Virus genome (UHGV): UHGV-0091736
DNA from: a virus
Reading direction: 5' to 3' (one strand)
DNA length: 64,000 nucleotides
The notes under the pieces were generated by a model, which was not told the DNA's origin, ran no database searches, and saw nothing but the letters and a program-made list of their open reading frames with translations. Below, piece after piece: positions 1 to 64,000 of this stretch (positions are counted from its first letter, which is position 1; the number at the start of each line of letters is the position of its first letter). A program made the position numbers and the translations under genes.

Positions 1-533
1 GCTTCGAGGGTTTCCCTGTTAACCCCCTACTCCCGCAGGATAGTCTCTACACTTTCCACTTTCGAATCCATCTACAAGCGATTCCAAAGCTCACACCAAA
101 CCTTTCTGCAAGAGCAACACCAGTGCATTCATTGTTAAGCCAGAACTCTTTAGCAGCATCCTGTCTTTCTCTATTTCTGCCAGTGTTTGATTCAATAGCA
201 TGTGCACTACCTTCTAAGATTTCTAGATGGTCAGTATTACAACAAGCTCTATTCTTGCATTTATGGTTAACTTCATAACCGTCAGGAATTTTTCCAAATT
301 CCTCTTCCATGACGTATCTGTGATACATGACCCATTTGCCATTTATCACTTTTCGAAAGTAACCGTCTTTATTTAATTTGTGTGAGATAGGGATGATACA
401 TCCTGTGCTAGTTGTTTCTAGCACTAGATCTTTCTTAGCCATATCACCTCCTAATAGCTTAGCTCGGTATTGCCCTCAACTTAATGGTCGGGTTTCACCG
501 AGTTCACCAACTTTTACATGCACAATGAAGTTT
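1..533 (-). mobile_element. Group I intron, 5' portion (3' end lies beyond window start), inserted in DNA polymerase motif C; hosts an HNH ORF
   Basis: Exon frame stops 9 codons after ..VIDMH. IGS GTGCAT (518-523, minus) pairs with exon end AUGCAU (534-539) with G.U at the splice site. R-like GUGUAGAGACUAUCC at 38-52. Collinear with the helicase intron, including a covarying helix (497-502/463-468). Confidence 0.7.
47..442 (-). CDS. HNH homing endonuclease (intron-encoded)
   Basis: 131 aa. Motif EVNHKCKNRACCNTDHLE. Located between the polymerase exon end and the intron R element. Confidence 0.85.
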   Translation of the reverse strand: MAKKDLVLETTSTGCIIPISHKLNKDGYFRKVINGKWVMYHRYVMEEEFGKIPDGYEVNHKCKNRACCNTDHLEILEGSAHAIESNTGRNRERQDAAKEFWLNNECTGVALAERFGVSFGIACRWIRKWKV

Positions 534-2225
534 ATGCATATCAATTACCTTAGCACAACGAACTCCATCCTTCTCAATCCACTTGTTAAGGAACATCATA
601 GCGTATTTCATAACAACAGCACCAGCACATTGCAGGAGTGTGTTAAGTGCTTTATGAACCATAACTTTACCAGTGGCATCTCGTCTCATTGTAATCTTGC
701 GACCATCAACACCAATCAAGTACCCTTGAGCAGCTTTCTCTGTCATGCGATCAATGAGGATTGCAATACATGGGTTCTCTGCCAAGAAACGTGCTCGCAT
801 CACTGAACCTTCATCAGCCCCGCCACCTACAATTGAACCAAGCTTAGCATCACCAGCACCATAGTTGAATGCATAGATAAATGTCTTAGCATTGTCACGA
901 GTAGGGAGACCAGCAAGTTTCTGGTTGTGGGAGTGGATATCCCCTTCGAGGAGAATATCACGATACATAATAGCAGAAGCTAAACCGCGTTCTGCCAGAG
1001 CTTTCTTAGCTGGATTATTCTCTTCGATTGCTTCAGCAAGCATATCTCTACATTCTTTGATGAGGTAGTGAGCGAGCATACGAAGTTCAAGTCCAGAACC
1101 ATCATACCCTAAGAATACTTCTTTACCAGCGGGTATGTAATATTTGTAAGCACCTACAGGTTTGTCTTTCTTCCCCGGCTTACCTTTCTCGTAAATTACG
1201 TTAGTACCTTTTCGTATATAACAACCATCAGGAACAACGTTAGTAATAACGAAAGGACGAGAGTGATCACTGTCTGAGTTATAGTCAGACTCAAACAAAC
1301 TGCGACACTCGTGACCAAACAAACCACGGGAGGGAATATTAACCACGATACGATGTTTGAATCGAAAAGTCGGCGTAGCGCAGCTGTTAGCTTCTGCCGA
1401 AAGTTTACCATCTTCGCGTTCCTTTGCTATAAGTCCACTGATAAGACCTAGCCTGTGAGCCGCTACAACACGTCTCTTAAGCAAACTTCCAACACTCCCT
1501 AGCTCACCCCCTAACCCTTCTTCAAGAGTCTCCTCGAGGTTTGTAGGAGCTGTAGGCCACTTGTTTGATGTAGCTAGTGCTTTCTTAATCTCATCAAACG
1601 TTACAGGGTTACGGCGATTAGGGTTTAATCCCAAACCAAACACGTAAGCCTTCATGTAATTCTTAGTCTTAAACCTAAAATGCTTTTCTAAGAATTTCTT
1701 GATATCAGCGTCAACCATCTCGGCTGTCTGCTTCTGCTTAGCACTGCCTCTCATCCAAGCAGTGTACCAAGCCTGATATGTTCCATACTTTCGCATGTCT
1801 TTCTTAATTTCGAAAGTATTCCAAGGCTTCTTAGATACGTTAAACTCTGGAGGAAGAAAGCCCTCATCCATAAGAGCTTCTTTAACTCGTGCATCTTTCG
1901 ATGGGTCAAAGTCTACATATTCTACACAGGTGAATGCTCCACCAATGTCTTCTCTCTTCAGCCCAACCCTATCACAATAAGCTTGAGGCCACTTCTGCAA
2001 AGCACCAGACTTCTTAAACGGCTTCATGTAAGTAGAGCCATCTAATCTCATCTTAGGTAAGAGAGGAATCAACTCTCTATCAATATTAACAATAATCTCT
2101 TTAAGGAGGTGAACATACCACCGAGCATTTCTTCGGTTGAAACTCACTCCGTGCTTTGCTTGCTTAGAGATTATATCAGCGACAGTCATCTCTGTCAAAA
2201 ATGGAAGAGCGTCCGGGTTGCTCAC
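534..2225 (-). CDS. DNA polymerase family A, polymerase domain, exon 1 (GTG start; ends at H of motif C HDE)
   Basis: Motif A LGYDGSGLELRMLAHY and motif B RDNAKTFIYAFNYGAG. AAGGAG RBS 7 nt before the GTG. ORF track 504-2225, trimmed to the predicted 5' splice site. Confidence 0.85.
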
Positions 2226-2241
2226 TTTATACTCCTTTGAA

Positions 2242-2646
2242 TTATTGGTAAAGTAAATCTGTAAATGCTTGGTTGTCAGTTATTGCATCTAGGTCATTAT
2301 GAGATACTCGGATAACATTACCTTCAACTCTCCACGGAGTTGGCGTAGGTGAAGACCTAACTTCAAGAGGCTGCTCTCTGACTAAATGGGCCATGACCCT
2401 CTGATTGGCAACTTCCTCTCTTTCTCGAATAGCTCTTTGGATGTAGGCCAGCTTCATGCCCCAAGCTTCTTCAAACTCTTGAGGATGTTTGTCACTGATA
2501 ACCACATACTGACGCTCAGGGATACCAGATCGAATCTCTGATAATAATTCATGGAACAAATCAAGTTCATGTTCAGTGAGATTCATTTCGATATCATCCC
2601 ACTTGAGAACTAAGAAACGGTTTTGATATCTAGTTGGTAATGGCAT
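2242..2646 (-). CDS. hypothetical protein (134 aa)
   Basis: ORF track; ATG start; tightly packed with neighbours. Confidence 0.6.
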   Translation of the reverse strand: MPLPTRYQNRFLVLKWDDIEMNLTEHELDLFHELLSEIRSGIPERQYVVISDKHPQEFEEAWGMKLAYIQRAIREREEVANQRVMAHLVREQPLEVRSSPTPTPWRVEGNVIRVSHNDLDAITDNQAFTDLLYQ

Positions 2647-2649
2647 AGC

Positions 2650-2934
2650 TTAACCTTTTGGGAATGGCATTAAAGACTCCATAGCAGATTTAATTTTGCT
2701 ATTGATTCGAGCATCTCTATAAGAGATAAACTTACCTTTGCTATCTCGTAACATCACATGAGTTCTGGCTGTTGTGTTAGGAAGTAATGTAATCCCAGTT
2801 GGGATATTGTCAACCCCCACAGGGAGTTTGTGAATAGTCTTACTTTCAGTTAATAGGTAAGACCAAGTAATTGGTTTACGATCTGTTCGATTAGGATATG
2901 TGTCTCGAATCTGAACCATAGCTAATTTATTCAT
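2650..2934 (-). CDS. hypothetical protein, paralog of 2936-3187
   Basis: Shares ARTxVxLRxxxGKFISY...PFPKG with the adjacent ORF. Confidence 0.6.
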   Translation of the reverse strand: MNKLAMVQIRDTYPNRTDRKPITWSYLLTESKTIHKLPVGVDNIPTGITLLPNTTARTHVMLRDSKGKFISYRDARINSKIKSAMESLMPFPKG

Positions 2935-2935
2935 A

Positions 2936-3187
2936 TTAAACTCCTTTAGGGAATGGGATGAGGTTTTCTACTGCAACACGAAAAGATTTTTCTACATTCT
3001 TATTCTTATAAGAAATGAATTTACCATCAGCACCACGAAGGATTACGTTAGTACGAGCTGTATTGGAAACTAAAGTGATCATAGAGATGGTGTTATTTTT
3101 TGAGTTGTTGTAGTTGTTATCGAAAGTCCACTTATCCAGACGATCATCCATTACATCAATAATAGTTACAGTTTTTACGATAGACAT
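2936..3187 (-). CDS. hypothetical protein, paralog of 2650-2934
   Basis: Same C-terminal motif (ARTNVILRGADGKFISY..IPFPKG). Confidence 0.6.
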   Translation of the reverse strand: MSIVKTVTIIDVMDDRLDKWTFDNNYNNSKNNTISMITLVSNTARTNVILRGADGKFISYKNKNVEKSFRVAVENLIPFPKGV

Positions 3188-3219
3188 ATTTGTTACCTAA
3201 GAAGTTTAGTTTGGTTTAT

Positions 3220-3250
3220 ATAAAAGAAAAGGCCACCCATTTGGGTAGCC
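3220..3250 (-). terminator. Rho-independent terminator (minus)
   Basis: Minus RNA reads GGCUACCC-AAAU-GGGUGGCC followed by UUUUCUUUU. The mismatch becomes G.U only on the minus strand. Confidence 0.6.
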
Positions 3251-3255
3251 TTATA

Positions 3256-3573
3256 TCATGATGAGCTTAAAGCTCCTTTGCGTGCTCCAGCTGCTTTTCC
3301 AGCTCGATCACCACTTTTGCCGCCGTTTGAACGGTTTGAGCTGACTGATTCAACACGTAAGTTGCTTGACGCATTAGAGCCTCCAGACTTGATAGCTCGT
3401 TTGTGTCCAACGTCTTTACCTCTGACAGCAGCTTTTCCATCGCGCTTTTCAACGATGCGACGTGCACGGTGGCGCTGAGCATCTCCGCTCTTGCTCCCAA
3501 TGCCTGTTTCACCACGGGCAATTGCGGTACGTCTTTCTTGTGCATAATCTCTCTTTCCTACATGGTCTGCCAT
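3256..3573 (-). CDS. basic K/R/G/S-rich small protein (105 aa)
   Basis: AAGGAG RBS 8 nt upstream of ATG. TAATGTATA element 37 nt upstream. A 92-aa alternative-frame ORF is embedded (see findings). Confidence 0.6.
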   Translation of the reverse strand: MADHVGKRDYAQERRTAIARGETGIGSKSGDAQRHRARRIVEKRDGKAAVRGKDVGHKRAIKSGGSNASSNLRVESVSSNRSNGGKSGDRAGKAAGARKGALSSS

Positions 3574-3609
3574 TTAAAACTCCTTAACATATCAGTGTAC
3601 ACTAAGGAG

Positions 3610-3618
3610 TATACATTA
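3610..3618 (-). promoter_or_regulatory. TAATGTATA promoter-like element (phage sigma-type consensus)
   Basis: Exact TAATGTATA on the minus strand, upstream of the 3573 start. Confidence 0.5.
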
Positions 3619-3629
3619 TAAGTTACTGT

Positions 3630-5348
3630 TTAAGCTTTCTTTTCCATTGCTTTAACAATCGCCTTACAGAAACCAGAACGAACAATATCATCTGATTCAC
3701 CATCTACAATCTCAGCAAACTCATACAGATCATGTTCATCAATAAAGTTAGTAGCCCAAGTAAGACCACTCTCACGACCACGCATATCATGCTGGTTAGT
3801 ATCACCCATGCAGAACAGCTGAGAGGTTTCTCCCAATCGAGTCATGATTGAGAAGGCTTCATCTTTAGTTGTGTTCTGGAACTCATCCACGATAACAATG
3901 GCATCATTGAAAGAGCGACCACGGAGATATTCCAGAGGTACAAATTCAATGTTACCATTTCCGATTTGGCATTCATAGAACCCCTTACCATATCGCTGAG
4001 TAATAACATCAATGATAGGCATCAGGTATGGTTCAAACTTCTCACGCATCCCCCCCGGAAGTAACCCAAGAGAGTTACCCATGCCGACCGAAGGGCGACT
4101 CAGAATGATCTTCTGAATCTTACCACTCTTCAGTGCATCAATAACTGTGGAAGTGATTACAAAGGTCTTACCACAGTTACCTGTCACGAAAATGTTATCA
4201 TCTCGACGGAGCAACAGAGCACCTGTTGAGGTTGTAAAGCAATATTTAAAACCATCCTCCGTCTTCATCTTTGTGATCACAGCTTTCCCAGATTGTGGGT
4301 TGTTTGGGGTAATACTGATATGTGTCTGTTTAGAGAAATAAACACGATACTCTAGAGATTTACGAGTATATCCACCATACTCCCGACCAACTCTGTCGTA
4401 AGTTATGATAGATGATTTGTAACCACACTGCATTCCTACAAACTGGATATAGTCTGCATCATCTTTATCGGAAGTAAAGAAAGGTGGTAGTCTATTTCCT
4501 TGTAGGGCAAAACCCCCGTCCCAGAATTTAATCTCATCAAAGATGATTTTAGCATCACTCTTGTTACACAAAGGCCAGTCTTTATACCTTTTAGTCGCAC
4601 CTAGAAGAGAGAAAGATATTACATGAAACCCTGTATCATCTGACTTTTCTGAGTAATCTAAATGGAGAGTATCCAATAACTCTTTGAGTCGAGAAATCTT
4701 CCTCTCTTTCTTTAATCTGAAGACGAATCGCGAGGTGGACTCTGTTTCCAAGTGGGCATCAGCCTTGATGGCAACATGAAGACGTAATTCAGGTTCAGAT
4801 AGACCTAAACTTTTCCCTGAAACAAAGTTGGATGTAGTTTTAATTAGACCCTCAAACCCTATCTTCTTCTTGTGGTGCCTTGAAAGAAGATCAGATACCT
4901 TGATTTTGTTCGCTTTGTCTTTATCTCCCTTACGATAATAAACGACATTATGGTCATCACATAACGCCTGAGATATCCCACGGTATGTTTTAAACAAGTT
5001 CAACTCTTTACACTCTTGTTTAATATAAGCTACAGGTTTTTCTAAATGAGACTCTCCTGTGGTTAAGTTTACTGCTGTTATTAAATCACCTTCCACATAG
5101 TCAGAAATCTTTTTCCATCCAAACTCTGAGAGAAACTCGGTATCCTTATCAACACAGCCCGCAGGAGCGTCTGTGAACACAACTTGTTTAGTCTTAATAG
5201 CATTGAGTAGCTCAGACTGAAACTGGTTCTGAGGGACTACAGGCTTTGCTAAAACCACCTCTTCATACTCTCGCTTACCCTTACGAGTAACAAGTGCTTC
5301 CCGACGAAGGTCTTTCCGTGATTCTTTCCTTGATTGACGACGACTCAT
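3630..5348 (-). CDS. phoH: PhoH-like ATPase precursor containing an intein
   Basis: Walker A is split as ..DAPAG | intein | CGKTFV... The C-terminal part has ILSRP, LLPG, IVIVDEFQN (Walker B) and GD..Q, as in PhoH. Confidence 0.8.
   Translation of the reverse strand: MSRRQSRKESRKDLRREALVTRKGKREYEEVVLAKPVVPQNQFQSELLNAIKTKQVVFTDAPAGCVDKDTEFLSEFGWKKISDYVEGDLITAVNLTTGESHLEKPVAYIKQECKELNLFKTYRGISQALCDDHNVVYYRKGDKDKANKIKVSDLLSRHHKKKIGFEGLIKTTSNFVSGKSLGLSEPELRLHVAIKADAHLETESTSRFVFRLKKERKISRLKELLDTLHLDYSEKSDDTGFHVISFSLLGATKRYKDWPLCNKSDAKIIFDEIKFWDGGFALQGNRLPPFFTSDKDDADYIQFVGMQCGYKSSIITYDRVGREYGGYTRKSLEYRVYFSKQTHISITPNNPQSGKAVITKMKTEDGFKYCFTTSTGALLLRRDDNIFVTGNCGKTFVITSTVIDALKSGKIQKIILSRPSVGMGNSLGLLPGGMREKFEPYLMPIIDVITQRYGKGFYECQIGNGNIEFVPLEYLRGRSFNDAIVIVDEFQNTTKDEAFSIMTRLGETSQLFCMGDTNQHDMRGRESGLTWATNFIDEHDLYEFAEIVDGESDDIVRSGFCKAIVKAMEKKA
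4176..5156 (-). mobile_element. Intein (327 aa) in the PhoH P-loop, with degenerate LAGLIDADG-like endonuclease region
   Basis: Starts CVDKDTEFL (block A-like) and ends ..NIFVTGN followed by +1 Cys. Excision restores APAGCGKT. Candidate dodecapeptides are LHVAIKADAHL and FDEIKFWDGGF. Confidence 0.7.
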
Positions 5349-5530
5349 TTACGCTCTCCAATTTCTTCGTAATGACACTCAGTGGTTAAACAATCTTTAC
5401 AGATTGCTGTGTAAACCCTGACGTTAGTAAATCGTTTGTTCTTCCCTTTGGTTGGAGAGCCTTTGGCAAGCTCTCTGATAACCTTGTTACTTAAATGAAG
5501 GTTTGTTCCTTCACATTTAGAGCACTTCAT
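5345..5530 (-). CDS. small zinc-ribbon protein (61 aa)
   Basis: CSKC...CKDC pairs; overlapping stop/start with neighbours. Confidence 0.55.
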   Translation of the reverse strand: MKCSKCEGTNLHLSNKVIRELAKGSPTKGKNKRFTNVRVYTAICKDCLTTECHYEEIGERK

Positions 5531-5846
5531 GGTTCATATCTTTATGAATCCTGTAAACAGCTGTCGCCATACAAGCAACAGCCTCATTGTGTGGGAGGTG
5601 CATCCCTGTAGAACCATCCCAATCTTTGAACTCATTGTCAAAGACTCCAGTAGGCTCTGGATACAGAGCTTGCAGCTCCACTAGATCATTAGCAACTTGT
5701 TGCCATTTATCATCAGACCAGATAGGGTCATCCAACCAGTAATACAAATAGGAATGGATGATCAATTGCCTTCTGTGCCGATTAATTACTTCAGCGGGAC
5801 TTATTTCACTTCCATTTGAAGTCCTAAATGTATTACTGTCAATCAT
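5517..5846 (-). CDS. hypothetical protein (109 aa)
   Basis: ORF track; ATG start. Confidence 0.55.
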   Translation of the reverse strand: MIDSNTFRTSNGSEISPAEVINRHRRQLIIHSYLYYWLDDPIWSDDKWQQVANDLVELQALYPEPTGVFDNEFKDWDGSTGMHLPHNEAVACMATAVYRIHKDMNHEVL

Positions 5847-6028
5847 TTCACAACCTTAAATTTGAATGTTGTTGGGTGGTAATAGTGCAATCTATTGATA
5901 ATGTGCTTATTCTCATGATAGGTAATACAAGCATGGCACATGGAATGAGTTAAACCAGTTACAGAATTAGGTTTAAAGTTGACAATAGGCTTCTCTTTCT
6001 TACAGAAGCTACACACTTTATGTGTCAT
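5843..6028 (-). CDS. small zinc-finger protein (61 aa from internal ATG)
   Basis: CSFC...CHAC. ATG overlaps the thyX stop (TGATG), with GGAG 5 nt upstream. The ORF track start at 6061 is probably too long. Confidence 0.5.
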   Translation of the reverse strand: MTHKVCSFCKKEKPIVNFKPNSVTGLTHSMCHACITYHENKHIINRLHYYHPTTFKFKVVK

Positions 6029-6684
6029 CAGTTCTCCAAAGTTTTCTTCAGAGCTGCCCATGAGATTGGGTAGAGCTTAGCCATCTCTTCATCCAGAGAT
6101 TGGGCAAACACTCGAACTTCATATTGAGCGTGAGAGGAGAGTCGCTGACGACACAACTCAAACCAGCCATACAAAGAACCGGTCCACACCCACTCAGTGA
6201 TCATTCCCTGAGGAAGAACAAATCGAGCTTGCTCTGGTGCAATAAATTCAATCAACTTGTCATATGCTGCTAGAGAAGCTTCATATGCATCATTAATCAG
6301 CATTAATGCTTCAGCTCGCTCTCCGTCAATGAGTTGAATCCCTGAACCTGCATGGAGGTCCGAAGGTCTCGCAAAAATCTCTTTAGGGATGAAGACTTCA
6401 ACTGCTCCATCTTTATACCGCCGGGACATTTCGTTCCACGAGAATCCAACCTGATGCTTGCCCAACTGTCTCGCAATTGCGATAGGTGCTTTGCATCGGA
6501 AACTGACTTGCGGGTGTCGGAATGGGGTAACATGCTTCTCTCTTGCGAGGAAGTTGATGAGACGTTCATCACGTTCATTTAAATCACCTTCACGGGTTAC
6601 GCCAAAGGAAACTCGAGCTGCGTTTACTACGCTACGATCACTTCCCATAGCTTCGATTAATGTTGCTTGTAGTTGTTCATTCAT
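6028..6684 (-). CDS. thyX: FAD-dependent thymidylate synthase ThyX
   Basis: 218 aa. ThyX signature region ..RHPQ..WNEMSRRY.. with the typical length. Confidence 0.85.
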   Translation of the reverse strand: MNEQLQATLIEAMGSDRSVVNAARVSFGVTREGDLNERDERLINFLAREKHVTPFRHPQVSFRCKAPIAIARQLGKHQVGFSWNEMSRRYKDGAVEVFIPKEIFARPSDLHAGSGIQLIDGERAEALMLINDAYEASLAAYDKLIEFIAPEQARFVLPQGMITEWVWTGSLYGWFELCRQRLSSHAQYEVRVFAQSLDEEMAKLYPISWAALKKTLEN

Positions 6685-6699
6685 CCGTGAATTTCCTTA

Positions 6700-6909
6700 T
6701 TAATATTCTTTTACATAATAAATCACTAAGGTTCCCATCTCTGACAACGTTGATTTATGTAAGCTTATTTTACTATAAATCTTTGGAGCCATCTTAAGAG
6801 ATTTCTTAAAACGGCGAGCATCTTTACGAGTAGCAAAGTGCTCTGTGACAGGTATAGACTGGTCTTGGTGGAGATAATATACCACCGTCCAATATTTTTT
6901 CATAATCAA
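6700..6909 (-). CDS. hypothetical protein (69 aa)
   Basis: ORF track. Confidence 0.5.
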   Translation of the reverse strand: MIMKKYWTVVYYLHQDQSIPVTEHFATRKDARRFKKSLKMAPKIYSKISLHKSTLSEMGTLVIYYVKEY

Positions 6910-7178
6910 ACACCTAGGGCAGTAGTTAAGAATGCTTTCAGGTTTGCTTCGGTCTGCATACCAGAAATGCTGTAGTGTGCACCACTATTACGGTCAGGCA
7001 CAATGAAAGCAGGGATACTTCGTACACCATACTTAACAGCTTGCTCACGACCATCACCTTCAAGGATGTTAATCTCTTCCACTTCTACATCAAACTCCTT
7101 AACAACCTTCTCAAAGGTAGGAGCCATTGCTTTACATGGAGCACACTGATCACTATAAAACTTAATTACTTTAGACAT
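6906..7178 (-). CDS. thioredoxin-like protein (CAPC active site)
   Basis: MSKVIKFYSDQCAPCK..; about 90 aa. ATG at 7178 preferred over the TTG at 7184. Confidence 0.75.
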   Translation of the reverse strand: MSKVIKFYSDQCAPCKAMAPTFEKVVKEFDVEVEEINILEGDGREQAVKYGVRSIPAFIVPDRNSGAHYSISGMQTEANLKAFLTTALGV

Positions 7179-7348
7179 TAACAATCCTCGTTAACAAATT
7201 CTTTAAGGTGGCGTTTTGTGGTAGGGATTACGATGTAATCTTTATACCCTTGAGCTTTGGCTAAATCCTCAGCTATCTTTTTAGTAGCCCCCAATGCCAT
7301 CACACACTGACAAACAATCACCGTGTGAGCTTTGTATTCGTCCTTCAT
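7178..7348 (-). CDS. small hypothetical protein (56 aa)
   Basis: Hand-translated MKDEYKAHTVIVCQCV... Its stop overlaps the thioredoxin ATG (TAATG). Not in the ORF track because it is under 60 aa. Confidence 0.4.
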   Translation of the reverse strand: MKDEYKAHTVIVCQCVMALGATKKIAEDLAKAQGYKDYIVIPTTKRHLKEFVNEDC

Positions 7349-7357
7349 TTAAGAACC

Positions 7358-7537
7358 TTATGCAGTCAGGAGGTGAAGCAGGAACGGGATAACAACAGCT
7401 ACGATAACCATGATAGTTGATGCTGTTTGAATCTCACCTTTCTTATCAGGAGTTTCTTCAATAAGCTTACCAGAAGCCCAATAAATACCACCACCAATAA
7501 AGATAGCCCAAATACCCCATACGATTGCTGATAACAT
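7358..7537 (-). CDS. small membrane protein (59 aa, two hydrophobic helices)
   Basis: Hand-translated MLSAIVWGIWAIFIGGGIYW...IMVIVAVVIPFLLHLL. Confidence 0.45.
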   Translation of the reverse strand: MLSAIVWGIWAIFIGGGIYWASGKLIEETPDKKGEIQTASTIMVIVAVVIPFLLHLLTA

Positions 7538-7593
7538 ACATCGATATCCTTATAAAGATAAAACCCCGTCTATTCCTAGACAGGGTTTGAGTT

Positions 7594-8157
7594 TTAGTAA
7601 GACACATCACCACTTGAATGGGACATGTTGCTCTTGACGAAGTAGCAATACTTGCCAAGACCTTCATTAATTTCTTGAAGCATACTCTGATCGACAGGAT
7701 AGGATGCTAAATCACCATCAAACTCATCCATCTTCTCAATAATACACATCAAGGTCATGCACATATCAGAGAGCATACCATCCATATCTAGGTCAGCATT
7801 ACCCTCTGAGAACCAAGCATGAGAGAGATAGTTAGCTGCTGTAGCATCCACTTTAACACAGTGGTAACGCATACGTTCAGCAATACGATCTCCTACTTGT
7901 CGTGCGTAATCTTCCAGCTCATCAAACATACCATGAACACCCTGAAATCCTGCACCAGAGACGTTCCAGTGGTAGTTTTTAGCTTTGATATGCAAGAGTT
8001 CCATGTTAGCTTGTAAGCAGCTCAGGATGTGTTCTAGGCTGTTTCCACTAATCATACCCTGCATTGTTTCAAGGCGAGAGATTGAAAGCTCAGACCGGTC
8101 TAACATACTATAGCTGTCACGACCAATCTCAGGTAAATCAAAAACATTCTTATGCAT
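7594..8157 (-). CDS. Dps/ferritin-like protein
   Basis: NYHWNVSGAGFQGVHGMFDELEDYARQVGDRIAERM matches the Dps ferroxidase helix pattern. ATG at 8157 has GGAG 9 nt upstream. The ORF track start at 8205 overlaps the upstream gene. Confidence 0.7.
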   Translation of the reverse strand: MHKNVFDLPEIGRDSYSMLDRSELSISRLETMQGMISGNSLEHILSCLQANMELLHIKAKNYHWNVSGAGFQGVHGMFDELEDYARQVGDRIAERMRYHCVKVDATAANYLSHAWFSEGNADLDMDGMLSDMCMTLMCIIEKMDEFDGDLASYPVDQSMLQEINEGLGKYCYFVKSNMSHSSGDVSY

Positions 8158-8479
8158 TTGGATTTTCTCCATCAAGTTCAACTGAGTTAGCAACGTTACG
8201 TGCAATATTATCCATTACCTGCTGGGTAATTACGATGCAGTTCTGTGGGTCTACTGACTTAGAACGCCCCATTTCAGGGTCATACACCTTAACACGCTTA
8301 GCAGTTGAACCTGTAACCTGAAGAACCTTCAACAGATATCCCTGATTACCAATAGACCAAGCAACAACATCACGATTCTTGATAAAGCGACCAAGCATAT
8401 CACGATGATAAAACTGTTGCATCACCTTGGATTTTGTAATCTCTTCAGTGGGCGGGGCCACTTTACTCAAATCTAACAT
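8150..8479 (-). CDS. hypothetical protein (109 aa)
   Basis: ORF track; ATG; AAATGTATA element upstream. Confidence 0.55.
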   Translation of the reverse strand: MLDLSKVAPPTEEITKSKVMQQFYHRDMLGRFIKNRDVVAWSIGNQGYLLKVLQVTGSTAKRVKVYDPEMGRSKSVDPQNCIVITQQVMDNIARNVANSVELDGENPNA

Positions 8480-8519
8480 AACTCTCTCCTGTAAAAATAC
8501 AAATTCTTATTGTACTCTA

Positions 8520-8528
8520 TATACATTT
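8520..8528 (-). promoter_or_regulatory. AAATGTATA promoter-like element
   Basis: 8/9 match to TAATGTATA, 41 nt upstream of the 8479 start. Confidence 0.35.
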
Positions 8529-8552
8529 GAGAGTTACCATATCTACTACCAA

Positions 8553-17122: not shown

Positions 17123-19153
17123 TTAACCTCTATTCAATGAACATTTAGGAGAATTACAATAAACTTGATTCATAGAACCAAGCGTACAACTTTCAGCATC
17201 GCGCCACGGAATCTGCTTAAAACACTCTGAGCAGTATCCGAGGGTTGACCACATGGCTTTGGTGAAGTCAGTGCTTCGGTTTCCGTCGAAGCTGACAACA
17301 GTTTTGCGGAGAGCTGTTCGTGATTCAGGAAACACACCTGCTTTCTCAGCAGGTTCCTCCTTTTTTGGCTTAGTTGAGATTGCAAAAATACTGTTGCTAC
17401 GTTTCTCAACATAAGCATCAACAACATCCTCCAGAGTGATGCCTGTTTGTTTCGCTGAGGAAGGTAATACAGTCATACGACCAATCATTTCTTCAGTTAC
17501 ACGTAAAGCAAACTCAGGACGACGGGTGTTTGTTGTATCTGTTGCTTTAATCCAGACATAACCATCTTTGATCGTAGCATTAGATACTTTCTTCTTTACT
17601 TCTACAGCGCAGACTTTACAGATATCTTCACCACGAAGACGACTAAGTTCATCATCGAACTCATTCTCTGTTTTAACCTCACCACAGATTTCACAAACAC
17701 CAATAGGAGTCTCCTCCTCTTCTTCCTCTTTAGGTTTAGTCAAACTTTCCAGACACTCTGGATGCCAGTAGCATTGATATGCGAAGACTGCTTTAGGTGC
17801 ATCCTTCCAATCAATGTGCTTGTCACAACCACCACAATCACCATGAGAGTGTGCTTCCCAGAATTTACGAGTGATAGTAACGCCATTCTTGTTGACGAAA
17901 CTATCATTCATATCAAAAGGGATATCATCATCAAAATCAGCAGTAGTTGACTCAGGCTCCTTTTTCTCCAGAGATGGGTCAACAAAACGACCTGCTGTGA
18001 TCACTAAACGAACCATAGCATTGACTTCGGAGATGCAGGATACTGTCCCACGGTAAACAATTTTAGGGTCTTTCAGGGCATCCTGATAGGCCTTAATGTC
18101 TACGTTATGAACATCACCTTCGATATACTCTTGAGATTTCTCATCGTAGATATAACCAATCATCTTACCACGAGAAGGGACAGCACCAGAAGTTGCATAA
18201 GGAACAAACTCATGCGGAGTGATTTCCACAGTCATGTCGCGGCGAATATCAATGTTTCGATCGCTTGCGATTTTGTTTTGACTTACCACTGCGTTTCTTC
18301 GACGAACATCTGCCGCCGTCACCCCCGGCTTCGTGTCGTAAGGATTGCTTGTACTGCTTTTTGAGGAGCTTTGATAGTTGCTTTGGCTGTAGTTGTTCGA
18401 GTAGTAACTGGCCCAACGATTGACTACCGTAAAAACCGGAAGCTCATGGGCGACCTCTTCAACCAGTGTCATGCTGTTATTTGACATGTCAAAGATGTAC
18501 TCTGTACCAACCTTACATTCAAAATGCTCATCAATGCGGTTCTTGTGAGACTTCGAACGCTTCAGAATCCACATCAGCATATCTTCTTCAGAAGCACCAA
18601 ACCAATCTTTATTACAACGTGCGAGATGGAAAGGACGTTCTTCGTTACGAATAATATGAAGCCGGTTATCAGAAGCATCATGCCAGATTAAAGTGAAAGC
18701 ACCATCCAACTTTTGAATAGTCTCTGCTGCACCAATGGTGTTAATAGAGTGGCAGATGTTCTCGCTGTCTACCTCGAAGTTTTTACTGTCAGGTAACAGG
18801 TCTTGGTCAATCAAGGTTCCGTTATGAACCAGAGTGATGTTACCGTGTTGGAAAGGATGGGCGTTCTTGGCGTTAACTGCACCTTTCGTTGCATGACGGC
18901 TGTGACCAACAATCCATGAAGGTGCTACAGTGTAAGATGTTTCACCAGTGGTATGCTTCTTATACTCATCTTGTAGGATGAATGCGAAAGAAGGAAGGGC
19001 TTCTTTATAAGTGAAGACCTCCTTAGTGCTCTTACGCTGACCAAAGATACCAGAAGAATGTTGTCCTCGGAATACCCCAGCATAAAAGAGTTGGTTGAAT
19101 ACGTCTAAATCGGTGCTTGACAGATTACCGCCAGCTAATACGATGCCACAAAT
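17123..19153 (-). CDS. class II (Ntn) glutamine amidotransferase fused to a Cys-rich zinc-ribbon C-terminal region; AUU start
   Basis: Frame is open up to the TAG at 19157-19159. N-terminus reads (I)CGIVLAGGN..RGQHSSG..GHSRHATKG..NAHPF..LVHNG. AGGTGG SD 8 nt before ATT-TGT. The ORF track begins only at 18814. Confidence 0.75.
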   Translation of the reverse strand: MCGIVLAGGNLSSTDLDVFNQLFYAGVFRGQHSSGIFGQRKSTKEVFTYKEALPSFAFILQDEYKKHTTGETSYTVAPSWIVGHSRHATKGAVNAKNAHPFQHGNITLVHNGTLIDQDLLPDSKNFEVDSENICHSINTIGAAETIQKLDGAFTLIWHDASDNRLHIIRNEERPFHLARCNKDWFGASEEDMLMWILKRSKSHKNRIDEHFECKVGTEYIFDMSNNSMTLVEEVAHELPVFTVVNRWASYYSNNYSQSNYQSSSKSSTSNPYDTKPGVTAADVRRRNAVVSQNKIASDRNIDIRRDMTVEITPHEFVPYATSGAVPSRGKMIGYIYDEKSQEYIEGDVHNVDIKAYQDALKDPKIVYRGTVSCISEVNAMVRLVITAGRFVDPSLEKKEPESTTADFDDDIPFDMNDSFVNKNGVTITRKFWEAHSHGDCGGCDKHIDWKDAPKAVFAYQCYWHPECLESLTKPKEEEEEETPIGVCEICGEVKTENEFDDELSRLRGEDICKVCAVEVKKKVSNATIKDGYVWIKATDTTNTRRPEFALRVTEEMIGRMTVLPSSAKQTGITLEDVVDAYVEKRSNSIFAISTKPKKEEPAEKAGVFPESRTALRKTVVSFDGNRSTDFTKAMWSTLGYCSECFKQIPWRDAESCTLGSMNQVYCNSPKCSLNRG

Positions 19154-19232
19154 TTTCTAATCCACCTGAAGGGTAAACCCTTTCATCTAATTAACCTTTA
19201 AATTGTGCCCCTTTACCAGAGGCACCCATTGA

Positions 19233-20336
19233 TTACAGCGCTTGTTCTAACTGGTTTTCCAAATGGTCTGGAATGTACCCTGTGATATTGCTATCACTGT
19301 GACCTGACTCACGCAGCAAGTCAAAAATAGCACGGACACGTTGTTCTGGAGCGTGTCTTACTTGAGACAGGTCAGTTGTACTAAGCATAACCAGAATCTC
19401 TTGGTACAAGCTGTTAGCATTCCCTCGAACATATCCAAGGAATCCATAGAAGTCTGGAATAAGACGTAAGTCAACAAGAGCTTCTCCGTTTGGGTTGGTT
19501 CGTCGTAAACGAATACGACCAGACTGCTCTACTTCATGAGAACGGCAATACAAAACATCACGGGCCATACAATATCCTGAATGCAAATCCAACTCATCCA
19601 GATTGTAATCCAGAGGGAGATAAGGGAGCATTGGAGTGAATCGTACAGTATTTAAATGCTCAACAAACTGATCATTGCTCATATCTGCGTTATCTAAAGC
19701 CAGCTTCTTCAACATCAAGAAACGGTTAACCAAATTGAGAAGTTGACCACGTTTCCACTTAGGCTCACTGATACGGAACTCAATCGAACCATATTGGGCA
19801 AGTGGCAGAAGGTTCAGAGATGTGTATTTATCCCATGAACGAACCAGACGGTTGAAGAATTCTTCACCATCGTAGTTAAATGCGTCAGAGGCATTCATCA
19901 CCTGTGCTTGTACCACTGCAAACGCAGGGCAGAAGTTGCTACGGTAACGATGGTAGCCCGAACACTTGAACAACATCTTTTCATAGAAGGTCCAAGCGAG
20001 AATGGTTTTCTTGAGGATATTACTATCAGCATCCCTCATATCCATATGAACGTGAGTAGAGCAACGCCAAGTCCCCTCGGCGTGCGATTCAGCTACTGCT
20101 TCACTCAGGTTGTTGATAGCGTCTAACAACTCCTGTCCATTGTAAGGCCGTGAACATACCATTTCACAACCATTACGCAGGGAACCATCCTCTGTACAAT
20201 CCCACATATCTGCTTCGATATGATCGGAACCTTCGAGTTCAAGTTCAATACCGACACCGCACTGAAGTGCAATTGAACTATGCTCCTCAGTTAAACGACC
20301 TTCTCGATATCCAAAAGTTTGCGCTACAGTTGTCAT
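19233..20336 (-). CDS. amidoligase (glutamine-synthetase-like COOH-NH2 ligase, Amidoligase_2-type)
   Basis: CGVGIELELEG..EDGSLRNGCEMVS..CSTHVHMDM pattern. Confidence 0.65.
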   Translation of the reverse strand: MTTVAQTFGYREGRLTEEHSSIALQCGVGIELELEGSDHIEADMWDCTEDGSLRNGCEMVCSRPYNGQELLDAINNLSEAVAESHAEGTWRCSTHVHMDMRDADSNILKKTILAWTFYEKMLFKCSGYHRYRSNFCPAFAVVQAQVMNASDAFNYDGEEFFNRLVRSWDKYTSLNLLPLAQYGSIEFRISEPKWKRGQLLNLVNRFLMLKKLALDNADMSNDQFVEHLNTVRFTPMLPYLPLDYNLDELDLHSGYCMARDVLYCRSHEVEQSGRIRLRRTNPNGEALVDLRLIPDFYGFLGYVRGNANSLYQEILVMLSTTDLSQVRHAPEQRVRAIFDLLRESGHSDSNITGYIPDHLENQLEQAL

Positions 20337-20950
20337 AACGAATCCACCAACGTAATATTATAATTGCTAAGGTTTTCAGAAATGTGATGAAAGTGTTCCA
20401 GAAGTCGCATCGGTTGCTGACCGTAAGAGTCACGAGGTGCTTCCAGATCTACTTGCCCTACCAGTGCACCTTTATAATGCACCTTACCATCAGTAGGGTT
20501 GATGTAAATATAACGAGTAACCAATCCCTCGAATTCAGGATTGAACAGACTGTAAACCATCTCCCCGGAGATAGCACGACCAACACCCGGAGCATTTCGA
20601 ATCTTGTTACCCATCAAACCCTTTGCTCTCTGACGAACAGGGTTAATATGAGTCCAACTTACAGTGTTACCGTTATGGAACAGATAACCAACATCAGGTG
20701 ATTCAAGAATCAAGGTTGGGTCGAACACTGGAATATTCATCGTAGTGTTTCGAAGGTGCCCTTGCTCATTCTTGTACCACTGCTCTACAACAAAATACAG
20801 AGCCTGCTCTGCTTCGTGAGAGAAGTCATCGCTGCGGAAGTTACCGCTCTGCTCAACACCAATCACAAAACATGGAAGGTTGATATTACCTGCTCGTTTA
20901 GCAATCCATGTACCATTATAGTAATGAGAAAAATCAGCTACTAAGCTCAC
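20333..20950 (-). CDS. hypothetical protein (205 aa), ligase-cluster member
   Basis: ORF track; GTG start; overlaps the next gene by 4 nt. Confidence 0.55.
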   Translation of the reverse strand: MSLVADFSHYYNGTWIAKRAGNINLPCFVIGVEQSGNFRSDDFSHEAEQALYFVVEQWYKNEQGHLRNTTMNIPVFDPTLILESPDVGYLFHNGNTVSWTHINPVRQRAKGLMGNKIRNAPGVGRAISGEMVYSLFNPEFEGLVTRYIYINPTDGKVHYKGALVGQVDLEAPRDSYGQQPMRLLEHFHHISENLSNYNITLVDSL

Positions 20951-20959
20951 GATAACCTC

Positions 20960-21766
20960 TTATGCTACCTGAAGGAGTTTGATCTGCTGGTCCGCTTCTT
21001 TAACGTTGTTGCCGTTAATGATTTCATGAAGCTTCTCAATCGGAAGGCGAGAGTGCAATGCCATCAGAGTGGACATATCACACTGCTGAACAACCTTGTC
21101 AACCTGATCGTAAACAAACTTACGGTTTTCACGATCGCTAATCCAGAAGTTAGACAGCGAACGATATTCGATACCATAGTCTTTATAACGGATTGCAGAT
21201 GCTTTACCGTAGAGTTCTTTACGGCGAGTATCTTTGTCCATAATTACTGCTGGGAGTGATAGGAAGTAGTCACACAGCACACCAAGCATCATCTGAGTTT
21301 GCAGAGTGATATCCAAAGCCCCAACGACACCAAGATGTACGTGACCACCGGCAGTACGAAGTCCCTTATTCTGAGAAGTTGGGGATGGGTTTTTCTGACC
21401 AGTGAAAGCGTTGAAGTCAGGAGTGCATCCAAAGATGAACGCTGATTCATTAAAGGTCTTCATCTCTTCTTCGGTGAAGATGTGAGAGCTGACACCCGGA
21501 GCTGTTTCCATATCCAGTTTGTTCAGGACTTTATTGGTGAGATCAATACCACGTTGCATGTTATCATTAAACGCTTCAAAACCGCTCTGTGGGTCAATAT
21601 CAAACTCAGCCAATACGTTGTCCTCTTGAAGACGAACATCCTTAGCCAGAGCGATCTTATCGTCCTTAGAGCAGCCTAGAAGACCGGCTACAGAGGTGAT
21701 GATGCCGTTGCTAGTACGAACGAAGAGCTCAGGGTCGCTGCCTATTAAGAATTTGCGCTTAGTCAT
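20960..21766 (-). CDS. COOH-NH2 ligase type 2 (phiEco32-like family)
   Basis: N-terminal FLIGSDPELFV and GGHVHLG motifs, recalled as typical of that family. Confidence 0.6.
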   Translation of the reverse strand: MTKRKFLIGSDPELFVRTSNGIITSVAGLLGCSKDDKIALAKDVRLQEDNVLAEFDIDPQSGFEAFNDNMQRGIDLTNKVLNKLDMETAPGVSSHIFTEEEMKTFNESAFIFGCTPDFNAFTGQKNPSPTSQNKGLRTAGGHVHLGVVGALDITLQTQMMLGVLCDYFLSLPAVIMDKDTRRKELYGKASAIRYKDYGIEYRSLSNFWISDRENRKFVYDQVDKVVQQCDMSTLMALHSRLPIEKLHEIINGNNVKEADQQIKLLQVA

Positions 21767-22730
21767 TGTAATACTCCACTAGTTCAGAAAAGAGAGATGA
21801 GATTGTGTTACCAACTTCTTCAAGTGTAAGTCCAGAGCTTGGACCAGTACGTTGAATCAGTCGGGCTGTAAAGTTTTGTACTGTAATGTTTTCCAACTTA
21901 TTGTCTATTGTTTCACGTTTGTGACCATGACAGTTGGACCAGAGTTTTAACCACCCTGACATTGTTTCATACTCGTCTGGGTCTTGATCTTTATCAAGAG
22001 CAAACCCTCGTAAGGCCTCTGGGTTATGGTTACGAACATAACCATTCTCATTGTAACCAACACCGAAGGGGTTTTGAACCCATACTTGCTTCGTGTACTC
22101 ATCAGAGTCTACAACCAAAGGAAGGAATGCTGCTGCTGACATACCATTGTTGATAAGAATGGCTGTGTTCTCTCCACTCCCATTGGGGATTCCTCGTTGA
22201 GACCATCCACCGAAGAAGTCACGACCTAACCCAGCTAACACTAGAGCGATGCCTATGCGTTTACGCTTCAGCCACTCTTCCCTGTCTTCAATTCCTTCTG
22301 CTAGGAAATCCATTCCACGATACTGCCCTTCCAGAATACTACGAAAGAGCATAAGTCCTGTGAAGATCTGATCTGCTGGATGCTCACGAAGGTTGACAGC
22401 AACACTGTTCGCTGAAGTGATAGTAAATACATCACGATAGCAAGACATGGAGTTCATAATGTCTGCTGTTTCAACCAAGATCTTTTCAATCTCAGATGCA
22501 GGGTGATTGTGAAAAGAGTGAGTCCAGTAATTCAACATCTCCAGTTGCAAGTTGATACCACGGTTGAAGCGTTTATGACGCCCATCTTCCATGATATATT
22601 CGCCATTAATGTCAATTAAGAGGTGGCTTTGCATGTAGTTGTGGACACCGAAGCACCCACAACCTAAGAACTTCTGTTCCCCTAAACCCTGTTGAAGATT
22701 TAGAGGCACGATCGTTGTAGAGATTGCCAT
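21759..22730 (-). CDS. hypothetical protein (323 aa), ligase-cluster member
   Basis: ORF track; 8-nt overlap with the downstream gene. Confidence 0.6.
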   Translation of the reverse strand: MAISTTIVPLNLQQGLGEQKFLGCGCFGVHNYMQSHLLIDINGEYIMEDGRHKRFNRGINLQLEMLNYWTHSFHNHPASEIEKILVETADIMNSMSCYRDVFTITSANSVAVNLREHPADQIFTGLMLFRSILEGQYRGMDFLAEGIEDREEWLKRKRIGIALVLAGLGRDFFGGWSQRGIPNGSGENTAILINNGMSAAAFLPLVVDSDEYTKQVWVQNPFGVGYNENGYVRNHNPEALRGFALDKDQDPDEYETMSGWLKLWSNCHGHKRETIDNKLENITVQNFTARLIQRTGPSSGLTLEEVGNTISSLFSELVEYYND

Positions 22731-22740
22731 AACTAACCTT

Positions 22741-23937
22741 TTATTTTCCTAAAAATAATCCGCTCATAATACCATCCCATTCAGAGGATGGAACCACTGA
22801 ATACTCCGAACTTTGGTCCAGAGTTCCACTACTAAATCGCTGAATAATGTTATAGATGTTGAACATATCCTTAGTCTCGATACGATTACCGTAGATTAAT
22901 TTGTCAGCTGTTCTTTCACCTTTAGATGCACGACGGACAAAGTTAACCAGAAGATTATCACATTTAAGTGTTTCTGACCCACTCTCTACTAAATCGGGGT
23001 GCATCACCGGCAAGAACATTGAGTTATTAACTCGTAATTCTGATGTTTCGTTATTTTCATAACTTATCCATCTAAAATCTTCATCACGGAAGTGGCCACA
23101 CCCATCTCTATACGACTGTTGACGCCAAGGCACTTTAAACGCTTCAGCATACTTGTTAGCCATACCAACTGTAAACAGTGATGACGGGAAGATACAAGCA
23201 TCCCAATCATTACCAACCAGAGTTGATTTTGTTTCCCCCAAGAGGTTAGTGTAAGTGCTAACCATTCTGGAGTAAACATAAGCCTGAAGGATTGTCCAGC
23301 CTTCAACCAACCATTTATGAAGGAAGGTTTCGACCTGACTCTCTTCTTCTTCGCAATAGAAGGTTCGATCTAACATTAAATAGAACAGACAACGGTCAGC
23401 ATGAACGTTCTCAGTTGCTACACCCATAAAACCTTTTTCGTGCCAGCGTAAACAGGAGGGACGGTCTTTGTCCACAAATGCTTCCATAGCTTCCAGTACA
23501 GCACGAGGTGTGGTTTGATATTCAGGGTTTTTGTCGTTCCAGCGTTCGATGTTATTTTTAAGCTCACCTTCGTAATCAATAGCACCCCAACCCAACCCTT
23601 TGGTTACGGGTTTTTCATCACGCCAGCTCAGAAAACCTAACATGTCTAAGTGTGTTCCAGAGTTCCAGATATGTTTGATATTGCACATATCCATCTCTCG
23701 ACTCAACAAGAAGTCTTGCCCATCAGCACTACTAATGTTAGATGCTTCGCTCCACACTCGAACGTGCATATTCCACCCATGGGTTGCCTCATAGGTGTTA
23801 GGTTCAAAATATTCATCATATTCCTCATCATCTTCATCAACGCCACCATTATAGTTGCGAAGCTGAAGGAATCCATAGCAAGGAGGATAGACCGTTAAAA
23901 CTTTACCTTCAGTATCTTCTAATGTTACTGGAAACAT
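22741..23937 (-). CDS. hypothetical protein (398 aa), ligase-cluster member
   Basis: ORF track. Confidence 0.6.
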   Translation of the reverse strand: MFPVTLEDTEGKVLTVYPPCYGFLQLRNYNGGVDEDDEEYDEYFEPNTYEATHGWNMHVRVWSEASNISSADGQDFLLSREMDMCNIKHIWNSGTHLDMLGFLSWRDEKPVTKGLGWGAIDYEGELKNNIERWNDKNPEYQTTPRAVLEAMEAFVDKDRPSCLRWHEKGFMGVATENVHADRCLFYLMLDRTFYCEEEESQVETFLHKWLVEGWTILQAYVYSRMVSTYTNLLGETKSTLVGNDWDACIFPSSLFTVGMANKYAEAFKVPWRQQSYRDGCGHFRDEDFRWISYENNETSELRVNNSMFLPVMHPDLVESGSETLKCDNLLVNFVRRASKGERTADKLIYGNRIETKDMFNIYNIIQRFSSGTLDQSSEYSVVPSSEWDGIMSGLFLGK

Positions 23938-23948
23938 TATACCAACCT

Positions 23949-24311
23949 CTATTGGTTTTTAATCAACTCAATTGACTTACGGATATAAAGAATATCTCGG
24001 AAGTTTCTGTAGTTGTTCATAAATTGGTGCTTCTGAAACTCAGCTTCAAGCAGAGATTCTTTAGCACTTTCGTAGTTCTGGCGGGCAAGATGTACAACCC
24101 GCTCTGGTAACGTGTTTGCGCGACGTATGACATACTTGTGAGCTTTCATATTACTTTGCTCACGAGCAATCTTACTTTTCGCTACCGTAATACCATTTGC
24201 AATCCAAGCAAGTTCTTGCTCAAGTTCTTCGTTGGACATACCACCGAGGTTTGATGCAACCTTGTTCAGAGTTTCAATATTAACGTTGCCCTTAATGGGA
24301 CGTGTATTCAT
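23949..24311 (-). CDS. hypothetical coiled-coil protein (120 aa)
   Basis: ORF track. Confidence 0.55.
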   Translation of the reverse strand: MNTRPIKGNVNIETLNKVASNLGGMSNEELEQELAWIANGITVAKSKIAREQSNMKAHKYVIRRANTLPERVVHLARQNYESAKESLLEAEFQKHQFMNNYRNFRDILYIRKSIELIKNQ

Positions 24312-24313
24312 AC

Positions 24314-24466
24314 TTACTCCTGTTGTTTACACTCGTCAATAACCCACTGATAAGTGGATTGCCCAGAAAAGAAACACTGAATAAATCCAGATGTTCTCTG
24401 CGTTACCAGTGCTAGTGCACAAATCACTATAGCTGCTGCTAGCAGTTTTAAATCTAATTTAGACAT
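24314..24466 (-). CDS. small membrane protein (50 aa)
   Basis: Hand-translated MSKLDLKLLAAAIVICALALV... GAGAGGAAAT precedes the ATG. Confidence 0.4.
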   Translation of the reverse strand: MSKLDLKLLAAAIVICALALVTQRTSGFIQCFFSGQSTYQWVIDECKQQE

Positions 24467-24483
24467 ATTTCCTCTCGTTGAAT

Positions 24484-24510
24484 TTAAAAAAGGACTCTCC
24501 GAAAAGAGTC
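24484..24510 (-). terminator. Rho-independent terminator (minus)
   Basis: GACUCUU-UUCG-GAGAGUC followed by CUUUUUU. Confidence 0.6.
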
Positions 24511-24701
24511 AAGCTTTAAACACAAAAAGATATTACCCAATATCTGTGGATAACCTGCTCTTAAAATATCTATCCGACGGATGTTTGAGGAATATCCCTC
24601 GCCCTAGCATCGGCCCCATACGGGAAATATATTAAGGTTAGGTTAGTTGAGTCAGAATAACTCACATAGCCCTCCGAAGAAGGCTATAGGCGTTACTACA
24701 A

Positions 24702-24917
24702 CTAAAAGTCACTTGATTCTACAAAAGCATCACTAAGGATTTCGTCAATTTCTTTGTTAGTCAAATCTTTCCTGAACCAACAACAAGGTACATCCACCCA
24801 TTGACCAGAGTTGTTTTCTACAGAGCATCTATTGCCTGTCTTACTCTTGCATTTATAGGTTTTACCTTTGTCTAGACGGTAGTGTATCCTGTAAACGACC
24901 GACACAAGTGTTATCAT
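24702..24917 (-). CDS. hypothetical protein (71 aa)
   Basis: ORF track. Confidence 0.5.
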   Translation of the reverse strand: MITLVSVVYRIHYRLDKGKTYKCKSKTGNRCSVENNSGQWVDVPCCWFRKDLTNKEIDEILSDAFVESSDF

Positions 24918-25150
24918 TACTCGCCTTTCTTAGCACGATCTTTGGCAGTTTTGCCAGTGCGGATGCGATGAGAAACGTTAACCAGAGTGCCACCATCAAC
25001 TACGGTAACGCTCTTGTTTTTAGCCAGATCAAACACAGTTTTCTCCGTGCCGCCCAAGCGAATTTGCTTAGGCTCACTGAAGGTTTGGGTTGATTTGGAT
25101 TGGAACTGGAACGGTTGACGGATTGCATCGATTGCGCTTACTTTAGACAT
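24917..25150 (-). CDS. hypothetical basic protein (77 aa)
   Basis: ORF track. Confidence 0.5.
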   Translation of the reverse strand: MSKVSAIDAIRQPFQFQSKSTQTFSEPKQIRLGGTEKTVFDLAKNKSVTVVDGGTLVNVSHRIRTGKTAKDRAKKGE

Positions 25151-25383
25151 AGGGGAAATTCCTTAAAAAGTCATGGCTGCGTAGAGGGAATTCCCTACGC
25201 AAATTGGGCCGCCCACAGGGAGGCGTCATAGTACTAAAAGAAGGAGAGAAGAGGGCTTATTTAGCTACCTTTTCTGTCCATTTACAAACCAGATAATCGA
25301 ACCATCAGGCTGTCGTTGACCTAAGCTTTTCTGGTTAATCATATCGTCATAAGAATATGCTTTACGTCTCATTTGTTTTCCTA

Positions 25384-25596
25384 TTAACAGGCGTAGTTAC
25401 TTAGGTATACATGCCGATCTCTCAGCACCTCACCAAGAAAAGATTTGTAATCTTCTGTTATTCCAGAATAAAACTTCTCTTTAGCTTCTTCTTCAGACAC
25501 TTTCCACAACTTAGAAAGTTGATTGAACAAGACTTCCTCAGAGGAGAATAGTAGGTATGCATTCTGGATGAGTATGTCTTTCTCTTCTTGAGTCAT
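25384..25596 (-). CDS. hypothetical protein (70 aa)
   Basis: ORF track. Confidence 0.5.
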   Translation of the reverse strand: MTQEEKDILIQNAYLLFSSEEVLFNQLSKLWKVSEEEAKEKFYSGITEDYKSFLGEVLRDRHVYLSNYAC

Positions 25597-25603
25597 ATAC
25601 CAC

Positions 25604-25852
25604 CTACGGAGTTAAGATAATTTCAGCCTTACTAAACTTCTCACCAACAACCATATCACCAGAGATGACACGTAGTTCTCCCGTGCCCAAGTTAACAGCT
25701 CCAGCAGGTTGGAAACCTCTGCTCTTTGCTGTCAGCATGTAAGTCTTTTGAAGATGGCACTCTTGGAGAGTGAACACATCTGACATATTTAGGTCTTTAA
25801 CACGGAGGACTGTTTCCTCTTTGCTCTTAACTTTAACATGAATAGTGCTCAT
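25604..25852 (-). CDS. small-protein family member (82 aa)
   Basis: ..VKDLNMSDVFTL.. ..VNLGTGE... Shares the 9-member family pattern. Confidence 0.55.
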   Translation of the reverse strand: MSTIHVKVKSKEETVLRVKDLNMSDVFTLQECHLQKTYMLTAKSRGFQPAGAVNLGTGELRVISGDMVVGEKFSKAEIILTP

Positions 25853-25854
25853 AA

Positions 25855-26100
25855 TTACTCCTGAACCACTGACATACGAATTACTTCAACTGGGGTATCA
25901 CTTTTCATAACACCCAGTACGCCAGTAAGAAGATTAACGGTCGTAATCCAACCCTCTTCTACAGAGATTTTGTTGGATACATTATTAACACGGATGTGGT
26001 ACTGAGGAGTTGCTGTTCCTCTCTGAACTACGAAAGGGTTTCCGGGAATAATTGTAGCCAGTGAAACAGTGTTATCTTTAATCTTTGGGATGATTTTCAT
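25855..26100 (-). CDS. small-protein family member (81 aa)
   Basis: MKIIPKIK..LATIIPGNPFVV..VNLLTGV. Confidence 0.55.
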   Translation of the reverse strand: MKIIPKIKDNTVSLATIIPGNPFVVQRGTATPQYHIRVNNVSNKISVEEGWITTVNLLTGVLGVMKSDTPVEVIRMSVVQE

Positions 26101-26348
26101 TGCGTATTATCCACCAAAAGTTCTGCTGATACAGGAACAACCTGACAACGACCAAGAGGGGCTGAAACAACCCCATCACCTAGCCGGAGAGTAGGTATCC
26201 GGTTATCTGGGATTTTGATGTTAGGACTTAAGGTAACAATTCCTTTCACATAAAGATCTTCATTGTGTGGGAATTTAAACACAGAACCATTAGCTAGAGA
26301 GCTTAGCTCTACTGCTTCTACTTCCTCTTTCTTATATGTGATTTTCAT
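26097..26348 (-). CDS. small-protein family member (83 aa)
   Basis: MKITYKK..LSSLANGSVFKF.. Confidence 0.55.
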   Translation of the reverse strand: MKITYKKEEVEAVELSSLANGSVFKFPHNEDLYVKGIVTLSPNIKIPDNRIPTLRLGDGVVSAPLGRCQVVPVSAELLVDNTQ

Positions 26349-26356
26349 ATTGATTC

Positions 26357-26668
26357 CTATTTAAGTTTGAGGCTAATGTTAAGGTGCATACATGCCCTGT
26401 TCTGTACAGCAGCATAACTTCTACCGAGCATGTCAGCCATTCTCTGAATAGACATGAACCCAGCATTACGGATAAGGAACTGGTCTTCTTCTTTAGACCA
26501 CTTAACTCGGATTGAAGCTCTTGATATTCCGAATTTAGTACAAGCTGTGTTAACTGCATTCTCCGTTACATTCATAATCTGAGCAACTTCTTGAACCGAG
26601 TACTCTTTGATTAGTCTCCGAAGATTTTCAATCTGCATCGGAGTCCATATAGTTCTTCGAGCTTTCAT
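26357..26668 (-). CDS. DNA-binding protein with two tandem Myb/SANT- or sigma-region-4-like HTH repeats
   Basis: Internal duplication: WTPMQIENLRRLIKEYSVQEVAQIMNVTENAV / WSKEEDQFLIRNAGFMSIQRMADMLGRSYAAV. Confidence 0.55.
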   Translation of the reverse strand: MKARRTIWTPMQIENLRRLIKEYSVQEVAQIMNVTENAVNTACTKFGISRASIRVKWSKEEDQFLIRNAGFMSIQRMADMLGRSYAAVQNRACMHLNISLKLK

Positions 26669-26688
26669 ACATCCTCCAATTAAACATT

Positions 26689-26718
26689 TATATAAGACTT
26701 GCTTAGATAAAGATTCAA
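26689..26718 (-). promoter_or_regulatory. putative sigma70 promoter (TTGAAT-N17/18-TATATA)
   Basis: Read on the minus strand, upstream of the 26668 start. Confidence 0.4.
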
Positions 26719-26983
26719 TAAAATAGGGGGAGGGGACGAATCCTCCCTTATCCTATTAGTCAATATTGCATGTAAGATCTAACAATCGGTTGCCTTTGTA
26801 GGAATAAGCGTTATGCTAATCCAGCACTAAACTCCCGCCCCCTTAGTGGGCTGGGTTATTAAAGGGTAACGCCCTTATGGGCTAGTTACATGAATGTTAG
26901 TTTGATAGGAGATCTGAAGTCCTATCTCAAAGGACTCTCGTAAGAATCCTTCACGATAGTCACGCTTTGAGCGTGGTAGCTCC

Positions 26984-27205
26984 TTAGTAAACTAAACCTA
27001 CAGCCTTAGCATCAGGCTGAGGGACCACCTTTGCGCTAGGGCGATAACCATCCACTGAACCATTCCAAAGATTGACACAGGTGATATATCCATCGTTTAT
27101 GATGTCTGTTTTAATCCAGAAGTGTTTATCATGACCAAAAATACTTCCGTTTGGCAGTGTGGACAGCTCAACGGTTTTAAGTGACTGCTTAGAGTCTAGT
27201 TTCAT
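26984..27205 (-). CDS. small-protein family member (73 aa)
   Basis: ..LSTLPNGSIFGH..FWIKTD..VNLWNGS.. Confidence 0.55.
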   Translation of the reverse strand: MKLDSKQSLKTVELSTLPNGSIFGHDKHFWIKTDIINDGYITCVNLWNGSVDGYRPSAKVVPQPDAKAVGLVY

Positions 27206-27212
27206 AATAACC

Positions 27213-27461
27213 TCAATCGTCGTAGCATGTATCCCAATACATGTAGTTAACGTACGTTCTCGGTTTGAGTCCGTACATGATAAAGTGAGTCTTCTTAATT
27301 CTTTCCTTCAAGGTATAATAAAGACCATCACTGAAGTTACCAATCTTTACTTGGAAGCGTAAGGAGCGAGCATCCATTCGAAGCATAGAGATTAGCTGTA
27401 CTCTACTGCCCCCAGCCATCTCTTCCAGAAGCTTCTTTGTGTTCCAATAATGAGCTGTCAT
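27213..27461 (-). CDS. hypothetical protein (82 aa from ATG at 27461)
   Basis: AAGGAG RBS before the internal ATG. The ORF track start at 27518 overlaps the upstream gene. Confidence 0.45.
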   Translation of the reverse strand: MTAHYWNTKKLLEEMAGGSRVQLISMLRMDARSLRFQVKIGNFSDGLYYTLKERIKKTHFIMYGLKPRTYVNYMYWDTCYDD

Positions 27462-27462
27462 A

Positions 27463-27762
27463 TTACCACTCCTTACCGGTTGTAATCGTAGAACCACCAC
27501 ACCATAAGGCTGTATCAATCACAACATTGTCTGGCGTAGACTTCTCTTCATTGATAGAAGGATTAGCATTAGAACAGGTTGCTCCGTTCCATCGCATATC
27601 AATTTCACCAGAAGGAACCTTCTCACCCTTATGCCAGCGAGATACACAAATACCATCCACTGCTACTGCACACCATCCATCAGGACGGCTCTGTACGCAG
27701 CCTGTAAGGGCCACACAGACAAGGAAGATACAGATTAAGGATATTACACCACCCCAACTCAT
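27463..27762 (-). CDS. putative lipoprotein (Cys-rich, 99 aa)
   Basis: Signal peptide plus lipobox LTGC: MSWGGVISLICIFLVCVALTG|C. Confidence 0.6.
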   Translation of the reverse strand: MSWGGVISLICIFLVCVALTGCVQSRPDGWCAVAVDGICVSRWHKGEKVPSGEIDMRWNGATCSNANPSINEEKSTPDNVVIDTALWCGGSTITTGKEW

Positions 27763-27781
27763 AACTACCTCCTATTTGATT

Positions 27782-27858
27782 TGGCGCACCGTGTAGGACT
27801 CCAACCTACAACCTATTTCTTAGAAGGAAATTGCTCTCTGCAATTGAGCTAACGGCGC
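27782..27858 (-). tRNA. tRNA-Arg (anticodon UCU), CCA encoded
   Basis: Hand-folded cloverleaf: GCGCCGT/ACGGTGC acceptor, GCTC/GAGC D stem, ATTTC-CTTCTAA-GAAAT anticodon arm, GTAGG-TTGGAGT-CCTAC T arm, G, CCA. 77 nt. Confidence 0.85.
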
Positions 27859-27867
27859 TTATTTCAG

Positions 27868-28032
27868 TTAGATCATATCTCGCTTTTTGATACGACCACA
27901 TATTTTACATCGAAGTATATAACGAGTTCCAGTACCTTCCAGACTACCAAAAACTCCATATTTTCTTAAAGGGTTAGATTTGATTATCTCCCATTCGTGG
28001 AGATGGAAGAGATGTTTAAACCACTTGAACAC
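27868..28032 (-). CDS. small hypothetical protein (about 54 aa, GTG start) with HxH/CxxC
   Basis: GAGG 6 nt before the GTG. The ORF track version (to 28092) overlaps the upstream gene. Confidence 0.35.
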   Translation of the reverse strand: MFKWFKHLFHLHEWEIIKSNPLRKYGVFGSLEGTGTRYILRCKICGRIKKRDMI

Positions 28033-28039
28033 ATTAACC

Positions 28040-28291
28040 TCAAGCACAAGCAGGGAGAGTGATGATTTTATACCGACCTTCAAACTCTCCAAACAAACCT
28101 AAGAATGTAGGACTGTAAGTTCCAGTGCAAACAAACTCATCAAACAACTCATTATAGCTAGGCTTAATTTTCCAAGCCCATACATAACCCATCTTGTCAA
28201 TTGCAATGTAACGGGTGTTCAGAGGAACAGTCATCATTACACCATCAACTTCGATCACTTTAGTTATTGGTGCAGCTTGGAAGTTTTTCAT
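28040..28291 (-). CDS. hypothetical protein (83 aa)
   Basis: An internal ATG after the upstream stop is preferred (ATGA overlap). Confidence 0.45.
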   Translation of the reverse strand: MKNFQAAPITKVIEVDGVMMTVPLNTRYIAIDKMGYVWAWKIKPSYNELFDEFVCTGTYSPTFLGLFGEFEGRYKIITLPACA

Positions 28292-28512
28292 CCTACTCTC
28301 CTGACGTTTAGGGTAGCTTGATAAAATTTGACAGGACAACTTCTATCAAATGTAAATCTTGTTTCAGGGTTATTTATACAGATAGCATGTCTGTGCATAA
28401 CCTTCATATATAAAGGAGGTTTTGTATCCCCGTCTATCTCTAGAGAGAATACATCACCATTGCGGAGGCTGCCAAAAGTGTTATCTTTAGGCTCAGAGCG
28501 AACGATAATCAT
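28288..28512 (-). CDS. small-protein family member (74 aa)
   Basis: ..FGSLRNGDVFSL..LYMKV.. Confidence 0.55.
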   Translation of the reverse strand: MIIVRSEPKDNTFGSLRNGDVFSLEIDGDTKPPLYMKVMHRHAICINNPETRFTFDRSCPVKFYQATLNVRRVG

Positions 28513-28685
28513 ACTTTACCTTTAATGAAAATATCATTACCACAGACACAGCATGAACGAACAACAGTAGCGCCACGCTGAACAATACGAACCTCTTCCT
28601 TAATCAGACTAATACGAGCACCGCAGCAAGGGGAGTTGACATAAGAGTAACCAGCTTGCGTATGTTTGATTGTTTGCTTAGACAT
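28509..28685 (-). CDS. small zinc-ribbon protein (58 aa)
   Basis: Hand-translated MSKQTIKHTQ..SPCCGAR..SCCVCGN... ATGA overlap with the next gene. Confidence 0.45.
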   Translation of the reverse strand: MSKQTIKHTQAGYSYVNSPCCGARISLIKEEVRIVQRGATVVRSCCVCGNDIFIKGKV

Positions 28686-28784
28686 TTTAGCTTCCTCTTG
28701 TTAGTTTAGGTAAACCACCCCCCAATCACTGCTACACTCATTCATGTGGAATGCAGATGGGAAAAGCAATTAAAGGTGATTTAC

Positions 28785-28817
28785 CTAAAACAACAAAGGC
28801 CACCCGATTGGGCAGCC
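28785..28817 (-). terminator. Rho-independent terminator (minus)
   Basis: GGCUGCCC-AAUC-GGGUGGCC then UUUGUUGUUUU. Two positions are G.U only on the minus strand. Confidence 0.55.
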
Positions 28818-28823
28818 TTTTAT

Positions 28824-29075
28824 TTATCGATTTACTTCACGAAGTAAGATAACCTGTAAGTATGTATCATCTGCATTTGACAGAAATGCAAAGTACAACT
28901 CTTTTGCTGTATCTATTGAGCAATTAAGACATTTGGATATCTGAAGAAGCTGGATACTTCGTTCAGTGTTATCCAGAATAGCAATGCGAATAATTTCTCG
29001 CATACCGATTACATGGGTATTTTTAACCTTCATAGGTCCAATTGCCTTGCTTGTTACGGATGGCTGACATTGCAT
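28824..29075 (-). CDS. hypothetical protein (start uncertain)
   Basis: ORF track. A 46-codon ORF from 29163 overlaps it in another frame. Confidence 0.35.
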   Translation of the reverse strand: MQCQPSVTSKAIGPMKVKNTHVIGMREIIRIAILDNTERSIQLLQISKCLNCSIDTAKELYFAFLSNADDTYLQVILLREVNR

Positions 29076-29521
29076 GAATCCAGAAGCCTTCCAGTTTCAG
29101 AGCACCGTTAGCTACTGCATCCATACGTTCAGGGCGGTTCATACGTTTGGTTGATACTTTCATACCTATCTCTCTTTGTTAGTGGAGGCATTATTGCCAG
29201 TTGATATAAGGGATAGCCCTAGTCAGGAGACTAATTCTGACCGCGTACTCATTGCCGACCTTCTCTGCCTAAGAGTTCAGGTTCTAGAGCTATCTCTTAT
29301 TCCAACTGGTGAAGACTTCCTACCCCTAGGAAGCCTCCTGAATCCCAAACCAATACGTACCCCTACATATCGGAAAGTCTTTCGAAAATTAACAGGTTTT
29401 AGTCTAACACCGGATGTTCGAGCAAGCTCTCCCTAGCGGTGTGGCATATGCCTGAATTAATAAGTTAATGAGGAACACCCTCACATAGCCCTCTGATAAA
29501 CACAAGGGCTATAAGTCGATG

Positions 29522-29740
29522 TTACTTTTGAGTCAAATACAAATCAGGACGAGGCATAACAGTGGTTGATGGATTGAAGTTACCAACATAACCGGTGCTT
29601 AGATTAGCAGCCCTACGTAGTCCATTAGAGAGGTCATCATCCAGCATCAGCCAGAATTTTTGATCATAAGAGAAAACATCACCACTCTTAACATCTTCCA
29701 CAGTTGCATATTTAGGAGTATCAACTACTTTAATTTCCAT
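29522..29740 (-). CDS. small-protein family member (72 aa)
   Basis: ..VEDVKSGDVFSY..FWLMLD..ANLSTGY.. Confidence 0.55.
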   Translation of the reverse strand: MEIKVVDTPKYATVEDVKSGDVFSYDQKFWLMLDDDLSNGLRRAANLSTGYVGNFNPSTTVMPRPDLYLTQK

Positions 29741-29998
29741 TTACTTACCTTTATTAGTAATAACAACGTCATGAAGAAGAACAACCTTGCTCTTCGAGCT
29801 GAGCTTAATGACTTGTTTGTTTGTTAGACTGAGAACGACACAACCACCATCAGAAGGTTTGGTCTCCTCGATCTGCGATTTAAACAGTTGAACAACCATG
29901 TAGAAATCTGCTCGTGTTTCCCTGATTTGGAATACATCTCCAAGTTCAAGATCACCAACACACAAAGATGGTTCGTTTACCTTCAAATCAATCTTCAT
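29741..29998 (-). CDS. small-protein family member (85 aa)
   Basis: ..VGDLELGDVFQI..FYMVV.. Confidence 0.55.
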   Translation of the reverse strand: MKIDLKVNEPSLCVGDLELGDVFQIRETRADFYMVVQLFKSQIEETKPSDGGCVVLSLTNKQVIKLSSKSKVVLLHDVVITNKGK

Positions 29999-30224
29999 CT
30001 TTAACCTCTATGTTAGTTATGTGGAGATCACTGCGTACTTGGCAAACTTCATCACGATCAAAAGGGATAACCTTTCCAGTGACCACATTAACACAATTTA
30101 CACCATTTTCTGCGTATCGTGTGTCGGTTCTAATGTAAAGAGTGTCTTTACGCTCAAACAGAACCCCCGGCTTCATGTTATTTAATCGAATCATCGTACG
30201 ATCAGATTTAATATTAACTTTCAC
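29988..30224 (-). CDS. small-protein family member (78 aa)
   Basis: ..LNNMKPGVLFER..LYIRTD..VNVVTGK.. Confidence 0.55.
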   Translation of the reverse strand: MKVNIKSDRTMIRLNNMKPGVLFERKDTLYIRTDTRYAENGVNCVNVVTGKVIPFDRDEVCQVRSDLHITNIEVKDED

Positions 30225-30226
30225 TG

Positions 30227-30487
30227 TTAATCCACCTTATCAGTAAGTCGAGCATTGTTAATCTTCTTAACAATCACACTATGTCGATCTGCTGAGATCA
30301 CACCGTTTGAGAGGTTCATGTAGTTTCTACAACCATCTGATTTGTTAAATCTACAGGAAGCCATGTAAAAATCATCAGAGTTCACAAGGAATTGGAACAC
30401 ATCACCTGAATCGAGATCCCCAAGAGTTAGCTTCTTTGGTGGATGGTTCATGTCAATTATCACTGTTAATCTCCTGCTGCTTAGCAA
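30227..30487 (-). CDS. small-protein family member (86 aa)
   Basis: ..LGDLDSGDVFQF..FYMAS..MNLSNGV.. Confidence 0.55.
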   Translation of the reverse strand: MLSSRRLTVIIDMNHPPKKLTLGDLDSGDVFQFLVNSDDFYMASCRFNKSDGCRNYMNLSNGVISADRHSVIVKKINNARLTDKVD

Positions 30488-30749
30488 TAGCTACTCGCAA
30501 GTCTTCATTAGCACGAGCAAGGCGCAACACTTCATGATTGAGATTCTGAAGACGCTTGTTTCTGTCCTCTACTTGCATAATAAGATCGTTGAGTGTTACT
30601 TTAACTTTCTCATTATACATCTCATCCACTCGGACTAGGGATTTATACATTCTCTCCCAGCTTGCTGCTTTGTTTCTGAGAACAATAAATCCTATAACGC
30701 TGATAGTTAAACAGCTTACAAAAAGGAATTTATATACTTCTAAAGTCAT
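30453..30749 (-). CDS. membrane-anchored coiled-coil protein (98 aa)
   Basis: N-terminal hydrophobic helix FLFVSCLTISVIGFIVL followed by a heptad-rich region. Confidence 0.5.
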   Translation of the reverse strand: MTLEVYKFLFVSCLTISVIGFIVLRNKAASWERMYKSLVRVDEMYNEKVKVTLNDLIMQVEDRNKRLQNLNHEVLRLARANEDLRVAIAKQQEINSDN

Positions 30750-30949
30750 ATCATTTTACCCTTTATCAGAGATTAAAAGTAATATTATTTAAGTAAGTTA
30801 TATTTAGTAAACTTATTTTCTAAGAAATTTTCAAAGGGTCTATATACAGAGCATTACCCATAGTCCCAGAATACTACCATCTTTTTCAATAAATTTACTA
30901 AGTGGTTGGTTTATAAAGGAATTTAGTTTGTCAAATCTGGCACTAGTGA

Positions 30950-31339
30950 TTATTCCCTAGAGCTATTATCGAACACTAAATCACCACAATACATAGGATT
31001 GGCATACCATTTTGGCACCCCTTCGCTCTTACTCTGAAAGTAAGTCCCACTGTACAGCGGAACATAATTCTTCTTAAGGGCACGTTTAGCTAGCCTCTCG
31101 CTTTCTCCAATGGCTTGCTTAGTCATCGGATTTTTATCACGAATCAGCTTTACATAACGTTTATAAGGTTTCTCCTGTTTTAATAGTACCGGAATCCACT
31201 CAAACTGGTTCTTTTGTCTTATCACCTGTTCAGCGGTCAGTTTTCGTTGAGCCATTCTATTTATCACGGTATCCGCAACTAAAGCCTTACATGCGGTTGG
31301 CTGATTCCCTGCCTCATAATAAATAGTCAATGTCAACAT
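30950..31339 (-). CDS. SleB-like cell-wall hydrolase (Hydrolase_2-type)
   Basis: LTIYYEAGNQP..VADTVINRM..KNQFEW.. pattern. Confidence 0.6.
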   Translation of the reverse strand: MLTLTIYYEAGNQPTACKALVADTVINRMAQRKLTAEQVIRQKNQFEWIPVLLKQEKPYKRYVKLIRDKNPMTKQAIGESERLAKRALKKNYVPLYSGTYFQSKSEGVPKWYANPMYCGDLVFDNSSRE

Positions 31340-31384
31340 TAGCTGTGCCGTTGTTATCAGAACTTGATACCTCCTGTTTTACGG

Positions 31385-31413
31385 GCATAAAAAAGCCCCA
31401 GCCGTAGCCGGGG
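31385..31413 (-). terminator. Rho-independent terminator (minus)
   Basis: ACCCCGGC-UACG-GCUGGGGC then UUUUUUAU. Confidence 0.6.
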
Positions 31414-31473
31414 TAAACCTGAAAGCAACACATGACCGTTGCTATAAATACACTCGTAAATGCACTTATAGCA

Positions 31474-31499
31474 ACGCAAAAAGCCGCTCAAAGGCGGCT
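31474..31499 (-). terminator. Rho-independent terminator (minus)
   Basis: AGCCGC-CUUUGA-GCGGCU then UUUUGCGUU. Confidence 0.55.
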
Positions 31500-31579
31500 A
31501 TGCGGAAGCTTCAAATGGGAAGAGGGCACGACGCGACAGAAAGAGCGTCATAGTACTAAAAGAGGGGGATATATTCCTA

Positions 31580-32023
31580 CTACTTAACTCTTGCCTCTTT
31601 GATAGGGTCAATGTATTTCCCAACACCCCACTTGTGTTTACTATCTGCGTAGAAAACATCAGGTGCACACTGGCTTGTCTTAGGGAAAGCCTGCGGGTCT
31701 TTCGTGCTACCCTTAAACTTCTGTTTACCACGGGTGCGACCATTACAGAAGATTTCTAACTTCTTCTCTTCTTCTGTTTTAGCGCCCCCGCTCTGTAACA
31801 AAGAACGTTTATGATCAGCTAACAACAACGCATCAGCACGATGGACACGATGGCCTACACGTTTTGCCACACTAGAAGGGATATGAGATTCAGCTTCAGC
31901 CTTTGCAGCACGACGTTTTAAACTGCGCTTGCTGACGTGATTGGTTGCCTTTGGCTTCTCTTTCTCCAGTTCAGAGATAGAAAAACAACGCCCGCCCTTC
32001 ATGCTGATTTTAGATTTAGCCAC
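31580..32023 (-). CDS. highly basic hypothetical protein (147 aa)
   Basis: ORF track; K/R-rich. Confidence 0.55.
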   Translation of the reverse strand: MAKSKISMKGGRCFSISELEKEKPKATNHVSKRSLKRRAAKAEAESHIPSSVAKRVGHRVHRADALLLADHKRSLLQSGGAKTEEEKKLEIFCNGRTRGKQKFKGSTKDPQAFPKTSQCAPDVFYADSKHKWGVGKYIDPIKEARVK

Positions 32024-32092
32024 AATCTTATTCCTTTCAGTGATAAGTTATATCGGGCAAGCCCATCAAGGCGATAGGCTTGAACAAATAAC

Positions 32093-32302
32093 TTAATCGA
32101 GTAAACTAAATGACTTCCAACTGCGTAGCAGGATTGTACCGTCATCCATAGTCACACACAGCTTTAGTAGTTTCTTATTAGCACTGCTTACTGTTGTAAT
32201 TCGTCCGATTGTGCATTTACCCTTATTACTATAAAGATACACTACACGACGACCTAACAAACGAGAGGGAGCTTTCTTAAACTCTGAAAGATTAGTGATC
32301 AT
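32093..32302 (-). CDS. hypothetical protein (69 aa)
   Basis: ORF track. Confidence 0.5.
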   Translation of the reverse strand: MITNLSEFKKAPSRLLGRRVVYLYSNKGKCTIGRITTVSSANKKLLKLCVTMDDGTILLRSWKSFSLLD

Positions 32303-32520
32303 TATCCGTAAAACTCCAAATGGTTAGCACGTTTATCTTTAAAGTAGGAGCATTCGATACCCCTTGCTTTTATCTCTTCTTTGCGCTGGTTAGTATGTAC
32401 AGTATCCCAATGCTCACTATTACGTCGGCGCTGTAGTATCTTACTACATTTGCGATGGTTTCCGGTGCTGCGATGTTTCTCACAAATAGGACACTTACCA
32501 AAATTACTACTGAATATCAT
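32302..32520 (-). CDS. small zinc-finger protein (72 aa)
   Basis: CPICEKH..H..C. Confidence 0.5.
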   Translation of the reverse strand: MIFSSNFGKCPICEKHRSTGNHRKCSKILQRRRNSEHWDTVHTNQRKEEIKARGIECSYFKDKRANHLEFYG

Positions 32521-32744
32521 TTTCTCAATCCTAGCTTACGTAATACACGGCCCAAAATTGTTTCTTGCGTGATGATATAACTAATCGCTTCACGTTCTAA
32601 CGTCTCAATTTTCATTGGCGACGGATACCATTCACCGGTAAGAATACACTTACATTCAACGCCATACTTTTTAGACAGGCGGTAATGTTGACCGTTACGA
32701 AGGTTTCTGTAGATCGTGGTATGTGTAGTTAACATAATCATCAC
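32517..32744 (-). CDS. hypothetical protein (75 aa)
   Basis: ORF track. Confidence 0.5.
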   Translation of the reverse strand: MMIMLTTHTTIYRNLRNGQHYRLSKKYGVECKCILTGEWYPSPMKIETLEREAISYIITQETILGRVLRKLGLRK

Positions 32745-32789
32745 CTTTGATTAGATTCTTTGATGAGCACACTGAATCAATGCACTGAT

Positions 32790-32824
32790 AAAAGAAAAGG
32801 CGCTACCCGTTAAGATAGCGCCTT
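32790..32824 (-). terminator. Rho-independent terminator (minus; symmetric hairpin)
   Basis: AAGGCGCUA-N10-UAGCGCCUU then UUCUUUU. Confidence 0.6.
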
Positions 32825-32846
32825 ATATTTATTCAAATTGTCTTAC

Positions 32847-33746
32847 TTATGCCGCTTGACGTGCTGCCATAATCTCAGCTGCCTTGCGTAATACTTCTTC
32901 TTCTTCTGCTTTCGCCGCTTGTTCAGTACGGGTAGCAACCGTTGAAGAGATACGACCGCGCAGGTTATCTAACTTCTCCTGCATAGCTGAAACAGCTTTT
33001 TCCATTTCATCAGCATAGGAGTCTAGAGATTCCAGTTCCTTGCTTGATGCGTTCATCAGATAATCATCGGAGATCGCTACCGTTGAAGCCGTAACTTTCT
33101 TGATGAGTGAGTCGAAAGACTTTTTAACCTTCCCAACTTCTTCACTCAAGGCAATAGTGTTATCGCTAGTTGCGCCGTTGCGCTCATCTGCCAGCAATTT
33201 AGATTCAATACGGATGGCATTCAAGCGTTCAACCAAAGCGTAAATATCTTGGTTAAAATCTTCCTTGTTTTTCGCCGGAATTTGCAGGTGTGCCGCCACG
33301 TTGTCATTGCAACCTTTGTAGAAGTTAGGATTATCCACTTCAATTGCACGACCTAAAGCAAAGTTTTCGAAAGCATTTGACCAGCGAGCGCGGTTTTGTT
33401 CCATTTTGGTTTTAATTTGCGCTTCTTTCGCATCTTCTTTCGCTTTCGCTTCACCTTCCAGATTAATCCACTTCTTACGACCGTTCGCCGCATCAGTGTT
33501 AAACTTGATAGGAGTTAAGAAAGTGATCGCGGTAGAAATAACATCCATATCGCGGAAACGTTCAGTTAACAGAAAATCAACAGCCGCTTGTAATACGTCC
33601 AGCTTCTTACCGTTGCTGCGGAAGTGCTGTAAGTGCCCTAACAGGAAGTTAGAAACATCTTGCTTAATCGCTGCGTTATTGCTGCGGATGTTGTTAGCCA
33701 GAGCGTTAAAACCAGATTCGTTAACCAGATTAAAGATTTTAGCCAT
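32847..33746 (-). CDS. hypothetical helical protein (299 aa); first gene after the long leader
   Basis: AAGGTG SD 7 nt before the ATG at 33746. The ORF track GTG at 33755 lies inside the SD. Confidence 0.6.
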   Translation of the reverse strand: MAKIFNLVNESGFNALANNIRSNNAAIKQDVSNFLLGHLQHFRSNGKKLDVLQAAVDFLLTERFRDMDVISTAITFLTPIKFNTDAANGRKKWINLEGEAKAKEDAKEAQIKTKMEQNRARWSNAFENFALGRAIEVDNPNFYKGCNDNVAAHLQIPAKNKEDFNQDIYALVERLNAIRIESKLLADERNGATSDNTIALSEEVGKVKKSFDSLIKKVTASTVAISDDYLMNASSKELESLDSYADEMEKAVSAMQEKLDNLRGRISSTVATRTEQAAKAEEEEVLRKAAEIMAARQAA

Positions 33747-34568
33747 GATATTCACCTTTCAATTGTAAGGGCGCTATTGCCCCGCTCTCTATGAGCTTGT
33801 TTAAGTCACTATTAACTTAACTCTAACCACTCACTTTTTAAGTAGTTACAGGTAAGCGGGGCGGTCTTATCAGGAGTTAACCTTGCCGCCCCCTTATCCG
33901 TGATGTTTCATCTGGTATCTTTAATTAGTCGCTATAAATAAAGCCGACCTGATAGCGATGATCAATCATCACAATAAGGCAGTGCGTCCGACTCTAATTA
34001 GTTACGTTTATTGTAACCGTCGGCAATATCGTCTACTTTGCTTTCGCTCTCGCCTATCCTTTTGTATTAACTCTCAATCGCTAGTCATCGCCCACTACGG
34101 GATACTATTGCGAAAGAGTCATTAACCGTCTAATATTCCGACGTTTTATATCTTTCAGCGAGTTTACTACATAAACCGACTATGTACTTTCATCATAAGA
34201 CGAATCTCAAGCCGTTCACATCGTAAACGTTCACACTAAACCTTATTGTTAAATAGCAATTTGCCACTTTTTAACCGCTCCCCGCCGCCCTCAATTGGGC
34301 GTTAATTTGTCGGACTTGTCTACCCTGATTAACTTCTTTCACTGTAGCGCCTTGTTAGCGATGACCGCCGCTACCCTTAACCGTGGGCGATTAGCTTAAG
34401 CCTTTGCGTGCACTCAGTGAATCCGTTTATCAGTGGTGACGTTTCCAGTAAGGGATTGCAAGACTGTTTCCTCTGATAGTTTAGAGAGCCTTACATCGTT
34501 TTATCTGGTACGCTTTCCGATGGTTATTATCATCAAGCATATTCAACCGATATAGAAGAACGTTTAAA

Positions 34569-34582
34569 TTGTTAAAGAGCGG
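34569..34582 (-). promoter_or_regulatory. boxA-like antitermination element 1 (CCGCTCTTTAACAA)
   Basis: GCTCTTTAACAATTTA is a 16-nt identity to the E. coli rrn leader boxA region as I recall it. Preceded by hairpin AGCGTG-AGTAAA-CACGCT. Confidence 0.6.
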
Positions 34583-34671
34583 TAAATCTATCAGCGTGTT
34601 TACTCACGCTATGCAACTGTTAGCCGTTGTCTCGCTTTTCACTTAAGCGGTGATTTGCTTAGTGAGTGCTC

Positions 34672-34700
34672 ATTATGAATCATGTTGTTTTAGCTGTCAA
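34672..34700 (-). promoter_or_regulatory. strong sigma70 promoter (TTGACA-N17-CATAAT)
   Basis: -35 at 34695-34700 and -10 at 34672-34677, read on the minus strand. Confidence 0.7.
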
Positions 34701-34802
34701 CCACTTTTTTAATCTTTTTCGTCGTTCCCATTATCGGGAGGATATACCAATCAGCTTTATTTGATTGGAGATTAAGCGGTGATGCTTAACTTATGATTCA
34801 TA

Positions 34803-34816
34803 TTGTTAAAGAGCGG
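34803..34816 (-). promoter_or_regulatory. boxA-like element 2 (CCGCTCTTTAACAA)
   Basis: Exact repeat of element 1. Preceded by hairpin AGCTAACAC-GAT-GTGTTAAGCT. Confidence 0.6.
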
Positions 34817-34932
34817 TTACTACATTCACAGCTTAACACATCGTGTTAGCTTGTCAACTCTTTCTATCGTCTTCTTTTTCTCTCTCTCCCTCTGTCTCGC
34901 GTGAATCTATGCGAAAGGGCAAGACGATCAGT

Positions 34933-34946
34933 TTTTAAAGAGCGGG
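34933..34946 (-). promoter_or_regulatory. boxA-like element 3 (CCCGCTCTTTAAAAA)
   Basis: About 25-35 nt downstream of the predicted TSS of the 34978-35006 promoter. Confidence 0.55.
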
Positions 34947-34977
34947 GATTTTTTAAGTCATCGCTGACTGAGTGCTC

Positions 34978-35006
34978 ATTATGAATCAGGCTTTTTCCGG
35001 TGTCAA
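34978..35006 (-). promoter_or_regulatory. strong sigma70 promoter (TTGACA-N17-CATAAT), near-duplicate of 34672-34700
   Basis: -35 at 35001-35006 and -10 at 34978-34983. Shares GATTCATAATGAGCACTCA with the other copy. Confidence 0.7.
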
Positions 35007-35042
35007 TACTCTTTTTAAGAATATTTTCACTTTTTAGCCTGA

Positions 35043-35056
35043 TTTTTAAGGAGCGG
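35043..35056 (-). promoter_or_regulatory. boxA-like element 4 (CCGCTCCTTAAAAA, degenerate)
   Basis: One substitution in the core relative to GCTCTTTAA. Confidence 0.4.
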
Positions 35057-35232
35057 TTGAAGTCTCTCTCTTCACGGGGTATTGCGTAGTTCCCAACGTT
35101 CTCTGCCACCGCGCTATAGGTAGTGGCTTAGTATCCGACAATCAGACCTTCTTCACTCGGTGAAGCCCGGCCCCTCAATTTACTGTTAGTGAGGCGGTTA
35201 CAGTGTACCTGCTACCGATTCCGTGGTGGCGT

Positions 35233-35260
35233 CTTACTGCTTGTTGCTTACTGCTTACTA
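35233..35260 (-). repeat. four tandem heptamers (minus: TAGTAAG CAGTAAG CAACAAG CAGTAAG)
   Basis: Plus strand reads CTTACTG CTTGTTG CTTACTG CTTACTA. Starts at the predicted TSS of the 35269-35296 promoter. Confidence 0.6.
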
Positions 35261-35268
35261 CGGGATTC

Positions 35269-35296
35269 ATATTACTATACAGGAAAACCCTGTCAA
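35269..35296 (-). promoter_or_regulatory. sigma70 promoter (TTGACA-N16-TAATAT)
   Basis: Read on the minus strand. Confidence 0.55.
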
Positions 35297-35382
35297 TACC
35301 CTTTTTTCAAATTATTTTTCATCTCACTGTTTTCTAAAGGAATTTATTTTATTGTCAGTAGGACACCGGAAGGAATCAGGAG

Positions 35383-35395
35383 GTAAAAGAGCGGG
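35383..35395 (-). promoter_or_regulatory. boxA-like element 5 (CCCGCTCTTTTAC; lambda-nut-like CGCTCTTxxAC)
   Basis: Read on the minus strand. Lies between the 35.5-kb terminator and the 35.29-kb promoter. Confidence 0.35.
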
Positions 35396-35493
35396 AGCGC
35401 GTGATACATCACAGGAAACGGCTTGTAAAGCAGTAATAAGCGTCCTAAAACGCATCACAACGAGCTAAAAGGGAGTAAGGCATACAATCACCT

Positions 35494-35524
35494 TAGAAAA
35501 TAGAAAAGCCTCTTAATGAGGCTT
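35494..35524 (-). terminator. Rho-independent terminator (minus)
   Basis: AAGCCUC-AUUAA-GAGGCUU then UUCUAUUUUC. Follows the 35601 stop. Confidence 0.6.
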
Positions 35525-35600
35525 ACAGGAAGGATTTAAAGCATCAGATAGATTATGACCATAGGCATGACCACGGCACAATACAGGAGAAAGATTAAGC

Positions 35601-35966
35601 CTATGGATTTACACATTGACCGTTACCGGATTCTACTTCGTTCATGGACTCATCAAAGAGTGTCAACGATGAGCGCATCAGGTGATCGACCGTGATTTGT
35701 TTACCAGTGGTTTCATTTACTAATAGAATAGTTTTACTATCTGATTGCACATGTTCGAAATCATTTACATGTAAAATAATAACTTTAGGTGACTTTTTAC
35801 CAGTGTCATAATTCTCAATCAAATAGGTGCACTGTAAACCGTCAACCGTAGCAGGGGAAAACGTTGCAGCCCTTACGCTACCCAAAGATGATAGCAGGAC
35901 ACCTAACAGGAGAACAACCAGAAAGAAGCCTACAACCATTTTAACTAAGAATTTAATAAACCACAT
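35601..35966 (-). CDS. secreted/membrane-anchored hypothetical protein (121 aa from MWFIKF..)
   Basis: N-terminal hydrophobic segment VVGFFLVVLLLGVLLSSLGSVRA. The ORF track start at 36053 is less likely. Confidence 0.5.
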   Translation of the reverse strand: MWFIKFLVKMVVGFFLVVLLLGVLLSSLGSVRAATFSPATVDGLQCTYLIENYDTGKKSPKVIILHVNDFEHVQSDSKTILLVNETTGKQITVDHLMRSSLTLFDESMNEVESGNGQCVNP

Positions 35967-36059
35967 AGCAATCAACCTTTTAGTTAAAGAACGTAAGAGT
36001 AAAGCATATCGGCGACGAATAGCGCCACTGTAGCAACGAATAAACACCGCCAAAAATAA

Positions 36060-36323
36060 TCATTCTTCATCATTGCCTTTACCTTCAAAGAGTGATACTC
36101 TAAGCAATTTAATTTCTTCCAGTGACAGAAGAATCCCACGTTGCGCCAGATAATGACCAGCTTTAACATCATCCATAATTAGAGCGACGGCAGGAAATTC
36201 TACCGCATTAATATTATCGCCACCAACAAACAAGATCAGACACTTGTCAGAATTGTCAGTATATGAGAAATCAATATCCCCATAGTTATGAGTAGGGATA
36301 GTGTAACTATGTTCTTTAGCCAT
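36060..36323 (-). CDS. hypothetical protein (87 aa)
   Basis: ORF track. Confidence 0.5.
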   Translation of the reverse strand: MAKEHSYTIPTHNYGDIDFSYTDNSDKCLILFVGGDNINAVEFPAVALIMDDVKAGHYLAQRGILLSLEEIKLLRVSLFEGKGNDEE

Positions 36324-36333
36324 GTATTAATCC

Positions 36334-37206
36334 TTACTTATTAGCCTTAATGCAGTTGGCTAGATTAACGTGAACAGTATAAACAGCATTATCAGCGTTA
36401 TTATAAACGGTAGTGGCGATCATCGACTCCTTAACCGGACCATAACTCACTAGATTGGTTACAGCTTTAACGTCTTCATAACGTTGTACAGTACCAAATG
36501 TCACCATATCCGCATCATTATCAGTGCGCTTAAGCACCAAATCATTGTTAGGCTGATTATCTAGTGTTTTAGACTGAAAGAGAACGCCTTCATTTGTTAC
36601 GTTGCTAAACTTCATTTTTAAGACAATAGTATTGCCGTCACTATCCGCACCGTTGCAAATCATCCAACCTTTATTGATGGAACTAGAGAAGACACTAGCC
36701 GCATCAGTTGCAGGAGCAGGACTAGCAACAGCCTTATCAGAAAGAGATGTGACCAGTGCACTAACACCGATCGCTGCAACCAGTGCATAACTTGCCAGAT
36801 TAACAGACTTCATAATCTTACTTGCAACAGTAGGCTTGATTGGCTGTTTCTTGTTTTTCTTGTTCCATGCTTCAACCATGACAGACAAGCGGGATAATTC
36901 AGCTTTCACATCACGGCATGACTCAGGCCAATCTTTCTGATTCCAGCTATCTAAATTTGCTTGAATGTAGCAATTAATAGCGTCCTGCATATCGGTAAAA
37001 CCGTTCTCTTTGAACGTGCTTTCATCTTCACACTGTAAAGCGTTCGCAGTAGAGTTAATGATCAAGCAAGCCAGCATTACAGAGTTTTTGAATCCTTTAC
37101 GTGCACTTTCGTTTTCCATCCACGCATCAGGACTACCAACGGTTAAGCCTAAAGATGAAAGGTTTTCGTTTGCTTTGTTCAAGTGGTTAATTGCTACTTT
37201 AGACAT
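36334..37206 (-). CDS. hypothetical protein with central transmembrane helix (290 aa)
   Basis: ORF track. SYALVAAIGVSALVTSL hydrophobic stretch. First gene of the minus arm. Confidence 0.6.
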   Translation of the reverse strand: MSKVAINHLNKANENLSSLGLTVGSPDAWMENESARKGFKNSVMLACLIINSTANALQCEDESTFKENGFTDMQDAINCYIQANLDSWNQKDWPESCRDVKAELSRLSVMVEAWNKKNKKQPIKPTVASKIMKSVNLASYALVAAIGVSALVTSLSDKAVASPAPATDAASVFSSSINKGWMICNGADSDGNTIVLKMKFSNVTNEGVLFQSKTLDNQPNNDLVLKRTDNDADMVTFGTVQRYEDVKAVTNLVSYGPVKESMIATTVYNNADNAVYTVHVNLANCIKANK

Positions 37207-37250
37207 TTGATATTCCTTATGGTTGATGAAAACTACAAACTACAATCGCA

Positions 37251-37278
37251 ACTATATAATAAAGGAAAAGGCTGTCAA
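37251..37278 (-). promoter_or_regulatory. sigma70 promoter (TTGACA-N16-TATAGT) for the leftward early operon
   Basis: -35 at 37273-37278 and -10 at 37251-37256 on the minus strand, about 40 nt upstream of the 37206 ATG. Confidence 0.65.
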
Positions 37279-37424
37279 CCATTTATTTTCTAACTTTCCT
37301 ATAACTTACTGAAAACTAAAGGAATTTAATTTACTAAACTTTCCATACTCAGAGAATCAGCTTACTGGATATTGTTACTTTATAACACTAATCCTACGGG
37401 TAACAGACCAACAGACCAGGGCAA

Positions 37425-37849
37425 ACGGGGAACACACAACCGCAGGATAGACCACGGGGAAACATAGCCAGATAGTGCGGTAGTAATATACCACTTAAAT
37501 AATTAGTTAACTATTAATAGCATTACTCAAACATCAAAGACCATTCGCTACGCTCATGCACGCTGAAAAAGAAAAGAATAAAAAGAATATAATAACCATC
37601 AAACATAATCTTTCCACTTAATTAATACATATATCATTATTGCACTCATAATAACAACTATTGAAACTATTTACACTCAAACTATGGGGGATGGGATGGT
37701 TACTATACGGTATTATTAGACCTGTTATTATCACGCCTTAACAGAGTCTAGCCTTTCATCCACTCAGTAAAGGGGAACTAAATAAACGGGTAGGTAATGT
37801 AATAGATGACATATACGGGGAAAGAATAACGGGGAGTAGGCACGGGGAA
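37425..37849 (+). repeat. ACGGGGAA iteron-like repeats (at least 5 copies) flanking an AT-rich core (about 37490-37680)
   Basis: Copies at 37425, 37454, 37815, 37829 (ACGGGGAG) and 37842, plus AAGGGGAA at 37770. Confidence 0.6.
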
Positions 37850-38000
37850 GGTTAGAACGTGGGAGGAGGTGTAAAGGCATTGCCAATAACCCTTTTTTAA
37901 ATGAGGACTCCCCCTTTTTAGGAATTCGTCGCAGAGCGCCTAGCCCCACTCGGTCAAATCAGAATTTTAAACTCTTATATATAAGGTTGAAAGAGAACTT

Positions 38001-38165
38001 ATGTGGAAAATTAAGTTAATCATTAAGCAATTCAAATGTGATCATGAGTACTATCGGATACGCAAAGCTTACGGGGATGAAAGAGTTCACTCCCTTTATA
38101 AGTCCACTTGGAGATGTAGTGAATGTGGTAAGCTTAAGCACAGCACATGGATGGATAGGCCTTAA
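38001..38165 (+). CDS. small zinc-ribbon protein (54 aa)
   Basis: Hand-translated MWKIKLIIKQFKCDHEYY..WRCSECGKLKH... Not in the ORF track because it is under 60 aa. Confidence 0.35.
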   Translation: MWKIKLIIKQFKCDHEYYRIRKAYGDERVHSLYKSTWRCSECGKLKHSTWMDRP

Positions 38166-38395
38166 CGTGACATGGCCTTTATGGGGGTGCCTTAATGTGA
38201 AGTCCCTTTTATGTTTTAACTTTTATCAGAGGGATGTATGACTGAAGATGAATATGGTAGCTTCTCTGAAGAAGACTACGAAAATGAATACAGGTATACT
38301 CACGGGTGTTAATGTGAGGTGGCCTTTACGGGTTAGATAGCCATCAAAGATGACGATATGACTAGCCCTTTATACTTTACTCAGAGGACAAAAGT

Positions 38396-38506
38396 ATGGG
38401 ATGGTTCCTGTTGGTTTTAATTCTTTTTACCACTGTTCCTATTGTTGCTGTGTTTGGTTGCATAGCCGCTGACTTATTAGGAATAAAGAAAGGAGATGAT
38501 TTATGA
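38396..38506 (+). CDS. small hydrophobic peptide (36 aa)
   Basis: MGWFLLVLILFTTVPIVAVFGCIAADLLG... ATGA overlap with the next gene. Confidence 0.3.
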   Translation: MGWFLLVLILFTTVPIVAVFGCIAADLLGIKKGDDL

Positions 38507-38859
38507 GGTTGGATTTAAGAGGTTGTACTAGGTCAGTTATATTGTTCAGAGGTTATGCTATCAAGATTCCTACTTTTAAATCTTGGAAGCTTTTCTTAAA
38601 AGGGATTCTTGCTAATCTACAAGAGAGACATTTCTCTGAGATGAAAGACCCCAACCTTTGTCCTGTAGTCTTCTCTGATAAGTTAGGTTTCTTAGTAATA
38701 ATGAAGAGGTGTAAAGAGGTTGAGCACATAGGATTGTGGATGGCAGAGATTCACACCTTGAAAGGTTCCCTTCCTAAAGAATTTTACCTGTCAGATCTTA
38801 AGCCAGAAAATTATGGATACCTAGGCGGGCGGTTGGTTAAATTAGATTATGGAGATTGA
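38503..38859 (+). CDS. minimal protein-kinase-like protein (118 aa)
   Basis: YAIKIP (VAIK-like), LQER (helix C Glu), LVIMKR (hinge-like), SDLKPENYG (catalytic loop), KLDYG (DFG-like). Ends one residue after DYG. Confidence 0.5.
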   Translation: MRLDLRGCTRSVILFRGYAIKIPTFKSWKLFLKGILANLQERHFSEMKDPNLCPVVFSDKLGFLVIMKRCKEVEHIGLWMAEIHTLKGSLPKEFYLSDLKPENYGYLGGRLVKLDYGD

Positions 38860-39083
38860 TCATGAATTTAATACTAGACTTTTTATCAGAGTTGGTGCCT
38901 CGGTTCAGAACAGAAACTTGTGCCTTTGTTAAGATATCCCCTGAAGAATTAGAATGCATCGGTCGTCTGGTTGACTTGGATGATGATGAAGAATTTGATG
39001 CAACGATGGAAGTTAGTAGCCTAGGATGGTTATTCTTCCGAGCGTTCACCACTATCAAACCACACACTTATAAGGAATATTAA
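38856..39083 (+). CDS. hypothetical acidic protein (75 aa)
   Basis: ORF track; ATGA overlap. Confidence 0.5.
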   Translation: MIMNLILDFLSELVPRFRTETCAFVKISPEELECIGRLVDLDDDEEFDATMEVSSLGWLFFRAFTTIKPHTYKEY

Positions 39084-39086
39084 TTT

Positions 39087-39488
39087 ATGTTAGACTTAAT
39101 CCACACTACTCGCCCTAATTCTAAAACTAAAACACAACCATCTACTCTGGAAGTAGTTGAATATGAATCTACTAAACATGACCACCTCCCTGACTATGCT
39201 CGTGCAATGATTGAGATGATTGAAGAAGCTGAATATGAAATGCTCCATGATTACATTACCTCCAAAGATGAATGGCATCGTGATGTTCGAATAGAAGAGG
39301 ATGGTACAGAAACAATTACGTGGATTCACAAGAGTGAGCTAGTAGACGACGCACTGCGAGACTACGAAAAATTTTTGGTCGACGGCTCTATTCTTTTAGA
39401 GGAAGGGAAGGGTGCAGAACTTCCGTGGGAAGGCGAGACGATTGCTCTTGGTAAGATGTTTAACCTGTCCGTTGGTGATTGTAAGTAA
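39087..39488 (+). CDS. hypothetical protein (133 aa)
   Basis: ORF track. Confidence 0.55.
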   Translation: MLDLIHTTRPNSKTKTQPSTLEVVEYESTKHDHLPDYARAMIEMIEEAEYEMLHDYITSKDEWHRDVRIEEDGTETITWIHKSELVDDALRDYEKFLVDGSILLEEGKGAELPWEGETIALGKMFNLSVGDCK

Positions 39489-39493
39489 TATTT

Positions 39494-39516
39494 GCCTCCG
39501 TTGGGAGGCTTTTTGT
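39494..39516 (+). terminator. Rho-independent terminator (plus)
   Basis: GCCUCC-GUUG-GGAGGC then UUUUUGUG. Confidence 0.65.
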
Positions 39517-39524
39517 GTTGTTGA

Positions 39525-39533
39525 TAATGTAGA
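39525..39533 (+). promoter_or_regulatory. TAATGTAGA promoter-like element
   Basis: 8/9 match to TAATGTATA, 12 nt before the 39545 ATG region. Confidence 0.4.
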
Positions 39534-39544
39534 AGGAGTATAAA

Positions 39545-40018
39545 ATGTTTGGAGAAAACGGAGAACTCACGCCTGCACAGGTAGCTGAGATTACAGGAAG
39601 ATTACCCGGAGTAACGGAAGAACTTGAAGGCCGTGGTATGAACCCAAGCAATGGGAAGTTTCAAAAGGGGAATAAATTCGGACGACCCAAAGGTAGTAGA
39701 GGTAAACTGACACAATTAATGTTGGACCGTGTTGCTGCAAGTCATTTGTCTCCTGATGAAGTGTTAATTCAAATTTACGAAGATCCTAATATTCCACCTG
39801 ATCTTAGATTCAAGGCTGCATCAAAAGTTGCAGATCTGGTATATCCTAAGGCGGCCTCCGTTGAAGTTAAGATTGAGGAAGAGAATGTAATCAACGAAGA
39901 ATCATTGAATGCACAAATCAAGGACTTCTTGACTGGAGCACTTGGTATCGACGTTATGCCTCCAGAAGAAGACAACTCTGAGGACGCTGAAAAGGGGGAG
40001 GAAGCGGACGAGAGTTAA
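39545..40018 (+). CDS. putative small terminase subunit
   Basis: Located immediately upstream of terL. GNKFGRPKGSRGK basic motif, acidic tail. Confidence 0.45.
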   Translation: MFGENGELTPAQVAEITGRLPGVTEELEGRGMNPSNGKFQKGNKFGRPKGSRGKLTQLMLDRVAASHLSPDEVLIQIYEDPNIPPDLRFKAASKVADLVYPKAASVEVKIEEENVINEESLNAQIKDFLTGALGIDVMPPEEDNSEDAEKGEEADES

Positions 40019-40087
40019 GTAAAGGAAAGAAGGGGAGGTTCTTTGACGAAGGGACTTTCCCTTTTCTATTTTTAAACTGGAGGAAGT

Positions 40088-40690
40088 ATGTCACTAGATA
40101 AACAAATTTATGAAGCTCTAACTGGTAACAATCTTAGTGTAGATGAAAAGAAAGCACTATTGAATATGTTGAAAGAGCGTGACCAATGGAGGAAGTATAA
40201 TAGGATTTTGTCTTTCAAGGCGTATGACTTCCAAAAGAAATTTTATGCAGCAGGATTGAAGCATAGGTTCAGGTTTCTCTGTGCGGCTAACCGAGTTGGG
40301 AAAAGTTACAGTGAAGCGTACGAATTCGCATGCCACGTTACCGGAAGATATCCAACATGGTGGACCGGTCATAAGTTTAAGAGGCCAATACTTGCGTGGG
40401 CTGTAGGGATTACAGGGGACTCAACAAGGAAAGTATTGCAAAAAGAATTATTTGGTACACCAATTGGAAAGGACACTAATCTGCTAGGTACTGGAGTTAT
40501 TCCACGAGATGCAATAGTAATAGATACTATAGAAAGGGATGGTAATAAGCTACAGATAGTACAGATTAAGCACCAGAATGAAAGGGGTGAGTTTGATGGA
40601 TTAAGTACGTTAGAATTTCGATCAACACAACAGGGTGAACATACACTGATGGGTGCTACTGTTGATTATATATGGCTGGATGAAGAGGAT
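40088..40690 (+). CDS. terL: terminase large subunit, exon 1 (ATPase through Walker B)
   Basis: CAANRVGKS (Walker A-like) and VDYIWLDEED (Walker B). The ORF then stops after 2 more codons. Confidence 0.8.
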
Positions 40691-40784
40691 TGTATATAAC
40701 ATAGCTAGAAGTGTTGGTCCTCTATAAACTCGGTGAATTGCTGGAACCTCTGACCCTTAAGTGGAAGACAATCAGCAGCGAAGA

Positions 40785-40793
40785 TAATGTATA
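40785..40793 (+). promoter_or_regulatory. TAATGTATA promoter-like element inside the terL intron, upstream of the HNH ORF
   Basis: Exact consensus, 85 nt before the 40878 start. Confidence 0.45.
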
Positions 40794-40877
40794 ACTTACT
40801 CATGATACATTATAACGTTCAACGACTATCGAAAGCATAGCCCGTATGGGTGAAGAAGCAAGTAGAGTAGATACCAA

Positions 40878-41456
40878 GTGGTATCGAAGTGCCGAGCAAA
40901 ACTAAGGAGTGATACATTGGGTAGACCTAACAAATCATTAGATTCAACCAAAACATGTTCAGTGTGCTCTGTAACAAAAGACATAGAATCTTTTGCAATA
41001 AGAACAAGAGCAATATCCACTGGAGAGGTTAGAATCTACCGTAAGTCTCAATGCAAAGAGTGCATGGCTGAGATGAGAAGGGATTGGGGTAAGAATAATC
41101 CAGATAAGATTCGTGAGAATAATAATTCTCCAAATAAGAGAGCTTGCGATAATGCAAGACGGGCTGGATTAGAAACTGCTTCTATTATCAGAGATGATGA
41201 GTATAATAAATTTGTTATGGAAGAAATGTATGAACTTCGAAATCTTAGAACAAAGGAAACTGGATTTCAATGGCATGTAGATCACATAATCCCTTTAAAA
41301 GGTAATAACGTATGTGGTTTTCATGTCTGGTATAACTTGCAGGTAGTTCCTGCTGTTTTCAACCTATCTAAGAGTAATAGTTTTGATGATATAGTCTGCT
41401 CTGCATGGAAACATGCAGCTGGAGAAATCCGGGATGAGATTAACGATCTTGTCTGA
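40878..41456 (+). CDS. HNH homing endonuclease (intron-encoded)
   Basis: [37 protein letters not shown]-terminal Cys pairs CSVC..CKEC. Confidence 0.85.
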
Positions 41457-41464
41457 ACAACACG

Positions 41465-42403
41465 CCATATGAGTCTATGGCTATATTCGCACAGTGCGTC
41501 ACACGTACACTCACAACTAAAGGTCTAGTTACAATTACAGCTACACCAGAGAACGGTTTAACTGAACTGGTAGATAAATTTATGAAAGGTGAAGGGGATG
41601 AGAACACAGGTTCTCTATATTTCCAGAATGCTTCTTGGTGGGATGCTCATGCAGACCTAGGTGGACATATCACTGACCAAGATATAAAAGATATGACTGA
41701 AGGTATTCCAGCGTGGCAGTTAGAGATGCGTTCGAAAGGTATGCCATTGTTAGGAAGTGGTTTGATATATGATGTATCGGATGACACAATTAAATGTGAA
41801 CCATTCGAAATTCCTGATACGTGGAAACGTGTCTGTGCAATTGATATTGGTATTGATCACCCAACTGCTGCTGTTTGGACAGCTTACGATGCAAACACGG
41901 ATACTGTCTATGTTTACGACTCATATAAAGAAGGTGGCTTTACTCCAGTGTATCATGCTCCAGCTATTAATGGTCGTGGTCAGTGGATTCCTGTCATCCT
42001 ACCGCATGATGCGGACAATATTGAGAAAGGTAGTGGATCATCTGTTGCTCAATTCTATAAGAATGCAGGAGTTAATGTACAGAGTGAGACCTTCTACAAC
42101 AAAATTGGAATGGATGGTAAAAAGAACTTCTTTGTAGAACCCGGAATCACAGATATCCGAGAAAGAATGATGAGTGGACGCTTTAAAATCTTTAACACAG
42201 CTGCTAACGCTAAGCTATTCGAAGAGAAAGCTAGATATCACCGCAAGGTTGGTAAGATTATTAAAGAACATGATGACTTAATGGATGCAATGCGCTATTC
42301 AGCGTGCTCTGTTACACATCGTGGTCGCTCTAAGCATGACGTTAGCTACGGAAGTGCTTCTCTGTATGAGGCAAACGTAAGCAGATGGAATCAGAGTTAC
42401 TAA
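41465..42403 (+). CDS. terL: terminase large subunit, exon 2 (ATPase C-motif and nuclease domain)
   Basis: ..TRTLTTKGLVTITATPENG.. (coupling motif) and CAIDIGIDHP.. (RNase H-like nuclease). Confidence 0.8.
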   Translation, partial: PYESMAIFAQCVTRTLTTKGLVTITATPENGLTELVDKFMKGEGDENTGSLYFQNASWWDAHADLGGHITDQDIKDMTEGIPAWQLEMRSKGMPLLGSGLIYDVSDDTIKCEPFEIPDTWKRVCAIDIGIDHPTAAVWTAYDANTDTVYVYDSYKEGGFTPVYHAPAINGRGQWIPVILPHDADNIEKGSGSSVAQFYKNAGVNVQSETFYNKIGMDGKKNFFVEPGITDIRERMMSGRFKIFNTAANAKLFEEKARYHRKVGKIIKEHDDLMDAMRYSACSVTHRGRSKHDVSYGSASLYEANVSRWNQSY

Positions 42404-42408
42404 AGTAA

Positions 42409-42438
42409 GGGGGAGGTTTGTCCTCCCTTCTTTTATTT
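42409..42438 (+). terminator. Rho-independent terminator (plus)
   Basis: GGGGGAGG-UUUGU-CCUCCCUU then CUUUUAUUU. Confidence 0.6.
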
Positions 42439-42464
42439 AAGCTATCAACCGAGGGAGAGAATCG

Positions 42465-44708
42465 ATGGCTAAGCAAAAATATAGTGAAGAGGTGTTGGAC
42501 GAGTTACGTGTTGACCTTCAACGTCGTTTTAATTACGCTCAAGGCTACGTGGACATGGCTGTTAAGGGCTATGCTCGTGAAGCTTGGGAATATTTCTATG
42601 GTAACTTACCTGCACCAGTAACTGCTGGCAGCTCTAGTTGGGTAGATCGTACTGTTTGGGAATCTGTTAACGGTACATTGCAAGATATTATTAACGTATT
42701 CTGTTCTGGTGATGAAGCAGTTACTTTCGTAGCTGACAACCAACAGGATTCTGATGCTGCTGATGTAGCAACTAAATTAGTCAACCAAATTCTTCTGCGT
42801 GACAATCCGGGATACAATATTATCTCTTCTGCTGCACAAGAATGTCTGGTTACTCGTAACTCTTTTATCAAATATTATTGGGATGAGCACACTTCTACTC
42901 AAACTGAAGAAGCTGAAGGTGTACCACCGGAAGCATTGGCTGCATATGTTCAGGGATTAGAAGCTGGTGGACTCAAGAATCTGGAAATCTTCACTGAAGA
43001 TAATGAAGACGGTACAGTAGATGTTAAAGTTACTTATGAACAAACTGTTAAACGTGTGAAAGTTGAATATGTTCCTTCAGAGCAAATCTTTGTTGATGAA
43101 CATGCTACCTCTTTTGCAGATGCACAATACTTCTGTCATCGTGTACGTCGTTCTAAAGAAGATCTGGTTGCTATGGGCTTCCCTAAAGATGAGATTGAAG
43201 CATTCAACGACTGGACAGACACGATGGACACCACTCAATCTACAGTTGCTTGGTCTCGTACTGACTGGCGTCAGGATATTGATGCTGATATTGGTACAGA
43301 TACCGAAGATATCGCTTCTATGGTTTGGGTTTATGAGCACTACATCCGTACTGGTGTTCTAGATAAGAATAAAGAGTCTAAACTCTATCAGGTTATTCAA
43401 GCTGGTGAGCATATCCTTCACACTGAAGAAGTAACTCACATTCCGTTTGTAACCTTCTGCCCGTATCCGATTCCGGGTTCCTTCTATGGTCAATCGGTCT
43501 ATGACATTACGAAAGATATTCAAGATTTACGTACCGCGTTAGTTCGTGGTTATATTGATAACGTCAACAATGCTAACTATGGTCGATACAAAGCTCTTGT
43601 TGGTGCATACGATCGTCGCTCTCTGCTTGATAACCGTCCCGGTGGAGTGGTTGAAATGGAACGTCAGGACGCTATTGACCTGTTCCCATACCATAACCTA
43701 CCTCAAGGTATTGACGGCCTCCTAGGCATGTCTGAGGAGCTTAAAGAGACACGTACAGGTGTAACCAAACTAGGCATGGGTATCAACCCTGATGTGTTTA
43801 AGAATGATAACGCTTATGCAACCGTAGGCTTGATGATGAATGCTGCACAGAACCGTCTCCGTATGGTATGTCGTAACATTGCTCACAATGGTATGGTTGA
43901 ATTGATGCGTGGTATTTACAGTCTTATCAGAGAAAACGGTGAAGTTCCTATTGAGGTACAAACACCTCGTGGTATGGTTCAGGTTAACCCTAAACAATTA
44001 CCAGCTCGTCATAATCTTCAAGTTGTTGTAGCTATCTCTCCTAATGAGAAAGCAGAACGTGCACAGAAACTGATTAGCTTGAAACAGCTGATTGCAGCAG
44101 ATGCACAGTTAGCACCTCTCTTTGGTTTGGAGCAAGATCGTTACATGACTGCACAGATCTTTGAGTTGATGGGTATTAAGGACACTCACAAATACCTTCT
44201 GCCTCTGGAACAGTATCAGCCTCCAGAACCTTCTCCGATGGAAATCCTCCAGCTCGAGATGACTAAAGCACAGGTTGAGAACGTACAGGCTTCTTCTCAG
44301 AAGATGATTGCTGATGCATTCGACCAACGTGAACGTACTACATTTGAACAGCAGAAAGCTGCGGATGAATTGAGTCTGCGTCAGGAAGAGTTGCAGTTCA
44401 AGCAAGAAAATGCAGCAGATGTTATGACTCTGGAAAACCGTAAAGAAGATAACAGCGCTACTCTGGAACAAGCTAAGCACAAGTTAGCTCTTATGCAACA
44501 GCAGGTCCGTCAATATGAATCTGTACTGAAAGAGTTGCAGATGGTTATGGAACATCAGGTTGACCAAGAGAAGCTTAATGAACAATCACGCATTCAAAAC
44601 AAGACTTTGGAACTCCAAAAGAAAGAAGCTAATGTAACTAAGAAAGAGCAACAAGCTTCTCTCAAAGATTCACGGATTCCAGGCAAACGTCTTGGAAGTA
44701 AAAAGTAA
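42465..44708 (+). CDS. portal protein (747 aa) with long C-terminal coiled coil
   Basis: Size and position after terL. Coiled-coil tail rich in Q/E/K. Confidence 0.7.
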   Translation: MAKQKYSEEVLDELRVDLQRRFNYAQGYVDMAVKGYAREAWEYFYGNLPAPVTAGSSSWVDRTVWESVNGTLQDIINVFCSGDEAVTFVADNQQDSDAADVATKLVNQILLRDNPGYNIISSAAQECLVTRNSFIKYYWDEHTSTQTEEAEGVPPEALAAYVQGLEAGGLKNLEIFTEDNEDGTVDVKVTYEQTVKRVKVEYVPSEQIFVDEHATSFADAQYFCHRVRRSKEDLVAMGFPKDEIEAFNDWTDTMDTTQSTVAWSRTDWRQDIDADIGTDTEDIASMVWVYEHYIRTGVLDKNKESKLYQVIQAGEHILHTEEVTHIPFVTFCPYPIPGSFYGQSVYDITKDIQDLRTALVRGYIDNVNNANYGRYKALVGAYDRRSLLDNRPGGVVEMERQDAIDLFPYHNLPQGIDGLLGMSEELKETRTGVTKLGMGINPDVFKNDNAYATVGLMMNAAQNRLRMVCRNIAHNGMVELMRGIYSLIRENGEVPIEVQTPRGMVQVNPKQLPARHNLQVVVAISPNEKAERAQKLISLKQLIAADAQLAPLFGLEQDRYMTAQIFELMGIKDTHKYLLPLEQYQPPEPSPMEILQLEMTKAQVENVQASSQKMIADAFDQRERTTFEQQKAADELSLRQEELQFKQENAADVMTLENRKEDNSATLEQAKHKLALMQQQVRQYESVLKELQMVMEHQVDQEKLNEQSRIQNKTLELQKKEANVTKKEQQASLKDSRIPGKRLGSKK

Positions 44709-44717
44709 GGACGTCGA

Positions 44718-44954
44718 ATGAACATTAGGCATCAATTCAATAAAGAGCACGCCGCCGCTTTGGCGGCTCTCAATCTTAACGGCAGTCTTGACGCAGCATT
44801 AGAGGCATTGAAAGAAAGACTCATGACAGAGATAGTTCAAACAGAACCTCATGAGAATAAGAAACGCGAAGATTGTTATCAAAAGTATAAAATGGTGGGT
44901 AGCTTAAAAGAGGTCATAAAAGCTGCTATCAATAGTGCAGGAGATGTTTCATAA
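44718..44954 (+). CDS. hypothetical head-associated protein (78 aa)
   Basis: ORF track; synteny. Confidence 0.5.
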   Translation: MNIRHQFNKEHAAALAALNLNGSLDAALEALKERLMTEIVQTEPHENKKREDCYQKYKMVGSLKEVIKAAINSAGDVS

Positions 44955-46039
44955 TGCCACAAGATAATTATATTGACCCGAACGATTTTAAATCTTTCCT
45001 CCAACTGGATGACCTGAAAGGTTCTTTCAAAGAAGAACTCGGTCGATTAGAATCTGAACAAGAACCAGAAGTGGACATTGACGATGAGTTCCCGGAAAAA
45101 GACGGTGACGATTTCGACTTTGATACCGACCTTCTCGGTGAAAGCGATGAGCTTAAGTTCGAAGATGAAGATGGTTGGGAAGATCGTGAAGAGGAAGGCG
45201 AAGTCGAAGAAGATGAGGAAGAATTTGATGAATCAGATGAAAACTCTGAAGCAGATGAGGACGACTCAAGCGATGCAGGATATGAAGATGATTCTGCTGA
45301 CGGTGAAGGTGAAGTCTTTGATGTAGACTACGAAACCGTTATCACCCTTCCTGATGGACGTGAGATGACTATTGAAGAACTTTCTAATGGCTATCTTACT
45401 GGTGCTGATATGACAGAACGAGAATCAACTCTTCAGCGTCATATGGAAGCATTTGAGGAACGTGTAGTAGGTTTGAAGGATGTATTAGAACTAGCGTCTT
45501 TAGAAGCAGACCGAGTAATTGAAGATTATAACGGTTTTGATTGGGACAAGCTTGCAGTAGAAGATCCTCAAGCATATGTTGAAAACAAACGTTTCCTAGA
45601 GAAGTACACAGCTCGCCGTCAACAGCTTGAACAGGCTCAGGTCCGTGTTAAGCAGGAAGCAGCAGCTAAAGAACAGGAAGCTTTCCAAGCCAAGAGCATT
45701 GAATGTGTTAATATTCTGAAACGTGAGATTCCAAATTGGGATGAAAACTTATATCAAAACTTAATGCAATACGCAATTGACTTAGGTGCTACTGAAGAAG
45801 AAGTATTGAAGGAAAACCGTCCGTCTATTTTCCTAGCTCTCCATAAAGCATACCAATTTGATAAAGGTAAGCAACAGGTGATGGCTAAGATTAAACGTCC
45901 CGGTGCTCCACGCAAGGTTGTGAAGTCTGATGCTGCAAAGTCTCGCACTTCCAATAAGCCCGACAACGCTAAGGTTGCCAAGGCATTCGCAGAGGGTCGC
46001 GTTAGTCACGAAGACGCATTCAAATTCCTCGTAGATTAA
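44954..46039 (+). CDS. putative scaffolding protein (acidic N-terminus, coiled coil)
   Basis: Sits between portal and capsid. D/E-rich region and helical C-terminal half. Confidence 0.6.
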   Translation: MPQDNYIDPNDFKSFLQLDDLKGSFKEELGRLESEQEPEVDIDDEFPEKDGDDFDFDTDLLGESDELKFEDEDGWEDREEEGEVEEDEEEFDESDENSEADEDDSSDAGYEDDSADGEGEVFDVDYETVITLPDGREMTIEELSNGYLTGADMTERESTLQRHMEAFEERVVGLKDVLELASLEADRVIEDYNGFDWDKLAVEDPQAYVENKRFLEKYTARRQQLEQAQVRVKQEAAAKEQEAFQAKSIECVNILKREIPNWDENLYQNLMQYAIDLGATEEEVLKENRPSIFLALHKAYQFDKGKQQVMAKIKRPGAPRKVVKSDAAKSRTSNKPDNAKVAKAFAEGRVSHEDAFKFLVD

Positions 46040-46079
46040 TCGACAAATTAATTATTAATAGTATAGGAGCTAACATAAC

Positions 46080-47138
46080 ATGGCTAATCCAACTTTATTT
46101 GTATCGTATGACCAGAATGGTAAAAAACTTTCTTTTGCTAACTGGATTTCTGTTCTGTCCCCTCAGGATACCCCGTTCGTATCCATGACCGGTAAAGAGT
46201 CTATCAACCAGACTATCTTTAGCTGGCAGACCGATGCACTGGCAAGCGTTGACGGTAATAACGCACACGTCGAAGGCTCTCGTGCTGAAGACGGCGAAAT
46301 GAAACCGACTGTTATCAAGTCTAACGTTACTCAGATTCTGCGTAAGGTTGTTCGTGTTTCTGATACTGCTAACACCACCGCTAACTACGGTCGTGGTCGT
46401 GAACTGATGTATCAGCTGGAGAAGAAAGGTAAAGAGATCAAGCGTGACCTCGAGAAAATCCTTCTGTCCGGTCAGGCTCGTACCGACGTTCTGGCTGACC
46501 AGTACCTGACTAACTCTGCAACTGATCCTGCTGTTGTTGGTCTGAATGACACCCATGCAGCTCGTAAGACTGGTGCATTCCAGTTCCTGTGTGCTCACGG
46601 TGGTCTGGCTGGTGGTGTTGTTGACAAGACCAAGAATGGTCCTGCTGACCCGGATACTGGTGCAGTAACTGTTAAAGTTGCACAGAATGCTTCTAACCTG
46701 ACCACTAACATTGGTTTCGACGAAGCTGATATCTTTGATATGACTCTGCAACTGTATACCGCTGGTTCTGAAGCAGATATCATCATGATTAACCCGGCTC
46801 ATGCTAAGATCTTCGCTGGTCTGCAAGAAAATACTCAGGGTTCACGTAAGCGTATCTTTGAGAACACCAAGCAGTTCATCTACGAAGTTAACAGCATCAC
46901 TGACCCGCTGGGTCAGAGCTACAAAATCATCGTTAACCGTTGGATGCCTACCGATGCAGTTTACTTCTTCCGTAGCGCTGACTGGACTCAGATGGTTCTC
47001 CGTGCTCCGAAACGTACTGAACTGGCTAAGGACGGTTCTTACGAGAAGTGGATGATTGAAATGGAAGTTGGTCTGCGTCACCGCAACCCATATGCTTCCG
47101 GCGTTCTGTTCACTGCTGCGGGAAAGGTGGCGGCGTAA
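46080..47138 (+). CDS. major capsid protein (352 aa, zero-frame product)
   Basis: Strong codon bias, GGAG RBS, and position. N-terminus MANPTLFVSYDQNGKK..SWQTD resembles capsid proteins of related podophages (memory). Confidence 0.75.
   Translation: MANPTLFVSYDQNGKKLSFANWISVLSPQDTPFVSMTGKESINQTIFSWQTDALASVDGNNAHVEGSRAEDGEMKPTVIKSNVTQILRKVVRVSDTANTTANYGRGRELMYQLEKKGKEIKRDLEKILLSGQARTDVLADQYLTNSATDPAVVGLNDTHAARKTGAFQFLCAHGGLAGGVVDKTKNGPADPDTGAVTVKVAQNASNLTTNIGFDEADIFDMTLQLYTAGSEADIIMINPAHAKIFAGLQENTQGSRKRIFENTKQFIYEVNSITDPLGQSYKIIVNRWMPTDAVYFFRSADWTQMVLRAPKRTELAKDGSYEKWMIEMEVGLRHRNPYASGVLFTAAGKVAA
47120..47126 (+). promoter_or_regulatory. -1 programmed frameshift slippery heptamer G GGA AAG
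   Basis: In-phase X XXY YYZ in the capsid frame, 12 nt before the capsid stop. The -1 frame is open into the Big_2 ORF. Confidence 0.65.
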
Positions 47139-47662
47139 CAGTAGACAGTGTGACTGTTAGCCCTGCGTCTTTAGCAAGTCTAGAGACAGGGGCTACTCGG
47201 CAGTTCACTGCAAGCGCGGAGAAAAGTGATGGTTCTACCGAAACAACTGGCTTTACTTGGTCAGTGACAGGAGGTGGTTCTATCACTCAGTCGGGTTTGT
47301 ATACTGCTCCGAGTGCGTCTCAATCCACTGATGTATCCATTACTGCAACTTTAGAAGGTGTTTCTGGTACAGCAACCATTTCTGAAATTGTTGCTCCTGC
47401 TCCTACTATTGTGAGTCGTGGGCCAATTACAGGTAAAGTAGGTGGTACTACCACTAACTTCAACACCATGTTTACTGTAACTAATTCTATTGCTGATGAT
47501 TATACACTTGTTGTAACTCCCGCAGAAGCTGGTACAATAAGCGCTAATAATTCGTTAAAATTAGATGCTGCTGCAAGTGGCGAAGTTACTGTTCAAGCTA
47601 GTTTGACAGCCACTCCGTCTATCAATGCAACATGCACTTTTACTGGTGTAACACCTGCTTAA
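47126..47662 (+). CDS. Ig-like (Big_2) domain extension, expressed as a capsid -1 frameshift fusion (about 527 aa total)
   Basis: -1 frame reads GKGGGVTVDSVTVSPASLASLETGATRQFTA... No SD precedes the GTG at 47150. Confidence 0.6.
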   Translation, partial: GGGVTVDSVTVSPASLASLETGATRQFTASAEKSDGSTETTGFTWSVTGGGSITQSGLYTAPSASQSTDVSITATLEGVSGTATISEIVAPAPTIVSRGPITGKVGGTTTNFNTMFTVTNSIADDYTLVVTPAEAGTISANNSLKLDAAASGEVTVQASLTATPSINATCTFTGVTPA

Positions 47663-47669
47663 AACTAGA

Positions 47670-47697
47670 CCCTGCCTTCGGGCGGGGTTTTTCGTTT
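47670..47697 (+). terminator. Rho-independent terminator (plus)
   Basis: CCCUGCC-UUCG-GGCGGGG then UUUUUCGUUUU. Confidence 0.7.
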
Positions 47698-47720
47698 TAA
47701 GACCTATACAAGCTAGTGTG

Positions 47721-47729
47721 TAATGTATA
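47721..47729 (+). promoter_or_regulatory. TAATGTATA promoter-like element
   Basis: Exact consensus, 34 nt before the 47763 ATG and just after the terminator. Confidence 0.55.
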
Positions 47730-47762
47730 TTCTTTGTCTACATATAACAAGGAGGACAACCT

Positions 47763-48515
47763 ATGGCAATGCCAGACGTTCAAAACCCAATCAATACCTA
47801 CGGATGGCTTAAGAAGGCTGTGTCCCTCTGGGCTGACCGTGATGACTCTGAATTTATCAATCAAATTCCAAACTTTATTAATTTTGCAGAGAAAGAGATT
47901 TATCGTAACTTACGTATTCCTCCTCTGGAAAAAGAAGTCTATCTAGGGATTAAAGATGGTATAGCTTATATTCCACCAGATTATCTAGAGGCTCAATGGA
48001 TGATGAGAGCTGTGGATGGTTCAATATTTCAAGTGACTTCTCCAGAAGAGATAAGCTATCGAAGACAGCATGGGGCTATTAACTCTTCACATTGGAATAA
48101 CCAACCTGTTAATTTTGCACGGTTTGGAGCACGCTTCTTATTCTACCCTAGAATCAATGCAGATGTTCCACATTACCCTGATGATGGTAGTCCGATTGTT
48201 CCAGCAGAGAACTCCGTAATTTTAAGCTATTATGCAGATCCTCCGGAGTTTCATGAAGATGGTGATACAAGTGCGATTCTCACTATTGCACCAGAACTTC
48301 TTTTGTATTTTACTCTGAGGCATGCATGTTTATTTGTTCAAGATGATAATGGGGTTCAAAAGTGGTCTGCTTTAGGTAAGGCTATTCTTGATGAGCTAGT
48401 AGAACAAAGTAAGAAACAAGAATACTCTGGTTCTCCAATTGCTATACCTAATAACATGTCTAGGCTCCAGAGCAGCTTGCCAGATGTTTATGGAATACGT
48501 ACCTCACGAATATAA
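47763..48515 (+). CDS. putative head-tail adaptor/connector protein (250 aa)
   Basis: Position after the capsid module. Functional call is tentative. Confidence 0.4.
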   Translation: MAMPDVQNPINTYGWLKKAVSLWADRDDSEFINQIPNFINFAEKEIYRNLRIPPLEKEVYLGIKDGIAYIPPDYLEAQWMMRAVDGSIFQVTSPEEISYRRQHGAINSSHWNNQPVNFARFGARFLFYPRINADVPHYPDDGSPIVPAENSVILSYYADPPEFHEDGDTSAILTIAPELLLYFTLRHACLFVQDDNGVQKWSALGKAILDELVEQSKKQEYSGSPIAIPNNMSRLQSSLPDVYGIRTSRI

Positions 48516-48524
48516 GGAGATTTT

Positions 48525-51500
48525 ATGATCAGTTATAACAACTCAGCACCTACATCTGTTAACAACGTAGGTCAGTTTGGTGCTACGGAAGGTTCTATTG
48601 GTGCTTATAAGTCAGCAGCTGAGTATGCGGCTGATGCTAAATATTGGGCGCTTCTCTCACAGACTAAGTATTCATCTGTAGAAGATATTCTAGCCGAAGT
48701 GGAACGTCTTTATGCTCAAGGACAGTTACTTGAGAGTGATATTAAACAGCTTAGAGATGACTTTGAAGCACAGGAACAAGTACTCTTAGGTTTGATTCAA
48801 TCCACAGGGACTGCAATTGACAATACCAATGCAGCTACAGAACTATCTAGAGAAGCTACACAAGAAGTACTTGCTCAGTTAGATATCATCTCTAACATGA
48901 CAGTTCAGACTGCACTACTCCCTCCGGGAAGCTTAGCAACTGGTTCCTATGATAACTCAACAGGCGTCTTTACTTTTGGTATTCCAGAAGGGCAACCCGG
49001 CCGTGATGGTACTGATGGAACAGTTAGCGATATTGGAAATGTTCCCGTTGGTGTTCCAGTTGTTGATGACTATGGATTCTATGTAGACAAGGACGACGGT
49101 GGGTTATACAGAGCTAATATGTCAGATATTGCCAATCTTGTTCCTTCTATCAGATCTATCTCTATCAATGGCGGCGCTGAGCAAACAGGTTCAGTGGTTT
49201 TTGATTCTGTCTCCACATTCAATGGACGTAAGGGTGCTGTAGTTCCTGCTACTGGAGACTACACAGCTGCTCAAGTGGGAGCTTTTAGTGTAACTAATAA
49301 CCTATCCGAAATAACCGACACAAGTGCAGCTATTACAAATATTGGACTCGCTGAGTATGGGATTGGTAGCCCTACCTTAACCACAGTGGAGGCTCTGGAC
49401 TGGCAAACATTTAATTTTGTCAATGGAGGTAACTATTCAACATTAATGTCGAATATTACAAATGCCCCTGCTGAGATAGCATATCCTGCCAATTTTGGGT
49501 TATATATTGAAGTCATTGGCGTACTTACAGGAGGAGGTGAGGTACGAGTGGTGCCACGGACAAACAATAATAACTACTACTCAGTTTTCTCTGTAAGGTG
49601 GACTGGAATAGTTGGTTCCCGAGTATTTACAGTACGAGAAGAGCTGTCTTCCGCTCGCCCTGTGACTATCTCTCAGGGTGGCACTGGATCTACTTCAGCA
49701 GAGAATGCTCGACTAGCTCTAGTTGCTGCAAAGAGTGGAGATAACTCTGATATCACCTCTATGACTAACAAGGTTACTTTCACACAACCTCCAGTGGTTC
49801 CCGATGCTGTAGATGATAATAATGCAGTTACTTTGAGACAATTGCGTAATAGTAGCGATTCTGATGGAGTCATAGCTAACAAACAAGCCATTGCCCGTAA
49901 GTTTGGTGTTGAGCAATCAGAGGTTGTTTACTTCTCCGCAGGAGCTGCACTAAGCGGCTATAAAGTCATCTATGACAAAGAGTCACAGAAGGCTTATTCT
50001 TTACCTACTGACCTTGATTCAGATGTTACTGCTATTAGTCTTAGTACTGCTGGGGTGCTAGTTCATTCTGCTGGTAATGTGGACTTGGGTGGATTAGCAG
50101 TTACTCGTGAAGAGTATGTTACTTTACCAGGTTCATTTTCTACCGGGGTAACTGTTAATACTAAGAACGAGTTGGTTGTGTTTACTGATGGTAAATATCG
50201 TTGGGAAGGTACTTTACCTAAAGTGGTTGCTGCTGGTTCAACTCCTGCATCAACGGGGGGTGTTGGTTCTGGTGCTTGGGTCAGTGTTGGTGTTATTTCA
50301 CTAAGAACAACGATTTCTTCCACTACAGGTTCCACACTAGTTGGATATAAATATAAGTTGGAAAATTCTGCAAGTATCCGTAATGTTGCTGATGTTCTAA
50401 ATGAACGGGTCAGTCTTTGGGATTTCCACTGTGACTCATCGGGTAATATTATTCAGCCGGGACCTTCCATTGACAGTCGCCCGTATTTGCAGAATGCAAT
50501 TGATTTTGTTAGTTCTGTTGGTGGGGGTACTTTACTCATTCCTCAGGGTTACACTTGGTATCTGAATAGCATTAGCACAGGCCCCGTCTCTGGGCATAGC
50601 GGACTCATCCAGCTTAAGAGCAATGTAAGCATCAAGCTGGACGGCACAGTTAAAGTAGGTCCTGCCTTAGCTAACAGTTCCTTCCAAGTCTTCGTGGGAT
50701 TCACTGATGGTAATCCAGCTAACTCTGGTAACCTAGATAACTGCCATATATTTGGTGAAGGTAGTATTGACTTCGGGGGTTATGACTTCGCTGACGCAGG
50801 TCACTTGCGTAATGGTATCGCGTTTGGTAAGGGGTACAACTGTTCAGTAGACGGTATTACGTTCGTTAACGGTGACGTTACATGGGGTATAACTCTTGGA
50901 TGGAACGGTTACGGTTCAGACTCGCACGTCCGCAACTGCCGCTTCATTAACCTTATCCAGAGTGAAGTTAACCGTGACCATAGTACTGTTTACGTTAACT
51001 GCCCATTCAGTGGAGTTAGCAACTGCACATTCCGTGCAAGCTCTGCGCGTGCCAAGGTAATTGCGTGTACGGTGGAACTGCATCAGCAGAACACCTACTA
51101 CCGCAACAGTATCATCTCAGGTTATACACGTGGATGTTATGTAGCCCTGCATGGTGCTGAGTCTGCTGGTGCAGGTGCCTATCTGTATAATGCCGAAGTA
51201 TCTGGGGTCATCGGAGATATCTCTGGTCAGGCTGTCATATTAGCGGCAGGCCCAGATGATACAGCTACTACATACATTAATGGTCTTACGGTATCTAACT
51301 GTCGATTCACTGCTGGAAACCACCCGGGTATGTGCAGCTTCATCGACTTCTTCCAAGACGATAACTCTGACTCAAGTCAGTACCGCATCAATCACGTTAC
51401 GGTTAAAGGGTGCAGCTTCATTGTCGATAGGGGCCGTTCTCTTAGTGCAGCCATTACCCTGAACGGTAGCATTCAAGGCATCACCTTCCAGGATAACTTC

Positions 51501-52091
51501 TTCGATGTTAAGCAGGCTATGGTATCAGAACTCCCTAGCGGACGCACTGTACAGTTAGAACGCTTTAACTGGGATGCCAGCAATATCATCGGCGACGATA
51601 ACACTGGTACTCGTACTGGCCTGAACCTGTTTGAGACTCAGAGAGTATCCAGTATGTCGCGCTGTAACATTCAGGTGCATATGCGACAGCCTAGTTCGGA
51701 CCTGTACTGCTTTATGTATTTCAGGCCAAATGATACAACATTCAGTGACTGTACCTTTGAGGTATTGCCATATAATTGGTCTTGTACATCTGGTAATCCT
51801 ATATTTTTTGGCAGTACAGGCGTCCCAGCGTCTGGAATGCGCGTCAGGTTTCCTAAACAAATTTCGTTCACGTTGTCAGCCGGGAGTAACGTCCAACGCG
51901 TTACTGCTTCGGGAAGTTATGCTTGGGTGGCCCGGGCGGATGCTCTTGACCCCCGCAGTATTTCTGGGCAATTTGATGCTCCCGCATCATATACGGGGGC
52001 AAATAACGGGCAGTTGGTAGGTCTAGGCTGGCAGCTTGACGGTATAGAGCATGTTTATGATCATAATGTGTATCTTCAGAATTTCAACTGA
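48525..52091 (+). CDS. tail fiber/tailspike (1188 aa) with probable beta-helix (depolymerase-like) C-terminal half
   Basis: Collagen-like GQPGRDGTDG. The C-terminal half shows repetitive Gly/Asn/Ser-rich strands typical of right-handed beta-helices. Confidence 0.6.
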   Translation: MISYNNSAPTSVNNVGQFGATEGSIGAYKSAAEYAADAKYWALLSQTKYSSVEDILAEVERLYAQGQLLESDIKQLRDDFEAQEQVLLGLIQSTGTAIDNTNAATELSREATQEVLAQLDIISNMTVQTALLPPGSLATGSYDNSTGVFTFGIPEGQPGRDGTDGTVSDIGNVPVGVPVVDDYGFYVDKDDGGLYRANMSDIANLVPSIRSISINGGAEQTGSVVFDSVSTFNGRKGAVVPATGDYTAAQVGAFSVTNNLSEITDTSAAITNIGLAEYGIGSPTLTTVEALDWQTFNFVNGGNYSTLMSNITNAPAEIAYPANFGLYIEVIGVLTGGGEVRVVPRTNNNNYYSVFSVRWTGIVGSRVFTVREELSSARPVTISQGGTGSTSAENARLALVAAKSGDNSDITSMTNKVTFTQPPVVPDAVDDNNAVTLRQLRNSSDSDGVIANKQAIARKFGVEQSEVVYFSAGAALSGYKVIYDKESQKAYSLPTDLDSDVTAISLSTAGVLVHSAGNVDLGGLAVTREEYVTLPGSFSTGVTVNTKNELVVFTDGKYRWEGTLPKVVAAGSTPASTGGVGSGAWVSVGVISLRTTISSTTGSTLVGYKYKLENSASIRNVADVLNERVSLWDFHCDSSGNIIQPGPSIDSRPYLQNAIDFVSSVGGGTLLIPQGYTWYLNSISTGPVSGHSGLIQLKSNVSIKLDGTVKVGPALANSSFQVFVGFTDGNPANSGNLDNCHIFGEGSIDFGGYDFADAGHLRNGIAFGKGYNCSVDGITFVNGDVTWGITLGWNGYGSDSHVRNCRFINLIQSEVNRDHSTVYVNCPFSGVSNCTFRASSARAKVIACTVELHQQNTYYRNSIISGYTRGCYVALHGAESAGAGAYLYNAEVSGVIGDISGQAVILAAGPDDTATTYINGLTVSNCRFTAGNHPGMCSFIDFFQDDNSDSSQYRINHVTVKGCSFIVDRGRSLSAAITLNGSIQGITFQDNFFDVKQAMVSELPSGRTVQLERFNWDASNIIGDDNTGTRTGLNLFETQRVSSMSRCNIQVHMRQPSSDLYCFMYFRPNDTTFSDCTFEVLPYNWSCTSGNPIFFGSTGVPASGMRVRFPKQISFTLSAGSNVQRVTASGSYAWVARADALDPRSISGQFDAPASYTGANNGQLVGLGWQLDGIEHVYDHNVYLQNFN

Positions 52092-52101
52092 TAATATAAA
52101 A

Positions 52102-52123
52102 ACCCCGCTTCGGCGGGGGTTTA
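52102..52123 (+). terminator. putative terminator (weak U-tract)
   Basis: CCCCGC-UUCG-GCGGGG then GUUUAG. Confidence 0.4.
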
Positions 52124-52186
52124 GTAGTAAGTGTGTTCAAGAAGTAATGAAACTAGTATATCACAAAAGGAATACACATAGGAGAT

Positions 52187-52411
52187 ATGAAGATGAAAAT
52201 GATGAAACAAATCAGTTATGGATTAGCTTGTGTTGCTACTGGTTTTGCTGTGTCAGTGGCTGTTCCTGTTAACGCAGTGCATCCTCTGGCAACGCAACCT
52301 GCACCAGTTGAGAAATTGAGTGCATCCTGTAAGCAGCGTACAATTCAAAATAATCTTGTGGTTATTTGTCCGGACTCTGATTCTAGTGCTCTGAGAAATA
52401 TGCTTCAGTAA
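52187..52411 (+). CDS. small secreted protein (signal peptide ..VPVNA|VHP), lysis-region
   Basis: MKMKMMKQISYGLACVATGFAVSVAVPVNA. Adjacent to the endolysin. Confidence 0.5.
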   Translation: MKMKMMKQISYGLACVATGFAVSVAVPVNAVHPLATQPAPVEKLSASCKQRTIQNNLVVICPDSDSSALRNMLQ

Positions 52412-52441
52412 TTTAGGGCTGGCTAGAAAGGGAGGTGAAAG

Positions 52442-52933
52442 ATGGATAATGTCGCATTGCCGCCGATACAACGGAGCTTAAGCCCAGAAGGGATGGAATT
52501 CATCATGAAGCATGAAGGCATGAGAACTCGTGCTTACCAAGATTCCGCAGGTATCTGGACAATATGTGTTGGGGCTACGCGCGATATGAATGGGTATCCA
52601 GTTAGACAAGGATTAACGTATTCTATAGAGGATTGTCTAGCTCTGCTAGATAGAGACACACAAGACTCTGTTCGTGCTACTCAAAAGAACATAAAGGTTC
52701 CTTTACTAATGCATGAGTTTGATGCACTCACTTCTTTCAACTTCAATGTTGGCAGTGGGGCTTTGAGCACATCTAAGTTAAGGAAGGTTATCAATGGAGA
52801 AGTGAAAGGAGATGTTTATTCAGAATTTCTTCGTTGGGATAAAATCACGGTTAAAGGGGAGAAACGGAGAAGTCAGGGTCTTCATAACAGAAGGGTTGCA
52901 GAAGCCGATCTTTATACCGAAGCTAAATATTAA
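52442..52933 (+). CDS. endolysin, GH24 lysozyme-like
   Basis: ..MKHEGMRTRAYQDSAGIWTICVG.. (E/D/T catalytic pattern). Confidence 0.8.
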   Translation: MDNVALPPIQRSLSPEGMEFIMKHEGMRTRAYQDSAGIWTICVGATRDMNGYPVRQGLTYSIEDCLALLDRDTQDSVRATQKNIKVPLLMHEFDALTSFNFNVGSGALSTSKLRKVINGEVKGDVYSEFLRWDKITVKGEKRRSQGLHNRRVAEADLYTEAKY

Positions 52934-52945
52934 TGGAGGTGCCTC

Positions 52946-53749
52946 TTGGCTATTGAAACTAATGCGGTAGTAGTTACCGACTTAAACCCTCTCTATCCTC
53001 GTGATAGAGATTATATTTATGAGGGTGCAGCTCAGCTGCGCCTAGTTAAACAGGTGTTACAAAACACTTTTCCTAATCTGACAGAGCCTATGACTGTTGA
53101 TTCTGATACTCTAGCCGCCATCTCTGACAAAATCTCTTTTGCTGGAGATTATATGGACGTTGGCGGTCTTATGATTAAGAATGGTACAGCGGGTACTGGT
53201 AATAATGACTTTACCACCAAAGCTCAAATGGAATCTTTTATGCTCAACTGGATGCAAAACAAGATCTATAGGGTTGGCTCTTATTACATCACTGAGGAAG
53301 ACATTAACCCGGGAGATTCTACATCTTTAGGATTCGGTATATGGACAGCTGTTACTGGTGTTATCATGGGTGCTGGGGTTGTGAACCCTGATGGAACAGT
53401 TCCTAATGCTCAACGTGTGGAATTTACTGCTGGTGCTACCGGTGGTCGTGTTTACAATACAGTTAAGACAGAGAACCTGCCTTTAACTACAATCTCTGGT
53501 TCTAGTTTCTCTCTTTCTAATTACACACACTCCCACACAACAACGTTTGGACGGGGGGATGCTAGTGGTCATAACAGCTCACCTAACTGGTACAGCCCGG
53601 GTAGTGGATATTCTGCTGTTACAAGTTCTGATACTCACACCCACTCTATCACGGGCAGTGCAACATTTGGTTATGATGACGTATCTCGTCAACCTATAAA
53701 TACGTTACCACCTTTCCGTGCAGCATATATCTGGAGACGTATTAGTTAA
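52946..53749 (+). CDS. tail fiber-like protein with HxH repeats (TTG start)
   Basis: NYTHSHTTT..DTHTHSITG. GGAGGTG SD 5 nt upstream of the TTG. Confidence 0.55.
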   Translation: MAIETNAVVVTDLNPLYPRDRDYIYEGAAQLRLVKQVLQNTFPNLTEPMTVDSDTLAAISDKISFAGDYMDVGGLMIKNGTAGTGNNDFTTKAQMESFMLNWMQNKIYRVGSYYITEEDINPGDSTSLGFGIWTAVTGVIMGAGVVNPDGTVPNAQRVEFTAGATGGRVYNTVKTENLPLTTISGSSFSLSNYTHSHTTTFGRGDASGHNSSPNWYSPGSGYSAVTSSDTHTHSITGSATFGYDDVSRQPINTLPPFRAAYIWRRIS

Positions 53750-53758
53750 GGAGGAAGT

Positions 53759-56716
53759 ATGGCTCTCTACCCAATAAAATCTTTGGGTGCGGTTGGTGTT
53801 ATTGCCGACCAATCTCCTACGGATCTGGCTCCTAATGCATTTACCAATGCAATCAACGCTCGGTTTGTAGAACAACGTGTTTTTAAAACGGGGGGCTCTG
53901 CCCCTCTTTCTTACGTCGAGAGTGATAAAGAAATAAAACCATTATCATTCACTTCAATGCCTTTTGACTACTTCAGTGCTAACAATAGTTTCTTACTGGT
54001 AGGTACAGATAAGAGTATTTTTAGATTAAATAATGAATCTATGGTTGATGTTAGTCGAAGAGTGGCTACAGTCACCAAAAAAGCCGTGTCTTATATTAAG
54101 ATAAATCCTGTATTAACAGAGATTGTCCCTAAAGAAACATCTGTCATTATGAATTTTAATGAAAGCAAGGTTCTCGAGGTATCTCTTCTTCCAGAGGGTG
54201 TTACTACTCCATCTCTTGTGTGGGAGGTTAGTAACCCTTCTTATGGCTCAATACTAGTTGATCCTGATGACAGTAAGAAAGCTACATTGAGTGTCTTGTC
54301 TAATGAGGGAAGTTTCACTGTCACTGTCTCCAATGAAGATGAATCTGTGACTGCCAGTATTTCTATAAAGGTAGTTGATTCAGATTCTGGTATCTTCCTT
54401 AATCGAGACTCTGTCCAACTCCGGAAAGGTGGAACAACCACACTTACAGCAACAACAAGTAAGACCCCTCTGACGTGGACTTCTTCTAACCCAGCTATTA
54501 TCTCTGTATCACCTAATGGGGATACTACTACGGCTGTACTTACTGCTCAGGGGGTTGGAAACGCTCTTATTACTGTAAGCAACGGTTCCAAAACCTCAGA
54601 ATGCTCTGTTATCGTTATTAATCAGATTGACAGTATCTCTTTGAGCCAAACAGATTTACAAATTAACCGAGGGACGTCTTATGTCCTATACGCTAGTCTA
54701 ACTCCATCAAATGCTGCAAATCAGAAGATAACTTGGACTTCTTCTAACCCCAATATTGCCACTGTTTCAGGAACGGGTCTTCAAGGCACTGTTTCTGGTC
54801 TCACAGCCGGGTATACAGTTATAACAGCAACTACTGAAGAAGGTGAAAGGACAGCCACCTGTACTGTTAGGGTTGATTTATCAAGCAGGATGCTTTTTGC
54901 TGCTGCATCAGTTCCTTCTGAAGAACCAAGTTCTATGAATTCAGATATTGACACTTCGGCTATGTCAGAGGGAAACTCTTTTTATGACTACTCTATGGTT
55001 GATGGTGTCGAAGCCTATTCCATAAACGAAGTCATGTCAAGATCTACTCAACTCGAAACACTAACTTTAGACATTGTGGATACTGAAATTAATGTTGGAG
55101 ACGAGCTAGTGATAACCGCAACAGCGGCCCCTGAAGGGGATTACCTTTATACTTGGGTTGTTGATCAACCGGGGTATATATCTTCAACTTCTACTACAGA
55201 TTCTTCTTTTACTTTAACTGCTATTAAGACTGGTAAGGTGAAAATAACCTGCACTGCTAGTCAAGTGGCCCAGAGGGATTATGAAGCTTTTGAGGAGTAC
55301 CCTTGGTATAATACGATTATTTCTAACTGCGCTGTATTCACTACTCACTATGAAACTCCTCAGGTAAAAGAGTTTGCCTCTGAGTATTTCACAGATCTTC
55401 CGGGGTGGGGAGAACAGACGATAGTTGATGCTGATGGGAACCCATCTGTTGTGAAGTACAATTGGAAATGTGAAAGGGTTCGTGCTTTTAACAATCGCCT
55501 ATTTGCTCTTAATATGCGAGAGTCTAATGCATCAGGGGTTACCACTCATTACCCTCTTCGCCTTCGCTGGTCTAACTATGCTAATGAGAATAAGGCACCT
55601 ACCTTATGGGATGATTTTGCTTACGATAGGTATGTGACTTCAGACTTAGCGGCAAATGTTGTAGGACAAACTGAGGCTCTAGAAAATGGATATGCTGGGT
55701 ATATAGACTTAGCTGATTCAAACGGAAGTTTAGTTGAAGTTCTTCCTCTTAAGGATTACCTGTTTATCTATACAGAGTTTGAAACTTACATCGGATCCCC
55801 AACTAACAACACATATCAGCCTTTAATGTTCAAGAAGCTTTTCAACGATTCTGGAATCTTAGCACCTGAGTGCGTAGTTGAAGTTGAGAGTGGTCATTTT
55901 GTGGTTACTCAGAACGATGTTATTCTACACAATGGAGCAACCAAGAAATCTATTGCATCAAACAGGGTTAAGAATCTTCTCATTAATGAGGTGTGCTTAG
56001 TAAACCCTTTGGCTACTAAAGTTCATCTTCACCAAGACAAGAAGGAAGTGTGGATTCTTTATGTAGGACCCGGAGAACCTGCTGGGAGCTTTGCTTGTAC
56101 GAAAGCCGCTGTATGGAACTATGAGTTTGATACGTGGTCTTTCCGTACAATCCCATTCTCTCATTGTATTGGTTTAGTCGATCCTCCTACTTTAGAGAAA
56201 GGTCCTACTTGGGTTGATTTCCAAGAGTACACTTGGGATGACCCTTCAATCAGTGAACTTGTGTGGAGAAAGGATTCTACTAACTTCCGTCAGAGAGTTA
56301 CTGTAGTAGGTTCTTGGATGAAAGGTTTTTACCAAGTGGACATAGGTCCTTATGACTACTCTTATGATAGGCTGAATGATATTGTTGTCAAAAAGCCTCT
56401 AGAGATGAGACTGGAAAGAACTGGTATAGATTTTGACAACGTAACTAATGAATGGAATCAAAAGCACATAAACCGATTCCGTCCACAAGTAACAGGGTCA
56501 GGTACCTATATATTTCAAGCTGGTGGTAGTCAGTATTCTGATCAGGAAGATAGACATATTCACAGTGAAAAGTCTTATACAATTGGTGTGGACAGACATG
56601 TAGGTGTCCGACTGAACCATCCGTATCTATTCTATAATGTTATAGATAATGATGTTAACAGTAATGCAGCTATCAATGGTCTAACTATTGAGTTTGCTGT
56701 TGGCGGGCGAAGATAA
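53759..56716 (+). CDS. large virion/tail protein with tandem Big_2 Ig-like domains (985 aa)
   Basis: Repeated ..L..G.T..LTA...P.....V.W.SSNP..A.V...G.. units around aa 120-370. Confidence 0.6.
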   Translation: MALYPIKSLGAVGVIADQSPTDLAPNAFTNAINARFVEQRVFKTGGSAPLSYVESDKEIKPLSFTSMPFDYFSANNSFLLVGTDKSIFRLNNESMVDVSRRVATVTKKAVSYIKINPVLTEIVPKETSVIMNFNESKVLEVSLLPEGVTTPSLVWEVSNPSYGSILVDPDDSKKATLSVLSNEGSFTVTVSNEDESVTASISIKVVDSDSGIFLNRDSVQLRKGGTTTLTATTSKTPLTWTSSNPAIISVSPNGDTTTAVLTAQGVGNALITVSNGSKTSECSVIVINQIDSISLSQTDLQINRGTSYVLYASLTPSNAANQKITWTSSNPNIATVSGTGLQGTVSGLTAGYTVITATTEEGERTATCTVRVDLSSRMLFAAASVPSEEPSSMNSDIDTSAMSEGNSFYDYSMVDGVEAYSINEVMSRSTQLETLTLDIVDTEINVGDELVITATAAPEGDYLYTWVVDQPGYISSTSTTDSSFTLTAIKTGKVKITCTASQVAQRDYEAFEEYPWYNTIISNCAVFTTHYETPQVKEFASEYFTDLPGWGEQTIVDADGNPSVVKYNWKCERVRAFNNRLFALNMRESNASGVTTHYPLRLRWSNYANENKAPTLWDDFAYDRYVTSDLAANVVGQTEALENGYAGYIDLADSNGSLVEVLPLKDYLFIYTEFETYIGSPTNNTYQPLMFKKLFNDSGILAPECVVEVESGHFVVTQNDVILHNGATKKSIASNRVKNLLINEVCLVNPLATKVHLHQDKKEVWILYVGPGEPAGSFACTKAAVWNYEFDTWSFRTIPFSHCIGLVDPPTLEKGPTWVDFQEYTWDDPSISELVWRKDSTNFRQRVTVVGSWMKGFYQVDIGPYDYSYDRLNDIVVKKPLEMRLERTGIDFDNVTNEWNQKHINRFRPQVTGSGTYIFQAGGSQYSDQEDRHIHSEKSYTIGVDRHVGVRLNHPYLFYNVIDNDVNSNAAINGLTIEFAVGGRR

Positions 56717-56720
56717 TACT

Positions 56721-56750
56721 AAGGGAGCTTCGTGCTCCCTTTTCTTGTTT
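56721..56750 (+). terminator. Rho-independent terminator (plus)
   Basis: AAGGGAGC-UUCGU-GCUCCCUU then UUCUUGUUU. Confidence 0.65.
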
Positions 56751-56766
56751 ATAAGAAGGAGGTTAT

Positions 56767-57735
56767 ATGGGTGCTGGTGGCTTTCGTAAGAATACCGGAA
56801 GAAACAACACAACACAACCTTATAGTGTGGGTTTTCTAAACACCTCTGAGAGTGTAGAAACTAATAACGTTGCGATATATGATGAACTTCAGAATATTAG
56901 TACTGCAACTAATCAAATGTTCCAAGCTATAGATGAAATTCATGAGGAGATTGATGTTCGTATTAAAGCTCTTCATGCTATGAATTTACAATTCGACGAA
57001 CTAGAGAATCGTGTTACGACAGAGATTGAGACTGCCATTGCAGATATCATAACACAAATGGGTAATCTATCCACTGATGATATTTGGGATAACTCTGTTC
57101 AGCCTCCTGTTAAGTTAGATTCAACTATGTCTGGTATTAAGACTTCTATAGAAGGCAATACAGCATCTATTCAAACTGTCGAAGGCATTGTCAATGATCA
57201 AGGACAAGAGATTGCCCTTATTCAGTCTGATTTAACTAACGGGACAGGTAGTGCTTCTCAATATATGAAACTCACTGAATATGAAGCTACTTGGGGAGTA
57301 AATTCCACAGTAAATGGAAAGACAGCAGGGGTAAAACTGACAAATAATGGTTCTATAAGCCAATTCCAAGTCACAGCTGATAAGTTTGTGGTATCTGATG
57401 GCACATCAGGAAGTACTCCCTTCAAGGTTGAGAATGGAAGGGCTGTTATGGAGTTTGCTGATATTACTAATGTCAATATTACAACAGCTCAAATAGCAAC
57501 AGCTAGGATTGAATGGGCACAGATTGATAATGTCAGTATAACAAATGCACAAATCACAAGTCTCTCCGCTGATAAGATAACGGCTGGTTCTATGTCAGGA
57601 ACTAACTGGCGTCTTACAGTTGGTGGTGACTTTGTTTTAGGTGGTACAGGTGGGGCGCAGTTGTGGATGAATGGTAACAGAATAGACTTCTATGATGGAA
57701 GTGGTGCTCTGAGAATTAGAATAGGGAGTTGGTAA
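56767..57735 (+). CDS. tail fiber/host-recognition-like protein (322 aa)
   Basis: Coiled-coil N-terminus. ..ADKFVVSDG.. and ..SADKITAGSM.. motifs are common in phage fiber proteins. Confidence 0.45.
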   Translation: MGAGGFRKNTGRNNTTQPYSVGFLNTSESVETNNVAIYDELQNISTATNQMFQAIDEIHEEIDVRIKALHAMNLQFDELENRVTTEIETAIADIITQMGNLSTDDIWDNSVQPPVKLDSTMSGIKTSIEGNTASIQTVEGIVNDQGQEIALIQSDLTNGTGSASQYMKLTEYEATWGVNSTVNGKTAGVKLTNNGSISQFQVTADKFVVSDGTSGSTPFKVENGRAVMEFADITNVNITTAQIATARIEWAQIDNVSITNAQITSLSADKITAGSMSGTNWRLTVGGDFVLGGTGGAQLWMNGNRIDFYDGSGALRIRIGSW

Positions 57736-57736
57736 T

Positions 57737-58768
57737 ATGGCATATGGAATATGGTGTCAACCTGTAGGGCCGGGGCCAGCAACCCCCGCTCCCTTGTTTA
57801 TTGATAGCGGAAGTACTTTCCCTCAGTTCAAGAACAGCATAAGAGGAAGTTTTAACTTTAATGGGGCTGGAAGATCCTTCCCTATTAATGGGTGGGATGG
57901 TAGTGGTCAGATAGTTATTGTTCCTACCGGTTCTTTATGTTGGCAGTGGGAAGTCCCTCCTAACTTAGTTCCTGATGTTTATTGTGTGAATAACATCTAC
58001 GTAGAAAACAACTCCTCTTTTAGAGTTACTCTGAATCAGAACCCTGGCAGTAACCCATTATTCGACTGTGGGTTCAACGTATACCAAATATGGCCTAGAG
58101 CAGATAGGAATTATGGAATTACCTTTTCCAATACAGCAGACTACTTCTCAATATCTGATAGTGGGGTCGTCGGTCAATGTATTTGGGCTTGGCAGGGAAC
58201 TATAGGTAACTCCCTTCAAATACCAAATATTGGTGGTTTTAATATGGCTAATGCTGTTGTGTTTGCCAACTGGTCTGATGGAGGGATAGGACTATCTTAC
58301 ACATCCGATGACAGAATTATTCGCGTCTATCAGAATAGACCTTATGTCAATGGAAACACTAATGAAGGAGGGTCTGTCTTTGCGAGGGTTGCCGTATTCT
58401 GTAATGGAGCTGGTGTTCCTGAGCATAATGGAGGTTTGAATATTTACTCTCCGGGTACCACTCAATGCGTCTTCTCTACTAACAGAACACCTTTCACTGT
58501 GGATACTTTTATAGGCTCAGGAGGTGGTGACACTGGAATGTCATACCCTATGATACCTCTTACTTCTGGAATAGGTGCAATAAAAGGGCGAGGCAGTGGA
58601 TGGAGATATCAGCAAATGAGATCTCACACAATGAGTGGTTCTACGATAGGAACTGGCTATGGAAGGTATTTGTTTCAGTGGGATCAAAATTATGACCTAG
58701 GAGCTGATACTGTAGTTAATTTATCAGTTCCTGTAATAAATGCAGCTAAGGTTTTTGCTGGACTATAA
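57737..58768 (+). CDS. structural hypothetical protein (343 aa)
   Basis: ORF track; synteny. Confidence 0.5.
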   Translation: MAYGIWCQPVGPGPATPAPLFIDSGSTFPQFKNSIRGSFNFNGAGRSFPINGWDGSGQIVIVPTGSLCWQWEVPPNLVPDVYCVNNIYVENNSSFRVTLNQNPGSNPLFDCGFNVYQIWPRADRNYGITFSNTADYFSISDSGVVGQCIWAWQGTIGNSLQIPNIGGFNMANAVVFANWSDGGIGLSYTSDDRIIRVYQNRPYVNGNTNEGGSVFARVAVFCNGAGVPEHNGGLNIYSPGTTQCVFSTNRTPFTVDTFIGSGGGDTGMSYPMIPLTSGIGAIKGRGSGWRYQQMRSHTMSGSTIGTGYGRYLFQWDQNYDLGADTVVNLSVPVINAAKVFAGL

Positions 58769-58780
58769 CAAGGAGATATT

Positions 58781-59563
58781 ATGGCAATTAAGATGGGTAT
58801 TGAAGAACTAGACCCAATGGTTCAACAGGCTTCAAAGAAGTATGGGATTCCTGCTGCTTTGATTCATGCTGTAATCCAAAGAGAGTCTAGTGGTCGTCCT
58901 ACAGTAGCCTCTGGAACTGGTCCTGTAGGTTTAATGCAAATCAGTAAAGGGTTGGCTAAAGACTATGGTTACAAATTAGAAGACAGACTTGACCCAGCAA
59001 AGAATATTGATATGGGTGCTCGTTATATTCGAGATAACTTAAAGGCTTTTAATGGTGATGTTAAGAAAGCAATGGTTGGTTACTCAGAAGGTATCGGCGG
59101 AGCTAAGCAAATGTTCGCTGGTAAAAAGGGATTTACACCTCAAGCCCTTGACTCAATGAACAACAAACACTTTCTCCCTTTCTATGGTGATGCAGCTTCT
59201 CAGATTGCTAACCCTGTTGGAGCTTTGCAAGCTGTTCAACCAGTCAATCAGTTTAGTCCTGACTTGTTAGATAGAGAGAAGGCCGCACAAGCTCCAACTC
59301 AGGCAGAGATTGCTGCTTCTAAGACCGGTGCTTTAGGTGGTAATCCAGTAGAGTTTTACTCTGATGAAGTACAGGAAGGTGAAAACCAGAAACCTCAACA
59401 GAACTTTGGTAATGCAGTATTAGGGGTAGCTGCTATGCTTGCTGGTAAACCTCCTACTTCTCAAACAGTTCAGAGGGCGAGTGCACCACATGCAGCAGGT
59501 TCTCAGTACAGTCTACAAACACAAGCAGTGCTCAGACGTTTGGCTAGCATTGGTGTAAAGTAA
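58781..59563 (+). CDS. virion-associated lytic transglycosylase (SLT domain)
   Basis: AVIQRESSGRP..GPVGLMQI motif. Confidence 0.75.
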   Translation: MAIKMGIEELDPMVQQASKKYGIPAALIHAVIQRESSGRPTVASGTGPVGLMQISKGLAKDYGYKLEDRLDPAKNIDMGARYIRDNLKAFNGDVKKAMVGYSEGIGGAKQMFAGKKGFTPQALDSMNNKHFLPFYGDAASQIANPVGALQAVQPVNQFSPDLLDREKAAQAPTQAEIAASKTGALGGNPVEFYSDEVQEGENQKPQQNFGNAVLGVAAMLAGKPPTSQTVQRASAPHAAGSQYSLQTQAVLRRLASIGVK

Positions 59564-59582
59564 TAATCTTTAAGGAGGACTT

Positions 59583-60635
59583 ATGTCTTTATTTGGAAAA
59601 TCAGCTTCTAGCAAAACCACAGTGGCCCCTTCCTCTCAGGTTGATGCCCTGCTGAAGCAGATTGTTGCTAATGCTCAGAATATGCAGAACAACGATCCGG
59701 GATTCATCTCCCAACAGCTGGCTGGGTTCAATGGCAACCAACAGGGTGCTCTGAATAACTTAGCGGCTTCTACAACTCAGAAGCAATTAGCTGATATGTA
59801 CACTCCTCGTACACAGCAAGGGTTGGACCAATTAAACTCTCTTGCACAACAGTATCAGAATATTGTCAATGGTGGTGGTCTAACTGCTGATGGTGTTAAT
59901 AACTTCAGTAAAGGATTGAATAGCTCAGCTCTTGCTCAAGCGACTAGTAAGGCAGCTTCCAATGTATCTCTCGGAAATGGTTCTGATTCAGGCTCTCTCC
60001 GTAGAGCTGCTGCTCAAGGTGCTGCTTTGAACAGTGCTAATACAAACTTAGCTCGTACTATCAGTGGCAAGAATATGGGAATCAGTGCTCTTCAACAAGA
60101 CCAAAACTTCCAGAGGGGCTTACTTGGTGCTCAGTCAGGGTTGGCTGGACAGAACCTCAACCTAGGTGCTCAAGGTGTTCAGGCAACTCAACAAGCTATC
60201 CAGAATCAACTCATGGCTGGTAATCTACAACAGCAACAAGCTCAAGCTCAAGCTGATATTAATTGGCAGAACGCTATTGGCTCTCAGCAGTATGGGTGGA
60301 ATCAGCTTAACAACCAACTTAATGTATTAAATAGTGTAAGCCCAATGGCTGGGTACACGATTAAGAATGCTGCTCCGGGGGTTAATACTGGACAACAGCT
60401 CCTAGGTGCTGGTATCACTGGATTAGGTATTGCAGGGCGTATGGGTGCTTTCTCTCCTAATCAACAGACTCAGAATGCTTGGAGTTCCTATAACAACTCA
60501 GGTGGGCAATCTGGAATGGCTGGACCTATGATTGGAGGTTCTAATCTTTCTCAACAGAGAGGTCAGTCTAACTGGTTATCCACAGCAGGTAGTAATATCT
60601 TAGGTGGTGTCTTAGGGGCATTTGGAGCAAACTAA
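59583..60635 (+). CDS. Q/N/G-rich internal virion protein, paralog A
   Basis: Starts MSLFGK. Conserved ..GFNGNQQGALNNLA.. and ..GWNQLNNQL... Confidence 0.55.
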   Translation: MSLFGKSASSKTTVAPSSQVDALLKQIVANAQNMQNNDPGFISQQLAGFNGNQQGALNNLAASTTQKQLADMYTPRTQQGLDQLNSLAQQYQNIVNGGGLTADGVNNFSKGLNSSALAQATSKAASNVSLGNGSDSGSLRRAAAQGAALNSANTNLARTISGKNMGISALQQDQNFQRGLLGAQSGLAGQNLNLGAQGVQATQQAIQNQLMAGNLQQQQAQAQADINWQNAIGSQQYGWNQLNNQLNVLNSVSPMAGYTIKNAAPGVNTGQQLLGAGITGLGIAGRMGAFSPNQQTQNAWSSYNNSGGQSGMAGPMIGGSNLSQQRGQSNWLSTAGSNILGGVLGAFGAN

Positions 60636-60647
60636 AGGAGAATATCT

Positions 60648-61616
60648 ATGTCACTTTTTGGTGGAGGCGGAAGTAAAACTACTTCCCAAATGATTCGCCC
60701 TGAATACATTCAACAGTATATTGACCAGCTTAACCAACAGATTGGTAATACTAGTTCAGGGGATTATGTTTATCGAGATAATGTAGGGTTTAATAACAAC
60801 CAGACAGAGGCACTTAACAACTTAGCACAATCTGGTGCTCTAGGAACTCTCTCACAGCAATACATGGATGCAGCAGGTCAAGGCTTGGGTTATCTAGATA
60901 ATGCCTATAAAGGCTATCAGAGCCTATCTGGACAAGGTGGGATTACTGGAGAACAGATTGGTGCTCTCGCTGGTCAACTGTATGATGATGACGCTGTGCA
61001 AGCAGCCATTACAGCTAATAATGAACAAGTTCAACAGAACTTGGCACGTAATGCTCTTCCTCAGTTGGCTCAGCAGTATGCTGGTCAGCAAGGTTCAGGT
61101 GCTCGTATGGCTAAGTCTTTTGCCCAAGGCGATGCTCTGAATCAGATGCAAGGTCAAGCAACAGATATTACCAACAGTGCCTATAACTCAGCTATTAGTC
61201 AAGCTGAAAGCATTCTCTCTGGTAATAGACAGAATCAGGCAGCTGCTCTTTCTGGTCTTTCTAATATTGGTTCTAACCTTTCTAACCTAGGTCAGCAGGG
61301 TGCTAATTTGTCTCAACAGCAAATAATGAATCAATGGAATGCAGGGTTGCAGCAACAACAGCAACAACAGAATGAATATGACAATGCCTACCAGAATGCT
61401 CAGAACGCAGCTAATTGGGGATGGCAAGATATCAATAACCAACTCGGTGCAGCAGGTGTGCTTAACGGCGCTCTCGGACAAACCACAACTACTAAAACAT
61501 CTGGTGGCAAAGGTGGTTTCCTTGGTGGAGCTATGAGTGGTGCAGCAGCTGGCTCCTCCTTTGGGCCTTGGGGTGCATTAGCTGGGGGTGTAATCGGTGG
61601 GTTGGCTAGTACTTAA
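60648..61616 (+). CDS. Q/N/G-rich internal virion protein, paralog B
   Basis: Starts MSLFGG. ..GFNNNQTEALNNLA.. and ..GWQDINNQL... Confidence 0.55.
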   Translation: MSLFGGGGSKTTSQMIRPEYIQQYIDQLNQQIGNTSSGDYVYRDNVGFNNNQTEALNNLAQSGALGTLSQQYMDAAGQGLGYLDNAYKGYQSLSGQGGITGEQIGALAGQLYDDDAVQAAITANNEQVQQNLARNALPQLAQQYAGQQGSGARMAKSFAQGDALNQMQGQATDITNSAYNSAISQAESILSGNRQNQAAALSGLSNIGSNLSNLGQQGANLSQQQIMNQWNAGLQQQQQQQNEYDNAYQNAQNAANWGWQDINNQLGAAGVLNGALGQTTTTKTSGGKGGFLGGAMSGAAAGSSFGPWGALAGGVIGGLAST

Positions 61617-61629
61617 TTAGGAGATAAAT

Positions 61630-63285
61630 ATGCAACAGACAACTTACGCTCAGGTCAGAAGTCGTGACCCGAGAAATACTTTCTATGGTATTAATCCGGG
61701 AGCGGCTTCGGCCTCTCCTTATATGGCTAGACCTACTCAGACAGCGGATGTTTCTATGTACCAACGTCCTGCTGTACCTTCATCTCTTGCGGGTCTTGTC
61801 TCTCAGGCAGAAGAAGATCAGAATGCTATGGTTAATCCGGGATTCCAGCAACGTCTTATGGAACAGCAGAATCAAGGAACTCCTACAAGTCTTCAGGGTA
61901 TTGATATTGGAGCACCGGCCCCTGTAGTGGCTAACCCTAACCTATCCACTGATCAAGGTTTACAGGATGCTGGACTTATGCCTAGTGACCCTCTTCCGGT
62001 AACACCTCCTACTAAACCATTAGAAGCTGGCCCTATGGAGTTTACTCCTTCTCAAGTGGAACAGGCACAGGGTGTTATTAATACTCTTGCTCAAGGTCAG
62101 GATACTGGTGATGGAATGACTGCTGCTACTCGTGCTAAAGATCAGGAACGTGTTAACTCTGATATTGTGCAAGTTGCGAAAGCTAAAGACCCTTCAGAAG
62201 CTTGGAACAAACTACAGAAAGAACCATTCTATCAGAACTCTAGCTTCTATACAGGTTTGATGGGTGTAGGTCTTTCAATCATGTCAGGTAAGTCTCCTAT
62301 CGAAGCTTTCCAGATTGGTCAGGGAATGGCTAATCAAGATGAGACTAAGAAGCAATTGGAAGCTAACCGTGATGCTCTGATTGAACAAGGTTTCTCTCAA
62401 GACTCAATCGCAGCTGCTATTGCTAACGGAGACCCATCCCTGCTGAAGATGAAAGCTGTAGACCCTGCTCAGAAAGAGGCGTTGTATGCTGCTCGTGAAG
62501 AACGGCAGAATGCTGAATGGGATAGACGTCAACAGATTCAAGAGCAATCTATGCGTGAACGTGCCGAGGAGACTCGTCGTGCCGCTGAAAAGAGGACTGA
62601 CATGAACTTTGAACGTCAGAAAGAGTTGATTAGTTATCGTGATAAGGTTAAGGCTGAACGTGCTGAACAAGCTGCTCAGAGTTTTAACTTTAACCCGAAA
62701 GAAGTTCGTCTTGCTCAGAACACAGCTGAAGGTACGGTTGCTAAGCAGTGGGCAGAGAAAGGTGGTCTGTTTAATCAGTCCAACAAAGACTTGGATTTGG
62801 CTGACAAAGCAGTTAAAGAGAAAGACTATCAGACAGCTCGCTCTGCTTACATGCAGGCTATCATGAACTCCGCAAGGGCTGAAATCGGTGCTACTCGTTC
62901 TCTTACTGAAGAAGACTTGGGACATTTTGCAGAAGACCCATCAATCTTTGTTCGTGTTGGTAACAAGTTTGCGCTGAAGTCAGGATGGCGTCCTACTGAT
63001 GCTGCTCTTTCTTATGCTCGTAAGCAGGCTAACGTTGGTCACACCTCTGCAATGAAAGGTGTTTCTGATGCTAAGAAAGCTACTATCGAAGCGTACATCG
63101 GTTCTGGTATGGATAAGAAGAGAGCTACTGCATTGGTTAACCGTGCGATTCCTTCTGGTGGTTTCTATGATCCTCTAGGAGTTTTCTCTGAACAAGCGGA
63201 AGAATCCGTTGGTGGTGCAGCAACCAATCCTAAGCTTAATGGTGCTTTATCAGCTGTCGAAGATACTAGCTGGTTCGCCCAATAA
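61630..63285 (+). CDS. internal virion/ejection protein (551 aa)
   Basis: ORF track; synteny; coiled-coil centre. Confidence 0.5.
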   Translation: MQQTTYAQVRSRDPRNTFYGINPGAASASPYMARPTQTADVSMYQRPAVPSSLAGLVSQAEEDQNAMVNPGFQQRLMEQQNQGTPTSLQGIDIGAPAPVVANPNLSTDQGLQDAGLMPSDPLPVTPPTKPLEAGPMEFTPSQVEQAQGVINTLAQGQDTGDGMTAATRAKDQERVNSDIVQVAKAKDPSEAWNKLQKEPFYQNSSFYTGLMGVGLSIMSGKSPIEAFQIGQGMANQDETKKQLEANRDALIEQGFSQDSIAAAIANGDPSLLKMKAVDPAQKEALYAAREERQNAEWDRRQQIQEQSMRERAEETRRAAEKRTDMNFERQKELISYRDKVKAERAEQAAQSFNFNPKEVRLAQNTAEGTVAKQWAEKGGLFNQSNKDLDLADKAVKEKDYQTARSAYMQAIMNSARAEIGATRSLTEEDLGHFAEDPSIFVRVGNKFALKSGWRPTDAALSYARKQANVGHTSAMKGVSDAKKATIEAYIGSGMDKKRATALVNRAIPSGGFYDPLGVFSEQAEESVGGAATNPKLNGALSAVEDTSWFAQ

Positions 63286-63292
63286 GACCTAA

Positions 63293-63337
63293 GTCCTGCC
63301 TTCTATAATGTATATAGGGGGTAGGACATTTTTATTT
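63293..63337 (+). terminator. Rho-independent terminator whose loop contains TAATGTATA
   Basis: GUCCUGCC-N19-GGGUAGGAC then AUUUUUAUUU. Loop spans 63301-63319. Confidence 0.55.
63306..63314 (+). promoter_or_regulatory. TAATGTATA promoter-like element
   Basis: Exact consensus, 39 nt before the 63353 ATG. Confidence 0.5.
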
Positions 63338-63352
63338 ATAAAAGGAGACGTT

Positions 63353-64000
63353 ATGGCTAACATTAAACCGTGGGAAGAAGCTTCCAAAGCTCCTGCGTAT
63401 CTGAATGCCTCTCCGGAGCAACAAGCTCGAATGAGAGAACAATATAAGGCAGCAGGTGGCTCTATTCCTGAGGAACAGCCAGTAGCACAACCACAACAAG
63501 AAGAACGTGGTGCTATAGGTGAGTTTGCTCAAGGTGTGTCAAATGCTCTTCAATCTGGTGGTGCAAATATTGCAGCTAGTGCTGCTAAAGGTATTGGTGG
63601 TTTAGTTGAGATTGGTGAGAATCTAGCTGGAACACAAACTAGTTATGGTAAGCGTATCCAAGAGAACTCTCAGAACCTTCTGAAAGAACGTATGGAGAAG
63701 ATTGAGGACGGGATTGGTAAATCTGCTGGTCAGTACGCTGGAGTGGCTGCCGATATCGGTTTGACTGTTGCTAACCCATTAGCTGCCGCTGCTATCATCG
63801 CAGGTCGTGAGACAGGTCGTGCATATGCGGACCAAACCCCTGAAGATGGAGAAGATAAGTCTATCCTAGATGCAGCCTTAGTTGGTGGTGCTAACTATGC
63901 GGCTCAGAGAATCCTTCCGGGTGCTGTTGGTACAGCTGAGTCCGCACTTGGACGTATCGGTCAGAACGTTGCTAGTAACGCAGTGGCTGGTGCTAAAGGT
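63353..64000 (+). CDS. large internal virion protein, N-terminal part (runs off window end)
   Basis: AAGGAG RBS. Hand-checked open frame MANIKPWEEASKAPAYLNASPEQQ... through 64000. Not in the ORF track because it is unterminated. Confidence 0.65.
   Translation, partial: MANIKPWEEASKAPAYLNASPEQQARMREQYKAAGGSIPEEQPVAQPQQEERGAIGEFAQGVSNALQSGGANIAASAAKGIGGLVEIGENLAGTQTSYGKRIQENSQNLLKERMEKIEDGIGKSAGQYAGVAADIGLTVANPLAAAAIIAGRETGRAYADQTPEDGEDKSILDAALVGGANYAAQRILPGAVGTAESALGRIGQNVASNAVAGAKG

Follow-up and report, generated by a model that had tools for sequence, protein, structure and literature searches.

Phages PhiI and W31 carry experimentally described introns of subgroup IA2, which lie at Pol I site 881 and bear an open reading frame (ORF) in P6a (PMC3428280); splicing of the homologues in these phages has been reported (PMC3428280). 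According to the summary of Bonocora & Shub (2004) given in PMC3428280, these introns interrupt gene 5 and encode the HNH endonuclease I-TslI. Phages 13a and K1F show the same architecture at the same codon boundary, and their polymerase CDSs are annotated as joined.

The introns of SPO1, SP82, and Bastille (with I-HmuI, I-HmuII, and I-BasI) and of cyanophage Pf-WMP3 (with I-PfoP3I) likewise combine a family A polymerase gene with a group I ribozyme and an HNH endonuclease, and they target a conserved functional motif, as does the intron treated here (PMC3428280). However, they lie at Pol I site 674 in the fingers and not at site 881 in motif C, the ORF of the SPO1 intron is located in P8 instead of P6a, and the endonucleases of the SPO1-type and Pf-WMP3 introns are not close relatives of the one in the present locus. 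The td intron of phage T4 resembles it in belonging to subgroup IA2, in having an ORF that is looped out from P6 and whose 3' end is also core RNA (PMC3073962), and in the early in-frame stop inside the intron. By contrast, its host gene codes for thymidylate synthase, and its endonuclease, I-TevI, is of the GIY-YIG type, encoded by an ORF without sequence relationship to the HNH gene described below.

Gene 5.3 of phage T3 and an HNH gene of Vibrio phage CHOED are homologous to that HNH gene and adjoin the same target gene but are free-standing. The polymerase genes of both phages are uninterrupted (VHDE is read through), and the HNH gene of CHOED lies downstream of the polymerase. Gene 5.3 of T3 is F-TslI, as reportedly described by Bonocora & Shub (2009).

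The present locus is located at the beginning of a 64,000-nt stretch of the virus genome UHGV-0091736 (hereafter the window), which stems from a Kuravirus-like (phiEco32-like) coliphage. With a probability of about 93%, the locus represents a self-splicing and mobile intron of group I, subgroup IA2, which separates the H from the DE of motif C (Pol I site 881) and whose P6a loop contains an HNH gene. Introns of this kind have been known from T7-like phages since 2004, and the copy in the window is a real but ordinary further example. Searches of the literature on phiEco32-like, Kuravirus, and Gordonclarkvirinae phages found no mention of an intron in these phages, and public records of related phages annotate the locus as three separate genes.

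A polymerase gene interrupted within motif C

Exon 1 occupies positions 534..2225 of the minus strand (564 codons) and encodes a family A DNA polymerase with motif A (DGSGLELR, 1103..1080) and motif B (KTFIYAFNYG, 887..858), as is evident from the ORF list and the sequence. The likeness to polymerases is lost after the CAU codon that ends at position 534 and specifies the His of the H-D-E triad of motif C. The listed minus-strand ORF (504..2225) comprises the frame of exon 1 and an intron-coded tail; after ..AKVIDMH it reads KLHCACKSW and terminates at a UGA (504..506) that lies nine codons into the intron and overlaps the end of P3. All sequence statements of the original prediction proved correct.

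Exon 2 was identified by comparison with phage 1-6bf, the closest relative, which is 97–98% identical to the window over the shared part. Its insert measures 607 nt and ends with ..AUAAAUG, the terminal G being followed by GAUGAGGGC, which encodes DEGQFS (GAU GAG for D-E). The window covers the first 533 nt of the intron; the final 74 nt, like exon 2, fall outside it, past position 1, and can be predicted from relatives that are 97–98% identical over the shared part. Over the shared core, the 1-6bf copy (L001) that supplies the continuation is identical to the window. An exon beginning with DE had been expected in this flank, and in 1-6bf the D-E pair indeed follows the intron in frame; its position, however, is 75 nt beyond position 1 and not 100–200 nt, as first proposed.

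The intron-less phage ES17 possesses a single uninterrupted polymerase ORF of 614 aa (..VIDMH|DEGQF..; DNA ..ATGCAC|GACGAGGGC..). Like other intron-less homologues, it is colinear through H|DE without a break, and splicing in silico gives a protein with just 2 differences from that of ES17 in 614 residues. In many intron-less relatives, the match with the window breaks off at base 535. The predicted spliced junction reads ..GAUAUGCAU|GAUGAGGGC (..AUGCAU|GAUGAG..), and the resulting protein is recognized by the Pfam model DNA_pol_A (E = 3.4e-23). In the alignment with T7 DNA polymerase, which extends through HDE to the C-terminal His, ..vidmHDEgqf.. is placed on ..mawvHDEiqv... Translation of unspliced RNA would yield a polymerase without the Asp and Glu of motif C and without the final 50 residues; because such a product lacks one of the two catalytic carboxylates, splicing would be needed for a working enzyme.

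The same boundaries could also be read as those of a truly split polymerase, in which a non-splicing HNH insert separates two independently translated chains of 573 aa (including the nine-residue intron-coded tail) and 51 aa. All six copies from Kuravirus and Suseptimavirus end in ..AAUG|GAUGA, which provides an in-frame AUG, and gene callers annotate the 51-aa ORF; in GenBank records, one of the three separate CDSs has a predicted ribosome-binding site. However, this AUG is absent from the homologues at the same site in 13a, K1F, Vp_R1, and the copies L018, L024, and L037, all of which end in ..AAG. A split would also separate the H from the D-E of a single catalytic motif, leaving them on two chains. 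Moreover, the non-coding flanks are the best-conserved part of the locus (96–100%) and keep a group I fold by compensatory changes, for which a plain insertion would have no reason. A split gene is thus very improbable, and there is just as little likelihood that the AUG before exon 2 is used and that the 573-aa and 51-aa fragments complement each other as a two-piece polymerase sharing motif C, which would turn the intron into a tunable switch.

An intein or a group II intron would have nothing in its favor beyond the broken catalytic motif, although the same genome contains an intein-like insert in PhoH. The frame of exon 1 stops at UGA 506..504 after nine codons and the HNH ORF possesses a start codon of its own, so the insert is not removable at the protein level, which refutes an intein. 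The boundaries (U|...G|) and the helices P1–P10 are of the group I type, and there is no reverse-transcriptase ORF as in group II, which leaves this explanation with a negligible likelihood.

Ribozyme architecture and conservation of the fold

The group I reading is borne out by the anatomy of the RNA, which continues after the splice site at 534 with AAACUUCAUUGUGCAUGUAAAA. The exon strand of P1, AUGCAU (534..539, minus strand, as are all elements below), precedes the 5' splice site after U534 and pairs over 6 bp (539..534 with 523..518) with GUGCAU, leaving a U.G wobble at the splice site. Together with UCAUU (528..524), the strand of P10, GUGCAU forms the internal guide sequence (518..528), and UCAUU is complementary to the five bases GAUGA with which exon 2 opens in phage 1-6bf. 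The predicted pairing of GUGCAU with AUGCAU in P1 was right, and it has changed in step with the exon among phage families.

The 5' half of the core (455..511) lacks P2 and is supported by covariation, the minimum-energy fold, and a covariance model (R1, 79 bits). It consists of the 5' strand of P3 (GUUGGUG, 511..505), P4 (CUCGGU, 502..497) with P4' (ACCGAG, 468..463), a P5/P5a hairpin (492..473), and the 5' strands of P6 and P6a (462..455). The 3' half begins at 58..1, as indicated by the sequence, its continuation in 1-6bf (L001), and covariation in P3, P8, and P9. P6a'/P6' (58..52) are followed by J6/7 and the 5' strand of P7 (UGUAGA-GACUAU, 51..40; the "R box"), by P7.1 (CC-UGCG-GG, 39..32) with the linker AGUA, and by P7.2 (GGGGGUU/AACCCUC, 27..6), GAAG, and the first base of P3' at position 1. 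The combination of P7.1 and P7.2 between P7 and P3' with a G-U-A linker, which is a trait of the PhiI/W31-type polymerase introns of subgroup IA2, is present at 39..6.

The original prediction had singled out GUGUAGAGACUAUCC (52..38) as an R-like box overlapping the HNH stop codon. The overlap is real, but the element is J6/7 with the 5' strand of P7; taken by itself, the box is no evidence, as matches with one mismatch occur 11 times in the window (10.5 expected).

Of P3 and P7, the window contains just the 5' strands, whereas the P3/P7 pseudoknot and the R and S elements are complete in phage 1-6bf, where the remaining 74 nt comprise P3' (CGCCAAC), P8, P7' (AUAGUC), P9, and the terminal G. 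J8/7 and P7' (AUGAUAUAGUCC) are expected upstream of window position 1, together with a P8 hairpin of 7 bp and a P9 hairpin bearing a GNRA loop. The S box, GAUAUAGUCC, is present in the flank of 1-6bf and pairs with the R-box strand (P7, GACUAU/AUAGUC). A terminal G was found in 13 of 13 intron copies examined; for the intron of the window, this base lies beyond position 1. The S box, the terminal G, and the in-frame DE exon of 1-6bf support the view, advanced in the original prediction, that a group I intron splits the polymerase within motif C.

The gene 5 introns of the T7-like phages (PhiI, W31, 13a, and K1F) share with this intron the insertion point after His881 and before Asp882 (E. coli Pol I numbering), the absence of P2, the presence of P7.1 and P7.2, the location of the ORF in P6a, and an ORF end that overlaps P6/J6/7. 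Their ribozyme core is alignable with that of the window (mean column identity 71% among 12 copies), blastn finds the T7-like copies to be 65–69% identical over 95% of the query, the HNH proteins are 54–59% identical, and the P10 guide UCAUU is common to both. They differ in the host gene, which is here the distant family A polymerase of Gordonclarkvirinae, whose exonucleases are separately encoded (PMC9965538). In addition, the P1 guide of the window is GUGCAU and not GUGCAC, matching Met AUG in the exon instead of Val GUG, a P5a hairpin is added to P5, and P7.2 is shorter. Introns of this architecture also occur at the same boundary in several IMG/VR contigs and in the phages WAG25P1 (Edwardsiella) and Vp_R1 (Vibrio).

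The fold (P1, P10, and P3–P9 with P7.1 and P7.2) was examined in 12 different copies, which represent three phage families. Paired cells amounted to 97.4%, compared with 34–44% in slid controls; 16 pairs showed changes on both sides, and none of 500 shuffles reached the observed covariation score. Among these copies, 95.8% of the P1 cells and 96.7% of the P10 cells were paired, and P7.1 was paired in all. The distal pair of P1 co-varies (GC in seven, AU in four, and GU in one), being A-U in the window and G-C in T7-like phages. When the ORF-less core is folded to minimum energy, P1, P3, P4, P5, P7.2, P8, and P9 are recovered (z = -3.3 for the energy), and a covariance model built from non-kuravirus copies of the 5' domain only detects positions 455..542 of the minus strand with 79 bits (E about 9e-16). 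Between Kuravirus and Suseptimavirus, the ribozyme segments are 96–100% identical, compared with 72–80% for the exons and 79–88% for the HNH ORF; judging from these copies, the ribozyme core is more strongly constrained than the coding sequence.

At its gathering threshold, the Rfam group I model RF00028 has no match anywhere in the window. The window fragment scores 11.7 bits (E = 3.2; gathering score 50 bits), and the full relative L001 scores 26.2 bits (E = 1.7e-4; gathering score 50), with the 3' half aligned. These low scores might point to a decayed, non-splicing intron in a polymerase pseudogene, with replication depending on another polymerase. However, the annotated introns of 13a and K1F, which are bona fide relatives, also miss the cut-off (37.9 and 35.7 bits), so the sub-threshold score says little; the threshold of RF00028 does not discriminate for ORF-bearing IA2 introns. 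Moreover, both exons are intact and encode a protein nearly identical to the intron-less polymerase, and all core helices are intact and more constrained than the coding sequence. For the carriers (1-6bf, SU7, ECBP2, PAS59, and others), complete genomes have been deposited under the names of phage isolates, with E. coli recorded as the host, which is taken to mean that these phages were propagated. Decay is therefore even less probable than a split gene. While the features of the window alone are not statistically compelling, they are decisive together with those of its relatives.

The putative HNH endonuclease and the distribution of the intron

The loop of P6a accommodates an ORF of 131 aa (442..47, minus strand), preceded by the Shine-Dalgarno sequence AGGAGG (452..447). 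The presence of an HNH ORF in the intron, as originally noted, is confirmed by a match of residues 40–76 (..EVNHKCKNRACCNTDHLE..) to Pfam HNH_3 (E = 2.9e-12), which marks the product as a putative HNH homing endonuclease. Its UAG stop (49..47) lies inside GUGUAGAGACUAUCC, and its last codons (W K V stop) double as P6a', P6', and J6/7. The protein shares 54–63% identity with the HNH proteins encoded in the introns of 13a, K1F, WAG25P1, and Vp_R1, 50% with the free-standing one that adjoins the polymerase gene of CHOED, and, over 64% of its own length, 46% with that of T3 gene 5.3. A sequence search of the PDB with the HNH protein returned nothing useful. A hairpin like that of I-TevI, hiding the ribosome-binding site or start codon of the HNH gene, was considered and rejected; AGCUAU/AUGGCU can pair in the window, but the consensus fold of six homologues reaches only -0.5 kcal/mol.

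The distribution of the intron is patchy, with 11 of about 100 Gordonclarkvirinae records containing it. Three of the seven intron-less alleles examined possess the exact target ..ATGCAT|GATGA..; synonymous changes that would immunize intron-less alleles (CAC GAC) were rejected, as three of the seven read CAT GAT like the intron-bearing exons. No co-conversion tract is visible beside the polymerase intron, and the identity of intron-less relatives remains at about 96% as far as the junction itself. Besides the insert in PhoH, the same genome harbors two more group I introns, in the primase/helicase and the large terminase; that in the terminase differs from the polymerase intron with respect to a flanking co-conversion tract.

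Proposed splicing and mobility, and biological meaning

In the proposed mechanism, one pre-mRNA would span the entire polymerase gene. The guide would pair with the last six bases of exon 1 in P1, with the U.G wobble at the splice site, and a free guanosine bound in P7 would attack after U534. The guide would then align exon 2 through P10, and the 3'-OH of exon 1 would attack after the terminal G, joining ..AUG CAU|GAU GAG.. and restoring a single 614-aa polymerase with an intact H-D-E triad. On unspliced RNA, translation would proceed only to the UGA nine codons into the intron, and the HNH protein would be made separately from its own Shine-Dalgarno sequence and AUG. During mixed infection, the endonuclease would presumably cleave or nick polymerase alleles lacking the intron, close to the insertion site, and repair would then copy the intron into these alleles. 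Both activities, splicing and endonucleolytic cleavage, are predicted for this phage.

Although knowledge of group I introns as such is unchanged, the locus documents that a single intron lineage has settled at one and the same codon boundary of widely differing family A polymerases from Autographiviridae, Gordonclarkvirinae, and Grimontviridae, with a guide sequence that has been retuned to each exon. It illustrates cleanly how a homing element can use as its landing site a catalytic motif that cannot mutate away. These phages are in development as therapeutic agents and as model collections, and such work would benefit from accurate gene models and from attention to mobile endonucleases, which bias inheritance when infections are mixed.

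Exons and boundaries of the polymerase intron

A minus-strand ORF (504..2225; from the ORF list and the sequence) codes for the first 564 residues of a family A DNA polymerase and contains motif A (DGSGLELR; 1103..1080) and motif B (KTFIYAFNYG; 887..858). The ORF ends with ..AKVIDMH, followed by KLHCACKSW and a stop; the last base of the His codon (CAU) is at position 534, and directly 3' of it the minus strand reads AAACUUCAUUGUGCAUGUAAAA. The corresponding motif C of E. coli Pol I is His881-Asp882-Glu883. The frame of exon 1 closes at a UGA (506..504) nine codons inside the intron, so that translation of unspliced RNA would give an enzyme in which the motif C Asp and Glu, along with the 50 C-terminal residues, are missing. 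An intein at this site is excluded by the same in-frame stop.

The polymerase region is 95–97% identical to Kuravirus coliphages (Gordonclarkvirinae, phiEco32-like). The majority of these relatives align with the window only to base 535 and are intron-less; in phage ES17, the polymerase is a single ORF of 614 aa that runs uninterrupted through ..GTA ATT GAT ATG CAC|GAC GAG GGC CAG.. (..VIDMH|DEGQF..), in agreement with the split that the original prediction had placed within motif C. A minority (1-6bf, 1-6af, FH3, PE006, pEC-N1203-2Af.1, PAS59, SU7, and ECBP2) align across the entire stretch 1–533. The intron of the close relative 1-6bf shares 97.9% identity with the part present in the window and has an identical non-coding core; its interruption comprises 607 nt, with a 3' end ..AUAACAUAAAUG that is followed by GAU GAG GGC CAG... 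The window therefore contains intron bases 1–533, with the last 74 bases and exon 2 located beyond position 1. The expected G followed by an ORF starting with D-E was indeed found in 1-6bf, albeit at a distance of 75 nt instead of the predicted 100–200 nt; the original description of the window itself (ORFs, motifs, boundary, HNH ORF, and R-like box) was accurate throughout.

Joining exon 1 of the window to exon 2 of 1-6bf results in a protein of 614 aa that differs from the ES17 polymerase in 2 residues and aligns to T7 DNA polymerase from motif B via ..HDE.. to the C-terminal His (E = 2e-29). Precise removal of the intron would restore an intact polymerase.

Ribozyme fold and kinship

The fold was assigned by hand and then checked against homologues; it predicts a standard group I ribozyme. 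On the minus strand, P1 pairs AUGCAU with GUGCAU (539..534/523..518), with a U.G pair at the splice site, and P10 would join GAUGA of exon 2 to the guide UCAUU (528..524); P2 is absent. The core comprises P3 (GUUGGUG/CGCCAAC; 5' strand 511..505), P4 (CUCGGU/ACCGAG; 502..497/468..463), P5 with an extra P5a (492..473), P6 and P6a, which close the ORF loop (462..455/58..52), P7 (GACUAU/AUAGUC; 5' strand 45..40), P7.1 (CC-UGCG-GG; 39..32), a linker AGUA (31..28), and P7.2 (GGGGGUU/AACCCUC; 27..6). P8 (AACAGCA/UGCUGUU), P9 (CCCGAA-GUAA-UUUGGG), and the terminal G lie outside the window. The intron was assigned to subgroup IA2 because P7.1 and P7.2 between P7 and P3' mark this subgroup.

This structure was examined in an alignment of ORF-less versions of 12 distinct intron copies, from four Kuravirus/Suseptimavirus phages, the T7-like phages 13a and K1F, Edwardsiella phage WAG25P1, and five IMG/VR contigs found through a conserved 15-mer. 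Standard pairs occupy 97.4% of the 642 cells, compared with 34–44% when the partners are slid by 1–3 columns. Both-sided changes are present in 16 of the 56 pairs, mostly in P3, P5, P8, and P9 (P7 is uninformative because it is invariant), and none of 500 shuffles reached the observed covariation score. The predicted pairing of P1 with an internal guide gains support from its distal pair, which is A-U in Kuravirus-like copies (exon AUG, Met) and G-C in T7-like copies (exon GUG, Val); across the copies, the guide sequence has tracked the host exon. The ORF-less core is more stable than its shuffles (z = -3.3), and its minimum-energy structure recovers P1, P3, P4, P5, P7.2, P8, and P9.

It is unlikely that the polymerase is truly a two-piece enzyme, whose second piece would start at an AUG that the final three bases of the intron create in frame, because homologous introns inserted at this boundary lack the AUG and because, within the locus, conservation and covariation are strongest in the non-coding flanks. 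A dead intron conflicts with the evidence, as both exons and helices are intact and the deposited carrier genomes are complete and come from named phage isolates. For a functional group I intron, analogy to other group I introns and the PhiI/W31 homologues suggests that the pre-mRNA would be spliced in two guanosine-initiated steps, and that the HNH protein would initiate homing into intron-less alleles during co-infection.

The records of phages 13a and K1F give the polymerase as a joined CDS with an HNH gene in between, and the introns of these phages share the same boundary, ..GCATGGGTGCAT|AAAC...G|GATGAG... The introns of the T7-like phages PhiI and W31 (Bonocora & Shub 2004) are listed in PMC3428280 at Pol I site 881 and as members of subgroup IA2 with an HNH ORF in P6a. 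In an independent test, a covariance model built from the 5' domain of eight non-kuravirus copies only matched the window at 455..542(-) with 79 bits (E about 9e-16). The general group I model of Rfam scored 11.7 bits for the window and 26.2 bits for the full relative (cut-off 50 bits); this carries little weight because 13a, K1F, and Vibrio phage Vp_R1 also fall short (35–38 bits). On sequence grounds, the polymerase intron can be assigned to the already known PhiI/W31 type as a further example.

Further interruptions in the window

The covariance model used above (R1) found two further introns of the same structural family, neither of which has a full-length match among 50,697 phage records. 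The first (620 nt; 11935..12554, minus strand; 53.9 bits, E about 5e-10) interrupts the primase/helicase gene (exon 1, 12555..14090; exon 2, 11680..11934) after ..FTGSRSLMR|, at a place that by eye aligns with helicase motif 4 of T7 gp4. It has a P1 (AUGCGU/GCGCAU), a 14-bp P6a closing an HNH ORF of 111 aa (12113..12448; Pfam HNH_3, E = 9e-9), an R box near 12107..12098, an S box (12014..12006), and a terminal G at 11935. ES17 has no intron at precisely this position of its gene, and its protein matches the spliced product in 595 of 596 residues. Parts of the helicase intron are also present at other places in Kuravirus-like genomes. In phage O18-011 (2099..2717), they closely follow a free-standing HNH gene, which itself comes after an intron-less helicase gene; in KBNP1711 (39814..40494 of the record), Bas89, and LAMP (36991..37194), they lie in or beside the polymerase gene, at a site other than motif C. 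These recurrences suggest that Kuravirus-like phages may have more intron sites.

The second (774 nt; 40691..41464, plus strand) splits the large terminase gene (exon 1, 40088..40690; exon 2, 41465..42403) just past Walker B, ..DYIWLDEED|PYESMAIF... It has a P1 (GAGGAU/GUCCUC) and a P8 (CAAAACUA/UAGUUUUG) that closes an ORF (about 40917..41456) extending through P7' and P9; this ORF has an HNH-like motif by eye and no HNH match in a Pfam search. Once the intron is removed, the gene aligns colinearly with the 1-6bf terminase (both 1542 nt). About 420 nt upstream of the site share only 72–83% DNA identity with 1-6bf at a nearly unchanged protein sequence, whereas the remainder of the gene is 95–100% identical. 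The pattern resembles a tract co-converted from a divergent donor and points to recent homing. Related IA2-like cores occur in Aeromonas phage phiA047 (122 kb; about 2501..2559), inside its split large terminase gene and with an HNH ORF, and, without an ORF, between two ORFs of an IMG/VR contig of an uncultured 93-kb phage (about 479..700).

A PhoH-like ORF (3630..5348, minus strand) contains an in-frame insert of 327 aa (4176..5156) exactly in the Walker A loop (..DAPAG|CVDKDTEF...NIFVTGN|CGKTFV..). Its boundaries are intein-like (first residue Cys, last Asn, next residue Cys), and the PhoH of 1-6bf lacks the insert and is otherwise identical. Sequence searches of Pfam and PDB gave no match to an intein, Hint, or endonuclease domain, or to any other entry; full-length relatives (23–45% identity) are located inside PhoH, primase/helicase, terminase, and ribonucleotide reductase genes of other phages.

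HNH ORF, distribution, and target site

The HNH endonuclease ORF of the polymerase intron (131 aa; 442..47, minus strand; Pfam HNH_3, E = 2.9e-12) is preceded by AGGAGG and separate from the polymerase frame. Its UAG stop falls within GUGUAGAGACUAUCC (52..38), and its final codons also serve as P6a', P6', and J6/7. The protein is 54–63% identical to HNH proteins inside polymerase genes of T7-like phages. Free-standing homologues (46–50% identity) are located directly downstream of uninterrupted polymerase genes in Vibrio phage CHOED (2471..3130) and phage T3 (gene 5.3); Bonocora and Shub reportedly proposed in 2009 that a free-standing HNH gene beside an uninterrupted target gene is a precursor of mobile introns.

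Among Gordonclarkvirinae, about 100 records have an uninterrupted junction, and the intron is present in 11 records (eight phages). The same intron occurs at the same codon boundary (..VIMMH|DEFQF..) in Vp_R1 (Grimontviridae, 112 kb; NC_070978, 1578..2193), whose RefSeq entry lists the polymerase as truncated and includes an HNH gene, with exon 2 left unannotated. Between Kuravirus and Suseptimavirus, the ribozyme segments are 96–100% identical, compared with 72–80% for the exons and 79–88% for the HNH ORF; the RNA is therefore more strongly constrained than the coding sequence, which is what a need to fold and splice would predict.

The exons of intron-bearing alleles always read CAU|GAU, matching the requirement of P1 and P10. 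Intron-less alleles carry CAC GAC, CAC GAT, or CAT GAT, which means that target sites are already available. It is the catalytic H-D-E that fixes the target sequence TGCAYGAYGAR, and this would explain the presence of one intron lineage in otherwise very different polymerases.

Follow-up and report, generated by a model that had tools for sequence, protein, structure and literature searches.

The PhoH-like open reading frame on the minus strand of the window (the whole 64,000-nucleotide stretch of UHGV virus genome UHGV-0091736 that was analysed) raises the question of what 327 residues are doing inside its Walker A loop, and whether they leave the protein by splicing. An earlier note on this DNA had described the ORF as 572 residues long and the insert at 4176-5156 as an intein that splits the P-loop, with a penultimate Gly that might compromise splicing. 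The length of the ORF proved exact and all elements of the insert lay at those coordinates, giving the following parts:

3630-5348, minus strand: PhoH precursor ORF (from the ORF list), 572 aa, calculated 65.0 kDa; N-extein, intein and C-extein
5157-5348, minus strand: N-extein, aa 1-64, whose C-terminal end (..DAPAG) is the first half of Walker A
4176-5156, minus strand: intein, aa 65-391, 327 aa, calculated 37.4 kDa; Hint interrupted by a LAGLIDADG endonuclease domain
3630-4175, minus strand: C-extein, aa 392-572 plus stop, with the other half of Walker A (CGKT) at its start

The insert (CVDKDTEFL...NIFVTGN) is flanked by ...FTDAPAG and CGKTFVITS and lies in frame between APAG and CGKT; its removal restores APAGCGKT. 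When joined, the flanks form a 245-residue protein (calculated 27.6 kDa) that matched Pfam PhoH over profile positions 2-205 of 205 (E-value 1.7e-56), and in the uncut ORF the Pfam PhoH match was at residues 386-569. PHROG 32482, a PhoH family containing inteins, matched residues 10-570 of the ORF (E-value 3.4e-127). Alignment to intein-less PhoH, which the earlier note had proposed as a check, showed the excision product to be identical at 245/245 residues to PhoH of the kuravirus Escherichia phage SR02, both the N-extein and the C-extein proteins being those of SR02 PhoH. At the DNA level the excised gene differed from SR02 at 18 nucleotides, all synonymous, with an exact junction (GGC/TGT), and the 738-nt intein-less phoH allele was present in all 80 related phage records. 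The GC content of the intein was 38.6% vs 43.6% for the exteins, and the chance of a 327-codon open frame at the insert's base composition was ~2.6e-10. Because the 327 residues sit inside the G/CGKT Walker A, nucleotide binding is impossible for unspliced PhoH. A co-conversion tract was considered and dropped; in a comparison with SR02 only, there were no differences from -154 to +89 nt of the junction, and the P-loop region is conserved anyway.

Splicing blocks, fold and profile recognition

Residues are numbered below from Cys1 of the intein unless protein numbering is given. The blocks and the endonuclease were placed as follows:

5106-5156, minus strand: block A (CVDKDTEFLSEFGWKKI), with the Cys1 nucleophile position (protein Cys65)
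4938-4979, minus strand: block B (GISQALCDDHNVVY), with Cys66 at B:7, His69 at B:10 and Val71 at B:12; CDDH is Cys66-x-x-His69
4290-4856, minus strand: LAGLIDADG homing-endonuclease domain, intein residues about 101-289, borders approximate, from the helix/strand layout of the model
4749-4781, minus strand: LAGLIDADG motif 1 (LHVAIKADAHL), putative catalytic Asp133 (protein Asp197)
4509-4541, minus strand: LAGLIDADG motif 2 (FDEIKFWDGGF), putative catalytic Asp213 (protein Asp277)
4206-4256, minus strand: block F (DGFKYCFTTSTGALLLR); F:4 is Cys306 (protein Cys370), and the F:13 His is lacking
4173-4196, minus strand: block G and the +1 residue (NIFVTGN/C), with Thr325 at G:5, Gly326 at G:6, Asn327 at G:7 and Cys+1 (protein Cys392)

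The catalytic residue set is intact and agrees with the family consensus: Cys1, Cys66-x-x-His69, Asn327 and Cys+1 are all there, with Cys instead of Thr/Ser at B:7. The N-terminal Cys, +1 Cys, terminal Asn and penultimate Gly named in the earlier note were thus every one found, and the CDDH that it called block-B-like aligns as block B. Cys1 was conserved in 28/28 sequences of the family alignment and in 165/165 aligned sequences of a wider sample, and D3, T6, E7, G13 and W14 of block A were near-invariant in the family. Across the 168 copies of the wider sample the block B His was found without exception; B:7 was Ser in 130, Thr in 21 and Cys in 17, making the Cys of the window intein a minority state, and B:12 was Val (102), Ile (22), Met (14) or Trp (1), with Phe and Leu also occurring. 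Block F in the same sample had its Cys in 168/168, Tyr305 in 166/168 and Arg317 in 167/168, and block G had Thr in 155/168, Gly in 160/168 and Asn in 168/168, followed by a +1 residue that was Cys in 77, Ser in 78 and Thr in 13. The window intein has no penultimate His at G:6, where Gly326 stands instead, and no F:13 His either. The family-invariant block-F Cys (YCF), on which the earlier note made no remark, is a more unusual residue than the Gly: class 1 inteins usually have Asp at F:4, and Cys at this position is the branch nucleophile in class 3 inteins (PMC4031507, PMC7891396).

Both of the LAGLIDADG-like segments pointed out earlier align with the two motifs of the family. Motif 1 has the consensus xAxxADG (Asp in 160/168), the window intein having Ala134, seen in 8/168, where most have Gly; motif 2 has the consensus WDG (Trp 165/168, Asp 160/168, Gly 154/168). 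In the AF2 model of the intein (pLDDT 90.2) these two acidic-ended motifs (VAIKAD133A and KFWD213G) lie in a predicted alpha-beta-beta-alpha-beta-beta-alpha pseudo-dimer fold like that of I-DmoI, and the endonuclease part resembles the endonuclease domains of PI-SceI and PI-PfuI. The best Foldseek matches of the model were the TliVMA, PhoVMA, PI-SceI and PI-PfuI inteins (E-values 8e-14 to 1e-9), followed by AceL NrdHF, I-DmoI and the Hedgehog Hint; I-Tsp061I matched as well. A search with PF14528 (LAGLIDADG_3) gave no match in the window intein itself and matches in 3/11 relatives, and the endonuclease domain is missing from two mini-intein relatives, P0011 and P0012.

The search against intein profiles that the earlier note had recommended turned out to be misleading, as Pfam and NCBIfam give no intein model for this sequence. 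None of the curated models (Pfam Intein_splicing, Hint, Hint_2 and LAGLIDADG; NCBIfam intein N- and C-terminal) matched the whole protein or the insert at E-values up to 10, removal of the endonuclease left only a weak PT-HINT match (E-value 0.009, below the cutoff), and a few relatives had weak matches to Hint, Hint_2 or Intein_splicing. Likewise, phmmer with the single insert sequence against PDB sequences returned only chance matches to ribosomal protein L24. Profiles built from the family did reach solved structures: the full profile matched 6zgq, the AceL NrdHF intein (E-value 4.8e-8), and a Hint-only profile matched 6zgq (2.2e-10), the Spl DnaX mini-intein (9e-6) and Hedgehog (8e-4). With the curated models and single-sequence searches silent, recognition therefore rests on the custom family profiles and the predicted structure, by both of which a Hint fold is present. 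A 37-residue block F/G consensus peptide searched against PDB did not recover 6zgq, whose crystallised variant carries C124A and N146A, so the C-terminal correspondence to AceL NrdHF rests on residue numbers in the paper describing it (PMC7891396).

A large family in phage proteins

Full-length homologues of the insert interrupt many unrelated proteins in 267 phage records, the hosts being PhoH, RtcB, primase/helicase, TerL, RecD-like proteins, RNA ligase, NAMPT, RNR and TOPRIM primase; in every host protein the insert is in frame with both exteins. Insertion was directly before a P-loop [STC]GK in 121 of the 168 copies of the wider sample, and the family as a whole comprises 1,681 cluster representatives at E<=1e-30. 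The earlier note had allowed that homologues might reveal a non-splicing domain devoid of intein blocks; the homologues do carry the blocks.

A second allele (L020), obtained only by a metagenome scan, lies on a metagenome contig with 95% nucleotide identity and the same junctions. It differs from the window intein at 15 residues, none of them catalytic, and the dN/dS between the two was 0.093 over the whole intein, with values of 0.071 in Hint and 0.114 in the endonuclease. Both domains are therefore under purifying selection. No DNA-level relatives of the intein were found by megablast or blastn in 50,697 phage records, by megablast in 5,426 E. coli genomes or by back-translated patterns in IMG/VR or GTDB genomes, and tblastn with family members found no second copy elsewhere in the window. 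The intein is thus rare in the phiEco32/kuravirus group, with 0/80 sequenced relatives and one metagenome contig carrying it. Escherichia phages such as 19-1-2, whose TerL carries a related intein, were considered as donors and rejected, since they belong to Avunavirus and their intein is just 31.5% identical.

The same PhoH P-loop site (..GFAG/.../TSKT) is occupied by inteins of the same architecture in Acinetobacter phages YMC13/03/R2096, AM24 and P577 (PHROG 32482). Across the full 327 residues they are 45% identical to the window intein, the ADAHL form of motif 1 being shared; they differ in having Thr+1, Ser at B:7 and distantly related exteins. In bacteria, PhoH ranks within the top 15 intein hosts by frequency, with 21 inteins (Novikova et al. 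2015, PMC4760082), and the PhoH proteins of M. fortuitum and M. xenopi have inteins of class 3 (Kelley et al. 2018, PMC6195587). These actinobacterial or Deinococcus chromosomal inteins share the host family with the window intein, and the mycobacterial ones differ in having a full WCT triplet and no Cys1. The canonical class 1 LAGLIDADG inteins PI-SceI/VMA, PI-PfuI and TliVMA have the same two-domain architecture and were the best whole-model structural matches; they share Cys1, the block B His, the terminal Asn and a +1 nucleophile with the window intein but carry an F:4 Asp and a G:6 His, at a sequence identity of only 9-15%.

The earlier identification as an intein is borne out by the 80 empty-site records, the predicted Hint and LAGLIDADG fold, the matches of family profiles to solved inteins, the many host proteins and the purifying selection. 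We conclude that the Walker A loop of this PhoH-like ATPase, from an E. coli phage of the phiEco32/kuravirus kind, is very probably interrupted by an intein of the LAGLIDADG type that is both functional and mobile. The intein is genuine but fairly ordinary, a further member of a large, mostly phage-borne intein family.

Proposed splicing and homing, and the alternatives

The conserved residues, together with experiments on relatives, suggest the following pathway. Translation would yield a 65-kDa precursor with its P-loop split (APAG/CGKT), and with the loop split the ATPase could not be active before splicing. Once the Hint domain had folded, Cys1 (protein Cys65) would turn the Gly64-Cys65 peptide bond into a thioester, aided by Cys66-x-x-His69 of block B; the N-extein would be handed to Cys+1 (protein Cys392), either directly or via the block-F Cys306. 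Asn327 would cyclise with no penultimate His, as in T-G-N relatives, and an S-to-N shift would give a 27.6-kDa PhoH the same as that of intein-less relatives. Splicing of this kind is probably autocatalytic, given the Hint dN/dS of 0.07 and the experiments on the AceL NrdHF and Bethlehem RDF inteins described below. The freed 37.4-kDa intein would be a putative homing endonuclease, and homing would presumably proceed by cutting of the intein-less phoH (...GCTCCTGCGGGC/TGTGGTAAGACC...) of co-infecting kuraviruses, after which repair would copy the intein in. Cys306 occupies the class 3 branch-nucleophile position.

By its residues the intein is an unusual mix, a class 1 Cys1 standing together with two class 3 hallmarks, the block-F Cys (Cys306) and Thr325 at G:5, which are the C and T of WCT; the third signature position, B:12, is Val71 and not Trp, and residue 1 is a nucleophile. 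One may therefore ask whether the family splices by the class 3 route, the N-extein reaching Cys+1 after the F:4 Cys, with Cys1 chemically dispensable and serving instead in folding, redox control or endonuclease function. Two of the three WCT positions are indeed strongly conserved (F:4 Cys 168/168, G:5 Thr 155/168), and the family representative P0025 has Pro1 with all other motifs intact. WCT inteins with Ser1 or Cys1 reportedly follow the class 3 route, as Tori and Perler are said to have described in 2011. A parallel is offered by the AceL NrdHF split intein (PDB 6ZGQ; Hoffmann et al. 2020, PMC7891396), the closest relative of solved structure and, by sequence, the one that the family profile matched best. 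Its block B, GFDQKVSPNHRMIY, is like the family consensus GIDQxLSxEHxVxY, and it shares S-x-x-H-R-M, the Cys at F:4, the C-terminal T-G-N, the lack of both the F:13 and the G:6 His, and a phage origin; with Met at B:12 it is a class 3 intein lacking the Trp. It has Ala1 and is class 3 by experiment, its C124A and C124S mutants being dead (PMC7891396). It further differs from the window intein in being naturally split, with a GIY-YIG gene between its halves and no LAGLIDADG domain, and in its host, the RNR protein NrdF, which is not a P-loop site, with Ser+1. WCT inteins starting with Ser1 or Cys1 are also mentioned by Tori et al. 2010.

Against this route, Cys1 is kept in 165/165 aligned copies though the sequences are just 23-45% identical; position 1 is variable and non-nucleophilic in true class 3 inteins, so its conservation here argues that Cys1 is needed. 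Moreover, B:12 is Val, Ile or Met (W 1/168), and Ser, Thr or Cys at B:7 gives a motif like the TxxH with which class 1 inteins typically spring-load residue 1 (PMC7891396, PMC6195587). The intein of the RDF (phosphoesterase) of mycobacteriophage Bethlehem, which has Cys1, TxxH, a Cys at F:4 (VWCL), T-G-N and LAGLIDADG in 317 aa, was handled as class 1 by Kelley et al. (2016, PMC5050341), a label given without testing the block-F Cys. We found that it matched the family HMM at positions 10-314 (49 bits) and confirmed Cys1, VWCL and TGN in its sequence; within the family it is remote, pairwise BLAST finding similarity in the endonuclease part only, and it differs in its host, a metallophosphoesterase and not a P-loop ATPase, and in Ser+1. 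On balance we think class 3-type splicing unlikely for the window intein.

A somewhat different history is conceivable, if doubtful: the family, whose signature is Cys1, (S/T/C)xxH, Y-C-F and T-G-N, could be a class-1-like stock that gave rise, by mere loss of Cys1, to one or more class 3 lineages. The AceL NrdHF type (Ala1) and P0025 (Pro1) may be such lineages, and the members that retain Cys1 would use both cysteines serially, from a Cys1 thioester to a Cys F:4 branch and on to the +1 residue. Beyer et al. (2020, PMC7664689) considered such an intermediate implausible and argued instead for convergent evolution of the Hint fold.

Cysteines at four positions within the catalytic blocks (Cys1, Cys66 at B:7, Cys306 at F:4 and Cys+1) also bring to mind redox gating, in which a reversible disulfide could hold PhoH inactive when oxidised and the intein, besides being a parasite, would act as a post-translational switch. 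In Msm DnaBi1, a P-loop intein of class 3, the catalytic F:4 Cys becomes redox-trapped (PMC6195587), and the G316H mutant of the Bethlehem RDF intein gave disulfide-bonded precursor conformers (PMC5050341). However, with Cys at B:7 in only 17/168, a switch depending on B:7 is no property of the family, and we infer such gating purely from these likenesses and hold it distinctly unlikely. Redox gating is compatible with the splicing and homing proposed above.

The concern raised in the earlier note, that the penultimate Gly might make splicing inefficient, leads to the further alternative of an impaired or dead intein, in which the Gly and the B:7 Cys cripple Asn cyclisation and little or no functional PhoH is made. 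A penultimate His, common but not obligatory, normally helps Asn cyclisation (PMC4031507, PMC5050341); the F:13 His that substitutes for it in some inteins is missing as well, and a dead insert could persist if phoH were dispensable. Yet the Gly was found in 28/28 sequences of the family alignment and in 160/168 of the wider sample, T-G-N being near-invariant, and inteins lacking a penultimate His are known to splice (PMC7891396, PMC4031507, PMC5050341). Two T-G-N relatives do so efficiently: AceL NrdHF has a splicing half-time of 3.8 min and its G145H mutant is dead (PMC7891396), while the Bethlehem RDF intein, whose endonuclease is toxic, splices completely in E. coli and is slowed by G316H (PMC5050341). 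With the Gly conserved, and its replacement by His harmful in both relatives, the worry is unsupported; judged by the alignments and these analogues, the penultimate Gly is the family's normal state and no defect. The low Hint dN/dS between the two alleles (0.07, with dS 0.28) shows that the splicing domain is kept by selection, and the 327 codons are free of frameshifts and stops in both, which makes a dead intein very improbable.

That the insert is no intein at all, and is either an accessory domain staying in mature PhoH or an intron with a homing-endonuclease ORF removed at the RNA level, we regard as next to impossible: the curated intein HMMs are silent and a homologous insert in the primase/helicase of Pseudomonas phage KIL4 is annotated as an intron-like two-piece join, but a Walker A loop with 327 residues inside G/CGKT cannot bind nucleotide, the insert has a predicted Hint fold, blocks A, B, F and G, a terminal Asn and a +1 nucleophile, its reading frame continues into both exteins whatever the host protein, and protein splicing has been shown for relatives.

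For an intein that very probably splices, the ATPase activity of PhoH would be possible only after splicing. As a selfish homing element that is rare in the phiEco32/kuravirus group, it would offer a convenient natural system for following intein invasion by co-infection. That a class 1 nucleophile stands beside two residues of the class 3 signature, in a family lacking both C-terminal histidines, should be of interest to intein biochemistry, and T-G-N inteins, which splice fast and cleanly, are useful in protein engineering. Because so large a family is missed by curated HMMs, annotation routinely turns its hosts into oversized PhoH, TerL or RtcB, hypothetical proteins or even split genes. 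In the Acinetobacter phage records the gene is labelled PhoH or hypothetical, with the intein unmentioned.

The phoH gene, its insert and the empty site

Pfam PhoH matched the unspliced protein of the PhoH-like ORF only from residue 386 onward, and the coordinates and flanks that the earlier note had proposed for an insert in its Walker A loop agreed exactly with the ORF translation:

3630..5348, minus strand: 572-residue ORF (from the ORF listing)
4176..5156, within that ORF: insert, residues 65-391 (CVDKDTEFL...NIFVTGN), flanked by ...FTDAPAG and CGKTFVITS...

As claimed there, excision restores the P-loop: the resulting 245-residue product covered positions 2-205 of the 205 in the Pfam PhoH profile (E-value 1.7e-56). 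An open frame of 327 codons would arise by chance with p ~2.6e-10 given the insert's own base composition, and the GC content of the insert is 38.6% versus 43.6% for the exteins. The window derives from a phiEco32/kuravirus-like E. coli phage (~93% identity over 25 kb to EcoN5, ES17, SR02, and phiEco32). By megablast 80 phage records matched the gene, and all 80 covered only the extein 43% of the query, as one 738-nt gene. The alignment to an intein-less PhoH that had been suggested as a check was made with Escherichia phage SR02 (L001), whose PhoH is identical to the spliced product at 245 of 245 residues, the 18 nucleotide differences all being synonymous. Since the DNA junction relative to SR02 is exact (...CCTGCGGGC / TGTGGTAAG...), the Cys of APAGCGKT is native to this PhoH lineage and serves as the +1 nucleophile.

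PhoH ranks in the top 15 of bacterial intein hosts by frequency (PMC4760082), class 3 PhoH inteins have been found in mycobacteria (PMC6195587), and the P-loop is the classic insertion site (PMC4760082, PMC5050341). An intein 45% identical to this one interrupts PhoH at the same point in Acinetobacter phages YMC13/03/R2096, AM24, and P577, though it goes unnamed in their records. As far as these collections show (it was in none of the 80 phage records and in a single metagenome contig), this is the first such intein in the kuravirus group.

A large intein family overlooked by curated models

The search of intein profiles, also suggested in the earlier note, gave a divided answer: no intein, Hint, or LAGLIDADG model in Pfam and NCBIfam matched the insert at E-values up to 10, whereas a profile built from its own family matched the AceL NrdHF intein (6zgq, 4.8e-8), and a Hint-only profile matched 6zgq (2.2e-10), the Spl DnaX mini-intein (9.4e-6), and Hedgehog (8e-4). 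A phmmer search of the insert against PDB sequences returned only noise. In PHROGs the 589-position PhoH family phrog_32482 spanned the insert (3.4e-127), with weaker matches to intein-bearing RNR and TerL families. An AlphaFold model, for which the input was an alignment (A1) of the insert with ten metagenomic homologs, had a pLDDT of 90.2 and a pTM of 0.87; its first Foldseek matches in the PDB were the TliVMA, PhoVMA, PI-SceI, and PI-PfuI inteins (8e-14 to 1e-9), followed by the AceL NrdHF intein, the LAGLIDADG enzymes I-DmoI and I-Tsp061I, and the Hedgehog Hint domain. The occurrence of one element within many unrelated conserved host proteins is a hallmark of inteins, and a tblastn search of phage genomes with the insert as query matched 267 records, 260 of them over at least 80% of its length, in hosts annotated as follows:

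PhoH, RtcB, DNA primase/helicase, RecD-like protein, terminase large subunit
RNA ligase, NAMPT, RNR alpha and beta, TOPRIM primase, phosphatase

Two relatives in other PhoH proteins (P0011 and P0012) are mini-inteins of 165-167 residues without the middle domain. Hosts, fold matches, and profiles thus agree in supporting the identification of the insert as an intein.

An exhaustive HMM search covered 1.84 billion cluster representatives and yielded 13,481 matches at E≤1e-3, 7,652 at E≤1e-10, and 1,681 at E≤1e-30, meaning that the curated HMMs are blind to a very large phage intein family. The family also goes unrecognized by annotation pipelines; in Pseudomonas phage KIL4 (L004, 1-1551) the primase/helicase CDS with a homologous intein is annotated as an intron-like two-piece join, and many other hosts are labeled "hypothetical" or by extein name alone. 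In several representatives (P0015-P0023 and others) the intein occurs two or three times in a single polypeptide, e.g., P0015 at 148-451 and 605-929.

Penultimate glycine and a putative dual-cysteine active site

The earlier note had doubted whether an intein with penultimate Gly rather than His would splice efficiently, a doubt the family does not bear out. In a 28-sequence alignment (the window, nine metagenomic and 17 phage homologs, and the Bethlehem RDF intein) Cys1, the block B His, the penultimate Gly, and the terminal Asn were each present in all 28, with G:5 being Thr in 24, Ser in two, and Cys in two. Wider counts were made on full-length copies from the best representatives of the HMM search.

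Residues at intein block positions (168 copies unless stated)
Position 1: Cys, 165 of 165 aligned copies
B:7: Ser 130, Thr 21, Cys 17
B:10: His 168
B:12: Val 102, Ile 22, Met 14, Phe 10, Leu 8, Cys 8, Trp 1
F:4: Cys 168
G:5: Thr 155, Ser 11
G:6 (penultimate): Gly 160
G:7: Asn 168
+1: Cys 77, Ser 78, Thr 13
Directly after the intein: [STC]GK, i.e., a P-loop location, 121

Penultimate Gly is therefore the family's rule. Published experiments on two relatives indicate that it is compatible with splicing: AceL NrdHF, which ends in T144-G145-N146 and has no His at F:13 or G:6, splices with a half-time of ~3.8 min and is inactivated by G145H (PMC7891396), and the Gly-bearing RDF intein of mycobacteriophage Bethlehem splices completely in E. 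coli, with precursor accumulating upon G316H (PMC5050341). The extracted Bethlehem intein (L019, protein residues 95-411) has Cys1, TANH, VWCL (Cys at F:4), and T-G-N, and matched the family HMM over positions 10-314 (49 bits).

An invariant Cys1, the nucleophile of class 1, occurs in this family together with an invariant F:4 Cys (Cys306) and the G:5 Thr. The last two belong to the WCT signature of class 3 (PMC4031507, PMC5222942), whose third residue, Trp at B:12, is absent. With Cys also at B:7 (Cys66; window 4938..4979), as in the metagenome allele, where 90% of the family has Ser or Thr, the window intein has four cysteines (1, 66, 306, and +1) in catalytic blocks A, B, F, and G. AceL NrdHF, the closest relative with a solved structure, has been proven to be class 3, with an M-C-T triplet and Ala1. 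Position 1 of classical class 3 inteins is a variable non-nucleophile; Cys1, in contrast, is strictly conserved here, an argument that it is required, and the conservation of Cys306 argues the same for that residue. Splicing most likely starts in class 1 fashion at Cys1, and three readings of Cys306 can be considered. It may merely substitute for the class 1 coordinating Asp, or it may act as an acyl-group relay. That it is the true initiator, by the class 3 route, is unlikely.

A candidate natural class 3 derivative within this Cys1 family is the intein at residues 32-365 of a terminase-like protein (P0025), in which Pro1 replaces Cys1 (..LIVGPFG/PLSNDTEFL...FITGN/SGKSS) with no loss of block B, YCF, TGN, or either LAGLIDADG motif. 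An F:4 Cys outside class 3 was already known among specialists (PMC4031507), and WCT inteins whose first residue is Ser or Cys have also been noted (Tori et al. 2010). Part of the interest of this intein lies in its putative dual-cysteine site. Class 3 has been argued to be unable to evolve directly from class 1 (Beyer et al. 2020, PMC7664689); between the two, a family in which both nucleophiles occur and a few members lack Cys1 would form a natural link. The only F:4 exception seen was Rheinheimera phage Barba35A (L017, 301-1245), where MAFFT aligned a Gly (..MASVGIETVNG..) with the block F Cys; the Barba copies (Barba35A, the one checked, and 82 sister records) keep Cys1 and T-G-N.

Second allele, endonuclease domain and neighboring genes

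Searches of the phage collection (distant mode included), E. coli genomes, IMG/VR, and GTDB genomes turned up no DNA relative of the intein. The 572-residue gene recurs, 95% identical in nucleotides and with unchanged junctions, on one metagenome contig, MAVE01000087.1 (L020); the alleles differ at 15 residues (12 intein, three extein), none catalytic or invariant.

Nei-Gojobori estimates, window allele versus MAVE01000087.1 (dN/dS; synonymous changes; non-synonymous changes)
Intein: 0.093; 42.5; 16.5
Hint part: 0.071; 20.5; 6.5
Endonuclease part: 0.114; 22.0; 10.0
Exteins: 0.036; 22.0; 3.0

The low ratios in both parts imply that purifying selection maintains both intein domains, which points to active splicing and, more indirectly, to a working endonuclease. 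The neighboring thyX (contig 14-577, window 6058..6621) is just 74% identical although the phoH-intein gene is 95% identical, and dS is higher in the intein (0.23) than in the exteins (0.15), hinting at mosaicism or separate histories of intein and flanks.

The two segments earlier described as LAGLIDADG-like aligned with the family's motifs, and both acidic residues are present: motif 1 is VAIKAD133A (family consensus xAxxADG; Asp in 160 of 168, Ala for Gly in eight) and motif 2 is KFWD213G (Asp in 160 of 168). These residues are lost in relatives P0003 and P0013, and PF14528 was detected in three of 11 relatives. We infer endonuclease activity and target specificity, the likely target being the P-loop-coding DNA of intein-less phoH. 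The Bethlehem endonuclease is toxic to E. coli (PMC5050341).

Two other window genes drew our attention:

5517..5846, minus strand: stand-alone 109-residue ORF matching Pfam Nlig-Ia (DNA ligase N-terminal NAD+-binding domain Ia, 2e-35), without an attached ligase catalytic domain
504..2225, minus strand: 573-residue ORF with a DNA_pol_A match restricted to its C-terminal 200 residues (9.5e-14)

Since two "DNA polymerase" CDSs are annotated in the records of related kuraviruses and the match is C-terminal only, the polymerase may be encoded as separate pieces.

Follow-up and report, generated by a model that had tools for sequence, protein, structure and literature searches.

A predicted AUU start codon and its conserved leader in a phage class II glutamine amidotransferase gene

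We predict that a glutamine amidotransferase (GATase) gene in the viral genome UHGV-0091736 is translated from an AUU codon at positions 19153-19151, on the minus strand of the window (the 64,000-nucleotide stretch of DNA that was analysed), and that this codon is a selected, deliberately weak initiation site. We put the probability of this reading at roughly 80%. The AUU start itself is already public and is not new: GenBank EU330206 and RefSeq NC_010324 have annotated gp83 of phage phiEco32 from the same ATT since 2008, and gp83 is the only one of the 128 phiEco32 CDSs with an ATT start. New here are the share of homologues with ATT or ATC before the catalytic cysteine (Cys1), the association of such starts with a leader composed of a hairpin, a stronger Shine-Dalgarno (SD) sequence, and an A-rich spacer, and the identity of a 46-nt leader with its infC-like mini-ORF. 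No relevant report of AUU/ATT starts in phage amidotransferases turned up in the literature searched.

The predicted AUU start site and the encoded protein

Read on the minus strand, the start region runs ATG (19186-84) AAA GGG TTT ACC CTT CAG GTG GAT TAG (19159-57) AAA (19156-54) ATT (19153-51) TGT (19150-48) GGC ATC. The full gene spans 17123-19153 on this strand (676 codons and a stop) and is as long as the phiEco32 gp83 CDS, 2031 nt. The UGU at 19148-19150 would encode Cys1, the N-terminal nucleophile once Met is removed, and is part of the invariant C2-G3 pair in alignment A1. An in-frame UAG at 19157-19159, the mini-ORF stop, lies 3 nt before the AUU (UAG AAA AUU). The open frame upstream of the Cys therefore has two codons only, AAA and ATT, and the AUU (19151-19153) is the sole near-cognate start in it. 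An SD sequence, AGGUGG (19162-19167), is found 8 nt before the AUU and forms an anti-SD duplex of -7.0 kcal/mol. The minus-strand sequence confirms the initial annotation in that the frame is closed by this TAG and that the AUU stands immediately before the Cys with AGGUGG 8 nt upstream.

The first in-frame ATG, GTG, or TTG is a TTG at 18814-18812, 113 codons downstream. Automated ORF callers pick this codon (18812-18814, minus strand), which gives a 563-aa product without Cys1. It is the listed start, so the earlier claim that the automated call begins 113 codons late and loses the catalytic N-terminus holds. There is likewise no canonical start in the open frame, as had been stated; an in-frame ATG (19186-84), unmentioned at the time, lies only beyond the TAG. 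From this anatomy, with a proper SD distance and no in-frame AUG, GUG, or UUG in the open frame, the AUU codon is the predicted initiation site. We scanned the whole window for frames without a canonical start that have an SD before ATT, ATC, ATA, or CTG. The GATase is the sole long frame found, and the remaining matches are frames of 59-91 codons, so the AUU configuration is not a chance feature of the window.

The gene product appears to be a class II (Ntn) glutamine amidotransferase, with an N-terminal class II glutaminase domain followed by a Cys-rich C-terminal region of ~440 aa. There are Pfam matches to GATase_6 (E=1.6e-14, 54.4 bits, cut-off 27) and GATase_7 (27.5 bits, cut-off 25), and the matches to GATase_6, GATase_7, and GATase_4 all lie within residues 77-194. 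A profile of 8 homologues matches the GlmS glutaminase domain 1xff (E=6.8e-10), as well as PurF and AsnB, and its position 1 aligns with residue 1 of PurF chain 8w7d. A single-sequence phmmer search against the PDB gave zero matches; only the profile search gave any. The residues invariant in alignment A1 are C2, G3, R29-G30, H84/R86/T89, N97-A-H-P, N111-G112, and D129-S-E. Those from R29-G30 to D129-S-E align with the GlmS motifs RG.DS.G, HTRWATHG, NAHP, VHNG, and ETDTE, and we take their GlmS counterparts to be the glutamine-binding and oxyanion residues Arg26, Arg73/Thr76, His86, Asn98-Gly99, and Asp123.

The phage GATase has the glutaminase domain and Met-Cys N-terminus in common with cellular GlmS, PurF, and AsnB, but not their SIS, PRTase, and synthetase partner domains; it has the Cys-rich C-terminal region. 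The ~440 aa of this region match no Pfam family, and a Pfam search of the 677-aa translation (E<=0.01) found no SIS domains, only GATase domains. The RefSeq name "L-glutamine-D-fructose-6-phosphate aminotransferase" is unsupported because the two C-terminal SIS domains of GlmS were not found. The gene is located in an amidoligase / COOH-NH2 ligase cluster.

Conservation of the start codon across phages and homologues

When conservation was checked in homologous phages, none of the phiEco32-like relatives inspected departed from the AUU, and neither did Aeromonas phage BUCT695. The genomes of phiEco32, Paul, Bas90, EP335, SU7, and BUCT695 all have ATT-TGT, as do IMG/VR copies and independent metagenome assemblies. 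A sequencing error at the ATT is ruled out by this identity across many independent genomes and assemblies. The orthologue is phiEco32 gp83 (ABY52884.1 / YP_001671828.1), annotated as "glutamine amidotransferase". Across the region the two share 93.8% of their nucleotides, the whole leader, and the ATT start. Nothing substantive differs between the two, and the window is from another Kuravirus isolate.

Codons 2-113 have a dN/dS of 0.02-0.08, equal to that of the next 117 codons (0.02-0.10 over codons 2-230), which indicates that the N-terminal region is translated. Within the 113 codons that the automated call removes lie invariant residues of the Ntn glutaminase domain, the Cys, Gly, and Arg-Gly among them. 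TAG ends 14 of the 128 phiEco32 CDSs, with zero internal stops. The only tRNA gene in the window is a tRNA-Arg(UCU), and a search of the window for a suppressor tRNA found none. With TAG an ordinary stop and a suppressor tRNA absent, no alternative start is possible in the open frame.

We surveyed the start codons of the 157 homologous loci in which Cys1 could be placed. All of them have the start codon directly before Cys1, which fits the requirement, cited in the initial annotation, for Cys as residue 1. The 80 viral loci from IMG/VR include ATG (63), ATT (13), ATC (3), and TTG (1), and the 77 metagenome loci include ATG (55), ATT (15), ATC (3), and TTG (4). ATT or ATC thus directly precedes Cys1 in 20-23% of the homologues in the two surveys. 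The AUU/AUC starts are scattered over the homologue tree, and 15 of the 16 viral loci that have them contain no in-frame canonical start. All cellular and MAG homologues found start with ATG-TGY. Scans with a fixed leader, covering four leader types, returned ATT 9 times, ATC 3 times, and ATG 0 times; within one leader type the start codon ends in U or C, never in G. Cultured phages with the same architecture are Klebsiella phage Asterion and Pseudomonas phage FBPa8 (ATT) and IME180 (ATC). AUU/AUC starts are extremely rare (~1/128 genes in phiEco32), yet they make up ~20% of this GATase family. Their frequency in one family, together with a particular leader, suggests that a weak, perhaps factor-sensitive start has been selected.

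The leader, its hairpin, and alternative readings

An ultra-conserved 46-nt leader (19154-19199, minus strand; AAAGGTTAATTAG ATG AAAGGGTTTACCCTT CAGGTGG ATTAGAAA, alignment A2) precedes the AUU. It is identical at 46 of 46 positions in EP335 and SU7, and adjacent third codon positions are 45-48% identical. Synonymous sites are saturated in the phages with the identical leader (dS 1.8-2.2). The leader contains a 9-codon mini-ORF in frame with the GATase (ATG to TAG, MKGFTLQVD*, 19157-19186, minus strand), with AAAGG 8 nt upstream. Its ATG and TAG are kept in all phiEco32-like phages and BUCT695. In five related leaders (L142, L146, L198, L226, and L228) the UAG is replaced by UAU, so the mini-ORF stop is not universally required. 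Translational bypass or frameshifting from the mini-ORF was rejected: both frames are the same, and there is no landing codon matching GAU after the UAG. There are no further copies of the leader or of a promoter-like motif in the window.

One nucleotide past the mini-ORF ATG begins a hairpin, AAGGGU-UU-ACCCUU (19169-19182, minus strand; -4.6 kcal/mol), directly 5' of the SD and with its 3' end 16 nt before the AUU. A BUCT695 change sits in the loop of this hairpin, and the BUCT695 SD is AGGCGG. We rejected an alternative, SD-sequestering hairpin from the MFE fold (GGUUUACC/GGUGGAUU) because the two BUCT695 substitutions break its pairing and are non-compensatory. A search of 18900-19500 against Rfam found no family, only a sub-threshold chance match to mir-26 outside the leader. 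Downstream of the preceding amidoligase gene, folding also predicts a hairpin that resembles a terminator (GUGCCUCU...AGGGGCAC, 19205-19225, minus strand). Its stem changes compensatorily in SU7 (GGGCGC/GCGCCC type), its loop varies among relatives, and the phage WFI101126 record annotates a terminator at the corresponding hairpin. It has no T-run and so is not called by a consensus scan; the scan of the GATase strand for sigma-70 promoters and intrinsic terminators returned none.

Equivalent hairpins are formed by unrelated stem sequences in other AUU/AUC leaders. In the typical initiation region, a hairpin of 5-8 bp ends 14-16 nt upstream of the start, followed by an SD that is stronger than in AUG leaders and often GGAGG, and by an A-rich spacer of 7-9 nt with AAA at -3 to -1. 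All hairpin stems are pure Watson-Crick; they share no common sequence, and the loops vary in length. We compared AUU/AUC with AUG leaders among 119 distinct leaders, with hairpins scored in Python. Taking the leaders as independent, an SD-adjacent hairpin is found in 15/20 AUU/AUC and 16/95 AUG leaders (p=8.5e-7), SD energies are -8.3 and -7.0 kcal/mol (p=0.005), and the A counts at -3 to -1 are 2.35 and 1.33 (p=1.4e-5). Several leaders of the types GGAGGAT[TG]A[GT]AAA-ATT and GAAAGGTAGGAACCYAAA-ATT are clearly homologous, so the effective sample sizes are smaller than those counted. In the work of Osterman et al., a hairpin placed just before the SD had little effect on an AUG gene, so a translational role for the leader hairpin is conjectural. 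About a quarter of the AUU/AUC leaders have no hairpin. AUU/AUC genes stand behind longer intergenic gaps, whereas most AUG homologues are coupled to the ORF before them. Longer spacers were rejected as the cause of the hairpin enrichment, since the association holds at gaps of at least 15, 25, and 35 nt; at 15 nt or more the hairpin occurs in 13/14 AUU/AUC and 2/18 AUG leaders (p=3.8e-6, leaders again taken as independent).

Translation might instead begin at the upstream ATG (19186), read through the UAG, and yield a protein that autocatalytically loses a 12-residue MKGFTLQVD-X-KI to expose Cys1. Some Ntn amidotransferases are known to be made with a propeptide that is processed off; in B. 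subtilis PurF it has 11 residues. Like the GATase, the PurF-type enzymes are class II and must have Cys1 exposed, and starting at the in-frame ATG, 11 codons upstream, would add a comparable leader of 12 residues. The ATG also has AAAGG 8 nt upstream, it is conserved along with the TAG and the whole leader (BUCT695 included), and one relative (L032) has a stop-free frame from an ATG 12 codons upstream. We nevertheless consider this route very improbable. TAG is a normal stop here (by the CDS and tRNA counts above), 15 of 16 AUU/AUC viral loci are closed by TAA, TGA, or TAG at varying positions and have no upstream canonical start, both BUCT695 mini-ORF substitutions change an amino acid and give no hint of selection on the peptide, and the 8-nt spacing from the SD is optimal for initiation at the AUU. 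Because UAG closes the frame in this phage and other stop codons close it in relatives, no propeptide is expected, and Cys1 would be exposed by ordinary Met removal. Least probable of all is that the N-terminal region is untranslated, the real product being the 563-aa protein from the TTG at 18814, or that the gene is decaying. The TTG is chosen by automated callers and annotated in several GenBank records, and infection proteomics of phage SU10 lists a 63.8-kDa form (gp85) with 9 peptides of the GATase, so the protein is made during infection (PMC4281155). The listed mass is that of the truncated database entry and not a measured size, however, and since the search used the truncated protein model, N-terminal peptides could not surface. 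The equal dN/dS in codons 2-113 and downstream codons argues against a TTG start, as does the position of the catalytic Cys and of every conserved glutaminase motif, within this region or spanning it.

Two further readings concern the leader. The AUU may be reached mainly by ribosomes terminating at the mini-ORF UAG rather than by free 30S subunits, so that hairpin-gated translation of the mini-ORF controls the GATase. The geometry of the stop 3 nt before the AUU is identical to that in infC, where reinitiation provides about half of expression (PMC3592434), the initiation region of the mini-ORF lies inside the 100%-conserved 46-nt block, and BUCT695 retains its ATG and TAG. A comparable mini-ORF is missing in most other AUU/AUC lineages, though, the TAG is TAT in several, no SD precedes the BUCT695 mini-ORF, and in that phage the transcript 5' end would fall approximately at the mini-ORF ATG, judging from a gp36-type AATGTA promoter motif. 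We regard control mainly by reinitiation as doubtful, and at most a clade-specific addition. The inverted repeats might alternatively act outside the initiation mechanism, as a protein-binding palindrome in DNA or a 5' stem-loop against RNase E, and co-occur with AUU/AUC because these genes are stand-alone transcription or processing units. This is possible but also on the unlikely side. In its favor, every stem is a pure Watson-Crick palindrome, the gaps before AUU/AUC genes are longer, the predicted BUCT695 transcription start would make the hairpin 5'-terminal, and a hairpin before the SD is neutral for translation in reporters. However, the hairpin 3' end is fixed at -14 to -16, the register of a ribosome-binding site and not of a promoter, and AUG leaders with comparable gaps mostly have no hairpin (2/18).

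A probable weak start codon in the biology of the family

Under our preferred reading, initiation at the AUU, the initiator fMet-tRNA decodes AUU and Met removal would expose Cys1, so the protein would be the same as one made from AUG; its predicted N-terminal peptide without Met is CGIVLAGGNLSSTDLDVFNQLFYAGVFR. AUU and AUC are low-efficiency starts that IF3 discriminates against (as in infC and pcnB). The strong SD and A-rich spacer, and perhaps the hairpin, may compensate so that the weak codon is still usable, and the whole may set a low, possibly IF3-sensitive synthesis of a gene behind its own intergenic spacer. The AUU is conserved together with a special leader, and it may be under translational regulation, as the initial annotation proposed. 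In the phiEco32 clade, de novo initiation is probably supplemented by termination-reinitiation at the mini-ORF stop 3 nt before the AUU.

Two genes of E. coli offer comparisons. The AUU of pcnB (poly(A) polymerase) reportedly limits an enzyme that is harmful in excess, as Binns and Masters are said to have found in 2002. The pcnB gene is a single chromosomal gene with no family-wide recurrence, and no conserved hairpin-SD leader has been described for it. Like the GATase, infC has an AUU start, with a GGAGG-type SD ~8 nt upstream and the stop of the preceding frame 3 nt before the AUU (UAA GGU AUU, compared with UAG AAA AUU in the GATase) (PMC3592434). In the infC context, expression from AUU is about four-fold below that from AUG, with reinitiation contributing about half (PMC3592434). 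Ahead of infC lies the frame of the long gene thrS, ahead of the GATase the 9-codon mini-ORF. The infC AUU serves IF3 autoregulation, whereas the GATase is a metabolic enzyme with a hairpin abutting the SD, and any link to IF3 is conjectural.

Somewhat short of even odds, we tentatively suggest that the hairpin, strong SD, A-rich spacer, and AUU/AUC before Cys1 form a recurrent, selected module. It would act as a translational governor for low, possibly IF3-sensing expression, with an infC-like mini-ORF stop added in the phiEco32 clade. The module would occur in many unrelated lineages (Escherichia, Aeromonas, Klebsiella, Pseudomonas, and marine phages), be conserved far above the proteins, and have gone unnoticed because gene callers truncate the genes. 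Callers limited to ATG, GTG, and TTG delete the catalytic cysteine, which gives the entries the appearance of inactive enzymes. Truncated genes stand in the GenBank records of Paul, EP335, SU7, BUCT695, FBPa8, IME180, and Asterion, and apparently in that of SU10; the phage Paul record carries the same TTG truncation as the automated call in the window. Such entries distort proteomics searches. Several of the dozens of diverse natural hairpin-SD-AUU/AUC sites belong to cultured phages of E. coli, Klebsiella, and Pseudomonas, and the set could serve to examine how bacterial ribosomes handle non-canonical starts and whether phages turn IF3 discrimination to use during infection.

The amidotransferase and its start codon

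The gene at 17123..19153 (minus strand), the orthologue of phiEco32 gp83, encodes a class II (Ntn) glutamine amidotransferase (GATase) with a catalytic N-terminus. The 677-aa translation has domain matches to class II glutamine amidotransferases only (GATase_6, E=1.6e-14), and a profile of eight homologues matches the glutaminase domains of GlmS (1xff, E=6.8e-10), PurF, and AsnB, with the alignment to one PurF chain beginning at residue 1. The expected residues are invariant among the homologues (C2-G3, R29-G30, H84/R86/T89, NAHP, N111-G112, and D129). No SIS domains were found in the translation, which matched only class II GATase domains, so the RefSeq name, L-glutamine-D-fructose-6-phosphate aminotransferase, has no support. 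The C-terminal ~440 amino acids (17123-18430, minus strand) are Cys-rich and have no Pfam family match; the region contains several CxxC pairs (e.g., HGDCGGCDKH...YQCYWHPEC, CEICGEV...CKVCA, CSECFKQ...CNSPKC) and an acidic EEEEEE stretch. Upstream on the same strand are genes with an Amidoligase_2 domain (19233-20336) and a phiEco32-type COOH-NH2 ligase domain (type 2; 20960-21766), and this upstream stretch (19233-22730, minus strand) also holds two genes without a Pfam match. In phiEco32, the ATP-grasp enzyme gp80 sits just downstream of the GATase. The window belongs to a phiEco32-like Kuravirus, with up to 94.9% identity to known isolates across this region.

The initial annotation proposed that the GATase initiates at AUU directly before its catalytic Cys, in a frame closed upstream by TAG, and that the automated ORF call starts 113 codons late. 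Re-reading the minus strand confirmed each point. Between the TAG (19159-57) and the Cys codon TGT (19150-48, followed by GGC ATC GTA) are only AAA and ATT (19153-51), and the Shine-Dalgarno (SD) sequence AGGTGG (19167-62) lies 8 nt before ATT. The next in-frame ATG, GTG, or TTG is the TTG at 18814, 113 codons downstream, where the automated call begins. Absent from that account was a 9-codon mini-ORF (MKGFTLQVD*; ATG AAA GGG TTT ACC CTT CAG GTG GAT TAG, with the ATG at 19186-84), in the same frame as the enzyme, that the TAG closes.

A sequencing error is ruled out by the same ATT-TGT and identical leader (the DNA just 5′ of the start) in phiEco32, Paul, Bas90, EP335 (Nieuwekanaalvirus), and SU7 (Suseptimavirus), as well as in several IMG/VR genomes and independent metagenome assemblies; relatives with this leader read ATT, not ATG. 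The dN/dS of the 113 codons before the TTG is 0.023 (phiEco32), 0.083 (EP335), and 0.077 (SU7), and these low values indicate that the codons are translated; for codons 114-230 it is 0.02 (phiEco32) and 0.096 (EP335), with SU7 dS not computable. The frame has no other entry, because TAG is an ordinary stop (it ends 14/128 phiEco32 CDSs, with no internal stops) and the window encodes tRNA-Arg(UCU) as its sole tRNA and no suppressor tRNA for TAG. This tRNA gene (27782-27858, minus strand) is the counterpart of the annotated tRNA-Arg of phiEco32. The protein is made during infection, as judged from nine peptides of the orthologue in SU10 proteomics; its N-terminus could not be seen because the database entry searched was a truncated 63.8-kDa model. 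With sequencing error, an untranslated N-terminus, and other frame entries eliminated, and with the codon conserved, the comparisons identify AUU as the start. The initial annotation was right in both observation and interpretation.

The type phage is already annotated publicly with this AUU start. Both the original 2008 record of phiEco32 (EU330206) and RefSeq NC_010324 give gp83 as a 2031-nt CDS from exactly this ATT, a deliberate choice since it is the single ATT among 128 CDSs (ATG 112, GTG 13, TTG 2). The Bas90 record inherits it. Other records shorten the GATase and lose Cys1, cutting 113-114 codons in Paul (annotated CDS 2190-3878 versus 1848 for ATT; TTG 113 codons in), 58 in EP335, 10 in SU7, and 11 in BUCT695. 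A literature search that did not take in the phiEco32 papers of 2008 and 2012 found no paper on this start codon.

AUU and AUC starts across the family

The codon before Cys1 was ATG at 63, ATT at 13, ATC at three, and TTG at one of 80 loci in a profile-based IMG/VR survey, and ATG at 55, ATT at 15, ATC at three, and TTG at four of 77 loci in an independent scan of metagenome contigs. GTG was absent from both (80 + 77 loci), though ~10% of phiEco32 genes start with it; phiM6 and APT65, both cultured, have it before Cys1. Of the 16 viral AUU/AUC loci, 15 have no canonical start in the stretch from the last stop to Cys. Cellular and MAG homologues have ATG in all 12 cases with a locatable pre-Cys codon, and the one genome hit that departs from this (L104) is a contig of a phiEco32-like phage. 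Outside the phiEco32 clade, ATT precedes Cys1 in the cultured Klebsiella phage Asterion and Pseudomonas phage FBPa8, and ATC does so in the cultured Pseudomonas phage IME180; the annotation of each shortens the gene.

A neighbour-joining tree built from 77 N-terminal domains places AUU/AUC starts at nine or more separate positions. Near-identical sister proteins can differ in start (locus L059 ATC versus L086 ATG; L081 ATT versus L078 ATG), and the leaders are unrelated within both pairs. Aeromonas phage BUCT695 (Grimontviridae, a different family) has a GATase ~52% identical. Its leader is the same except at two positions: a substitution in the hairpin loop, and another that makes the SD AGGCGG instead of AGGTGG. 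The closer relatives Privateer, Vp_R1, SE131, L021, L022, and L025 have ATG-TGT and unrelated leaders.

We compared 119 distinct leaders (loci L005-L010 and L017-L203; AUU/AUC n=20, AUG n=95), scoring hairpins that close 12-19 nt before the start at <= -2 kcal/mol. AUU/AUC leaders more often have a hairpin (15/20 versus 16/95, Fisher p=8.5e-7), a stronger mean SD-anti-SD duplex (-8.3 versus -7.0 kcal/mol, p=0.005), and more A at -3..-1 (mean 2.35 versus 1.33, p=1.4e-5), all p-values overstating independence since same-type leaders are homologous. Each of the ten hairpins in the first set ends at -14 to -16 (shuffles expect 1.3/14). The stems are unrelated (AAGGGT/ACCCTT, CCGTAT/ATACGG, GACTAAT/ATTAGTC, GTAGCC/GGCTAC, GAGGTC/GACCTC, AACCTC/GAGGTT, AAAGCC/GGCTTT, GAAGGC/GCCTTC, and others), and what is conserved is their structure and register, not their sequence. 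The median gap to the upstream ORF is 1 nt for AUG genes, which mostly abut or overlap it (gap <=5 nt in 63/90), versus 34 nt for AUU/AUC genes; AUU/AUC and UUG homologues are usually preceded by a real intergenic spacer. With gap length controlled as a confounder (gap >=15 nt), the hairpin is present in 13/14 AUU/AUC versus 2/18 AUG leaders (p=3.8e-6, with the same caveat on independence).

Highly divergent proteins share the SD-spacer-start combinations GGAGGATTAGAAA|ATT, GGAGGATTATAAA|ATT, GGAGATGAGAAA|ATY, and AGGTAGGAACCYAAA|ATT. An IMG/VR scan for these four leader types with the third start base left free returned 12 true GATase loci (ATT 9, ATC 3, ATG 0), so the weak codon is retained, with U/C interchange and no reversion to AUG. 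L063 and L207/L213 (FBPa8, IME180) share GAGGATAAAATT|ATY with the hairpin arms exchanged (GAGGTC...GACCTC in L063, AACCTC...GAGGTT in L207/L213), a flipped stem with pairing kept. By eye, leader types GGAGATGAGAAA|ATY and GGGGATGAGTAA|ATT (L034, L058, L032, L072 = L219, L221, L218) also contain an out-of-frame AUG 8 nt before AUU/AUC, directly after the SD core, opening a 6-7-codon overlapping mini-ORF (MRKFVE...).

The leader of the phiEco32 clade

In the leader alignment, the 46 nt before ATT (19199-19154, minus strand) match EP335 and SU7 at 46/46 positions, versus 45-48% identity at third codon positions just downstream (dS 1.8-2.2), so the block is far more tightly constrained than any generic hairpin and SD would require. 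Within the block lie an AAAGG placed 8 nt ahead of the mini-ORF ATG and the mini-ORF stop UAG, which is separated from AUU by 3 nt. The UAG AAA AUU junction has the same geometry as UAA GGU AUU of E. coli infC, where in reporters reinitiation after upstream termination contributes about as much as de novo initiation and AUG gives about four times the expression of AUU (PMC3592434). Any coupling between mini-ORF and GATase would be clade-specific, because TAG is replaced by TAT in other lineages and most lack the mini-ORF.

The leader fold has z = -1.95. In the minimum-energy fold (19161-19181, minus strand) GGUUUACC pairs with GGUGGAUU, hiding the SD and excluding the AAGGGU/ACCCUU hairpin. 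This pairing is invariant within Gordonclarkvirinae and might act as a clade-specific switch, but BUCT695 substitutions break it, so comparison does not support it as a conserved element.

Between the amidoligase stop (TAA, 19235-19233) and the mini-ORF ATG, the minus strand carries a GC-rich hairpin (19225-19205; GUGCCUCU-GGUAA-AGGGGCAC) and then AAAGGTTAATTAG. SU7 changes in its stem are compensatory (GGGCGC.../...GCGCCC type), and isolates differ in the loop. The annotation of phage WFI101126 labels the counterpart a terminator; in the window the hairpin has no T-run and a terminator consensus scan does not call it. Relatives carry an AATGTA-type motif 20-30 nt upstream of the GATase (exact in L009, L007, L021, and L025; AATGTT in L010/SE131); promoters recognised by the phage sigma factor gp36 have AATGTA as their consensus, centred at -11.5 (PMC12276001, PMC4281155). 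In BUCT695 the motif would start the transcript at about the mini-ORF ATG and so make the SD-adjacent hairpin 5′-terminal. At the aligned place, the window (19193-19198, minus strand) and every Kuravirus relative read AAGGTT, which could be a decayed or altered gp36 promoter. The GATase lies in a region assigned to early genes in SU10 (PMC4281155), and an altered promoter may explain this class in phiEco32-like phages.

A proposed mechanism

We propose that fMet-tRNA decodes AUU, apparently the only possible start and a conserved one, and that removal of Met would then expose Cys, leaving a mature enzyme no different from that of an AUG gene. Because AUU and AUC are starts that IF3 selects against, synthesis would be low and potentially sensitive to IF3 availability. 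In the leader types compared, AUU is accompanied by a strong and optimally spaced SD, an A-rich spacer, and a neighbouring hairpin, and AUG never occurs in them; these other features of the translation initiation region may keep the weak-codon site usable. Possible roles for the hairpin are docking or stacking next to the SD helix, insulation of the initiation region from the cistron upstream, and protection of the mRNA 5′ end when translation is sparse. Reporter data from an AUG gene suggest that such a hairpin is neutral for translation, which would favour the stability or insulation role.

The association of AUU/AUC with a hairpin-SD leader and, in the phiEco32 clade, with an ultra-conserved infC-like mini-ORF junction appears to be undescribed, as does the recurrence of AUU/AUC starts in about one fifth of this phage enzyme family; both are comparative inferences. 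Coupling to the upstream ORF and the intergenic spacer look like two alternative ways of setting the expression of the same gene.

Follow-up and report, generated by a model that had tools for sequence, protein, structure and literature searches.

A previously undescribed large structured RNA that appears to head the main early transcript of phiEco32-like coliphages

What occupies the 1.95 kb spacer that separates the homologs of phiEco32 genes 125 and 124 in this viral genome? Sequence comparison identified the window (the whole 64,000-nt stretch of DNA analyzed) as a phiEco32-like podophage (Kuravirus, Gordonclarkvirinae). Genome papers describe the 2 kb "empty" spacer merely as a promoter region, and the SU10 paper reported three sigma-70 promoters in it (PMC4281155). 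Early transcription at the spacer runs along the minus strand, which is the sense strand for the RNA considered here, and comparison with phiEco32 coordinates places the spacer ~4–5 kb from the inferred right genome end, likely in the part of the genome that enters first. A preliminary description of the window had pointed to ~0.8 kb without an ORF ahead of an ATG at 33746, which it took for the first downstream gene, and had suggested a long structured RNA (for example a decoy, sponge, riboregulator, or replication primer) or a cis-acting DNA element such as an origin. The ATG is indeed the start of the gene-124 homolog (gp124), and the stretch before it contains no conserved ORF. Our best reading is that it encodes a previously undescribed, two-domain structured RNA heading the main early transcript of phiEco32-like coliphages.

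The leader is under purifying selection as non-coding sequence. In all 98 of the 98 related GenBank phages compared, it was kept at 805–815 nt with 100% coverage and was ORF-free, so that relatives neither lack the region nor carry genes in it. Its pairwise identity was 0.87, compared with 0.63–0.71 at codon position 3 of the neighboring genes, and 56% of its columns were invariant versus 19% at position 3. Identity was flat by phase (0.866/0.865/0.880), that is, without 3-nt periodicity, and was 0.91–0.94 at codon positions 1 and 2 of gp124. In alignments of the relatives the leader was nearly free of indels and the promoter array was rich in them. The longest ORFs within 33756–34568 (55, 40, and 34 aa) all lie on the plus (antisense) strand, and the minus strand has none of at least 30 aa there. 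Sense-strand ORFs in 25 relatives ranged from 0 to 54 aa at positions that are not conserved, with no sense ORF of at least 20 aa in the leader of phage XT18, and no conserved reading frame with 3-nt substitution periodicity, of a protein gene or a micro-ORF, was found. Some annotators have called small hypothetical proteins in the leader. Its GC content is 0.40–0.44, and C is scarce in the sense RNA (18.7%, with G at 23.8%).

The RNA consists of two domains shut by long-range helices and a 3′ series of hairpins, with ~240 pairs and abundant strand-specific covariation (Table 1). The RNAalifold consensus of the sense strand had an energy of −248 kcal/mol and contained 240 pairs. Compensatory double changes occurred at 76 of these, and 0.7% of cells were broken; pair counting found 99.3% of cells paired. 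The antisense consensus reached −157 kcal/mol with 55 compensatory pairs, and coding controls of the same phylogeny about −83 kcal/mol with 7–21. G-U cells numbered 666 in the sense fold versus 310 in the antisense fold. None of 500 shuffles yielded as many compensatory pairs as the alignment (76 versus 39.5 ± 3.2), and slid controls gave 5–11. A single sense sequence folded at −283 kcal/mol (z = −8.6 against dinucleotide shuffles; z = −4.5 for the antisense sequence), and the long-range helices, which span 265–290 nt, covary. RNAalifold also proposed pairing of AUUUACC, in the 5′ flank of the boxA at the head of the RNA, with GGUGAAU at the gp124 Shine-Dalgarno (helix 4); this helix shows no covariation and its flank is not kept in distant relatives, and we rejected it.

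Table 1 Coordinates of the RNA, its signals, and flanking features in the window
Feature	Coordinates	Strand	Basis or remark
Intrinsic-terminator-like hairpin after gene-125 homolog	35506..35524	-	
Upstream promoter	35296-35269	-	promoter scan
boxA-like GCTCCTTAAAA	35054-35044	-	follows 35296-35269 promoter
Upstream promoter, TTGACA-17-CATAAT	35006-34978	-	promoter scan
boxA	34943-34933	-	perfect consensus match; follows 35006-34978 promoter
boxA	34814-34804	-	perfect match; preceded only by TTGACA with poor -10
Last early sigma-70 promoter, TTGACA-17-CATAAT	34700-34672 (region 34672..34720)	-	11/12 in promoter scan
Helix 2, small 5′ hairpin	34629-34614	-	1 covarying pair; 100% paired
Helix 3, small 5′ hairpin	34610-34593	-	3/6 pairs covary; 100% paired
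boxA ACCGCTCTTTAACAA at entry to structured RNA	34569..34583 (match 34570-34580)	-	perfect match
Domain I, about 300 nt	34270..34568	-	RNAalifold and pair counts
Helix 5, long-range, closes domain I	34568-34556 with 34282-34270	-	3 covarying pairs
Helix 19 hairpin and internal boxA-like TTGCTATTTAACAA (34259-34246)	34246..34269	-	
Domain II, about 280 nt	33971..34249	-	RNAalifold and pair counts
Helix 20, closes domain II	ACAAUAAGGU 34249-34240 with GCCUUAUUGU 33980-33971	-	
3′ hairpin series, helices 32-40	33768..33970	-	pair counts
Helix 32	33970-33957	-	almost invariant
Helix 33	33949-33927	-	covaries
Helix 34	33912-33902	-	
Helices 35/36	33892-33858	-	includes GGGGCGG/CCGCCCC
Helix 37	33851-33821	-	
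Helix 38	33819-33802	-	
Helix 39	33796-33784	-	
Helix 40	33783-33768	-	
Shine-Dalgarno AAAGGTG of gp124 homolog	about 33760-33754	-	
gp124-homolog CDS	ATG at 33746, through 32847	-	invariably immediately 3′ of RNA

The 5′ strand of helix 5 begins right after boxA, and this helix was paired at 11 of 11 positions in five intermediate relatives. Domain I contains helices 6–18; conservation of its interior drops in the most distant relatives, where nhmmer matches start at model position about 275–364. The region of helix 19 and TTGCTATTTAACAA forms the second-longest invariant block of the alignment. The internal boxA-like element in it departs from the boxA consensus at one position and has a core, UAUUUAACAAU, kept in all clades; one-mismatch matches occur at chance level (18 versus 13.4 expected), and the element is not callable as a true boxA from sequence alone. 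Domain II is closed by helix 21 as well as helix 20, which shows compensatory changes in distant loci (MAFFT alignment, by eye), and encloses helices 22–31. The last hairpin lies 10–15 nt from the Shine-Dalgarno in every clade.

Four inverted repeats singled out in the preliminary description can be placed in this structure. The GGGGCGG/CCGCCCC hairpin is real (helix 35, arms 33858–33864 and 33886–33892), with 5 of 7 pairs covarying within the subfamily and 7 of 7 across clades, although its spacer is 21 nt rather than 23. The GCCC-TCAATT-GGGC hairpin (34287–34300) is helix 18, with one covarying pair, and the palindrome GATGAT-CA-ATCATC is helix 32, one base away from where it had been put. 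The repeat TCGCTAT-N16-ATAGCGA exists at 33929–33958, three bases off, but this pairing is not the conserved one; the 3′ arm forms helix 33 with the GGUCG that lies between the two arms.

The same RNA lies directly upstream of gp124 in nine metagenomic loci whose gp124 homologs are 48–70% identical, with the same architecture at only about 50–60% nucleotide identity; the nhmmer matches sit immediately 5′ of the gp124 homolog, and the adjacency of RNA and gene holds down to 48% protein identity. Six of these loci have 1.4–3 kb without called genes upstream of gp124, and in two (L050 and L053) the upstream sequence ends after 0.97 and 1.6 kb. Each relative carries tandem sigma-70 promoters with a perfect boxA after each. 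When two distant groups were folded separately, they showed 107 and 80 compensatory pairs versus 15 and 22 in their gp124 coding sequences, and 76% and 35–51% of pairs mapped onto the structure of the window. A covariance model of 33952–33800 (R1) found exactly one full-length copy in each of the nine distant loci (E 1e-31 to 1e-8) and no match elsewhere in the window. A second model, of inner domain II (R2, 34165–33980), recovered five of five intermediate relatives; the central sub-domain was not recovered in the most distant group. In the resulting alignments, which are fitted to the models and hence lean towards structure, 29 of 39 pairs covary for R1 and 24 of 34 for R2, with 97.4% of R2 cells paired. 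The RNA, gp124, and promoter/boxA units are thus conserved across Gordonclarkvirinae and more distant uncultured relatives. Selection without codon periodicity, strand-specific covariation, and this recurrence in distant relatives strongly support the long structured RNA that had been suggested, and we regard it as almost certainly a functional one.

The promoter/boxA array reported upstream of the leader is real, comprising three sigma-70 promoters and three perfect boxAs. The perfect matches to the gamma-proteobacterial boxA consensus GYTCTTTAANA (PMC5725501) all lie on the sense strand within 34570–34943, and two of them (34933–34943 and 34570–34580) stand about 35–90 nt downstream of a scanned sigma-70 promoter, so that, as in rrn operons, consensus boxAs occur on the transcribed strand downstream of promoters. 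The boxA at the head of the RNA falls within the longest invariant run (18 nt) of the 4.4 kb alignment, and even the distant metagenomic relatives keep its GCTCTTTAACAAT unchanged. A 12-mer, GCTMTTTAAMAA, occurs 4 times versus 0.04 expected. The last promoter is preceded by an A/T-rich stretch and its hexamers are conserved across 25 phages; judging from its position, the shortest form of the RNA probably starts near 34665. Transcripts of the upstream promoter/boxA units (34803..35338, minus strand), which are indel-rich among relatives, would also enter the RNA. One upstream module of the window is common to Kayfunavirus early leaders. The hairpin after the gene-125 homolog, at a site annotated as a terminator in SU10 and SU7, sets the right-end mini-operon apart from the array. 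Helix 3 ends 10 nt ahead of boxA, a boxB-like position that would correspond to the rrn order boxB-boxA. No boxC-like GU-rich element was found after boxA, where the sequence reads AAUUUAAACGUUCUUCUAUAUCGG without an element resembling the rrn boxC UGUGUGGG.

On balance we favor the reading that the stretch is a large structured non-coding RNA of ~0.85–0.9 kb, transcribed from the minus strand from about 34665 to the hairpin at 33768, forming the 5′ part of the main early transcript and made in the style of an rRNA operon. Untranslated RNA is quickly terminated by Rho, an effect that boxA opposes on long non-coding transcripts (PMC7665894). We propose that host sigma-70 RNA polymerase initiates at the tandem strong promoters, and that the boxA just upstream of the RNA recruits NusB/NusE together with the remaining Nus factors, in the way known from rRNA operons and from CRISPR arrays led by a boxA. 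The Nus-modified polymerase would thereby be Rho-resistant across about 900 nt of untranslated RNA. Synthesis is probably boxA/Nus-dependent. The boxA-bound complex may also aid formation of the long-range helices, since boxA directly adjoins the 5′ strand of the helix that closes domain I. The folded RNA would then act at the RNA level very early in infection.

Searches for known relatives and partners returned little. Rfam 15 (4227 models, including GOLLD, ROOL, OLE, HEARO, raiA, group I/II introns, RNase P, tmRNA, riboswitches, and T-box) gave no match at the gathering threshold in the whole window, and with E up to 10 it gave only noise on 33600–35650 (14–21 bits versus thresholds of 34–167). 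The RNA had no blastn match in 5,426 E. coli genomes, and we found nothing like it in the searchable literature. Protein and DNA-motif scans of IMG/VR recovered four known isolates only, an extra match (L029) being a chance 21-mer within a coding gene. The right ends of Salmonella 7-11 and Cronobacter GAP52 (Grimontviridae) showed no nhmmer match, covariance-model match, or boxA. When the rest of the window was compared with the leader for repeated or complementary segments, only the boxA copies turned up, along with a 14-mer at 7441 that lies within or beside coding sequence and that we judged to be chance, and counts of CsrA-type GGA and Shine-Dalgarno-like AAGG motifs (by eye only) were unconvincing. 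The gp124 protein was considered as a partner and set aside: it has no Pfam or PDB match, a PHROG of unknown function, a pI of 5.8, and an AlphaFold model too poor for structure search (pLDDT 63), and nothing in these data points to RNA binding.

The chances that the RNA does more than the work of a cis leader appear to us about even. The opposing view is that it is purely a cis-acting 5′ leader with no separate life as an RNA, controlling the stability or translation of gp124 or early mRNA, or acting as a sensor that gates the early operon; we consider this tenable though unlikely. A scan of the window found no terminator-like site separating the RNA from gp124 on the sense strand, and a discrete 3′ end is not marked by any recognizable processing site. 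The RNA continues straight into the gp124 ribosome-binding site, which suits a cis leader just as well, as do the constant short distance of the last hairpin from the Shine-Dalgarno in all clades and the co-inheritance of RNA and gp124. Against it stand the size and complexity of the RNA, with ~900 nt, ~240 conserved pairs, and two long-range-closed domains; to our knowledge no riboswitch, T-box, or attenuator is near this size, the RNA being several times larger. In addition, helix 4, the sole predicted link between the 5′ end and the Shine-Dalgarno, did not stand up to comparison with relatives, and no Rfam cis-regulatory family matched. We favor a self-contained RNA (a scaffold, ribonucleoprotein, or decoy, perhaps cut from the transcript) over a pure cis-regulator of gp124. 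In its boldest form, which is possible but which we hold only tentatively, this would be a free-standing RNA gene organized like an rRNA operon in miniature (boxA–domain I, boxA-like–domain II), its product excised or accumulating as the first abundant molecule of infection and acting in trans. Examples would be a particle made of RNA alone or containing gp124, or a decoy occupying a host machine, whether Nus factors, an RNase, components of the ribosome, or a defence that senses RNA.

An origin had also been suggested for this stretch, and a leader R-loop priming phage DNA synthesis, comparable to ColE1 RNA II or T4/T7 origin transcripts, would fit several features: strong promoters precede the RNA, which is structured and G-rich (C-poor) as well as long and untranslated, and it contains G-runs such as GGGCGGCGGGGAGCGG; ColE1 RNA II is likewise structured. 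We nevertheless consider it improbable, as these G-runs lie within covarying helices, a translated gene adjoins the RNA without a break in all clades, no antisense (plus-strand) promoter-like site occurs in 33756–34568, no iterons or repeated boxes besides boxA and no evident A/T-rich unwinding element are present, and cumulative GC skew reaches its minimum at about 37.6 kb. An element acting as DNA (a protein-binding array, packaging signal, or pause signal for genome entry) with incidental hairpins would agree with a position near the end that likely enters first, but double-stranded DNA sites do not require covarying helices 265–290 nt apart or tolerance of G-U on one strand only, the antisense strand folds far less well than the sense strand, and the leader holds no direct-repeat families; this we regard as highly improbable. 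Hidden coding, by micro-ORFs or a recoded gene, could explain the small proteins called by some annotators and is less probable still, given the flat substitution profile and the short, unconserved sense ORFs. A neutral spacer with chance hairpins, for which nothing speaks except the missing annotation, is the least probable of all; the data on conservation and covariation already refute it.

If the favored reading is correct, the RNA would account for the 2 kb "empty" spacer, and these would be, in the searchable literature, the first virulent phages found to use an rrn-type boxA for a long untranslated RNA. The free-standing, trans-acting form, if true, would make it the first large RNA of the catalytic or scaffold class in a genetically tractable virulent coliphage. 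Work on related phages states that their antitermination strategy "remains to be defined" (PMC8948821), and the boxA-led RNA is a concrete candidate for it. This E. coli phage group is common and easily grown, and its members in the BASEL collection, Bas86-94, can be plated on K-12 once the O-antigen is restored (PMC11990801), making genetics, structure probing, cryo-EM, and Nus/Rho experiments immediately possible.

Among known systems, ColE1 RNA II is similar in being long, structured, and untranslated and in its synthesis by host RNA polymerase from a strong promoter, but the phage RNA has no antisense promoter of the RNA I type, no defined 3′ origin, and a translated gene directly after it. 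Early leaders of T7-like phages (A1–A3, leader, gene 0.3) similarly place a host-polymerase promoter array near the entering end ahead of an untranslated leader, and lambda nut and HK022 put are RNA elements acting on the transcribing polymerase, as is putatively the case here. Those leaders and elements measure tens to a few hundred nucleotides, in contrast to about 900 nt with a conserved two-domain fold, and neither an N-like protein nor a put-like two-hairpin element was identified. The rrn antitermination complex comprises NusA/B/E/G, S4, and SuhB on RNA with the order boxB-boxA-boxC. The E. coli rRNA operon leader is matched in its tandem strong sigma-70 promoters with A/T-rich upstream stretches, in a hairpin followed by a perfect boxA (here helix 3 and boxA), and in a long untranslated structured RNA whose closing helix starts right after boxA; the boxA-like element before domain II recalls the spacer boxA ahead of 23S rRNA. 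Unlike an rRNA operon, the phage locus has no sequence similarity to rRNA or any E. coli genome and no boxC-like element, and protein-coding early genes follow on the same transcript. CRISPR arrays preceded by a boxA, which prevents their Rho termination (Stringer et al. 2020, PMC7665894), likewise have boxA heading an unusually long untranslated transcript; the phage RNA differs in having no repeats or spacers, and it forms a single large fold where a CRISPR transcript is an array of units that are processed.

Bacteria and phages rarely have non-coding RNAs above ~500 nt with complex conserved folds; where the function of such an RNA is known, it is a ribozyme or a ribonucleoprotein scaffold, and several, among them GOLLD, ROOL, and OLE, are still unexplained. 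Being non-coding, longer than 500 nt, and of covarying multi-domain architecture, the RNA described here resembles GOLLD, ROOL, OLE, raiA, and HEARO (PMC5737381, PMC12286853), and it shares its phage association with GOLLD and ROOL, a resemblance of kind only, homology not having been found. It differs from all of these in matching none of their Rfam models even at E up to 10, in belonging to virulent coliphages, and in occupying a fixed place behind boxA, where the early operon has its 5′ end.

The 2 kb surrounding the leader matched 109 phage records, the best of which were phiEco32, SU10, Paul, and other Kuravirus/Gordonclarkvirinae podophages (88–93% identity); in phiEco32, SU10, and Paul the equivalent DNA separates genes 125 and 124, as a spacer of ~1.95 kb without genes. 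In this three-phage comparison the flanking genes all lie on the window's minus strand, indicating that early transcription runs in the minus sense, from high to low coordinates. The preliminary description had reported 33756–34568 to be free of ORFs over 60 codons, and this was borne out: the longest ORFs were 55, 40, and 34 aa, all antisense, and no sense-strand ORF of at least 30 aa was found within the stretch. Sense ORFs in 25 relatives were 0–54 aa, at positions that were not conserved.

We considered whether related phages lack the region, a possibility raised in the same description. Blastn with the 813-nt leader returned 98 phage records, all 98 of which keep it at full length (100% query coverage in one piece, 805–815 nt, 75–95% identity). 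We fetched 24 representatives (Kuravirus, Suseptimavirus, and Nieuwekanaalvirus) and built a 4.4 kb alignment spanning the leader, which had nearly no indels versus many in the upstream promoter array. Across the leader, mean pairwise identity was 0.87 and showed no periodicity of three bases (0.866/0.865/0.880), compared with 0.63–0.71 at codon position 3 and 0.79–0.94 at positions 1 and 2 of five downstream genes. Of the leader columns 56% were invariant; at the third positions of gp124 the figure was 19%. No invariant run in the alignment was longer than AGATTTACCGCTCTTTAA, which comprises boxA and its flank, and the next longest, AATTGCTATTTAA, lies within the leader. The leader is under selection, but not as coding sequence.

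Folded as a single sequence, the sense strand of the leader reached −283 kcal/mol (z = −8.6 versus shuffles), and the antisense strand folded more weakly (z = −4.5). We then applied RNAalifold to A1, an alignment of 25 sequences extending from the last promoter to just beyond the gp124 start codon, and obtained 240 pairs, 76 of which had at least one sequence changed at both partners with pairing kept (consensus −248 kcal/mol; 0.7% broken cells; 666 G-U cells). The antisense consensus was −157 kcal/mol, with 55 compensatory pairs and 310 G-U cells. Phylogeny-matched controls folded by the same procedure gave 7–10 compensatory pairs for the gp124 CDS (−83 kcal/mol sense, −73 antisense) and 9–21 for genes 123–120 (−83 sense, −45 antisense), so that the proposal of a structured RNA, made from the sequence at the outset, holds at 76 compensatory pairs against 7–21 in coding controls. 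By pair counting, 99.3% of cells were paired and 76 pairs covaried, compared with 39.5 ± 3.2 in shuffles (0 of 500 reached 76), and sliding partners by 1–3 columns reduced covarying pairs to 5–11; because many sequences share ancestry, cell counts overstate independent events; the separate distant clades, together with the coding and slid controls, address this. The evidence for the RNA is comparative throughout, and its exact 5′ and 3′ ends are estimated from the promoter and the last conserved hairpin. These comparisons show a conserved, strand-specific, predicted non-coding RNA structure on the early-transcript strand, heading the early operon.

Features of the spacer and predicted leader RNA, in order of early transcription, with the remaining boxA match
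Feature	Coordinates	Strand	Basis or remark
Terminator-like hairpin	35524–35506	minus	3′ of gene-125 homolog
Sigma-70 promoter	35296–35269	minus	promoter scan
Sigma-70 promoter TTGACA-17-CATAAT	35006–34978	minus	promoter scan
boxA, perfect	34933–34943	minus	consensus match
boxA, perfect	34804–34814	minus	consensus match; no good −10 found before this copy
Sigma-70 promoter TTGACA-17-CATAAT	34700–34672	minus	promoter scan; last before leader
Two small 5′ hairpins	RNA 5′ end	minus	consensus fold
boxA, perfect	34570–34580	minus	at head of RNA
Domain I	34568–34270	minus	closed by long-range helix 5
Hairpin with boxA-like element	between domains I and II	minus	consensus fold
Domain II	34249–33971	minus	closed by helix 20
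Eight 3′ hairpins	last ends 33768	minus	~10 nt 5′ of gp124 Shine-Dalgarno
boxA match, perfect	42259	minus	in rightward late region

Several inverted repeats singled out in the preliminary description fall within this fold. GGGGCGG/CCGCCCC is a genuine pairing, helix 35, with five of its seven pairs covarying in the 25-sequence alignment, although its arms lie at 33858–33864 and 33886–33892 with a spacer of 21 rather than 23 nt. The hairpin GCCC-TCAATT-GGGC (helix 18) and the palindrome GATGAT-CA-ATCATC (helix 32, almost invariant) were confirmed at corrected coordinates, 34287–34300 and 33957–33970. The repeat TCGCTAT-N16-ATAGCGA exists (corrected to 33929–33958), but we rejected it as a conserved pairing, as its 3′ arm pairs instead with GGUCG (helix 33).

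Homologs of gp124 at 67–70% and 48–49% identity were found in Logan and ENA assemblies, defining an intermediate and a far group. No gene was called upstream of the homolog in the nine loci fetched; the gene-free span was 1.4–3 kb in six, and the upstream sequence of two others, L050 and L053, ends at 0.97 and 1.6 kb. An nhmmer profile of A1 matched 600–1000 nt directly 5′ of the homolog in each of the nine (E 1e-106 to 1e-16), with leaders 48–63% identical to that of the window. Folded separately, the intermediate group gave 228 pairs, 107 of them compensatory (15 in its own gp124 CDS at similar divergence), and the far group 260 pairs, 80 of them compensatory (22 in its CDS); 76% and 35–51%, respectively, mapped within 3 nt onto window-structure pairs. 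With a covariance model built on the 3′ hairpins, each of the nine loci yielded exactly one full-length copy (E 1e-31 to 1e-8); Salmonella 7-11 and Cronobacter GAP52 gave no match, and the window contained no further copy. An inner domain II model recovered all five intermediate relatives but not the far group; peripheral parts therefore vary. In the model alignments, which are biased towards the model, 29 of 39 pairs covaried for the 3′ hairpins (7 of 7 in helix 35) and 24 of 34 for inner domain II; helix 20 had clear compensatory changes in the distant loci by eye in a MAFFT alignment. In five uncultured relatives (L041, L043, L045, L046, and L054; Logan contigs of 15–96 kb, gp124 at 48–70% identity), ~3 kb in which no gene was called separates the gp124 homolog from a gene cluster of divergent orientation. 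The leader RNA occupies only the last ~1 kb, and the other 2 kb holds promoters and possibly genome ends or more RNA.

We propose that the leader RNA would act at the RNA level early in infection, more likely as a self-contained scaffold, ribonucleoprotein, or decoy than only as a cis-regulator of gp124, a reading favored because of its size and two-domain architecture. A purely cis-acting leader regulating gp124 is less likely, although it is consistent with our finding no terminator or processing site between the RNA and gp124. Also less likely is a replication primer or origin, for which we found no antisense promoter, iterons, or A/T-rich block, and the GC-skew turning point lies at ~37.6 kb. 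A DNA-level element is contradicted by covariation that is G-U-tolerant and strand-asymmetric, and micro-ORFs by the missing periodicity and the unconserved positions of sense ORFs.

The gp124 homolog (299 aa, 32847–33746, minus; PHROG 13018, function unknown) is always encoded directly 3′ of the RNA, and our comparisons show the predicted RNA to be linked to boxA and gp124. The protein is a speculative candidate partner of the RNA. It has strongly invariant motifs (NGKK and G-x-KKWIN-x-x-GE) and a long C-terminal helix; searches of Pfam, PDB, and PHROG gave no informative match or functional clue, and the AlphaFold model was poor (pLDDT 63). On the other side of the spacer, the phiEco32 gene 125 and 127 homologs (35601–35966 and 36060–36323, minus; 121 and 87 aa) are labelled 'terminase' and 'polymerase' in many records and PHROG 13168; they are without Pfam support and far too small for such enzymes, and the labels are probably propagated misannotation. 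The cumulative GC-skew minimum at ~37600 coincides with the switch from leftward early to rightward late genes and falls ~1 kb before the point, ~38.5 kb, where comparison with phiEco32 coordinates would put the physical end of the genome.

Every promoter in the spacer has a boxA-like sequence a short distance downstream. The gamma-proteobacterial boxA consensus GYTCTTTAANA (PMC5725501) has four perfect matches in the window, three on the sense strand within the spacer and one, probably by chance, in the late region. The 12-mer GCTMTTTAAMAA occurs four times (0.04 expected), always on the sense strand, between 34246 and 34943, and all clades, the far group among them, keep the boxA heading the RNA unchanged as GCTCTTTAACAAT. 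Three perfect copies and one with a single mismatch form an rrn-type array (34570–35054, minus), and most of them lie downstream of a short hairpin and a sigma-70 promoter identified in the scan. Two or three such promoter-hairpin-boxA units lie 5′ of the RNA in each distant locus (e.g., L046 at 2576–3090); one L046 copy reads GCTCTTTAACAATTTATCAG, which we take to match the E. coli rrn leader exactly across about 20 nt. A perfect TTGACA at 34856–34851 (within 34826–34856, minus), 5′ of the boxA at 34804–34814, lacks a good −10 hexamer at 16–18 nt; it could belong to a decayed promoter or to a fourth one, of the weak or extended −10 type. A ~210-nt non-coding segment (35033–35246, minus) that lies between early promoters one and two, and is missing in about half of kuraviruses, matches the leader at the early left end of unrelated T7-like phages at 82–90% identity: Kayfunavirus Mt1B1_P3, GA2A (nt 595–802, just past the host-polymerase promoter annotated there), several Salmonella phages, and, more weakly, Pectobacterium PPWS1. 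Its 3′ end is the boxA-like GCTCCTTAAAA and its fold is unexceptional (z = +0.28); the segment has the look of a mobile module for early leaders that podophage families exchange.

Untranslated RNA is quickly terminated by Rho, and boxA/Nus is a known countermeasure in rRNA operons and long CRISPR arrays (PMC7665894). With ~900 nt of untranslated RNA before the first early gene, boxA would have an obvious use here, and we infer that the leader RNA is synthesised under Nus-dependent antitermination. The RNA is C-poor (18.7% C versus 23.8% G), and C-poor RNA is poorly suited to Rho loading. In helix 5, which closes domain I, the 5′ strand starts right after boxA; in helix 20, which closes domain II, the 5′ strand is overlapped by UAUUUAACAAU, a conserved boxA-like core. 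With one mismatch to the consensus, this internal element is at chance level on sequence alone, and we withhold the name boxA from it. The arrangement recalls rRNA operons, in which a leader boxA precedes 16S and a spacer boxA precedes 23S. In those operons, a role for the antitermination complex in long-range folding of the rRNA has been proposed. The placement at domain-closing helices suggests that these elements may have a role beyond Rho protection.

In the literature searched, which did not reach the two likeliest phiEco32 papers, we found no description of the 0.8 kb 3′ of the promoters. No Rfam family matched the leader, E. coli genomes contained no similar sequence, and IMG/VR and JGI metagenomes contributed close relatives only. 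Given the Rfam and E. coli results and the lack of membership in any family to which it can be likened, we rate the predicted RNA as a new family with no described counterpart, our literature search having been made without two relevant older papers. As a type of RNA it compares with GOLLD, ROOL, and OLE, which are large and ornate, and in its proposed mode of synthesis the closest likeness is to rRNA operons or CRISPR arrays led by boxA, but it is not a member of the GOLLD, ROOL, OLE, rRNA, or CRISPR families.
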